Below are positions 1 through 21,074 of a stretch of DNA of 21,074 bases, one piece after another. A model generated the notes under the pieces. That model saw only the letters and a list, made by a program, of their open reading frames with translations. It ran no database searches and was not told the origin of the DNA. This DNA is from Candidatus Micrarchaeota archaeon. Lineage in GTDB: Archaea; Micrarchaeota; Micrarchaeia; Norongarragalinales; UBA8480. Every line of letters begins with the position of its first letter. Positions within the stretch are counted from its first letter, which is position 1. The stretch lies in contig JAZDHP010000021.1 in assembly GCA_043805855.1 (NCBI GenBank), positions 1 to 21,074 of the forward strand, read 5' to 3'. The translations under genes were made by a program, and so were the position numbers.

Positions 1-1148
1 GCTTCTTTTTTTAGTATTTCTGCTTTGTCTGTTTTTTCCCAAGTGAAGTCTGGGTCGTTGCGGCCAAAGTGGCCGTAAGCTGCGGTTTTTTGGTAAATTG
101 GACGCTTTAAATTTAAGTGTTCAATTATTTGCTTTGGCCTGAAGTCAAAATGTTTTAAGACAAGTTCCACTATTTTATCATCTGGTATTTTGCCAGTTCC
201 AAACGTATTTACAAAAATGCCAAGTGGCTGTGCAATTCCAATTGCATAAGATACTTGCAATTCACATTTATCGGCAAGTCCAGCTGCGACGATGTTCTTA
301 GCAACGTAGCGTGCCATGTATGCGCCGGACCGGTCAACTTTTGTAATGCATTTTCCGGAAAACGCCCCGCCGCCATGCGCGCCTACCCCGCCGTAAGTGT
401 CGACAATTATCTTCCTGCCAGTTAAACCCGCATCTCCAGGCGGCCCTCCAATGACGAACCTGCCAGTTGAGTTGATAAAATACTTAGTGTTTTCGTCAAT
501 CCAATCTCCGCAAATTGGTTTTATTACTTTTTCTTTTATATCGTTTCTAAGTTTTGCCATTTCTACATCTGCAGAGTGATGAGCAGCAATTACAATAGCT
601 TCAATTCTCTTTGCTTTGCCATTCTCATATTCTAGCGTTACTTGTGATTTTCCATCTGGACGCAAATAGGGCAAAGTCCCGTTTTTTCTAACGTCTGCTA
701 GTTTTTTAGTTAATCTATGTGCGAGCATAATTGGCAATGGCATTAATTCCGGTGTTTCATTACATGCATATCCAAACATTAGTCCTTGGTCGCCAGCGCC
801 TTGTTCTTTATCATCTCCTTTTCCTTCATCAACACCAATAGCAATATCTGGAGATTGTTCGTGCAGCGTAACTATTACGCCAACGTCGTCACAACAGAAA
901 CCATATTCTGATTTGTCATAACCGATTTTTTTCAGTGTTTGCCTTACAACATCTTGAATGTTAACGTATGAGGTTGTTCTAGCTTCTCCTCCGACTAAAA
1001 CCAAACCAGTAGTACAAAACGTTTCTATGCCTGCATGTGCATCTGGATCCTGTTTTAACATTTCGTCATAAATTCCATCTGAAATTTGATCGCAAATTTT
1101 ATCTGGATGACCCTCAGTTACTGATTCAGATGTAAAATAATACTTCAT
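1..1148 (-). CDS. metK: S-adenosylmethionine synthetase, bacterial/eukaryotic type (3' end runs off the window)
   Basis: Translated by hand because it is absent from the ORF track. ATG at 1148 gives [24 protein letters not shown], then [31 protein letters not shown] and [21 protein letters not shown]-like motif lies upstream. Confidence 0.97.
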
Positions 1149-1216
1149 AACAAACCCCTCTTAAAAGTTTAATGAAATAATTGTGAACAAATACCTTTAA
1201 AAATATTTAGGCGTAT

Positions 1217-1226
1217 AGAATATTCT
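1217..1226. promoter_or_regulatory. Perfect palindrome AGAATATTCT, candidate operator in the metK / HTH-CBS divergent promoter
   Basis: 10-bp palindrome ending 2 nt before ATG 1228. TATA-like TTTAAAAATA at about 1196-1205. Confidence 0.35.
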
Positions 1227-1227
1227 T

Positions 1228-1776
1228 ATGGGAATTAACAATTTGCCGCTTCCATCTGAACTTAAACGCGCGCGGAAACAAGCCGAGTTAACGCAAGTGC
1301 AGCTCTCTAATCTTTCCAACGTTTCGCAATCAGTAATTGCAAAGATTGAAAATGGAAAAGTTGACCCGGCGTATTCAACTGTTTTGAAATTATTTGAGGT
1401 TTTGGAAAAAACCAATAAGAAAGTTAAACTCGTGAAAGACGTAATGCACCGTAATCTAGTTGTGGTTTCTCCATCTGATTTGATTTTAATTGCATCAAGA
1501 CAAATGAAAAAGTTCGGCGTGTCGCAATTGCCAGTTGTCTCTAAGGGTAAATTAATTGGGCTTATCAGCGAATCTGATATCTTATCAGCCGTTGAAAAAA
1601 ATAAAACTAATCTTAAAGTTAGCGACGTTATTTCGCCCGCGCCGCCAGTTGTAAGTTCAACTGTTCCAGCTTCTGCGTTGCCGGTAGTTTTACGCTTTTC
1701 TCCAATTGTGTGTGTAGTTGACAACAATAAACTCGTTGGAGTTGTTACTCGCTCTGATTTACTAACTGTTTTTTAA
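1228..1776 (+). CDS. XRE-type HTH transcriptional regulator with C-terminal CBS pair (COG3620-like)
   Basis: HTH LKRARKQAELTQVQLSNLSNVSQSVIAKIENGKVDP, followed by two CBS motifs (VSQLPVV..GLISESDIL; LVGVVTRSDLL). Confidence 0.92.
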   Translation: MGINNLPLPSELKRARKQAELTQVQLSNLSNVSQSVIAKIENGKVDPAYSTVLKLFEVLEKTNKKVKLVKDVMHRNLVVVSPSDLILIASRQMKKFGVSQLPVVSKGKLIGLISESDILSAVEKNKTNLKVSDVISPAPPVVSSTVPASALPVVLRFSPIVCVVDNNKLVGVVTRSDLLTVF

Positions 1777-1797
1777 CAACTGTGACGTAATTGTTTT

Positions 1798-2382
1798 ATG
1801 AAAAGCGACCACGTTGAACTCGCGAAATCGTTCATTTTTGGTATAGTTGTAATTTTGATTACTTTGTGGGCAATTGAAGCGGTTTCAGTTTTTGCTCCTT
1901 CTATTTACGGCGACGCAAAGGCGACAATTTCACAATGGGGCGCGCCCGGCGTTTTCGTTGGTGTTTTTCTTGGTTCAACACTCTTGCCCTTTCCAACTGA
2001 CTTGTTTTACATAACTGCAGTTAACTTAGCACAGTCAACTAATGACAAAATTGTAATGTTTGTAATTGCGCTTATTGCAGGGGTAATTGGCGCAATGGTC
2101 AACTATTGGCTTGCGCGCGTGTTTCGCGAGAAATTTGTGCATAACTTTGTTTCAGAACAACAACTAGCTGAAGCCAAGCGTTGGTTTGACAAATACGGTC
2201 CGTATCCGATTTTAATTTTTGGCATTTTCCCAGCATCTCCAGTTTTCGATCCAATAACTTTCATTGCAGGACTCACTGGAATGGACTTTAAAGAATTTTC
2301 CGTCTTTGCAATTGCCTCACGTGCAATTCACTTTGCGCTACTAGCATTAATAGCGAGTAACGCGGGGTTAATTCCTTTTTAA
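1798..2382 (+). CDS. DedA/VTT (SNARE-associated) family membrane protein
   Basis: LPFPTD, GAMVNYWLAR, WFDKYG and DPITFIAGLTGM..F motifs; several hydrophobic helices. Confidence 0.85.
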   Translation: MKSDHVELAKSFIFGIVVILITLWAIEAVSVFAPSIYGDAKATISQWGAPGVFVGVFLGSTLLPFPTDLFYITAVNLAQSTNDKIVMFVIALIAGVIGAMVNYWLARVFREKFVHNFVSEQQLAEAKRWFDKYGPYPILIFGIFPASPVFDPITFIAGLTGMDFKEFSVFAIASRAIHFALLALIASNAGLIPF

Positions 2383-2409
2383 AGGGGTTTCCCCTTTTTT
2401 ACTTTTTTT
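2381..2409 (+). terminator. Hairpin plus oligo-T terminator
   Basis: AAAGGGG-TTT-CCCCTTT followed by T runs immediately at the stop codon. Confidence 0.6.
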
Positions 2410-2465
2410 ATGCTAGCTCGTAATTTAGTAAGGTTTATATACCTAAAGTTCTTTTTTTTTACAAG

Positions 2466-3110
2466 GTGAGTTTAAACTTGGTAGATAAAAAAATAATTGG
2501 AATCTTTTCGATTTTCCTGCTTTTTGCATTGGTAGGCGCTTCGCGCTTGCCAACTGTAAGTGGGGATTTAGACGCCTGGGGGACAGTTTTGAACGACTAT
2601 CTTTCAGTTTCTCTCGACGCTAGTGGGTATATAAGAAATGCAAGCGTTAACACTACGTATATTGCTTTGAGTAATATTACTGAAGGTTTAATGGGACCTT
2701 TGGCAGTTAATACCACGCACATTCGTTTGAGTAACATTACAGCTGGTTTAATTGCACCTTCTGCAATTAATTTGACACATTTGGCGACTGCAGTTCTTAA
2801 TAAGTCACTTAATGCTAGTAACTTAACTGTAGCTAACTTTACAATTAACTCCACACTTGGAACGTCCATAACTGGCTTGCAAATTGGAATTGGAACTTGT
2901 AATACGGCAGTAAGTTTTCCAGTTGTTTTCCAATTTATACCTACTGTGTTTTGTAATACAGTTAACATAACTGCGGGTGGTTTAGGCTCGTCATGTTCTC
3001 CGGGAGTACCTACAGTTACTGGTTTCACTCCATATTGCACAATGAATGGAGTTGGTGCTGCGGAAACTACTAACAAAACCAATTGGATTGCTATAGCTAG
3101 GATGGCTTAG
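2466..3110 (+). CDS. Secreted surface or fibre-like glycoprotein with 20-aa repeats and a tail-fibre/H-type-lectin-like C-terminus (start possibly TTG 2478)
   Basis: Signal peptide, 13 N-x-S/T sequons, and C-terminal FPVVFQFIPTVF...TGFT...NWIAI. TATA box TTTATATA at 2434-2441 and AGGTGA SD at 2464-2469. Confidence 0.65.
   Translation: MSLNLVDKKIIGIFSIFLLFALVGASRLPTVSGDLDAWGTVLNDYLSVSLDASGYIRNASVNTTYIALSNITEGLMGPLAVNTTHIRLSNITAGLIAPSAINLTHLATAVLNKSLNASNLTVANFTINSTLGTSITGLQIGIGTCNTAVSFPVVFQFIPTVFCNTVNITAGGLGSSCSPGVPTVTGFTPYCTMNGVGAAETTNKTNWIAIARMA
2646..2786 (+). repeat. Intragenic 60-nt (20-aa) tandem repeat, about 2.3 copies
   Basis: VNTTYIALSNITEGLMGPLA / VNTTHIRLSNITAGLIAPSA / INLTHLA. 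Confidence 0.85.
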
Positions 3111-3146
3111 GTTTTTTCCATGGTAACTATAAATAAGGTGAAACAC

Positions 3147-3842
3147 ATGCGTTGGTTTTCTTTACTTTTTGCTTTTGTTTTCCTAGCTTCAACTTTAGTT
3201 GCAGCGGGTAACTATGGCGTAAGGTATTACGATAAAGGCGTGTATGGAGTTGGCTCGCCTCCAGCTTTTGACTACAGCGGAAGCCCAGCCGCAACAGCTG
3301 CTGCAAGCGCTGCTGCTAATGCTTTAATTGCATCTGGTGGCATAACTTGGACAAACACTACTGTGTTAACTACTAATGCGGCTAGTGTGGCTGCTTTGGA
3401 AAGTTCTTCAGGGTATTCTGCTAGTATTGCGTCATCTCAACGTATTGAATTTACAGTTGGTGAAGAAACTCACCATGTTGGGGTAATTAGTGTAAACGCG
3501 ACAATGGCTACTATTTTAATTCAAAGTACGCCGTTAAGTGTTACTCTTGCAATTGGCGAAAGCGCGCAGTTTGACTTGAACGACGACAGCACTGATGACC
3601 TCTATGTTAAGCTTTTGGGTATAAACAACTCAATTGCTAATTTAGTGATTAAGAAAATCAATCTAGAGGCAGCGGCGCCGGAAAGCGAAGAAGTTGAAAG
3701 CGACAACGCAACTGCAGGTACGGTTGGTGGAACTGAATCAACTGGCGAGAGCAAAGCAGATGAATTGCCATGGCTTCCAATAGTGGGAGTGATTGTAATT
3801 CTAGTTGTGCTTTACTTCGTGTTCGTTAAGTCAAAACGCTAA
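3147..3842 (+). CDS. Cell-surface protein with signal peptide and C-terminal membrane anchor
   Basis: AGGTGA SD before ATG 3147 (the ORF is open from 3120). Signal peptide, acidic linker, and C-terminal TM helix followed by KSKR. Confidence 0.75.
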   Translation: MRWFSLLFAFVFLASTLVAAGNYGVRYYDKGVYGVGSPPAFDYSGSPAATAAASAAANALIASGGITWTNTTVLTTNAASVAALESSSGYSASIASSQRIEFTVGEETHHVGVISVNATMATILIQSTPLSVTLAIGESAQFDLNDDSTDDLYVKLLGINNSIANLVIKKINLEAAAPESEEVESDNATAGTVGGTESTGESKADELPWLPIVGVIVILVVLYFVFVKSKR

Positions 3843-3856
3843 AAGGGAAACCAAAC

Positions 3857-3886
3857 TTTTCTTTTTTTTTCTTTTCTTCTTTTTTT
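3857..3886 (+). terminator. Oligo-T/pyrimidine tract, archaeal-type terminator
   Basis: About 30 nt of T/C immediately after the stop at 3842. Confidence 0.55.
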
Positions 3887-3910
3887 ATAATCCTTTACTT
3901 TTTAGCCGGT

Positions 3911-3949
3911 TTAGAACCATTTTTTCAATTGCGATTGATTTGAGTCTTC
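3911..3949 (-). repeat. Synonymously recoded duplicate of the fen1 3' end (EDSNQSQLKKWF*)
   Basis: GAA GAC TCA AAT CAA TCG CAA TTG AAA AAA TGG TTC TAA versus fen1 3992-4030 GAA GAT AGT AAT CAA TCA CAG TTA AAG AAA TGG TTC TAA. 31/39 nt identical, same peptide. Confidence 0.95.
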
Positions 3950-3982
3950 CAAAGGCCGCCACCGACGGCCTTTGAAACCTCT
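3950..3982. repeat. GC-rich hairpin element, also found in tRNA-Ser intron 1
   Basis: CAAAGGCCG-ccaccga-CGGCCTTTG (9-bp stem) followed by AAACCTCT. Confidence 0.8.
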
Positions 3983-3991
3983 AGAACCGAA

Positions 3992-5023
3992 TTAGAACCA
4001 TTTCTTTAACTGTGATTGATTACTATCTTCAGGGTCCTTGAACGCTCTTTTGAGTGAAGATTCTACTCTTTCTTTTGAAAACTCGTGTTCTTCTACCATT
4101 AGTTTGAAAATCTCTTCGCGCTGTGGTGGCTCGCGTTGTTTTAAAGTATCTTTGTCGACTTCGACGACGTTTGGGTGCATGAACAAGTCGTAAACTTCTT
4201 TCCATTGCATTTCTTTTCCAATTTCTTGCAAGATGCTGTCAAAATTAGTGTGCTGTGTATCCTGCGCTAACTTCAATGCTTTTTTTGGCCCGATGCCGTA
4301 AATGCCTTCGTTGAAGTCAGTGCCGTTAAGGAGGCCAATCCAGATGAGTTTTTCGCGTGTTATGTTTAATTTTTGCAAGCTTTCCTCGAGGTTAATTTCT
4401 TCTGGTTTTACTTCCATTGTCATATTTCTGCGGGGTATTTTCTTTTTTCCTGCAATTGTCAAATTGCGTACTAGTATAGGCGTGCCGAACAATAGTGTGT
4501 CGTAATCCTGCGACGCAGCTGCGTCTACAATTCCTTGCTGCGCCATTGCTGCGCATTGTGCTTCTCCTTCTCCTGGAGCTTGTACCCAGGGCACGCCCAT
4601 GATTGTTAGTAATTGTTTGCTCTGTTCTATTTCTACGCTTCCGAGCTTTGCTGTTCGTTGCGCTAGTGCCCCCGCTCGTTCAATATCGCCTTCTTTAATC
4701 GCCTCTAGGCGTTGCAATTCAGCGTGTTTTTTCACGGCTGCGCGTTCTTCTAGTGTTCTTTTTTTTAAGTCGCTTGGTTTGCCGTCAAAAACGTAAACTG
4801 GTTTTATTCCTTTTTCCATTAAACTACAAGTGCGGTAGAACAAACCACTCAAGTGGCTTGTTATTCTCCCATGTGAGTCCATTAATGGTGTGCCGTCTGG
4901 CTGGCGGATAATTGTAATAAATTGATAAAGTGTGTTAAACGCGTCTATTGCTAGGCGTTTGCCAGCTAGTGCTTCGAGTGTAGTTTCTCGTTTTTGCAAA
5001 ATGCTTCCAATGTCAACGCCCAT
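3992..5023 (-). CDS. fen: Flap endonuclease 1
   Basis: MGVDIG, AIDAFNTLYQF..IRQPDGTPLMD, YVFDG, EGEAQ, SQDYD, GTDFN, GIGPKKAL; C-terminal PIP box QSQLKKWF. Confidence 0.98.
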   Translation of the reverse strand: MGVDIGSILQKRETTLEALAGKRLAIDAFNTLYQFITIIRQPDGTPLMDSHGRITSHLSGLFYRTCSLMEKGIKPVYVFDGKPSDLKKRTLEERAAVKKHAELQRLEAIKEGDIERAGALAQRTAKLGSVEIEQSKQLLTIMGVPWVQAPGEGEAQCAAMAQQGIVDAAASQDYDTLLFGTPILVRNLTIAGKKKIPRRNMTMEVKPEEINLEESLQKLNITREKLIWIGLLNGTDFNEGIYGIGPKKALKLAQDTQHTNFDSILQEIGKEMQWKEVYDLFMHPNVVEVDKDTLKQREPPQREEIFKLMVEEHEFSKERVESSLKRAFKDPEDSNQSQLKKWF

Positions 5024-5025
5024 AT

Positions 5026-5337
5026 TTAATCACGATAACTGTGATATGTTGCTATTCCTATTTTTTGTGCTAGTTCATCTGCGAATCTTTTCAATGATTG
5101 TGTTCGGCCATCATGTTCGTCAAAGTTATGCATAACAAAAAGAGTTCCTGACTCTCGTTGCACCCATCCTAAAATCGGTTTACGCGCGGTTGTATCATGA
5201 ATGTGGCATCTTTCGTCTCCAGTTTGTTTTCCTTTTGTCAACTGGTGTTTTTTCAACAGTGAAGCTCCCTCTCTATTAACTAGGAATTGATGCAGCTCTT
5301 CTTGACTTTTTACTTCTCTAGCTTCCATTTTACTCAT
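5026..5337 (-). CDS. Orphan protein, family A (paralog of 7560-7904)
   Basis: Fills the gap and stops 2 nt before the fen1 start; TATA-like TTTTTATTA about 25 nt upstream; shares motifs with the 7560 ORF. Confidence 0.7.
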   Translation of the reverse strand: MSKMEAREVKSQEELHQFLVNREGASLLKKHQLTKGKQTGDERCHIHDTTARKPILGWVQRESGTLFVMHNFDEHDGRTQSLKRFADELAQKIGIATYHSYRD

Positions 5338-5389
5338 TAACCTTAGGGTAACAAACGTAATAAAAACTTGTATTTGCTAATATTTGCTT

Positions 5390-5848
5390 ATGGCTTCTTG
5401 TGATATTTGTGGTCGACCAGCAGGTTTACGCGCAGTTGTAGAAGGCGCCGAGATGGACGTGTGCAGTGCATGCAGTCGCTACGGTAAATTATTGAACATG
5501 TCGCGTGATTCACCTTCAATTAGTTTAAACTCAGCGCCGTTGCCACAACAGCAAGAAATTGAACTTGTTAATAATTATGGAAAGTTAATTTTCAACGTAC
5601 GCAATGCGCTTGGTTTGTCGCTTGAAGAGCTTGGTCGTAAGTTAAATATTCGCGAGAAGGATTTGCTTCACTTTGAAGAAGAAAAAGCAAAGCCAACAGA
5701 GAAAGACGTTGCAAAAATAGGCGCTTTTCTAAGAATTAATTTGTTGAAAAACGTCGAGGTGCAAGAACAGAGTGGCAAAAAAGCATTCGCAAAAGGCTTG
5801 ACGCTTGGCGACGTGGTTGTAATTAAAGACAAGAGGGCAAAGAAATGA
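5390..5848 (+). CDS. mbf1: Archaeal multiprotein bridging factor 1 (Zn-ribbon + HTH)
   Basis: CDICG..VEGAEMDVCSACSRYGK, ELVNNYG, HTH, and C-terminal LTLGDVV. ATG 5390 preferred over TTG 5384. Confidence 0.93.
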   Translation: MASCDICGRPAGLRAVVEGAEMDVCSACSRYGKLLNMSRDSPSISLNSAPLPQQQEIELVNNYGKLIFNVRNALGLSLEELGRKLNIREKDLLHFEEEKAKPTEKDVAKIGAFLRINLLKNVEVQEQSGKKAFAKGLTLGDVVVIKDKRAKK

Positions 5849-7152
5849 AAGCAATTGAACTACTTGCCTTGCTTGGCTTTATTATTATTTTCTTCTACGC
5901 TGCGCTTTCAACGCTCCCTAATATTTTTAAAATTGTTCTAGTTGCAGCTACGCTTTTTGGAAGCGGCGCTATAATTGCGCGTCTTACAAAAACTGCAAAT
6001 TACTATGGTATGGTTATCCTAAAGGGAAAATACGGCTTAAAGGAAATGAAAATATGGTCGCAGAAATACGCTAAGGCTTTGCAAGGGTTTGTTGATTTGT
6101 GGCTTTCCCTCGGGTTTGGAGTATTTTATTCTTACTTTTTGTTTGGCAAGGATTTGAAAAAATTTGCTGTTCACTTGCTAATTTTGTTAGTTTTGTTCTT
6201 TGGGCTTAGCTTTACTTCAGTTGGGGTTGACAATTTATTCTTAATGCAACTTGCCGGCGTTTTTTTTGGACTAGCCGGAGCAGGAGTTATATCAATTGCG
6301 CTAAACGCGTTTGCAATATTTACAATTCCTAATACGCCTGCGGGAGTTATGCCCGTTGTGCCTGGTGTTACTGTGCCATTTGAAGCGATTTTTGCTTTAA
6401 TTTTCGTCGCAGTTGTCCACGAAGCGTCGCATGGTATTTTCTTCTTTGCAGAAAAGTTAAAAGTGAAAAACTCCGGGGTTGCATTGCTTGGGTTTATTCC
6501 AATTGGTGCGTTTGTAGAATCAGACGATAAGAGTTTCGAAAAGCACAACTTGCCAGGAAAACGCCGTATACTAGCGGCAGGCAGCGCGTCTAACTTTTAT
6601 TCAATGTTATTATTTTTACCGTTGTTAATAGCTTCATTTTCACTAGTTGGTACAGTTACCGCTGGAGTTTCAATTGCACAAATCACTGCGGGTTCTCCTG
6701 TAGATGGCGTGCTTTCCAACGGTGATGTAGTAATTGCGGTTAACGGCACTGCTACCAAAACCTTAACTCCGTTTGTGCAAACGCTTTCCGCCGCTAAGCC
6801 TGGAGAAATGGTTTCGCTTTCGCTGCTAAGTGGCAAAACGGTCAACGTTGTTTTAGACAGCAAAGGTAAGCTCGGCGTGCAAGTTGCTAATTATGTTGCG
6901 CCTGAAAATTCTTTTGTTTATAGTGTCTACTCGTTAATTGCTGAAATTTTAAAATGGGCAGTACTGTTCAGCTTGGGCTTAGCGGTTACTAATTTAATTC
7001 CGTTGTTTATCACTGACGGCCACCAGATTTTGCGCGGTGAGTTAAACGCTTTGTTCAAACATGACTTGCGCCTTGCAGGGCTGTTAACGAACGTAATTGG
7101 CGGGGTAATGCTTGCGCTGATACTTTTCAATTTATTGCCATTTCTAAAATAA
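5845..7152 (+). CDS. Site-2 protease (M50) with PDZ domain
   Basis: HEASH, IPIGAFVE, AAGSASN, a PDZ-like segment and NLIPLFITDG. ATGA overlap with mbf1. Confidence 0.93.
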   Translation: MKAIELLALLGFIIIFFYAALSTLPNIFKIVLVAATLFGSGAIIARLTKTANYYGMVILKGKYGLKEMKIWSQKYAKALQGFVDLWLSLGFGVFYSYFLFGKDLKKFAVHLLILLVLFFGLSFTSVGVDNLFLMQLAGVFFGLAGAGVISIALNAFAIFTIPNTPAGVMPVVPGVTVPFEAIFALIFVAVVHEASHGIFFFAEKLKVKNSGVALLGFIPIGAFVESDDKSFEKHNLPGKRRILAAGSASNFYSMLLFLPLLIASFSLVGTVTAGVSIAQITAGSPVDGVLSNGDVVIAVNGTATKTLTPFVQTLSAAKPGEMVSLSLLSGKTVNVVLDSKGKLGVQVANYVAPENSFVYSVYSLIAEILKWAVLFSLGLAVTNLIPLFITDGHQILRGELNALFKHDLRLAGLLTNVIGGVMLALILFNLLPFLK

Positions 7153-7180
7153 GTTTTATTTAGCGTTTTACTTTACTAAT

Positions 7181-7549
7181 TTATTTATTAGCTTCAACTA
7201 GCATAATCGCTTCGACAATGTCGCCATTAGCTTCTTCCAACACTTTTTCAGCAGCTTCTTTTGTACATTTGGCTTTTTCCATTACAATTTCAACATCGCT
7301 CTTATCCTTTTCGCGTGGTTGTGATTTTTCTCCCGTTTTGCTGTCACTTGCGGTTTCCTCGTGCATTTCGCCGCTGATTTGAAGCGTTTTTTGCCCACTC
7401 ATTTCCACTTGGGTAACCTGCGGGTTGTCAATAACTAAATTGCCTTCCTCGCGTTCTATAACAACTCGAGTTGCGGCTATTTCTGTGTTTTTAATGCCCA
7501 TTTGCTGCATTAACTTTTTCATCTGGCCGGGGTTCATTGAAGGAAACAT
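7181..7549 (-). CDS. nac: Nascent polypeptide-associated complex protein (archaeal NAC)
   Basis: MFPSMNPGQMKKLMQQMGI, IDNPQV..GQKTLQISG, and UBA-like DVEIVM..ANGDIVEAIM. ATG 7549 is the likely start. Confidence 0.95.
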   Translation of the reverse strand: MFPSMNPGQMKKLMQQMGIKNTEIAATRVVIEREEGNLVIDNPQVTQVEMSGQKTLQISGEMHEETASDSKTGEKSQPREKDKSDVEIVMEKAKCTKEAAEKVLEEANGDIVEAIMLVEANK

Positions 7550-7559
7550 TTTGTAAAAA

Positions 7560-7904
7560 TCACTTGTAATGTGTTTGGTGTTCAACGCTTCTAATGCGCG
7601 GTAATGCTCGCTGTAATGCTTCGCCTAATTGGCTTAAATGTGATTTCGCTGTATCGCCAGTATGGTTATGAACTTGCAGTTCTCCCTTTATCCCCATAGC
7701 TAAGTGCGCTACTTCTTGACCAGCTCCAAGCAAACCCTTGCGTATTAATACAATTCCGGGAACTTCAGAGGTTCCCTCGTTTGGGCGTAATAATATATCG
7801 CGAGAACGGCGGAAGCCATGCTGTGCTAAAAGTGCCCTTCCTGGGTCAGTGTCTAGATATCTTTTAAGGTCCGCACTTGTTACAATTGGATTTGTTCTTA
7901 CCAT
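7560..7904 (-). CDS. Orphan protein, family A (paralog of 5026-5337)
   Basis: Fills the gap directly upstream of nac; start is ATG 7904 or 7913; shares motifs with the 5026 ORF. Confidence 0.7.
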   Translation of the reverse strand: MVRTNPIVTSADLKRYLDTDPGRALLAQHGFRRSRDILLRPNEGTSEVPGIVLIRKGLLGAGQEVAHLAMGIKGELQVHNHTGDTAKSHLSQLGEALQRALPRIRSVEHQTHYK

Positions 7905-7947
7905 GTAAAGCATTTATTCTTGAATGCTTAAAACCTTTACTGTACAC

Positions 7948-8370
7948 ATGGAAAAATATAAATATCTAGAACACAAAGTAGACGTACTATTCGAAAGCTA
8001 CGGTTTTAAGCTAGAGGAAGCAATTGAAAACGCAGCACAAGCTACGTTTGAAACAATTGCAGATACCAGTAAATTGGAAGAAGATGAAAAAGTTGAAATT
8101 GAAGAAGATGCTGGGACGCTAGAAGAGTTAGTTATATTTGTGCTTGGCGACCTCGTGTCAGAAGCTGACAGCCGCGAGTTGTTTTTCAAAAAGTTTAAAG
8201 TCACTTCGCTGAAGCAAGTTGGCGAAGAGTGGCAGTTGAAAGGCTACGCGCTTGGGAGTGAAATGAAACCCGAACTCGGCGGGATACTAGTAAAAGCAGT
8301 AACGCACCACGAGTGTTCAGTAAAAAAACAAGGCAACATCTGGACAATACACGTGCTGCTTGACATATAG
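7948..8370 (+). CDS. Archease (RtcB cofactor)
   Basis: YKYLEHKVDV, ENAA, VKAVTHH and terminal LLDI. ATG 7948 is the likely start. Confidence 0.92.
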   Translation: MEKYKYLEHKVDVLFESYGFKLEEAIENAAQATFETIADTSKLEEDEKVEIEEDAGTLEELVIFVLGDLVSEADSRELFFKKFKVTSLKQVGEEWQLKGYALGSEMKPELGGILVKAVTHHECSVKKQGNIWTIHVLLDI

Positions 8371-8379
8371 GTTTTACAA

Positions 8380-8952
8380 ATGGCTAAACTTGCAGTTGAT
8401 ATTGTTTTGCTTCCGCCTGAATGGGTTATGGACAAAGCAATTGAAATAAATAAGCGATTAGTTAAGGTTGGAAGTAAGCTTGTTCTTGACAAGCAAAAAG
8501 TCATTCCGCATATGTCTCTGGCAATGGGCGTTTTAGAAGAAGCTTATTTACTCGAGGTAAGTGAAATACTTAGTAGCAAAATCGCGCCTAAGTTCATGCC
8601 AATTGAATTGCATGTAACTGGTGGCGATAAGGAAGAAGGCAATGGTTTTTCAATTGAACGAACGCCGAAGTTACAGGCGCTTCACGAAGAAGTAATGCAA
8701 AGTTTCTTGCCGTTCTTTACTTATGAAGCTCCTCAAGAGACGTATTTTTGTGAAATTAACCCGCAGTCTTTCAAGTTTCTTCCAAGTTTCAAGAAAGAAC
8801 ACGCTTTTGAAAATTTTAACCCGCATATTACGCTAGGAAAAGGAAACGCGGGCGAGCTAGAGTCATTCAAATTCACAGCAACCAGAATTGCAATTTGCCA
8901 CTTGGGCGATTATAATACTTGTAGAAAAATCTTATTTGAGTGTAAAGCATAA
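8380..8952 (+). CDS. 2H phosphoesterase (2'-5' RNA ligase / cyclic phosphodiesterase superfamily)
   Basis: Two HxT/S motifs, PHMSL and FNPHITLG. Confidence 0.85.
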   Translation: MAKLAVDIVLLPPEWVMDKAIEINKRLVKVGSKLVLDKQKVIPHMSLAMGVLEEAYLLEVSEILSSKIAPKFMPIELHVTGGDKEEGNGFSIERTPKLQALHEEVMQSFLPFFTYEAPQETYFCEINPQSFKFLPSFKKEHAFENFNPHITLGKGNAGELESFKFTATRIAICHLGDYNTCRKILFECKA

Positions 8953-8971
8953 CTAATCTTGTATGCGCTTA

Positions 8972-9721
8972 CTAGATTGAATGTTCTTCCACTTGCCACT
9001 CGTTTTTGCCTTTGTCAAAGCGGCAGCGGAACATTTTGACGTTTTGTGCTCCTCTTTTTTTGGCTTTTACCATTTCTGCAGGGGTGAGCATTCTTTGTTT
9101 TTCTAAGTGATCGGCAAGTCCAACATGGCCTGTTCCTACTAAAATGCCAATTTTTGTATGGCCAGTTTTTTCAGCTAATATTTGTATCTTGTGTGCAATT
9201 ACTTTGTTACGCCAAACAACGAGGGGATTAATTTTTCCAATTGCAGAGATTATTGCGCGAGAAATTTTCCTTTTTTTTGCATTTCCACTTCGTTGTAACC
9301 ATAAGCCATTTATTACTGCAGGCGAGCTAACTGCAGCGGCTAATGCGCCGCCAGGTCCAAGTAAAGCTAAACCACCAGCTGCACGCAGAAAAGCACTTGC
9401 GGCTATAACTGCTGTTGAACCATGTAGCTCTAAGTTACTGGAGCCCGGGTCACCTAGCCAAATTTCAGTTCCACTTTTCTTTGCCGCGTTTATTACGCCT
9501 AACGTTCTTTTCCAATAATCGGTATACTCCGTTCCTGCTTTTGGAAAAGTTTTATTTAACCTTGTTTTTGCTTCTTTGGCTGTTCTTATTTGTATAGAAC
9601 CGGTTTCAAGAAAAACTGCATTTAATTTTTCAACTGGAAGCTCACTTTTTCTTTTAGAACCATGATAGTCTAATTCCATTAAGTAATTTCTCCTTCCACT
9701 TTGAAATGGCAAAATTCCCAT
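8972..9721 (-). CDS. Hypothetical basic protein, distantly TraB/PrgY/Tiki-like, with a central hydrophobic segment
   Basis: H(GS)..AVFLE, D, WRNKVIAHKI and ILVGTGH resemble the TraB-family motif order. Confidence 0.55.
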   Translation of the reverse strand: MGILPFQSGRRNYLMELDYHGSKRKSELPVEKLNAVFLETGSIQIRTAKEAKTRLNKTFPKAGTEYTDYWKRTLGVINAAKKSGTEIWLGDPGSSNLELHGSTAVIAASAFLRAAGGLALLGPGGALAAAVSSPAVINGLWLQRSGNAKKRKISRAIISAIGKINPLVVWRNKVIAHKIQILAEKTGHTKIGILVGTGHVGLADHLEKQRMLTPAEMVKAKKRGAQNVKMFRCRFDKGKNEWQVEEHSI

Positions 9722-9725
9722 TAAA

Positions 9726-9965
9726 TCACTTAATTACAGCGAACCCATCGTTCACAACTTTCAAATCTCTCATTAGCGTCGTAGTCATTGCACGCAACGC
9801 CGTAAAATCATTAGCCGTAATCGTTGCAATTAACTTTTCTTTCTTTACTGCTATGTTCACTTTGGCGCGCATGTTCACATCGTCGTTCTTTGTTTCTTTA
9901 ATTATCTTCGCCGCTTGTGCCGCTTGTTTAGCGTCAGTAAATTCAACTTCGAGAATAGTTTTCAT
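9726..9965 (-). CDS. pcc1: KEOPS complex subunit Pcc1
   Basis: 79 aa; ITANDFTALRAMTTTLMRDLKVV matches the Pcc1 signature. Confidence 0.85.
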   Translation of the reverse strand: MKTILEVEFTDAKQAAQAAKIIKETKNDDVNMRAKVNIAVKKEKLIATITANDFTALRAMTTTLMRDLKVVNDGFAVIK

Positions 9966-10077
9966 TTGTGTATTTTCAGCTGTTAGTCTTTAGCTTTTCC
10001 TCGTTAAAAATCATTTACTTTAGCGAGGCGCACAGATTATTAACAAAAACGCGTCTAATTGTTTTGTTACATTTGTT

Positions 10078-10566
10078 ATGTCTCCAATTATATTGATTAT
10101 TCGCGGTCCAATGGCATCTGGCAAGTCTACGGTTTGCCGTCTTTTGGACGAGAAGTTGCCCAACTTTTTGTTCCTTGACCGCGCGCACATTAAAGACACG
10201 ATGTTGAAAAAAGCAACTGATAGAGTGCTAGCTAGAAAGTTGAGCAAAGATGTAATTTACCAAATGATGCGCGAGCTAATGCCGTTGAAATTAAACTTAC
10301 TTTTGCAAGAGCACAGCGTGCCTTCTGTAAACAAGTGGCTGGGAGATTTGGTTGAAAAGTACAATTATCGAATTGTTTCAATTTACTTATCGTGCGATGT
10401 TGAAACTGCAATTAAACGCGACTGGAAGCGGTGCGGAAAAACTAGAGTTAATTTAGTAAAGGAAATGCACTTACATTCCAAGCCGGACAAAGAAGATATA
10501 ATTATTAACACCGACACGCATCGCTTGGAAGAAGTAGTGCACATGATAATGCACGAGCTAAAGTAA
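10078..10566 (+). CDS. P-loop nucleotide/nucleoside kinase (AAA_33-like)
   Basis: Walker A RGPMASGKST and lid motif LSCDVETAIKRDWKR. Confidence 0.85.
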   Translation: MSPIILIIRGPMASGKSTVCRLLDEKLPNFLFLDRAHIKDTMLKKATDRVLARKLSKDVIYQMMRELMPLKLNLLLQEHSVPSVNKWLGDLVEKYNYRIVSIYLSCDVETAIKRDWKRCGKTRVNLVKEMHLHSKPDKEDIIINTDTHRLEEVVHMIMHELK

Positions 10567-10600
10567 CTTTAAGGGTTTAGTTGCTTTTTTCTTTTTGGTC

Positions 10601-11014
10601 TCAAGCGTTTGCAATTGTCATTTTTGCACGGAACGCTGGTTCGCTTAACCTTCCGCCTAGAAAGTCAGTTACGTCTTTTATTTTTACGGTGACTGTTTCA
10701 ACTGTTTGTCCAGAGTGAGTTTCTATTTTCAAATTTTCTACTTCTGGTGTTGATGCAGCTACTGTTCCCATTACAAAAAATTGCGACGCGTCTTTGTCAA
10801 TATTAGCTGGCAATTCGTAGGCGACAATTACTTGATTTTGTGTAACGTCTACAACTGCGTCTTCAATACCGCTTGCAACTAGTGCAGAGTATATTTCTGA
10901 GTTTTTCTCATTTGCGCTTAACTCTTGCGGTACTGGCCAGAAGTTAATTACTAAAATTGCAAGTACTATTATTACAACTATTCCAATAACGATTTTTTTC
11001 AGCATTTTTAACAT
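10601..11014 (-). CDS. Hypothetical N-terminally membrane-anchored protein
   Basis: KK followed by a hydrophobic helix; starts 4 nt after the upstream gene's stop, so probably co-transcribed. Confidence 0.75.
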   Translation of the reverse strand: MLKMLKKIVIGIVVIIVLAILVINFWPVPQELSANEKNSEIYSALVASGIEDAVVDVTQNQVIVAYELPANIDKDASQFFVMGTVAASTPEVENLKIETHSGQTVETVTVKIKDVTDFLGGRLSEPAFRAKMTIANA

Positions 11015-11018
11015 TTTT

Positions 11019-12755
11019 TCACCCTATTCTTATTGCATAAGACGCGCTTCCTTTACTGGTAACAGCTGCGCGTTGTGCTGTGTAAGCAGTTGCAGCTACG
11101 TACATTGCCTTGTAGCCAGTTTGTGAAGTTGTTGGTATTGTTAATCTTGAAGTAGTTGTTGTAGTTTGGCTTTGGTAATTTTTGTATGCTGTTGTAGTTT
11201 GCGTGTAAATTCCGGCTGTTGCGCTGTACTGCTGTGGTTTTGAAGCGATTAAAGTTTGCGTTTTTTGACTGGTATATCCAATTAAACTTCCGCTTGGATT
11301 AACCGCAATTACGTTTGGCGGAACTTTTGTTGCTGGAATTGGATAAATGAGCGCCACGTTTTTTGGACTTGCTATTAAGTTTGCAGGGTAACCTTCGTAG
11401 GTTATTTGCTTTGCAGGTGTGTCATATGAAACGGTAAATGTACTTACTGGCGGTTGCACTATTTGTGCAATTCGTATGACTAGCCCAGCAAGCGCAATTT
11501 TAACCGCTCCGCCTGTAGTTGTAGAGCTTTGTTTAATGCTGCCGTCACGCAATGCAGCTAGTAAAACTGGCACAGAATAGCCTGAATTTTTAATGCGGTC
11601 AAAAGTACTTGATGTTGTTGTCAACGTAATGCTTGGGTTAGTGTAGCCGTCTTTTTTAACTTCTTTAAGTGCTCCGTTTGTAACTAGTAAACCGTACTTA
11701 ACTTCCTTGTCTTCTGCAGCTATAGCTACATTAACTTGTTCACTTCCAATCAAAAAGCCAACTACAGGCGGGACATTAGTTCCGTCGCGTATTAAAGTGG
11801 CTGTTTTGTTTTCGATTTCCCTACCAATTGAAACGTCTTTTGGAGTTGTGTTGAAAACTTTTGCAAATGGATCTGTTGTCAACGGAACGTACCTAGTAAC
11901 GTCGATGCTTGGTATTAGTTTGAAATTTTCACAAGTGCAACCGCAGCAAGTTCGTAGAATCTTTGTATCTGGATGATTAGCGTAGGGTATTTCTTCAGTT
12001 GTGCAGTTAGTTATCTTGCATTTCTTTTCCTTCCAAATTTGCCACCATGGAATTTTCTCTTCTCCCTCGCAGTACATTTTCATCCCGTAGTAATAGCCGC
12101 CTTCTTTGGTTGGCTCGCCGTTTATAACTCTATCAATAGCTTGTTCTTTTGTCTTGCCGTTGTTACTTCCAGGGTCGTTGCTGCGTCCATCTCCATTTGG
12201 ATCAGTAAAGTAATGATCTTCGCATCGGTTGTTTGGTTTGTATTCAATGCAAGGCCATGCGCCACATGAAAAACTACACGCTATTTCTAAACTTTCATCT
12301 TCAGTGCCAAACTTTGTCCCAGTTGTTTTGTTTGTTTTACCATAAAGAACAGTTTCGCTGTGAATTGCCTCTTGTAAAACTAATTTGCCTTCTCGGTCAA
12401 CAATTAAATCGTGCGGAGGGCAGTCCCACTTTCCAACAATAGCATCTTCAACATTTACGACAATGGACGGGTTTCGTGGTGTGAAACTCTTTGCGGAAAT
12501 TGTACGCATGACCCACCAACCGCCTGGGTTTAAGTTCAAACGCTCGGCGTAATCTGCACAGCTTTTAATTGCGTTGTCCTGTGCTTTCTTACAATAGTCC
12601 TGCGCTTTTTGCGGCCAATTGGCAATGTTTACAGTTCCCTTGTCAATAAAATCTTTTCCAGTGTCCTGCGCTCCGCTTGCGCCAAAAACATCAAAAGCAA
12701 AAACAGGAGTAACTAAAAGCATCAGTGCAATTATTGGAATTAGTAAACGTTTCAT
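11019..12755 (-). CDS. Secreted Cys-rich multidomain protein with an SCP2-like middle segment and Thr-rich tail
   Basis: Signal peptide MKRLL..VFA; 14 Cys in the N-terminal half; AGGTAGGG SD upstream. Confidence 0.8.
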   Translation of the reverse strand: MKRLLIPIIALMLLVTPVFAFDVFGASGAQDTGKDFIDKGTVNIANWPQKAQDYCKKAQDNAIKSCADYAERLNLNPGGWWVMRTISAKSFTPRNPSIVVNVEDAIVGKWDCPPHDLIVDREGKLVLQEAIHSETVLYGKTNKTTGTKFGTEDESLEIACSFSCGAWPCIEYKPNNRCEDHYFTDPNGDGRSNDPGSNNGKTKEQAIDRVINGEPTKEGGYYYGMKMYCEGEEKIPWWQIWKEKKCKITNCTTEEIPYANHPDTKILRTCCGCTCENFKLIPSIDVTRYVPLTTDPFAKVFNTTPKDVSIGREIENKTATLIRDGTNVPPVVGFLIGSEQVNVAIAAEDKEVKYGLLVTNGALKEVKKDGYTNPSITLTTTSSTFDRIKNSGYSVPVLLAALRDGSIKQSSTTTGGAVKIALAGLVIRIAQIVQPPVSTFTVSYDTPAKQITYEGYPANLIASPKNVALIYPIPATKVPPNVIAVNPSGSLIGYTSQKTQTLIASKPQQYSATAGIYTQTTTAYKNYQSQTTTTTSRLTIPTTSQTGYKAMYVAATAYTAQRAAVTSKGSASYAIRIG

Positions 12756-13020
12756 TTTTTCCCTACCTCTACAAAAGACAAAACATCAATGGTTTAAAAT
12801 AGTTGCGATAAGAAAAAAGAAAAAACAGTATTAACTAAAAGAATCATTTAAATTATTGTAATTAGTAAACTTTTATTTTTTTCCCTACCTATACAAAACA
12901 AAAAACAGGATTAAAAAAAAGAATCTGTTAATTTATTGTATTTATTAAACTTTTATTTTTTTCCCTACAAAAACAAACCAAAAAACAACATTGTTTTAAA
13001 ATTGTTGCGATAAAAAAAAA
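12693..13020. repeat. Degenerate ungapped triplication of the upstream gene's 5' end (probable assembly artefact)
   Basis: Copy A 12693-12818, copy B 12815-12898, copy C 12895-13020 (offset 202 from A). B versus A shows 12/84 mismatches, 11 of them C>A or G>T. Confidence 0.85.
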
Positions 13021-13028
13021 TAAAAAAA

Positions 13029-13265
13029 CGCCGAGGACGAGATTTTCGAGTTCTCCCGGGTTTTCTTTTCCGTGAGGCTTTTCTTTTCTCAAAAGAAAAG
13101 GTTCGTCGAACTCGCAATCCCTTGCGGGAACTAGCTTACAAATAGGGAAACGCTTCGTGTTTCGGTCTCCCTAACTCAAGGCTAGCGCATTGCCATTGCA
13201 GAAGGCTTCTTGGCCAGAGGTCTAAAAGGCCTGCGGCCTGAGCGGCCTTTTTCTGCCACCTCGGC
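13029..13265 (-). tRNA. tRNA-Ser(UGA) with three introns (13196-13250 at 15/16; 13137-13174 at 37/38; 13043-13104 at 59/60)
   Basis: Removing the introns gives an 82-nt cloverleaf: GCCGAGG TG GCAGAATGGCAATGC G CTAGC CTTGAGA GCTAG TTCCCGCAAGGGATT GCGAG TTCGACT CTCGT CCTCGGC G. Long variable arm, G73, no encoded CCA, located downstream of tuf-rps10. Confidence 0.92.
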
Positions 13266-13355
13266 AGTTAATATTACTTTTAGTAGGCAAAGTTAATATT
13301 TGCATTTATTTTGTGCTAAGTGGCAAATTCAAAGATTGTTGTATAAATAGTTGTT

Positions 13356-13661
13356 TTAGCTCAGTGTCATTTCTATATGGACGGAGTAGGGGAATCGCAT
13401 TCTCATTACTTCGCGGAGAACTCGGTCGTCTGCGTCGATTTCTATTAAGCGTTTGTGTACTCGGAGTTCCCACTTTTCATAAGTGTCAGAACCATCTCCA
13501 CAGGGAGTCTTGCGAGTAGAAATTTTCAAGTGCTTTGTTGGAAGTGGAATTGGGCCTTTTATGGCTACGCCTGCTTTTTTCGTTATATCCCGAATTTGGC
13601 TACAAACTGAGTCCAGTTCAGGAACGTTTTGACTTTCAAGTTTAATGCGTGCTTTGCCCAT
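13356..13661 (-). CDS. rps10: 30S ribosomal protein uS10
   Basis: KARIKL, GPIPLPTK, TRKTPCGDGSDTYEKWELRVHKRLI. ATG at 13661. Confidence 0.98.
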   Translation of the reverse strand: MGKARIKLESQNVPELDSVCSQIRDITKKAGVAIKGPIPLPTKHLKISTRKTPCGDGSDTYEKWELRVHKRLIEIDADDRVLREVMRMRFPYSVHIEMTLS

Positions 13662-13710
13662 TTTTAAAATCACAAAATTAAATTAAAAAAATAAAAAAAT
13701 TAAAGAAAGC

Positions 13711-14988
13711 TTAACTTATAGCTTTCCTTGGAACTATATCGAGAATAATTCCAGCTGCAACTGTTTGACCCATGTCTCTCATTGCGAACCTACCTAGCGC
13801 GGGGTATTCACTGTACTTCTCTGCACAGGTTGGCTTGGTTGGCCTTATTTTTACAATTGCAACGTCTCCAGTTTTAATGAAATCTGGGTTCTTTTGCATT
13901 GTGCCGCCCGTCTTTGGGTCTTTCTTCTCGATAATTTCAGTAATTGTACATGCAACTTGTGCGGTGTGCAAGTGGAACACTGGCGTGTAGTTCTTTCCAA
14001 TTGCAGTTGGGTGGTTTAACACAACAATTTGCGCTGTGAATTCCTCTGCAACTGTTGGCGGTGCCTTCGGGTCTCCAACGACGCTACCGCGTTTAATTAG
14101 TTTTTTGTCAATGCCTTTAATTACGAACCCGACGTTGTCGCCAGGGATTGCTTGGGTTAGCTGCTGGTGGTGCATTTCAATGCTTTTTACTTCGCCGGTA
14201 GCTCCGTCTGGCATTATTATAACTGTAGTGTTTGGTCTTAAGATTCCAGATTCAACACGGCCTACTGGAACAGTTCCTTGGCCAGTGATTGTGAAAACTT
14301 CTTGGATTGGTAAGTGAAGTGGTTTATCAGTTGGTTTTGGCGGGCAGGTAAGTAAGTCAAACGCTTCAAGGAGGGTTGGACCAGCGTACCAGGGAGTTTT
14401 GTCGCTTTTCTTAACGATGTTGTCGCCAAAGTAAGCGGATATTGGAATAAATGGAATTGAGTCAACTTTGTAGCCCATTGGTTTTAATTTTGCAATGAGA
14501 GCTTGCTTGGTTTCCTCGTATTTTAAGCGGTCGTAGTTAACTGCGTCCATTTTATTAATTGCAATAATAAACTGGCCTACTCCAAGCACTTTAAGCAAGA
14601 AAGCGTGTTCAATTGTCTGTGCTTGTACGCCATCTTTTGCCGAGCATACAAGAACTGCTGCATCTGCTTGTGATGCGCCGGTAATCATGTTTTTAACAAA
14701 GTCCTTGTGACCAGGAGCGTCAATAATCGTAAAGTAGTATTTTTGCGTGTGGAAATCCCTGTGAGCAATGTCAATCGTTACTCCACGTTCACGTTCTTCC
14801 TTGAGCTGGTCCATTGCGAATGCAAATTCAAAAGTTGCCTTTCCAACTTTTGCAGCTTCTTCTTTTAACTTACGCAAGTCGTTTTCACTGAGCGCGCCAG
14901 TGTCGTACAAGATTCTTCCGACTGTAGTTGACTTTCCATGGTCAACGTGGCCTGTGAAAATCAAGTTCAAGTGTGGTTTATCTGCCAT
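13711..14988 (-). CDS. tuf: Elongation factor 1-alpha
   Basis: GHVDHGKST, ERERGVTID, DAPGH, NKMD, LGRFAMRDMGQTVAAG. Confidence 0.99.
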   Translation of the reverse strand: MADKPHLNLIFTGHVDHGKSTTVGRILYDTGALSENDLRKLKEEAAKVGKATFEFAFAMDQLKEERERGVTIDIAHRDFHTQKYYFTIIDAPGHKDFVKNMITGASQADAAVLVCSAKDGVQAQTIEHAFLLKVLGVGQFIIAINKMDAVNYDRLKYEETKQALIAKLKPMGYKVDSIPFIPISAYFGDNIVKKSDKTPWYAGPTLLEAFDLLTCPPKPTDKPLHLPIQEVFTITGQGTVPVGRVESGILRPNTTVIIMPDGATGEVKSIEMHHQQLTQAIPGDNVGFVIKGIDKKLIKRGSVVGDPKAPPTVAEEFTAQIVVLNHPTAIGKNYTPVFHLHTAQVACTITEIIEKKDPKTGGTMQKNPDFIKTGDVAIVKIRPTKPTCAEKYSEYPALGRFAMRDMGQTVAAGIILDIVPRKAIS

Positions 14989-15136
14989 TTTTTAAAATTC
15001 CCCCTATGTATCGTATAGTTTATAAAAACTTCAAAGTGCGCGTTGGTGACGAAAAACAACTCAATTAGTAGCTTTGTTTTTCAGCCAGTCACTTGGCGTC
15101 GCTATTAATAGAGCGTCAACTAGTTTAAAAGCTTTT

Positions 15137-17155
15137 TCAACGCCTTTGTTTGAGACGCTGTTTTGCGCTTAGTGATTTACTTGTTTTATTTTCGTTTTTC
15201 GTCGTAGTTTTGTACTTTTTTCGTAGTCTGTTGTAAGTTGTTTCGCTTATTCTGCCAGTTATAAGTGCTTCGTCTAGCTTGTCAATTAAATCTTTTTTAC
15301 TCACCCGCACTTGCTTTAAGTTGCCGATAATTACAATGACTAAAATAATTACGCCGAGTGCAATTATTCCAAGTGCAACCATTTGTAAAATTCCAGCGTT
15401 TTCATTCACTTCTGTTATTGTTGCAGAAATTTGCGGTTCTGGCAGTAAAGGCAGTGCCGCAGTTACATTTATTGAGTGGTTCTTTGTTGGTCGGGGATTA
15501 ACTAATTCTTTTTCAATTGTGTTTTCAGCGTCTTGAAAACCAGTTGCTAATTCTCGTAAGCGTATTGCGCTGACTAGTGAGCTTAGTTCTTCAGTGCGGT
15601 TAGCTTCTTGCAAGCTGTAAAGCGCGTTTCCATAGTAAAGTTCAGCCCAAGCATTTTTGCTAGTTGAATAAATGTTACTGTTTTGTATTTTTGCACTTTC
15701 GTTAATAATTATGTCTAATGTTTTGTTTGTAAGTAAGTTGTTTGTTTTTTCTGCAGAAATTACAAACTGTAAGTCAAGAATTGTAGTTGCATAGTCAGCG
15801 TTTGCAAATTCATTTTTAGCTGTTTTAAAGTGCCACTGTACTTCGTTATCGCTGGTTTTGTTTGCAATAACTGCACTTTGTTCAATTAAATCAAGCGCGT
15901 ATTCTCGCACGTTTAGTTCATTTACTTTTTCGCCGGGGTTAATTGTTCTAGCGTAGGTAAATAGTTTTTGCGATGCATCGAACCACGCTTTTGCATTGTA
16001 GTAATCGCGCAAATTTTCTAGCGTAACTTGTTTTTTTGTTTGAAATTCTTGTTTTACGTCCTGTAGTCTTGTTTTTGCCCACCAGAAGCGCAACTGTGCT
16101 GCAGCAATTGCCTCGTAGTTGTTCGAGTCCATTTCAATTAAATTATTAGCGTTGTTTATCTCGCTTGTCAAATTGTTCAGCATTTGCGTGAATTTCTCAG
16201 GGGTTGTTTCTCCTGCGTTTGCAGTTTGTAAATTTATCTTCGCGAGAAAAGCAGTGTTCGCAGCAGTGTAGTAGTATCCCTTGTCTAGTGATTGCTGTGC
16301 GTTTTTCAAAGTTTCATTTACTGAACGCACGATTGCGCTTGTTTGAATATCTTTGTCGTTTATTAACTTCGTAGTTAGTTTTACTAATTCACGTTGTACG
16401 TTTATAATTTCTTCGCTTGCGATTTGCTTGAAGTGCGTTGTTTTGGAAGTTGCCTGGAAGTTTTCTAAAACTAGTGGCTTAATTGCAAATTCCGGCGCGT
16501 TTACTTTGCTTGCGTTTTTAGTGTAAGCGTAGTCAAGTGCATCTGCGAGGGTAGAAACTTCAACTACTTGCATTTCTCCCTTTGAAATTTCTTTACTGTA
16601 GATTACATAGTCAAGTGCATCTGCGTTGCTTTGTCCAGATGCGATTAGCATTAAATGTGCGTCATTTTCAAACGCTGCAACTACTTTTTCTTCTACTCCG
16701 CCTACTCTTTCAACTCGTCCCTCGGGGGTTATGGCGCCTGTGATAACTAAATCGCTTCTAATTGCCGGTGAACTTTCATTTACCAAGTGGCGTATCTCGT
16801 TGTAAATTGCAATTGCAAAAGCTAAACCGCCAGATGGTCCGTCTATTATTTGCGCTTGGCTAGTAATGTCGACGTTTATGTCAATGTTTTTCAAATTAAC
16901 TTTGCCCAGTTGGCTTGCTGCGCTTGCAGCGTTGCGTATAGATTCTTCAGTTTCAGTTGCAATTAGTGAACTCTGTATGTCAGTGCGGATTCTTCCGCTA
17001 CCAAGTGTAGCAGTTACAACTACTGGAGTGATTAGTCCTTTGCCGTCGCTGTCAACTGCCGGCGCGTTTACAATTGTAGATGCGTTTACAATTAATGAAA
17101 ATAGTAGTGGAAGTAACAGCACTGCTAAAGCTAGTAATGATAATTTAAATTTCAT
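15137..17155 (-). CDS. Archaeal Lon-like (S16) serine protease without ATPase domain; secreted and C-terminally membrane-anchored (COG1750-like)
   Basis: Signal peptide, DGPSGG (catalytic Ser), ITGAI..G.V..VGGVEEK (catalytic Lys), helical region, TM helix and basic tail. Confidence 0.88.
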   Translation of the reverse strand: MKFKLSLLALAVLLLPLLFSLIVNASTIVNAPAVDSDGKGLITPVVVTATLGSGRIRTDIQSSLIATETEESIRNAASAASQLGKVNLKNIDINVDITSQAQIIDGPSGGLAFAIAIYNEIRHLVNESSPAIRSDLVITGAITPEGRVERVGGVEEKVVAAFENDAHLMLIASGQSNADALDYVIYSKEISKGEMQVVEVSTLADALDYAYTKNASKVNAPEFAIKPLVLENFQATSKTTHFKQIASEEIINVQRELVKLTTKLINDKDIQTSAIVRSVNETLKNAQQSLDKGYYYTAANTAFLAKINLQTANAGETTPEKFTQMLNNLTSEINNANNLIEMDSNNYEAIAAAQLRFWWAKTRLQDVKQEFQTKKQVTLENLRDYYNAKAWFDASQKLFTYARTINPGEKVNELNVREYALDLIEQSAVIANKTSDNEVQWHFKTAKNEFANADYATTILDLQFVISAEKTNNLLTNKTLDIIINESAKIQNSNIYSTSKNAWAELYYGNALYSLQEANRTEELSSLVSAIRLRELATGFQDAENTIEKELVNPRPTKNHSINVTAALPLLPEPQISATITEVNENAGILQMVALGIIALGVIILVIVIIGNLKQVRVSKKDLIDKLDEALITGRISETTYNRLRKKYKTTTKNENKTSKSLSAKQRLKQRR

Positions 17156-17226
17156 ACAAAACACTACGAGCTAGGCTGTTTTAATAATTGTGTTTAACGT
17201 AGAAGACAAAGCTATAAATTGCTAAT

Positions 17227-17484
17227 CTACTTTCCAGTTGTTTTTTTCAACCCAGCTAAGTCGTTTTGGTTGATTATAAATTCAACTGCTCTAAGTTCGG
17301 CCATTAGTGAGTAGTAAGTTAGCTTTGCTTTGCATTTATTTAAACTAAGATCTTGGGTTTTTTCAATTGATTGTATGTAAGAAACGCGGGTGTCAAAAGT
17401 TTTGCCAAGTGAAAATACAAGTTTATCTCCAATGACTTCAATGTATCCTAAGCTGCTGCCGTCTGTTATTCCGTATTTTGGCAT
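17227..17484 (-). CDS. Hypothetical 85-aa protein
   Basis: Fills the gap between the protease and trpS; ATG start; no motif recognised. Confidence 0.6.
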   Translation of the reverse strand: MPKYGITDGSSLGYIEVIGDKLVFSLGKTFDTRVSYIQSIEKTQDLSLNKCKAKLTYYSLMAELRAVEFIINQNDLAGLKKTTGK

Positions 17485-17544
17485 AAATTTTGCTCAAATA
17501 GGTTACAACGCGTGGTTTTAAAATTCATTGCACTAAACATTTCC

Positions 17545-18660
17545 ATGGTAAATTTTATTGTTAACCCGTGGGAAGTAACCGGCGATATTGATTATGATTA
17601 TTTAATGAAACAGTTTGGTATAACGCCGTTACAAGAATTGCAGTTACCTTCTGTTTTTAAAGATAATTTTCTATTCCGTCGCGGTATCGTGTACGGTCAT
17701 CGTGATTTTGACAAATTCCTCACAGCGTTGAAGGAAAAAAAGAAACTCGTAATGATGACTGGTTTAATGCCAAGCGGGAAGTTCCACATTGGCCATGCGT
17801 TGTTGGTTGAACAAATGAAGTTCTACCAGTCGCTCGGCGCGAAATTGTATATTGCAGTTGCAGATGTGGAAGCGTATAACACGCGCAACGCTGACTTAAG
17901 TGAACTGCGTCGAGTAGCAATTGAAGAATATCTTGTTAATTACGTTGCGTTGGGGTTAGATTTGAAAAAGTGCGACGTTTACTTCCAATCCCAGCGCTCC
18001 AGTGAAGGAAAAAAGAGCAACGCTTACTATTCCTTAGCTAGCTTTGCTAGCCGGCATGTTACTTTTAACGAAGTCAAAGCAATTTACGGCGATATTACTC
18101 CTGCTAAACTTTCATCTTCTTTATTGCAAACTGCGGATATGCTTCACCCTCAGCTTCCTGAATTTGAAGGGCCGGTGAACGTGGTTGTTCCTGCTGGTAG
18201 TGACCAAGACCCGCATATTAAACTGTGCCGCGATATTGCGCAGCGTTTGAAATTGTTTAACTTGCTTCCGTTAAGTTCAACGTATCATGTTTTCCTCCCG
18301 GGATTAAAAGGTGGGAAAATGTCAAGCAGTGATCCCTCTTCTCACATTGCGCTTACTGAAACGCCTCAAGAAGCAGCAACAAAAATTAGGAAATACGCGT
18401 TTTCTGGCGGGCAGGCAACTCTCGAAGAACACCGTAAAAAAGGCGGGAATCCGGACATTGATATCAGCTTCCAGTATTTGCGAATGTATTTTGAACACGA
18501 TGATAAAAAGTTGCGTAAAATTTACGATGACTACAAGAGCGGTGCGCTGCTAACTGGTGAACTAAAGCAAATCGCAATTGACAAAGTTTCCCTGTTTTTA
18601 GCACAGCACGCAAAGAACCGCGAAAAGGCAAGGAAAACAATTGACAAAATGTTTGCTTAA
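17545..18660 (+). CDS. trpS: Tryptophan--tRNA ligase (archaeal type)
   Basis: VNPWEV.G.IDY, TGLMPSGKFHIGH, DQDPH, KMSSS, AFSGGQ, GGNPDID, GELK. ATG 17545 is the likely start. Confidence 0.97.
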   Translation: MVNFIVNPWEVTGDIDYDYLMKQFGITPLQELQLPSVFKDNFLFRRGIVYGHRDFDKFLTALKEKKKLVMMTGLMPSGKFHIGHALLVEQMKFYQSLGAKLYIAVADVEAYNTRNADLSELRRVAIEEYLVNYVALGLDLKKCDVYFQSQRSSEGKKSNAYYSLASFASRHVTFNEVKAIYGDITPAKLSSSLLQTADMLHPQLPEFEGPVNVVVPAGSDQDPHIKLCRDIAQRLKLFNLLPLSSTYHVFLPGLKGGKMSSSDPSSHIALTETPQEAATKIRKYAFSGGQATLEEHRKKGGNPDIDISFQYLRMYFEHDDKKLRKIYDDYKSGALLTGELKQIAIDKVSLFLAQHAKNREKARKTIDKMFA

Positions 18661-18722
18661 TTTCACTGTGATTATAGTTGGGTTTTTAAGTTTTTACTTC
18701 CTTTGCTTATTGTGAGTTTATT

Positions 18723-19106
18723 ATGAATGAATTGGAAACCTTTCGAGGGCAAATAGCTTCTAAAATAGGTGCAGCTTTGAAAAAAGCTCGAATAGCTAAT
18801 ACGGTTTCGGGCGGTTCTGTGCATGTCGTAGTTGATAATCTTCCTAATTTAACTGCTTTTGCTAAATTACCGCGCGATCAAACTCATGGAAGGCCTGTGC
18901 ACGAAATTGTTGCTAACTTAGCTAAGAAGGCGGTTTCTGAAATTGTTGGTGACAGCAAAGTTGGCGGTCATGTTTTCGTAGATTATAGCGAAACTCATCA
19001 CGTTGCTACTGCTGAAAAGCATCCCGCGGGTTTCCTTATGCCTGGCCAGCGTTTACATGCAGTCACGTTGAAAGTGCTATATAGCCACGAAGTTCCTCAG
19101 TTGTAA
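18723..19106 (+). CDS. Orphan His-rich protein, family B (paralog of 19854-20195)
   Basis: Fills the gap; shares MxEL, SG-x-x-V/I, NL and (V/I)H(E/Q)xVANL with the 19854 ORF. Confidence 0.7.
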   Translation: MNELETFRGQIASKIGAALKKARIANTVSGGSVHVVVDNLPNLTAFAKLPRDQTHGRPVHEIVANLAKKAVSEIVGDSKVGGHVFVDYSETHHVATAEKHPAGFLMPGQRLHAVTLKVLYSHEVPQL

Positions 19107-19107
19107 A

Positions 19108-19506
19108 TTAAATTTTAACTCGTTTTACTCCTTTTATTTTGTCAAACTCAGGGTCAAGCGAAGCTATTTGAGTTATGTTATTTAATTGTATGTAAGCTAA
19201 GTGCATTGATTTTTTAGGTGATAGTTGAGTGGTTTGGTAGTTTTCAAGCGTTTTGAAAATTACTAATTCATTACTTTGTAATATTGACAAGCTAGGCATT
19301 TTTGCCAGTCGGTCACATAGCCACATGGCTTGTTGTTTTCCAGATATTCGTGTAATTGTAGTTAAGGCATCAGTAAAGGTTAAAGGTGAGGTAGCTAAGC
19401 ATGGATATGAAAATATAAACTTTCTACAATTTGAGCCTTCTAGCGTGGCGTAAATTGCGCTTTCAGTGAAAATAGTGGTGTCGACGTAAATTAAGGGAGC
19501 TTCCAT
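19108..19506 (-). CDS. VapC-like PIN-domain toxin with a degenerate active site
   Basis: IYVDTTIF, TSPLT, SLDPEFDKIKGV; overlaps the upstream antitoxin. Confidence 0.85.
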   Translation of the reverse strand: MEAPLIYVDTTIFTESAIYATLEGSNCRKFIFSYPCLATSPLTFTDALTTITRISGKQQAMWLCDRLAKMPSLSILQSNELVIFKTLENYQTTQLSPKKSMHLAYIQLNNITQIASLDPEFDKIKGVKRVKI

Positions 19507-19766
19507 CTTTTCATGTCCTCAAATAGTTCTTCATCGCATATCTTTTCAATGTCAATTGGTTCATAATGCTTTTTGCCGTACTTGTGGACGTATTCGTTGA
19601 TTTCAGCTGCTATTTTCTCCATTTGCTCACTTTTCTTCTTAATTTCAAGCTGCTTGTTCTCGTTTGAAATTAACACTTCTTCACCCGGAAACAACTTAAA
19701 CTCATCGCGAAAAGCCTTTGGAATAACAACTTGTCCTTTTGGCCCGATTGTCATAACAAACTGCAT
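19491..19766 (-). CDS. AbrB/MazE/SpoVT-family antitoxin (VapB)
   Basis: IGPKGQVVIPKAFRDEFKLFPGEEV with an acidic C-terminus. ATG 19766 is the likely start. Confidence 0.92.
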   Translation of the reverse strand: MQFVMTIGPKGQVVIPKAFRDEFKLFPGEEVLISNENKQLEIKKKSEQMEKIAAEINEYVHKYGKKHYEPIDIEKICDEELFEDMKRWKLP

Positions 19767-19768
19767 AA

Positions 19769-19789
19769 AGTATAACCTCAAGTTATACT
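19769..19789. promoter_or_regulatory. Inverted repeat, candidate VapBC operator
   Basis: AGTATAAC-ctcaa-GTTATACT with perfect 8-bp arms, directly upstream of the antitoxin ATG. Confidence 0.65.
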
Positions 19790-19853
19790 CAAACAAAAGA
19801 GGTATTTATTCGTTACGCTTTAACTGTTTCAAAGTAATTTAGGTGATTTGTTT

Positions 19854-20195
19854 ATGCAAGAATTAAGCAGCGAAATTCGACGTTCTATGACCGCAGCAAG
19901 TGAAAAACTTAGTGGATTAGATTTAGCACATAAGTTTTCTGGCAGCAAAATTTTAGTTCCAGTTTTTGTCGGAGCTAATCTTGAAAAATTGAATGCTTTG
20001 CGTGAAAGAAAGAATTTGCGAGCAATTACTATTCATCAACTTGTTGCTAACCTAGTTCATGAGGGCGAGCGACCTGCGCATCATCAAATAATGCTTAGCA
20101 CGAGACCCATTAGACATTCGAAGCACACTAGTGGTGGGGCTAGGTATATAGAAATAGCGTTTCACGAGATATTCAAGTCTCAAGTTCCTAAATAA
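19854..20195 (+). CDS. Orphan basic His-rich protein, family B (paralog of 18723-19106)
   Basis: AGGTGA SD at 19841-19846; start is ATG 19854 or TTG 19848. Confidence 0.7.
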   Translation: MQELSSEIRRSMTAASEKLSGLDLAHKFSGSKILVPVFVGANLEKLNALRERKNLRAITIHQLVANLVHEGERPAHHQIMLSTRPIRHSKHTSGGARYIEIAFHEIFKSQVPK

Positions 20196-20225
20196 TTTGT
20201 CTTTTATTTTTTTCTTTTTTTAGCT

Positions 20226-20747
20226 CTACTGCAGGAAGTTTTTGTTTTCTTTGATTGTTTTTTTGAATTCTTCTAGGAGTTTGGCGTTTATTCTGTATTC
20301 TACTTTAAGCAGCGCTTCTAGTATTTCAAGAGCTTGTTTTTTTCCAATTGTTTTGCTTTTTAGCAGCAGTTTAATTATTCCAAGCGAGCCAATTGGCCTT
20401 AAATTAAATTGCTTTGCTAGAACTCTACCTTGGTGATCGTCTATAGCGATGAAATTCGTTTTTTCTTGAATTGCAAGAGAAATAGTCGCCTCTTCACCAG
20501 CGTCGCTAAACGGAATTTTAAAAACTTTATTTGCAGTTTTTACTTTTATTTGTCTATTGTCAATGTATTTTTGGACTACCTCGGCGTCGGGGGCTTTTAT
20601 TTCAATGCCATTTTCAACCACTTCGCGATAAACCGTTTCTTCTATTGACAAAGGGTTTTGAAATGCTTGTAAAAGTAGAGCTAAATGTCCAGATTTAGCG
20701 AATATTATCAAAATAGACGAATCGCAGACTGCGCTTGGTTTATACAC
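20226..20747 (-). CDS. PIN-domain protein, DUF3368/COG2405 type
   Basis: CDSSILI, VYREV, DAGEEATI, IDDHQGR..A..GSLGI. Confidence 0.9.
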   Translation of the reverse strand: MYKPSAVCDSSILIIFAKSGHLALLLQAFQNPLSIEETVYREVVENGIEIKAPDAEVVQKYIDNRQIKVKTANKVFKIPFSDAGEEATISLAIQEKTNFIAIDDHQGRVLAKQFNLRPIGSLGIIKLLLKSKTIGKKQALEILEALLKVEYRINAKLLEEFKKTIKENKNFLQ

Positions 20748-21033
20748 TTAAATCCTCCATTAAGTCTTTTTCATCGTAGTTCATTGTTATTCCGCGTTTT
20801 GCCAATTCGTGGTTCATTTCTCTCCAAGTTAGCCCTGCAATTTCAGCAGCTCTGCCAGTAGAAGCCCTTCCGGCGACGTATTCCGAAATAGCCTTTTCAA
20901 GTAAAATTTCCTTCAACCCCTTTTCCAGCACATATCTATAGACAAAACTAGTGTCACTTGTAGGTAAAAATTGCTTTACTTTTTCTATTCCTTCCATTTG
21001 TTTATCGTCAACGCGCAAAGATACCGTTCTCAC
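20740..21033 (-). CDS. UPF0175-family antitoxin with RHH-like N-terminus
   Basis: MRTVSLRV; Y..G..STGRAAEIAGL..E...L..RGI; GGTGA SD before the GTG; overlaps the PIN gene. Confidence 0.9.
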   Translation of the reverse strand: MRTVSLRVDDKQMEGIEKVKQFLPTSDTSFVYRYVLEKGLKEILLEKAISEYVAGRASTGRAAEIAGLTWREMNHELAKRGITMNYDEKDLMEDLSV

Positions 21034-21041
21034 AAAACATC

Positions 21042-21068
21042 ACCAGATATTACAATGCAATAACTGGT
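21042..21068. promoter_or_regulatory. Imperfect inverted repeat, candidate TA operator
   Basis: ACCAGATATT-acaatgc-AATAACTGGT (9/10 complementary), overlapping the SD of the antitoxin gene. Confidence 0.55.
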
Positions 21069-21074
21069 ATTAAA

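Follow-up and report, generated by a model that had tools for sequence, protein, structure and literature searches.

A silently recoded duplicate of the fen1 tail flanks a short hairpin repeat element in a Micrarchaeota genome

The window examined in this study, by which we mean the whole stretch of 21,074 nucleotides that was analyzed, carries the gene for archaeal flap endonuclease 1 (fen1, 343 amino acids) on the minus strand at positions 3992 to 5023. The product matches the XPG_N (75.7 bits) and XPG_I (98.5 bits) families of Pfam and, over its full length, the NCBIfam equivalog TIGR03674 fen_arch (427.7 bits, against a cut-off of 351.95), and its closest solved structure is 1b43 (E 9.7e-102). 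PCNA-interacting boxes conform to the consensus Qxx[LIM]xx[FWY][FWY]. The residues QSQLKKWF at the extreme C-terminal end of the protein fit this consensus and align with QSTLESWF of 1b43, in agreement with a preliminary description of this DNA that had named them as the predicted PCNA-interacting box. These residues are identical in many relatives, and the motif is retained in the fen1 tails of 30 loci from other genomes. An open reading frame for a 240-amino-acid protein converges on fen1 from the plus strand (positions 3120 to 3842). Its translation reads as having a hydrophobic C-terminal stretch, and it has no match in Pfam or NCBIfam. A native A/T-rich spacer (positions 3843 to 3910) follows this gene, and ARAGORN found no tRNAs in the window.

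The fen1 reading frame ends in a tail, EDSNQSQLKKWF followed by TAA, that occurs twice. The copy joined to fen1 in frame (T1) occupies positions 3992 to 4030, and a second copy (T2), also ending in TAA, lies at positions 3911 to 3949, both on the minus strand. The two copies encode the same residues and are 81 nucleotides apart from start to start, as first reported. They form a direct repeat of 39 nucleotides, or 44 if the 5 nucleotides past the stop codon are counted. Eight of the 39 positions differ (offsets 5, 6, 7, 8, 17, 20, 23 and 26), and every difference is synonymous, including an exchange of AGT and TCA for serine. Thus, six of the 11 codons capable of synonymous change are altered with no amino acid replaced. 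Local alignment of the flanks gives a score of 24, compared with maxima of 15 and 17 in 100 and 60 shuffles, respectively. T1 and T2 are the only sites in the whole 1.03-Mb genome that match either tail with nine or fewer substitutions. TAAAC and A-rich DNA come directly after T2, and likewise after the single tails of two loci from the same genus (L003 and L004), which share with the window the convergent membrane-protein gene. The presence of both tails on one molecule is documented by one contig, and the shares of the window's words recovered in four sequencing runs were 0.17, 0.05, 0.00 and 0.00.

A repeat that extends upstream of the tails (KRAFKD versus SRGFKG) was considered and gave marginal values (P=0.025 with the element described below, P=0.006 with its copy in contig C29). 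Such homology was absent at two further loci tested (P=0.42 and 0.79), and this reading was dropped.

The 42-nucleotide spacer between the tails (positions 3950 to 3991, minus strand), here called E, is a full-length member of a family of GC-rich hairpin repeats, as evident by its end-to-end alignment with ten other copies in the same genome. It begins with a 5′ box, GGTTCTAGAGG, which is followed by a stem-loop at positions 3947 to 3977 whose arms comprise positions 3947 to 3958 and 3966 to 3977. The hairpin noticed earlier in the spacer is therefore real: its 12-nucleotide arms are 92% complementary, and RNAfold pairs 14 positions. A segment of 131 nucleotides folds with a predicted free energy of −35.8 kcal/mol (z = −3.0), which none of 200 shuffled sequences equaled. 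Family members are approximately 45 nucleotides long and carry no gene. They consist of a 5′ box, GGTTGC(A/C)G(A/T)GG or GGCCGAGG, and a stem-loop of 7 to 14 base pairs that is the only inverted repeat of the element. Compensatory changes occur in three of the eight predicted pairs of the family. Although a covariance model of the family (R1) matches positions 3948 to 3994 of the minus strand with an E value of 6.8e-13, E is one of its seeds and the match arises by construction. Membership of E in the family rests instead on its alignment with the ten copies and on genome-wide pattern matches. No known RNA family in Rfam fits the element. The window gave no match at gathering thresholds, and a search of 15 element-bearing loci at E≤1 returned three weak matches, all located away from the elements.

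The spacer is also free of stop codons when read in frame with the tails, giving FGSRGFKGRRWRPL, again as described previously. We give this in-frame spacing no weight, because a length divisible by three is a one-in-three chance and a run of 14 open codons is not unusual. The motif GGTTCTA is shared by the 5′ box of the element and the ends of both tails. The possibility that the box was copied from fen1 is ruled out by a copy of the element in sequencing run X1 that is identical at 35 of 38 nucleotides and lies between unrelated flanks.

Model R1 identifies 14 places in this genome at E<1e-5, of which 11 are seeds and three are new (C29:47763, C2:12047 and C17:8626). The remaining three genomes of the genus contain 18, 4 and 1 matches at E≤0.1, and matches at E≤1e-4 occur in seven of 68 genomes of the order, comprising all four of the genus and three further genomes. 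A degenerate pattern run over a contig collection was too loose for use: it returned at least 121 stretches, those listed being almost all from unrelated bacteria, and none was included.

The arrangement at fen1 recurs at other gene boundaries. Direct repeats that are significant against shuffled flanks border five of 34 instances of the element (fen1, C42, G001:C139a, G001:C139b and G001:C3a). Target duplications at element copies measure 10 to 78 nucleotides, with flank repeats of 18, 41 to 44 and 78 nucleotides at different copies, and a protein-level scan of 33 instances found only the four known duplications. At C42, a contig of the same genome, a 78-nucleotide repeat with one mismatch and one indel (approximately 76 of 78 positions identical) spans the first 21 codons of a 122-amino-acid gene plus 14 nucleotides upstream. 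The spare copy is thus a gene start, located on the strand opposite the element, and sister species (genomes G002 and G003) have empty sites with a single copy. At G001:C139, in a sister genome, the tail of an 83-amino-acid membrane protein (GYTLPQVF...) occurs three times around two elements. Here 38 nucleotides separate a stop codon from the next tail copy (counted by hand), which places that copy out of frame, and the spare tails carry residue changes. The repeats at fen1, with 31 of 39 nucleotides identical (79%), are not near-identical, unlike those at C42, and within the family recoding is confined to fen1, as the other flank repeats are either near-identical or differ non-silently.

The silent character of the differences between T1 and T2 constrains how the pair could have arisen. 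One account holds that the element inserted with a 39-nucleotide target duplication, after which the copies drifted in place with T2 free of constraint. Fresh duplications of such a kind do exist in this genome, as C42 demonstrates. However, a single change in these tails is silent in only 14 to 26% of cases, and in simulations of a neutrally evolving T2, none of 3000 pairs retained the peptide and stop codon after eight differences, whichever of three transition/transversion weights was applied. Neutral decay is rejected at about P<0.001, and drift in place can be considered extraordinarily improbable. The same simulations exclude, as had been argued in the preliminary description, a sequencing error or a freshly made duplicate that then decayed, and they indicate that coding function shaped both copies. 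The accompanying statement that the copies diverged under coding constraint holds with respect to the constraint, whereas constraint at the present location is not required, because the tail is identical in many relatives and one metagenome locus (L077, FEN1 80% identical) encodes the same 12 residues with seven silent differences from T1 and seven from T2 (counted by hand). A diversity-generating retroelement was also considered and rejected, as the T/C, G/A and A/G differences run in both directions and are not adenine-specific, and the genome gave no hit for a reverse transcriptase (RVT_1).

Comparison with relatives identifies sites that carry a single tail. A second tail was not found within 200 nucleotides of fen1 at any of 29 loci from other genomes with downstream sequence, and it was likewise absent from five metagenome loci (L077 to L081, among 80 fetched). 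The closest metagenome relatives of this FEN1 are 80% and 79% identical, and no strain-level contig was found among them. Such a strain is represented by a 1815-nucleotide contig from run X1, which encodes a 343-amino-acid FEN1 that is 98% identical and has a single tail, EDSNQAQLKKWF. This contig has 105 nucleotides where the window has 183, making it 78 nucleotides shorter, and the distance between the stop codons of the converging genes is by arithmetic approximately 71 nucleotides rather than 149. In runs X2 to X4, the window was matched by short pieces at most.

The X1 contig also reveals that the DNA on the two sides of E differs in its divergence. Nucleotide identity to fen1 is approximately 91%, and the alignment ends 6 nucleotides into T1 though the adjoining fen1 body aligns. 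Nor did the reported alignment pair the X1 tail with T2. In the fen1 part there are 52 differences in 576 nucleotides, with four residue changes and a rounded count of about 46 silent differences. In the downstream gene there are 18 differences in 341 nucleotides, with six of 113 codons silently changed. Silent divergence is unequal on the two sides (Fisher p ~2e-4), as judged from rough site counts with few changes on the downstream-gene side and with the proviso that genes can differ in rate.

On balance, we favor the explanation that a 42-nucleotide hairpin element lies behind the fen1 stop codon and that T1 and T2 are two natural alleles joined by recombination around it, with T1 serving as the working tail and T2 persisting as a displaced relic. 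The element would land at gene boundaries along with a long target duplication of variable length (10 to 78 nucleotides), such that one complete gene end or gene start survives the insertion. At the present locus, its position directly behind the stop codon would leave T1 as the working, predicted PCNA-binding tail, and T2 would be a displaced and untranslated copy still attached to its native downstream DNA. Each tail may have been shaped inside a working fen1 gene, which would account for the silent differences. By this route, recombination would have joined an element-bearing allele from a diverged lineage (fen1 body, T1 and E) to the resident one (T2 with the DNA downstream of it), and the repeated tail would have provided the homology. 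The direction of the exchange, with T1 incoming and T2 resident, is suggested by synteny and by the point at which the X1 alignment stopped. We infer that the element is selfish DNA rather than an RNA module of the host. The finding leaves FEN1 itself unchanged, with one ordinary predicted PCNA-binding tail, although the hairpin might coincide with the 3′ end of its mRNA.

Other explanations share some of these expectations. A strain-chimeric assembly could have arisen if in each of two co-occurring strains the element lay behind fen1 between two identical tails of that strain's own spelling and the assembler crossed between the strains within the stretch they share, which would comprise the element, 12 nucleotides before it and 5 after it (approximately 59 identical nucleotides, counted by hand). 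Such a crossing would yield one strain's tail, the element and the other strain's tail with purely allelic silent differences, as natural recombination would. It would also agree with the unequal silent divergence from X1 across E, and the T1-E-T2 join rests on a single contig. Against this, a blastn search with 3 kb of the locus against all 67 contigs of the bin returns only the locus itself, the only near strain seen (X1) is without the element here, and the combination of element and duplication is itself real, since a different contig and a separate assembly show it too. We therefore regard a chimera as unlikely.

The preliminary description had offered two models of its own. One was that a larger integrative element entered the fen1 3′ end, bringing a replacement tail with it, and that the locus is the scar left once the interior of this element had been deleted. 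This proposal was right in spirit, in that an element with a recoded tail does lie at the gene end, but nothing points to a larger element with a deleted interior. The precedent is icd/e14/icdC of Escherichia coli K-12. Passages of PMC13626634 (citing Hill, Gray and Brody 1989) describe a working tail on the gene and the original one left downstream as a fragment, with mainly silent differences between the two, which recombine on excision. The fen1 locus resembles this layout in having a displaced tail on the syntenic downstream flank and a silently differing tail on the gene, and two tyrosine recombinases are encoded in the genome. However, e14 is a prophage of approximately 15 kb with its own integrase, whereas the fen1 insert is a gene-less 42 nucleotides (81 with its tail). 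Because these 42 nucleotides align end to end with a whole repeat of approximately 45 nucleotides that is found at many places, there is no room for remnants of a larger element, and neither an integrase nor other element genes lie between the tails. No integrase, transposase or viral gene was found among 24 open reading frames of the window scanned against Pfam. Unlike e14, other copies of the hairpin element carry duplications of quite different flanks and of differing lengths, a pattern that is not produced by a site-specific integrase using a single attachment site. An e14-type scar is thus quite improbable. The other model held that T2 is translated as a free 13-amino-acid PIP peptide (MEDSNQSQLKKWF) from the TTG at position 3952. 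In a variant that we add here, T2 would be a second PIP box reached by read-through of the first TAA, and in either form it would be kept by selection at this place. The absence of amino acid changes despite recoding of more than half the changeable codons and the open, in-frame spacer would agree with translation. Yet the second copy is missing from the 29 loci of other genomes with downstream sequence, from the five metagenome loci and from the strain whose FEN1 is 98% identical, and no extended FEN1 occurs among the 120 relatives listed, all of which have 259 to 378 amino acids within the length range searched. Genes unrelated to fen1 also show the same anatomy with spare copies that can have no use as a peptide, as with the out-of-frame, residue-altered tails of G001:C139 and the gene start at C42 on the other strand of its element. 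The micropeptide is accordingly unsupported, T2 is probably not a second working peptide, and we judge translation maintained by selection to be more doubtful still than the integrative scar.

The element can be compared with several kinds of known sequences. REP, BIME and REPIN sequences are short, multi-copy, GC-rich imperfect palindromes outside genes, often behind stop codons, and are moved by RAYT (Y1) transposases. The present element is like REP and BIME in form, but the genome (92% complete) gave no hit for the Y1 transposase family PF01797, for which a control search was positive in six of 14 known genomes, and we know of no long target duplication that accompanies REP insertion. The same genome gave no hits for TnpB or Cas1, and no enzyme able to move the element was found in it, the searches having returned only two tyrosine recombinases. 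The mobile GC clusters or double-hairpin elements of fungal mitochondria are likewise tiny GC-rich hairpins that lack genes and multiply within compact, AT-rich genomes, though host and sequence are different and, to our knowledge, long gene-end duplications are not their hallmark. Classification as a MITE was rejected: terminal inverted repeats are absent, only the central stem being inverted, and flank repeats of 18, 41 to 44 and 78 nucleotides are not of fixed length. A closer parallel for the duplications is found in passages of Furuta 2010 (PMC2853133, citing Nobusato et al. 2000), where target direct repeats of more than 30 bp flank inserts without a transposase, related empty sites carry a single copy, and one 46-bp repeat overlaps the 3′ end of a gene. 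Judged by these passages, C42 fully fits this class of long target duplication. At fen1, the repeat likewise exceeds 30 bp and single-copy empty sites exist (X1, L003 and L004), but the copies fall short of near-identity. The inserts in those passages are bacterial restriction-modification units of several kilobases, with no archaeal case having survived the screen described there, whereas the insert here is a 45-nucleotide hairpin repeat in an archaeon.

Literature searches on mobile hairpin repeats of Micrarchaeota found no report of such elements by title or abstract, and those on long target site duplication in archaea returned nothing relevant. On the basis of this limited search, the element family appears to be undescribed. 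We tentatively propose, as a generalization that is more doubtful than the reading of the fen1 locus itself, that ultra-small archaea carry a hitherto undescribed class of hairpin cassettes, 40 to 120 nucleotides long and without genes. Such cassettes might enter gene ends in a self-healing manner, with or by creating a spare terminus, and might spread between lineages through host recombination that uses the terminus as homology, leaving a silently recoded displaced tail. In that case fen1 would be a clean, population-polymorphic example. If the reading of the fen1 locus holds, selfish repeats can still colonize a genome of 1 Mb that has hardly any non-coding DNA, and the duplicated gene end would keep a gene whole when a repeat hits its boundary. 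There would also be a simple explanation for silently recoded duplicated tails, which might otherwise pass for hidden micropeptides, for programmed recoding or for the scars of prophages, and such loci would naturally mark recombination between lineages of uncultured archaea.

Some members of the family occupy other settings. Three copies of the element lie directly 5′ of tRNA genes, an arrangement that prompted us to consider a portable promoter for leaderless RNAs. This idea was set aside. Copies are also found inverted inside a putative tRNA gene and antisense to a gene start. Copies at the same site are kept between species in two instances, G000:C19 (G000 being the genome of the window) with G002:C16, and C47 with G001:C36. 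Because of this same-site conservation and the three tRNA-adjacent copies, the element could also be read as a working RNA or DNA module of its host.

The fen1 gene (5023..3992, minus strand) encodes a 343-aa protein that carries the Pfam domains XPG_N and XPG_I, scores 427.7 bits with the NCBIfam equivalog model fen_arch (cut-off 351.95), and aligns over its full length with Pyrococcus FEN-1 (1b43, E 9.7e-102), whose C-terminal QSTLESWF lies over the QSQLKKWF of the window protein. Its last 12 codons and TAA (T1, 4030..3992) recur 81 nt further on, also on the minus strand (T2, 3949..3911). The two tails differ at 8 of 39 nucleotides yet both translate as EDSNQSQLKKWF*, and the 42-nt spacer between them (E) is open in frame and contains a strong stem-loop. 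Thus the silent-only differences and the stop-free, hairpin-bearing spacer reported in the preliminary description are real. The fen1 flank alignment scores 24, compared with a shuffle maximum of 15-17, and no third place in the 1.03-Mb genome comes within 9 substitutions of either tail. The repeat is therefore far beyond chance.

A search with the hairpin arms revealed GC-rich stem-loops resembling the fen1 spacer on many contigs of the source genome (G000). Eleven copies can be aligned over about 47 columns, and this alignment demonstrates that the whole fen1 spacer is a hairpin repeat. The copies share a 5′ box, GGTTGC(A/C)G(A/T)GG or GGCCGAGG, followed after a few bases by a stem closed by AAGGCC...GGCCTT, with compensatory changes in three of eight predicted pairs. 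A covariance model (R1) derived from the 11-copy alignment, which has the fen1 spacer among its seeds, matches 14 places in G000 at E<1e-5 (the 11 seeds plus 3 new). The other genomes of the same genus, G001, G002 and G003, yield 18, 4 and 1 matches at E<=0.1, and at this threshold a single weak match (E 2e-4 to 0.09) is present in each of three among eight other genomes of the family. Across 68 genomes of the order, matches at E<=1e-4 are confined to seven: all four of the genus, G020 (5 places), and G013 and G051 (1 each). No Rfam family corresponds to the element.

Similar anatomy is evident at other genes. When 200 nt on either side of 34 element copies were compared with shuffled flanks, five copies had a significant direct repeat (fen1, G000:C42, G001:C139a, G001:C139b and G001:C3a). 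A candidate sixth, G020:C12a, was rejected because its flag reflected one element matching another. The element on contig C42 is bracketed by a 78-nt repeat (1 mismatch and 1 indel) that takes in the first 21 codons of a 122-aa gene, encoded on the strand opposite to the element, together with the 14 nt preceding its ATG. The orthologues in G002 and G003 are single-copy and element-free, so at C42 the element inserted and duplicated 78 nt of its target. On contig C139 of G001, an 83-aa membrane protein ends ...GYTLPQVFSSPQ and is followed by an element, GYTLPQVFSSSP, a second element and GYTLPQVFSAS*. This arrangement, n elements with n+1 tails, is the same as that at fen1, although here the tail differences are non-silent. 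A protein-level scan of 33 instances returned the already-known loci alone, so fen1 is the sole silently recoded case in the hairpin family.

Two further features of such loci were observed. At C42 (locus L032, 1161-1298), the gene's first 21 codons continue through the element as a 45-codon upstream frame; this frame ends in a TGA that shares bases with the real ATG (ATGA), and translation of the intact gene could be coupled to the old start. The flank GCNGGTGAAGT surrounds three tandem elements at G000:C2:12040-12260 and one at G001:C152:2109-2154, which looks like one locus in two species with an array that has grown in one lineage.

Among 30 fen1 loci from other genomes, none of the 29 with downstream sequence carries a second tail within 200 nt of fen1, and the five closest metagenome loci displayed have single tails. 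In the two loci of the same genus, WF-TAA leads directly into TAAAC, A-rich sequence and the membrane-protein gene that also converges on fen1 in the window, and this downstream sequence matches what follows T2, not T1. Most informative is a 1815-nt contig of a related strain, from sequencing run X1. It matches the window at 3501-3841 (18 differences) and at 4025-4600 (52 differences), and between these parts it has 105 nt in place of 183 nt in the window. The FEN1 that it encodes (P0002, 343 aa) is 98% identical and ends in a single tail, EDSNQAQLKKWF. Since 105 nt leave no space for tail, element and tail, this near strain lacks the 81-nt unit.

Why, then, are the differences between T1 and T2 silent? 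A single change in these tails is silent in only 14-26% of cases, so free drift should have altered residues, and in simulations 0 of 3000 pairs still encoded the peptide and stop once 8 differences had accumulated, with each of three transition/transversion weights. A tail duplicated by the element and then drifting freely is ruled out by this result, so T2 was shaped as coding sequence, as had been proposed for both copies. Such shaping does not require constraint at the present site, because the tail is kept throughout the group and is recoded likewise at L077, a metagenome fen1 locus. The FEN1 of L077 is 80% identical and ends in the identical 12 residues, with 7 silent differences from each of T1 and T2 by our own count. 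T1 and T2 thus look exactly as two alleles of a working fen1 do.

Comparison with the X1 contig is consistent with this view. Of 113 codons in the gene downstream of T2, 6 differ silently and 8 non-silently, whereas the fen1 part has 52 nucleotide differences and only 4 residue changes in 192 codons. Silent divergence on the fen1 side is therefore roughly three times as high (Fisher p about 2e-4, from rough site counts). The alignment covers the fen1 body and ends 6 nt into T1, although a tail that was orthologous and diverged by about 9% would be expected to align; no alignment of the X1 tail to T2 was reported. From the unequal divergence and the alignment stop, we infer that fen1, T1 and E represent one allele, that T2 and the downstream DNA represent another, and that recombination may have joined them. 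The second tail of a tail-element-tail donor would pair with the sole tail of a recipient, with the repeated tail serving as the homology for a recombination that joins fen1-T1-E to T2 and the DNA beyond.

An assembler switch between two co-occurring strains, within roughly 59 identical bases around E, would give the same picture as recombination. However, the region occurs just once in the genome bin, X1 (the only near strain seen) is without the element, and we consider such a switch rather improbable. The preliminary description had offered two models, either the scar of a larger integrative element at the fen1 3′ end whose interior was lost, or a 13-aa PIP micropeptide made from T2. The scar is unlikely given that the spacer in its entirety is the repeat, that the neighboring genes are housekeeping (SAM synthetase, NAC, archease, EF-1 alpha, Lon and a class I tRNA synthetase), and that different copies duplicate different flanks. 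Translation of T2 as a second PIP peptide finds no support, as T2 is missing even from the strain whose FEN1 is 98% identical, and the spare copies in parallel cases are out-of-frame or antisense. We therefore lean modestly toward a tiny hairpin repeat accompanied by a duplicated gene end, the two tails being different alleles, rather than a hidden peptide or prophage scar.

The fen1 locus is moderately interesting alone, and more so as a member of a recurrent pattern, for which our literature search found no published account. The closest parallel for a silently different displaced tail is that of icd, e14 and icdC (PMC13626634). For insertion with long target duplication, it is the type described in PMC2853133, whose authors found no archaeal case.

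G000 (92% complete) encodes two tyrosine recombinases and has no match to Y1 transposase, reverse transcriptase, TnpB or Cas1. Flank repeats vary from 18 to 78 nt among copies, which argues against a fixed-stagger transposase and a single attachment site. Some copies occupy conserved sites in different species, and three sit immediately 5′ of tRNA genes, so a host role for the hairpin as an RNA is possible. In L050 (G003:C4) and L056 (G002:C36), an inverted copy resides inside a putative tRNA gene and is flanked by tRNA-like halves; given its same place in two species, we read it as lying in a tRNA intron. ARAGORN finds only 8 tRNA genes in all of G000, 5 with introns.

At least four G000 copies carry a ~55-nt palindromic module between the 5′ box and the stem (C12:13580-13656, C2:12100-12199, C29 about 47560-47620 and C45 about 6730-6810), and a fifth is probably on C4 (about 1190-1265). 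The module reads ATGAGCACAA, hairpin, TTGTGACTCAGTCACAA, hairpin, TTGTGCTGA. L281 (G013:C45) and L282 (G051:C60) are identical over roughly 280 nt displayed around the element, and their genomes are assigned to different families; this could reflect recent transfer, a shared contaminant contig or one contig binned twice. Within the window, R1 detects a weak copy at 13206-13253 (plus strand, E 1.8e-4, box GGCCAGAGGT). We interpret the surrounding gene-free interval, 13030-13260, as fragments of a multi-intron tRNA gene; neither ARAGORN nor Rfam finds a tRNA there. Finally, the interval 12692-12970 takes in the start region of a 578-aa gene (11019..12755, minus strand) and, upstream of it, two further degenerate copies of that region. 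They are 80-93 nt long, about 85% identical by our own calculation, and no GC hairpin separates the copies; the repeated part reads as first codons plus upstream leader, and the arrangement may be another gene-terminus duplication, of a different kind.

Follow-up and report, generated by a model that had tools for sequence, protein, structure and literature searches.

The locus examined here raises the question of what a short, GC-rich hairpin is doing beside the flap endonuclease gene fen1, between two copies of that gene's 3' end, and whether it is the same element as a hairpin found inside a tRNA intron on the same contig. We analysed a 21,074-nt stretch of a Micrarchaeota genome (the window). 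The initial annotation had suggested that both hairpins are copies of a very small mobile palindrome able to survive in sites that are neutralised. Based on the comparisons described below, it is likely that the stretch at 3951-3991 is a copy of a non-autonomous palindromic repeat that spreads at the DNA level in a Micrarchaeota (DPANN) genus, is retained solely at neutralised sites, and not only colonises tRNA introns but also seeds them.

The fen1 locus (window positions 3906-5023) contains the following features.

3911..3949, minus strand: copy A, a relic of the last 12 codons and stop of fen1, with 8 differences from copy B, all synonymous
3950..4030, no strand assigned: 81-nt insert relative to genomes with a single fen1 3' end, consisting of copy B, tail, hairpin and 1 nt
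3951..3973, plus strand: hairpin of the fen1-side copy, with 8-bp arms AAAGGCCG/CGGCCTTT and a 7-nt loop
3974..3991, plus strand: tail GAAACCTCTAGAACCGAA, reaching the fen1 stop codon, its final ~5 nt possibly duplicated flank
3992..4030, minus strand: copy B, the last 12 codons and stop in use by fen1 (EDSNQSQLKKWF and stop), from the ORF and its translation
3992..5023, minus strand: intact fen1, from the ORF and Pfam matches (XPG_N, 4e-21; XPG_I, 3e-28)

The gene is 73-75% identical to its orthologues in congeners, and its 3' end is indeed doubled, as first described: 3906-3949 and 3987-4030 form a 44-nt direct repeat, 77% identical and 81 nt apart, and both copies translate as EDSNQSQLKKWF-stop. 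The boundary between the end of the element and the start of the duplicated flank is uncertain by ~5 nt. Over the orthologous 39 nt, copy A is identical to G002 at 34/39 positions and to G003 at 31/39 (both congeners), while the corresponding values for copy B are 31/39 and 32/39. Among 300,000 random sets of 8 substitutions in the fen1 end, none retained the peptide. Because the differences are only synonymous, simple in-place duplication with later drift is ruled out; one of the copies looks imported, and recombination between lineages would fit better than transposition.

The empty version of this site is found in G002 and G003, which run from QSQLKKWF and the stop codon directly into the spacer. 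A contig from a ~93% identical metagenome strain, which diverges from the window by ~5% over 3501-3841 and by 9% over 4025-4600, has 105 nt in place of the 183 nt at 3842-4024 (78 nt shorter), so the 81-nt insert is apparently missing from that strain as well. Two other readings of the locus were rejected. Splicing of the fen1 or ppsA mRNA across the element was searched for by a BHB scan, which found no frame-restoring motif (best scores 5-6, as compared with 11-12 for the tRNA-Gln introns discussed below). On the gene strand, the stem is followed by GGAAGACTCAAATC, with no T-run, so it was not accepted as an intrinsic terminator.

The two window copies belong to a family. The pattern AAAGGCCG-N(5-14)-GGCCTTT-NNN-ACCTCT has exactly two matches in the window, at 3951-3982 (plus strand) and 13216-13250 (minus strand), where the shared stem and ACCTCT tail had been reported, as compared with matches in 0 of 100 dinucleotide-preserving shuffles of the window. 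The similarity between the two tails extends beyond ACCTCT. A covariance model of the family (R1) recovers the fen1 copy at 3949-3994 with 53.7 bits (E 4e-13), this copy being itself one of the model's seeds. The same model finds 23 matches in the genome that contains the window (G000), 15 in its closest sister (G001, an assembly 71% complete) and three and two, respectively, in the congeners G002 and G003, all congener genomes being incomplete MAGs (62-92% complete). Outside these, R1 finds five matches in a member of another family (G020) and one or two weak matches in nine further genomes, and at E<=0.01 it has zero matches in 47 of 61 genomes. With nhmmer there were 20 matches at E<1e-3, 19 of which were its own seeds. 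A control search with the reversed pattern gave none. The two-copy match is real, and the family, which is dispersed across a tiny genome as a ~45-base hairpin-plus-tail repeat, is patchy in relatives and occurs in both orientations. This distribution agrees with the mobile palindrome first suggested, whose mobility would follow from the comparison of genomes.

The overall unit spans ~41-50 nt and consists of a GC-rich hairpin of 7-9 bp followed by a tail of 12-18 nt. As RNA of the fen1 strand, the hairpin has a folding energy of -24.8 kcal/mol (z -4.9), which none of 200 shuffles equals. In the family alignment, stem pairs change from AU to GC in 5 of 19 copies and from GC to AU in one of 19; both sides are altered in two of the seven stem pairs, and the observed covariation score is reached by 0 of 500 shuffles. 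These compensating changes indicate that the hairpin is maintained across copies. There are two subtypes, type A with the tail TAGACCTCTGGCCAAG (the tRNA-Ser copy) and type B with a tail ending in CCTCTGCAACCAAG, to which the fen1 copy is closer, and loop sequences are partly conserved inside each. A second small element, a double hairpin, is nested in six of the repeat copies, as expected of junk-tolerant DNA. Rfam contains no family for the hairpin-plus-tail element, the double hairpin or the odd loci at E<=1. Viral contigs have six pattern matches, none of which pass the family model at E<=1e-3. A pattern scan of metagenomes returned at least 120 stretches; only 14 of the 80 loci examined hold a model match (15 matches in total), indicating that most of these pattern matches are due to chance.

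The second window copy lies in a tRNA gene with the following features.

13029..13265, minus strand: tRNA-Ser(TGA) gene, 237 nt, with three introns (D-loop, 37/38, T-loop), from alignment to sister genes
13043..13104, minus strand: T-loop intron, belonging to a second, much larger intron family (CTTTTCTTTT hairpin), missing in G001 and found in G002
13137..13174, minus strand: canonical 37/38 intron without the element, from hand reading and alignment
13196..13250, minus strand: D-loop intron, 55 nt, consisting of the element (hairpin 13250-13225, tail 13224 to ~13204) plus 13 nt, AAGCCTTCTGCAA

Both ARAGORN (default and intron mode) and the Rfam tRNA model miss this gene, which we recovered by global alignment with the tRNA-Ser genes of G001 (138 nt, one intron) and G002 (205 nt, two introns). 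A 266-nt tRNA-Ser query matches 36 places in G000, most of them through the T-loop intron segment only. Introns aside, its exons are identical to those of G001. The D-loop intron, the one said to hold the second copy, is missing in both sister genes, and removal of 13250-13196 yields GCAGAA joined to TGGCAATGC, which is the uninterrupted G001 gene. The junctions form a relaxed BHB (HBh') in which GCAG, an AAA bulge and AAGGC pair with GCCTT, CTGC and an AAT bulge, giving a 4-bp central helix (GCAG/CTGC), 3-nt bulges, an inner helix of 5 bp and an outer helix of 0. The unconstrained minimum-energy fold shows the same helices and bulge.

In total, the element occupies four tRNA introns in G000, in the D-loops of tRNA-Ser and tRNA-Val and at position 37/38 of tRNA-Gln(CTG) and tRNA-Gln(TTG), and it is oriented oppositely in the last of these. 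The 55-nt tRNA-Val intron is missing in G001, G002 and G003, and tRNA-Gln(CTG) of G002 has no 37/38 intron. Empty sites are thus available at both D-loops and at Gln(CTG), in addition to the fen1 end, in keeping with the idea that the element seeds tRNA introns. The Gln(TTG) intron, present in G000, G002 and G003, contains the element in the first two and lacks it in the third, which argues for colonisation of a pre-existing intron, the other route that had been suggested. Both Gln introns have a strict BHB (inner helices of 6 and 8 bp, outer helices of 5 bp), while those of Ser and Val are relaxed. The exon joins predicted from the BHB motifs equal the uninterrupted sister tRNA genes; for tRNA-Val, the predicted cuts fall after GTCGAG and before TGGCC.

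Given this geometry, splicing of the element-bearing tRNA introns is plausible. In the region of C10:28401-28874, the genome encodes a 412-aa frame with two matches to the endonuclease catalytic domain (PF01974), for which an activity on relaxed motifs is suggested only by analogy with ARMAN-2. The endonuclease of ARMAN-2, a member of the same phylum, cleaves relaxed motifs in vitro (PMC3239211). Five further copies lie in tRNA 5' leaders, where 0-3 nt separate the hairpin from position 1, and their orientation is the reverse of that shared by the Ser, Val and Gln(CTG) intron copies; the anticodons of these leader-bearing tRNAs were read by hand, except Leu(CAA), which was called by ARAGORN. 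We attribute to the insertions of elements and introns in tRNA genes the fact that standard tools detect only five tRNA genes in G000.

The Ser and Val D-loop introns each consist of the element plus ~13 nt that complete the relaxed BHB motif, and at its 3' end each intron repeats its own 5' junction, less 3 nt, in reverse complement. This inverted junction copy counts against random insertion, which would not bring one. It is therefore conceivable, though we hold this only tentatively and on balance doubt it, that the palindrome is the vehicle of tRNA intron gain: a transposase-free, repair-type insertion that copies flanking sequence would combine the hairpin arm with an inverted junction copy into an instantly spliceable BHB, and new introns would be born of selfish DNA instead of being inherited or copied from intron to intron. 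If so, the same flank-copying step would rescue essential protein genes hit near an end by duplicating that end. The filled and empty states described above could in part reflect loss rather than gain.

The direction could also be reversed, with the tRNA introns as the source, such that excised, ligase-circularised intron RNAs or DNA copies of them occasionally serve as filler or template in break repair, intron cores thereby spread to leaders, UTRs, linkers and gene ends, and the tRNA copies are parents, not targets. The type A tail core CCTCTGG does match the tRNA-Gln(CTG) anticodon-loop sequence directly 5' of the hairpin in that gene, and TGGCCAAG of the tail matches the tRNA-Val D-loop; moreover, the element-free Gln(TTG) intron of G003 has an inner helix, GAAAGG/CCTTTC, that resembles the hairpin arms, and the Gln(TTG) copy, common to G000 and G002, is old. 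The window encodes archease, an RNA-ligase cofactor, together with a weak, below-cut-off match to the 2'-5' RNA ligase superfamily, and flank duplications of variable length (see below) would suit break repair. However, no reverse transcriptase was found in any of the four congeners, type B copies occur almost solely outside tRNA genes, tRNA introns contain the element in either orientation and leaders contain it antisense, and the non-tRNA copies lack the 3' segment that completes the BHB in any of the known host introns. On these grounds we regard an origin from tRNA introns as unlikely.

The remaining contexts are in and around protein genes. One copy is in frame in the PpsA linker that joins the mobile domain (residues 411-481) to the C domain (513-800), and the corresponding site in G001 contains a decayed copy; this is the only one of the 23 copies that is read through in frame. 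In an LSM gene, the stop codon TAA is formed by the first 3 nt of the element hairpin. Further copies sit in UTRs or, as at fen1, between duplicated gene ends. The duplication at C42 is 68 nt long and 100% identical (73/74 nt with one indel) and includes the ribosome-binding site and start codon, and that at C45:6729 is 9 nt long and includes the stop codon. On L207, a 55% GC contig of a distant organism, an identical 24-nt hairpin lies between two 26-30-nt copies of a gene start, and the adjoining Rrp42-like start is only 44% identical to that of G000. By repeat search, the duplications are thus 9 nt at C45, 26-30 nt at L207, 44 nt at fen1 and 68-74 nt at C42; by eye, they are 6 nt at C28, 7 nt at C29 and 12 nt at C2. 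A single enzyme making staggered cuts does not account for lengths that range from 6 to ~74 nt.

Three of these loci (C28, C29 and C2) were considered as an RNA gene or a protein C-terminus, but element pairs or arrays just 3' of TATA-like boxes would probably fit better; C28 and C29 are tail-to-tail pairs that resemble a terminal-inverted-repeat element with a target duplication of 6-7 nt. At C42, according to the BHB scan, the duplication alone is enough to form a strict BHB motif, located at an mRNA stem-loop that resembles that of an anticodon. A palindromic target duplication was rejected as the general source of the BHB central helix, since it fits C42 but fails for Ser and Val, where the 3' ends of the introns are true reverse complements of the exon.

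Gene-restoring end duplications are a hallmark of tyrosine-recombinase integration, in which the incoming elements target tRNA genes and gene ends and bring along their own copy of the target end. The hairpin units might accordingly be leftover attachment sites of viruses or plasmids from which the cargo was deleted: direct repeats rebuild the target gene at fen1, C42, C45:6729 and L207, fen1 copy B looks imported, its differences being all synonymous, copies are associated with tRNA genes, and the genome contains two tyrosine recombinase genes (C32:15091 and C12:26875). Such integration is also a model for tRNA disruption, as outlined in PMC3293823. We nevertheless consider this very improbable, as merely 37-52 nt lie between the repeats at the four independent sites, no site adjoins a recombinase (both genes are on other contigs or distant from element sites), the length and target of the duplication differ everywhere, one copy is translated in frame within PpsA, and the viral pattern matches fail the family model.

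It is scarcely credible that the hairpin is an immobile, functional RNA signal (for processing, stability, termination or protein binding) selected site by site, even though its stem is stable and conserved, it lies right before five tRNA 5' ends and just after several stop codons, and its loops are partly conserved within subtypes. Copies occur in both orientations relative to transcription, orthologous genes function without the hairpin, the PpsA copy is coding and its G001 counterpart is decayed, a second element is nested in six copies, and on the gene strand the fen1 copy is not followed by a run of T.

For the preferred reading, a mobile repeat, we searched for a gene that could move it. 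Matches to Y1_Tnp (PF01797), rve, Cas1 and RVT_1 are absent from G000 and G001, incomplete MAGs in which a transposase could be unassembled. DDE_Tnp_1 is likewise absent from these two genomes and present only in the element-poor G002 and G003. Four TnpB-like matches (PF07282) all fall under the cut-off, and an all-against-all comparison of ORFs gave no family with three or more near-identical copies. Within the window there is no transposase, as previously stated, and no integrase. With neither a Y1 transposase nor a TnpB match above cut-off, the proposed link to IS200/IS605 or RAYT is not borne out. The element is multi-copy with empty sites, as a MITE would be, but classical MITEs do not show flank duplications of such variable length.

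We propose that the element lands in either orientation and would persist only where the host is unharmed. Within tRNA genes, the hairpin's 5' arm, together with a short complementary segment at the opposite end of the insert, would complete a BHB with the exon, and a broad-specificity splicing endonuclease and a ligase would then excise the insert. Other tolerated sites would be the 5' leader just before tRNA position 1, UTRs and an in-frame, variable protein linker. At a gene end, the reading frame would be kept whole by a duplicate of the end lying on the side of the insert that faces the gene; fen1 would be an example, with its recoded last 12 codons and stop, followed by the element, placed before the old 3' end, now a relic. 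As a working guess, insertion may occur during break repair or template switching, with no dedicated transposase involved.

It is acknowledged that the route by which archaeal tRNA genes gain introns is still an open question. In a 2026 preprint on Asgard archaea, copying from tRNA to tRNA, mobile elements and reverse transcription were each tested; no general route emerged, and the arrival of introns was left open (10.64898/2026.10.13.758758). In the genus described here, the same tRNA genes can be compared with and without their inserts, the exons matching those of the closest sister exactly; the inserts consist almost wholly of a single recognisable repeat, which also inserts outside tRNA genes. 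This makes the route of intron gain testable. Present both in freshly gained introns and at rescued gene ends, the element may reveal how archaeal tRNA genes come by their introns, and it provides an archaeal example of selfish palindromes tolerated within essential genes.

The element has affinities both with the small palindromic repeats already known and with the transposition of tRNA introns. Among the former, REP/BIME sequences associated with RAYT and the ends of IS200/IS605 elements are likewise built on one short GC-rich hairpin, next to whose stem lies a conserved stretch. IS200/IS605 insertion is not known to duplicate its target. In contrast, direct repeats flank several of our copies, some copies are inside genes, and neither Y1 (HUH) nor TnpB above cut-off is present. 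Classical MITEs, which a prokaryote census describes as short, multi-copy and non-autonomous (PMC11602168), have these properties in common with our element, which also shows empty sites in relatives; inverted ends are seen only in its tail-to-tail pairs at C28 and C29. Relative to MITEs as described there, most copies here are single units (one internal palindrome and a one-sided tail), the target duplication is variable, and no parent transposon was found in the genomes searched.

Yeast mitochondrial GC clusters and the double-hairpin elements of Allomyces mitochondria, the latter reportedly described by Paquin, Laforest and Lang in 2000, are also GC-rich palindromes in an AT-richer genome that occupy spacers, introns and variable gene parts, show nesting and have no known enzyme; they differ in being organellar and in having no tie to BHB introns, and to our knowledge gene-end rescue duplications do not occur in either. 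The Rickettsia palindromic elements were reportedly described by Ogata et al. in 2000 as selfish DNA that occurs in RNA genes and, in frame, in genes for proteins. By description, they resemble our element in being small palindromes without a transposase, tolerated in frame in coding sequence of a reduced genome, whereas here one of 23 copies is in frame, most are in tRNA introns, leaders or rescued gene ends, and the unit has about one third of the length.

The closest counterpart on the side of introns is the tRNA intron transposition of Thermoproteales, in which near-identical introns occur in different tRNAs and positions (Fujishima et al. 2010, as cited in PMC4090602, PMC3239211 and 10.64898/2026.10.13.758758); these citing accounts state that the mechanism is unknown and, in their passages on the subject, name no vehicle. 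As portrayed in them, the likeness includes near-identical introns at the D-loop and 37/38 positions of different tRNAs, recent gain, a broad-specificity splicing endonuclease and an assumed DNA-level process. Compared with that account, the core of our element is not confined to tRNA genes but extends to leaders, UTRs, gene ends and one coding linker, in both orientations and opposite empty sister sites, in a DPANN archaeon with a multi-unit endonuclease frame.

A pattern comprising the stem, 3 nt and ACCTCT matches the window twice and none of 100 shuffles, and the expected number of window matches to the stem alone is likewise 0, bearing out the two similar hairpins that the initial annotation had reported at 3951-3982 (+) and 13250-13216 (-). 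In the source genome (G000; 1.03 Mb in 67 contigs, 41% GC, 92% complete), there are 8 matches to the strict stem pattern, none to its reversed-pattern control, and 20 to a looser pattern; every copy in the G000 scan reads hairpin and then tail, a direction labeled orientation F. Tails divide into type A (TA[GA]ACCTC(T)GGCCAAG) and type B (..ACC[CT][AT]C[GT]GCAACCAAG), the latter fitting the copy beside fen1. Across 19 aligned copies, both arms change at two stem pairs (AAAGGCC/GGCCTTT, AAGGGCC/GGCCCTT, and AAAGGACC/GGTCCTTT), and the covariation score is reached by none of 500 shuffles.

The initial annotation had also proposed a pattern search of the genome and its relatives and the building of a covariance model. 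A model built from the 19-copy alignment, applied to 61 genomes at E<=0.01, recovered the family as follows; six pattern matches in viral contigs all fail the model.

Matches to the covariance model
G000 (own genome): 23
G001 (closest sister, same genus, 71% complete): 15
G002 (same genus): 3
G003 (same genus): 2
G020 (another family of the order): 5
9 further genomes: 1-2 each, weak
47 of the 61 genomes: 0

Six G000 copies are long forms, which carry a ~55-nt double-hairpin module with inverted ends (CAGCACAA..TTGTG-WCTGAGTCA-CAA..TTGTG-CTCA) between hairpin and tail. This module is also present in hairpins of the T-loop-intron type, and by eye ~18 of the 26 WCTGAGTCA matches in G000 have hairpins on both flanks (sites include C2:12149, C4:1221, C12:13611, C29:47607, C44:6543, C45:6772, C45:23400, and others).

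With introns allowed, ARAGORN reports 5 tRNA genes in all of G000, as many as score above the cut-off of the Rfam tRNA model, because the tRNA genes of this genome are interrupted at non-canonical places. The tRNA-Ser(TGA) gene of the window is missed by both tools and was delimited by alignment with sister genomes:

13265-13029 (-): tRNA-Ser(TGA), 237 nt, with three introns
13250-13196 (-): its first intron, 55 nt, in the D-loop, hosting the hairpin
13043-13104 (-): example of a T-loop intron

T-loop introns with a CTTTTCTTTT..AAAAGAAAAG hairpin form a second and far larger intron family, occur in many tRNA genes, and account for the totals of 5 from each tool. A 266-nt tRNA-Ser query matches G000 at 36 places, G002 at 19, and G001 at 10, mostly through the T-loop intron alone; this intron family is therefore multi-copy.

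Four G000 tRNA introns host the element: those in the D-loops of Ser(TGA) and Val(TAC) and those at position 37/38 of Gln(CTG) and Gln(TTG), the last in the opposite orientation. In a scan for bulge-helix-bulge (BHB) splice motifs, the Gln(CTG) and Gln(TTG) introns form strict motifs with inner helices of 6 and 8 bp, outer helices of 5 bp, and 3-nt bulges. The Ser D-loop intron forms a relaxed motif (GCAG/CTGC, bulges AAA and AAT, inner helix 5 bp), as does the Val D-loop intron (GTCG/CGAC, bulges AGA and AAT, inner helix 4 bp). In each tRNA intron, the 5' arm of the hairpin (the 3' arm where the element is reversed) is a strand of the inner helix. The joins given by this geometry equal the uninterrupted sister tRNA genes, and when the Ser region is folded without constraints, the minimum-energy structure has the same helices and bulge. 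A predicted splicing endonuclease frame in G000 spans 412 aa and has two matches to the catalytic domain, and the ARMAN-2 endonuclease, from the same phylum, is described as cleaving BHB motifs of both the strict and the relaxed kind in vitro (PMC3239211). Copies within tRNA introns can be harmless through this predicted removal. The two new D-loop introns share a feature that would not be expected from random insertion: each terminates in the reverse complement of its 5' junction, shortened by 3 nt, and then AA.

Two genes lie between the two element copies of the window:

7924-8370 (+): archease, a cofactor of the RtcB ligase (E 9e-29)
8380-8952 (+): ORF with a weak, below-cut-off match to the 2'-5' RNA ligase superfamily (E 7e-5)

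The element also occupies five tRNA 5' leaders (contigs C9, C47, C17, C34, and C10), antisense to the tRNA and with the hairpin end 0-3 nt before position 1. A TATA-like box lies ~75-80 nt upstream of tRNA-Arg(GCG) in all four congeners (G000 C47:15900-16130 and loci L151, L152, and L153), and the leader is therefore ~50 nt long whether or not the element is present.

Relatives provide both empty and filled sites. The D-arm of tRNA-Ser is intact in G001 and G002, with G001 exons identical to those of G000, and tRNA-Val is a 72-nt, intronless gene in G001, G002, and G003; in G000, its D-loop and T-loop carry inserts of 55 and 63 nt, respectively. The element-bearing intron of tRNA-Gln(CTG) is shared by G000 and G001, while G002 has no intron there. 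The 37/38 intron of tRNA-Gln(TTG) is found in G000, G002, and G003, the G003 version being without the element and having the inner helix GAAAGG/CCTTTC. The comparisons thus distinguish two situations: new introns that are almost wholly element, and an older intron in which the element resides. The tRNA-Arg leader contains the element in G000 and G001, and the corresponding position of the PpsA linker holds a decayed copy in G001; in G002 and G003, both leader and linker are unrelated but of similar length. The core of the initial annotation, a mobile palindrome that survives at neutralized sites and may seed or colonize tRNA introns, is supported by the repeat family, the empty and filled sites, and the occurrence of both orientations.

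The second window copy lies at the end of fen1:

3992-5023 (-): fen1, with XPG_N and XPG_I domains
3906-3949 and 3987-4030: direct repeat of 44 nt, 77% identical, at 81-nt spacing

On the fen1 strand, the gene ends in the in-use version of its last 12 codons with the stop (copy B), after which come the element and a relic version (copy A). In G002 and G003, whose Fen1 proteins are 75% and 74% identical, ...QSQLKKWF-stop runs straight into spacer. An 1815-nt contig from a groundwater run matches window positions 3501-3841 (18 differences) and 4025-4600 (52 differences), with 105 nt between the matched parts versus 183 in the window; this shortfall of 78 nt is close to the 81-nt insert, and the match ends 5-6 nt inside the duplicated segment. 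In a second contig of this run, the sequence around the element is unrelated.

Over 39 positions, 8 differences separate copies A and B, all of them synonymous and among them a TCA/AGT serine switch. The peptide survived in none of 300,000 random draws of 8 substitutions, which makes duplication in place followed by drift of a dead copy very unlikely. Copy A is closer than copy B to the orthologous end in G002 (34/39 versus 31/39), while copy B is marginally closer in G003 (32/39 versus 31/39). From these sequence comparisons, we infer that a diverged lineage was the source of one fen1 end, which arrived together with the element, and the site points to recombination between lineages rather than simple transposition. 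The BHB scan found no motif able to splice fen1 mRNA. A reading of the hairpin as a terminator was rejected, the stem being followed by no T-run.

Other copies lie in or beside protein genes. One is read in frame in PpsA, where it falls after the mobile domain (residues 411-481) and ahead of the C-terminal domain (513-800); the stop codon TAA of an LSM gene comes from another; and a third separates a promoter-like box from a 374-aa AAA-ATPase ORF. A PpsA query matches 19 places in G000 and 16-17 per congener, most of them just to the PEP-utilizer mobile-domain stretch (query residues ~370-490) in ~450-530-aa frames (e.g., C9:6783, C23:1844, C5:65979), which form a large paralogue family. Copies also form tail-to-tail pairs at C28 and C29 and a three-copy array at C2. 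C28:13040-13124, C29:47722-47808, and G001 C30:1848-1896 (L011) are homologous loci in which a TATA-like box and ..GACACGT.G.TGCCGGT directly precede a tail-to-tail pair; these may be 5' UTRs of small ORFs or an unrecognized RNA gene.

At C42, a 52-nt element lies between two 68-nt copies of 100% identity (73/74 nt with one indel) that comprise a ribosome-binding site and a start codon together with 21 codons; from the downstream copy, the sequence runs on into the intact gene. The 125-nt tandem period of duplication plus element (C42:1167-1365; L110:268-460) alone forms a strict BHB (TTAA/TTAA, bulges AGA/AGA, inner and outer helices 5 bp) at an anticodon-like stem-loop of the mRNA (GAGTT-TTAAAGA-AACTT), and predicted splicing would therefore restore the original message; this motif may be due to chance. 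A long-form copy at C45:6729 is flanked by the 9-nt repeat CTAGCGTAG, stop codon included. In the metagenome contig Ga0265296_1014837 (L207; 55% GC), a hairpin of 24 nt, identical in sequence, and its type A tail lie between two 26-30-nt copies of a gene start (positions 112-224). The Rrp42-like start encoded there is 44% identical to its G000 counterpart, indicating a distant organism, and the shared hairpin sequence speaks for passage of the element between lineages. At these three loci, as at fen1, the element separates two copies of a gene end, a duplication by which that end is rescued. Other copies have shorter flanking repeats of 6-12 nt by eye, so flank duplications span 6 to about 74 nt.

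Domain searches of the window show no integrase and, in agreement with the initial annotation, no transposase. No Y1 transposase, rve, Cas1, or RVT_1 was found in G000 and G001, although the absence of a mobilizing gene is not proven because these MAGs are incomplete, and no TnpB match passes the cut-off; the suggested assignment to IS200/IS605 or REP elements is accordingly not supported. Matches to DDE_Tnp_1 were confined to G002 and G003, which are poor in the element. G000 has two tyrosine recombinases outside the window, and no ORF family has at least 3 near-identical copies. One gene pair of the window looks like a toxin-antitoxin-type system:

20226-21033 (-): UPF0175 (E 6e-15), then an ORF with a weak DUF3368 match

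By eye, tail ends share microhomologies with their targets (CCAAG in L207, TAGAACC at fen1). Because of these, the variable flank duplications, and the imported-looking fen1 end, we favor a sequence-based model in which the element would insert during break repair or template switching and would spread between lineages by recombination.

Small palindromic repeats that encode no enzyme occur in Rickettsia, fungal mitochondria, and bacteria. Within a literature search covering few subscription journals, we found no report of one palindrome in new BHB introns, tRNA leaders, a coding linker, and rescued gene ends. In the Thermoproteales, intron families common to different tRNAs and positions have been termed intron transposition, its mechanism being stated as unknown (PMC4090602, PMC3239211). 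Integration of a recombinase-bearing element was proposed for one Caldiarchaeum tRNA (PMC3293823), and a 2026 preprint on Asgard archaea describes repeated intron gains with no general arrival route (10.64898/2026.10.13.758758). A MITE census lists some DPANN genomes at high density (PMC11602168). The element offers a specific candidate for the vehicle by which tRNA introns are gained, one that can be put to the test.
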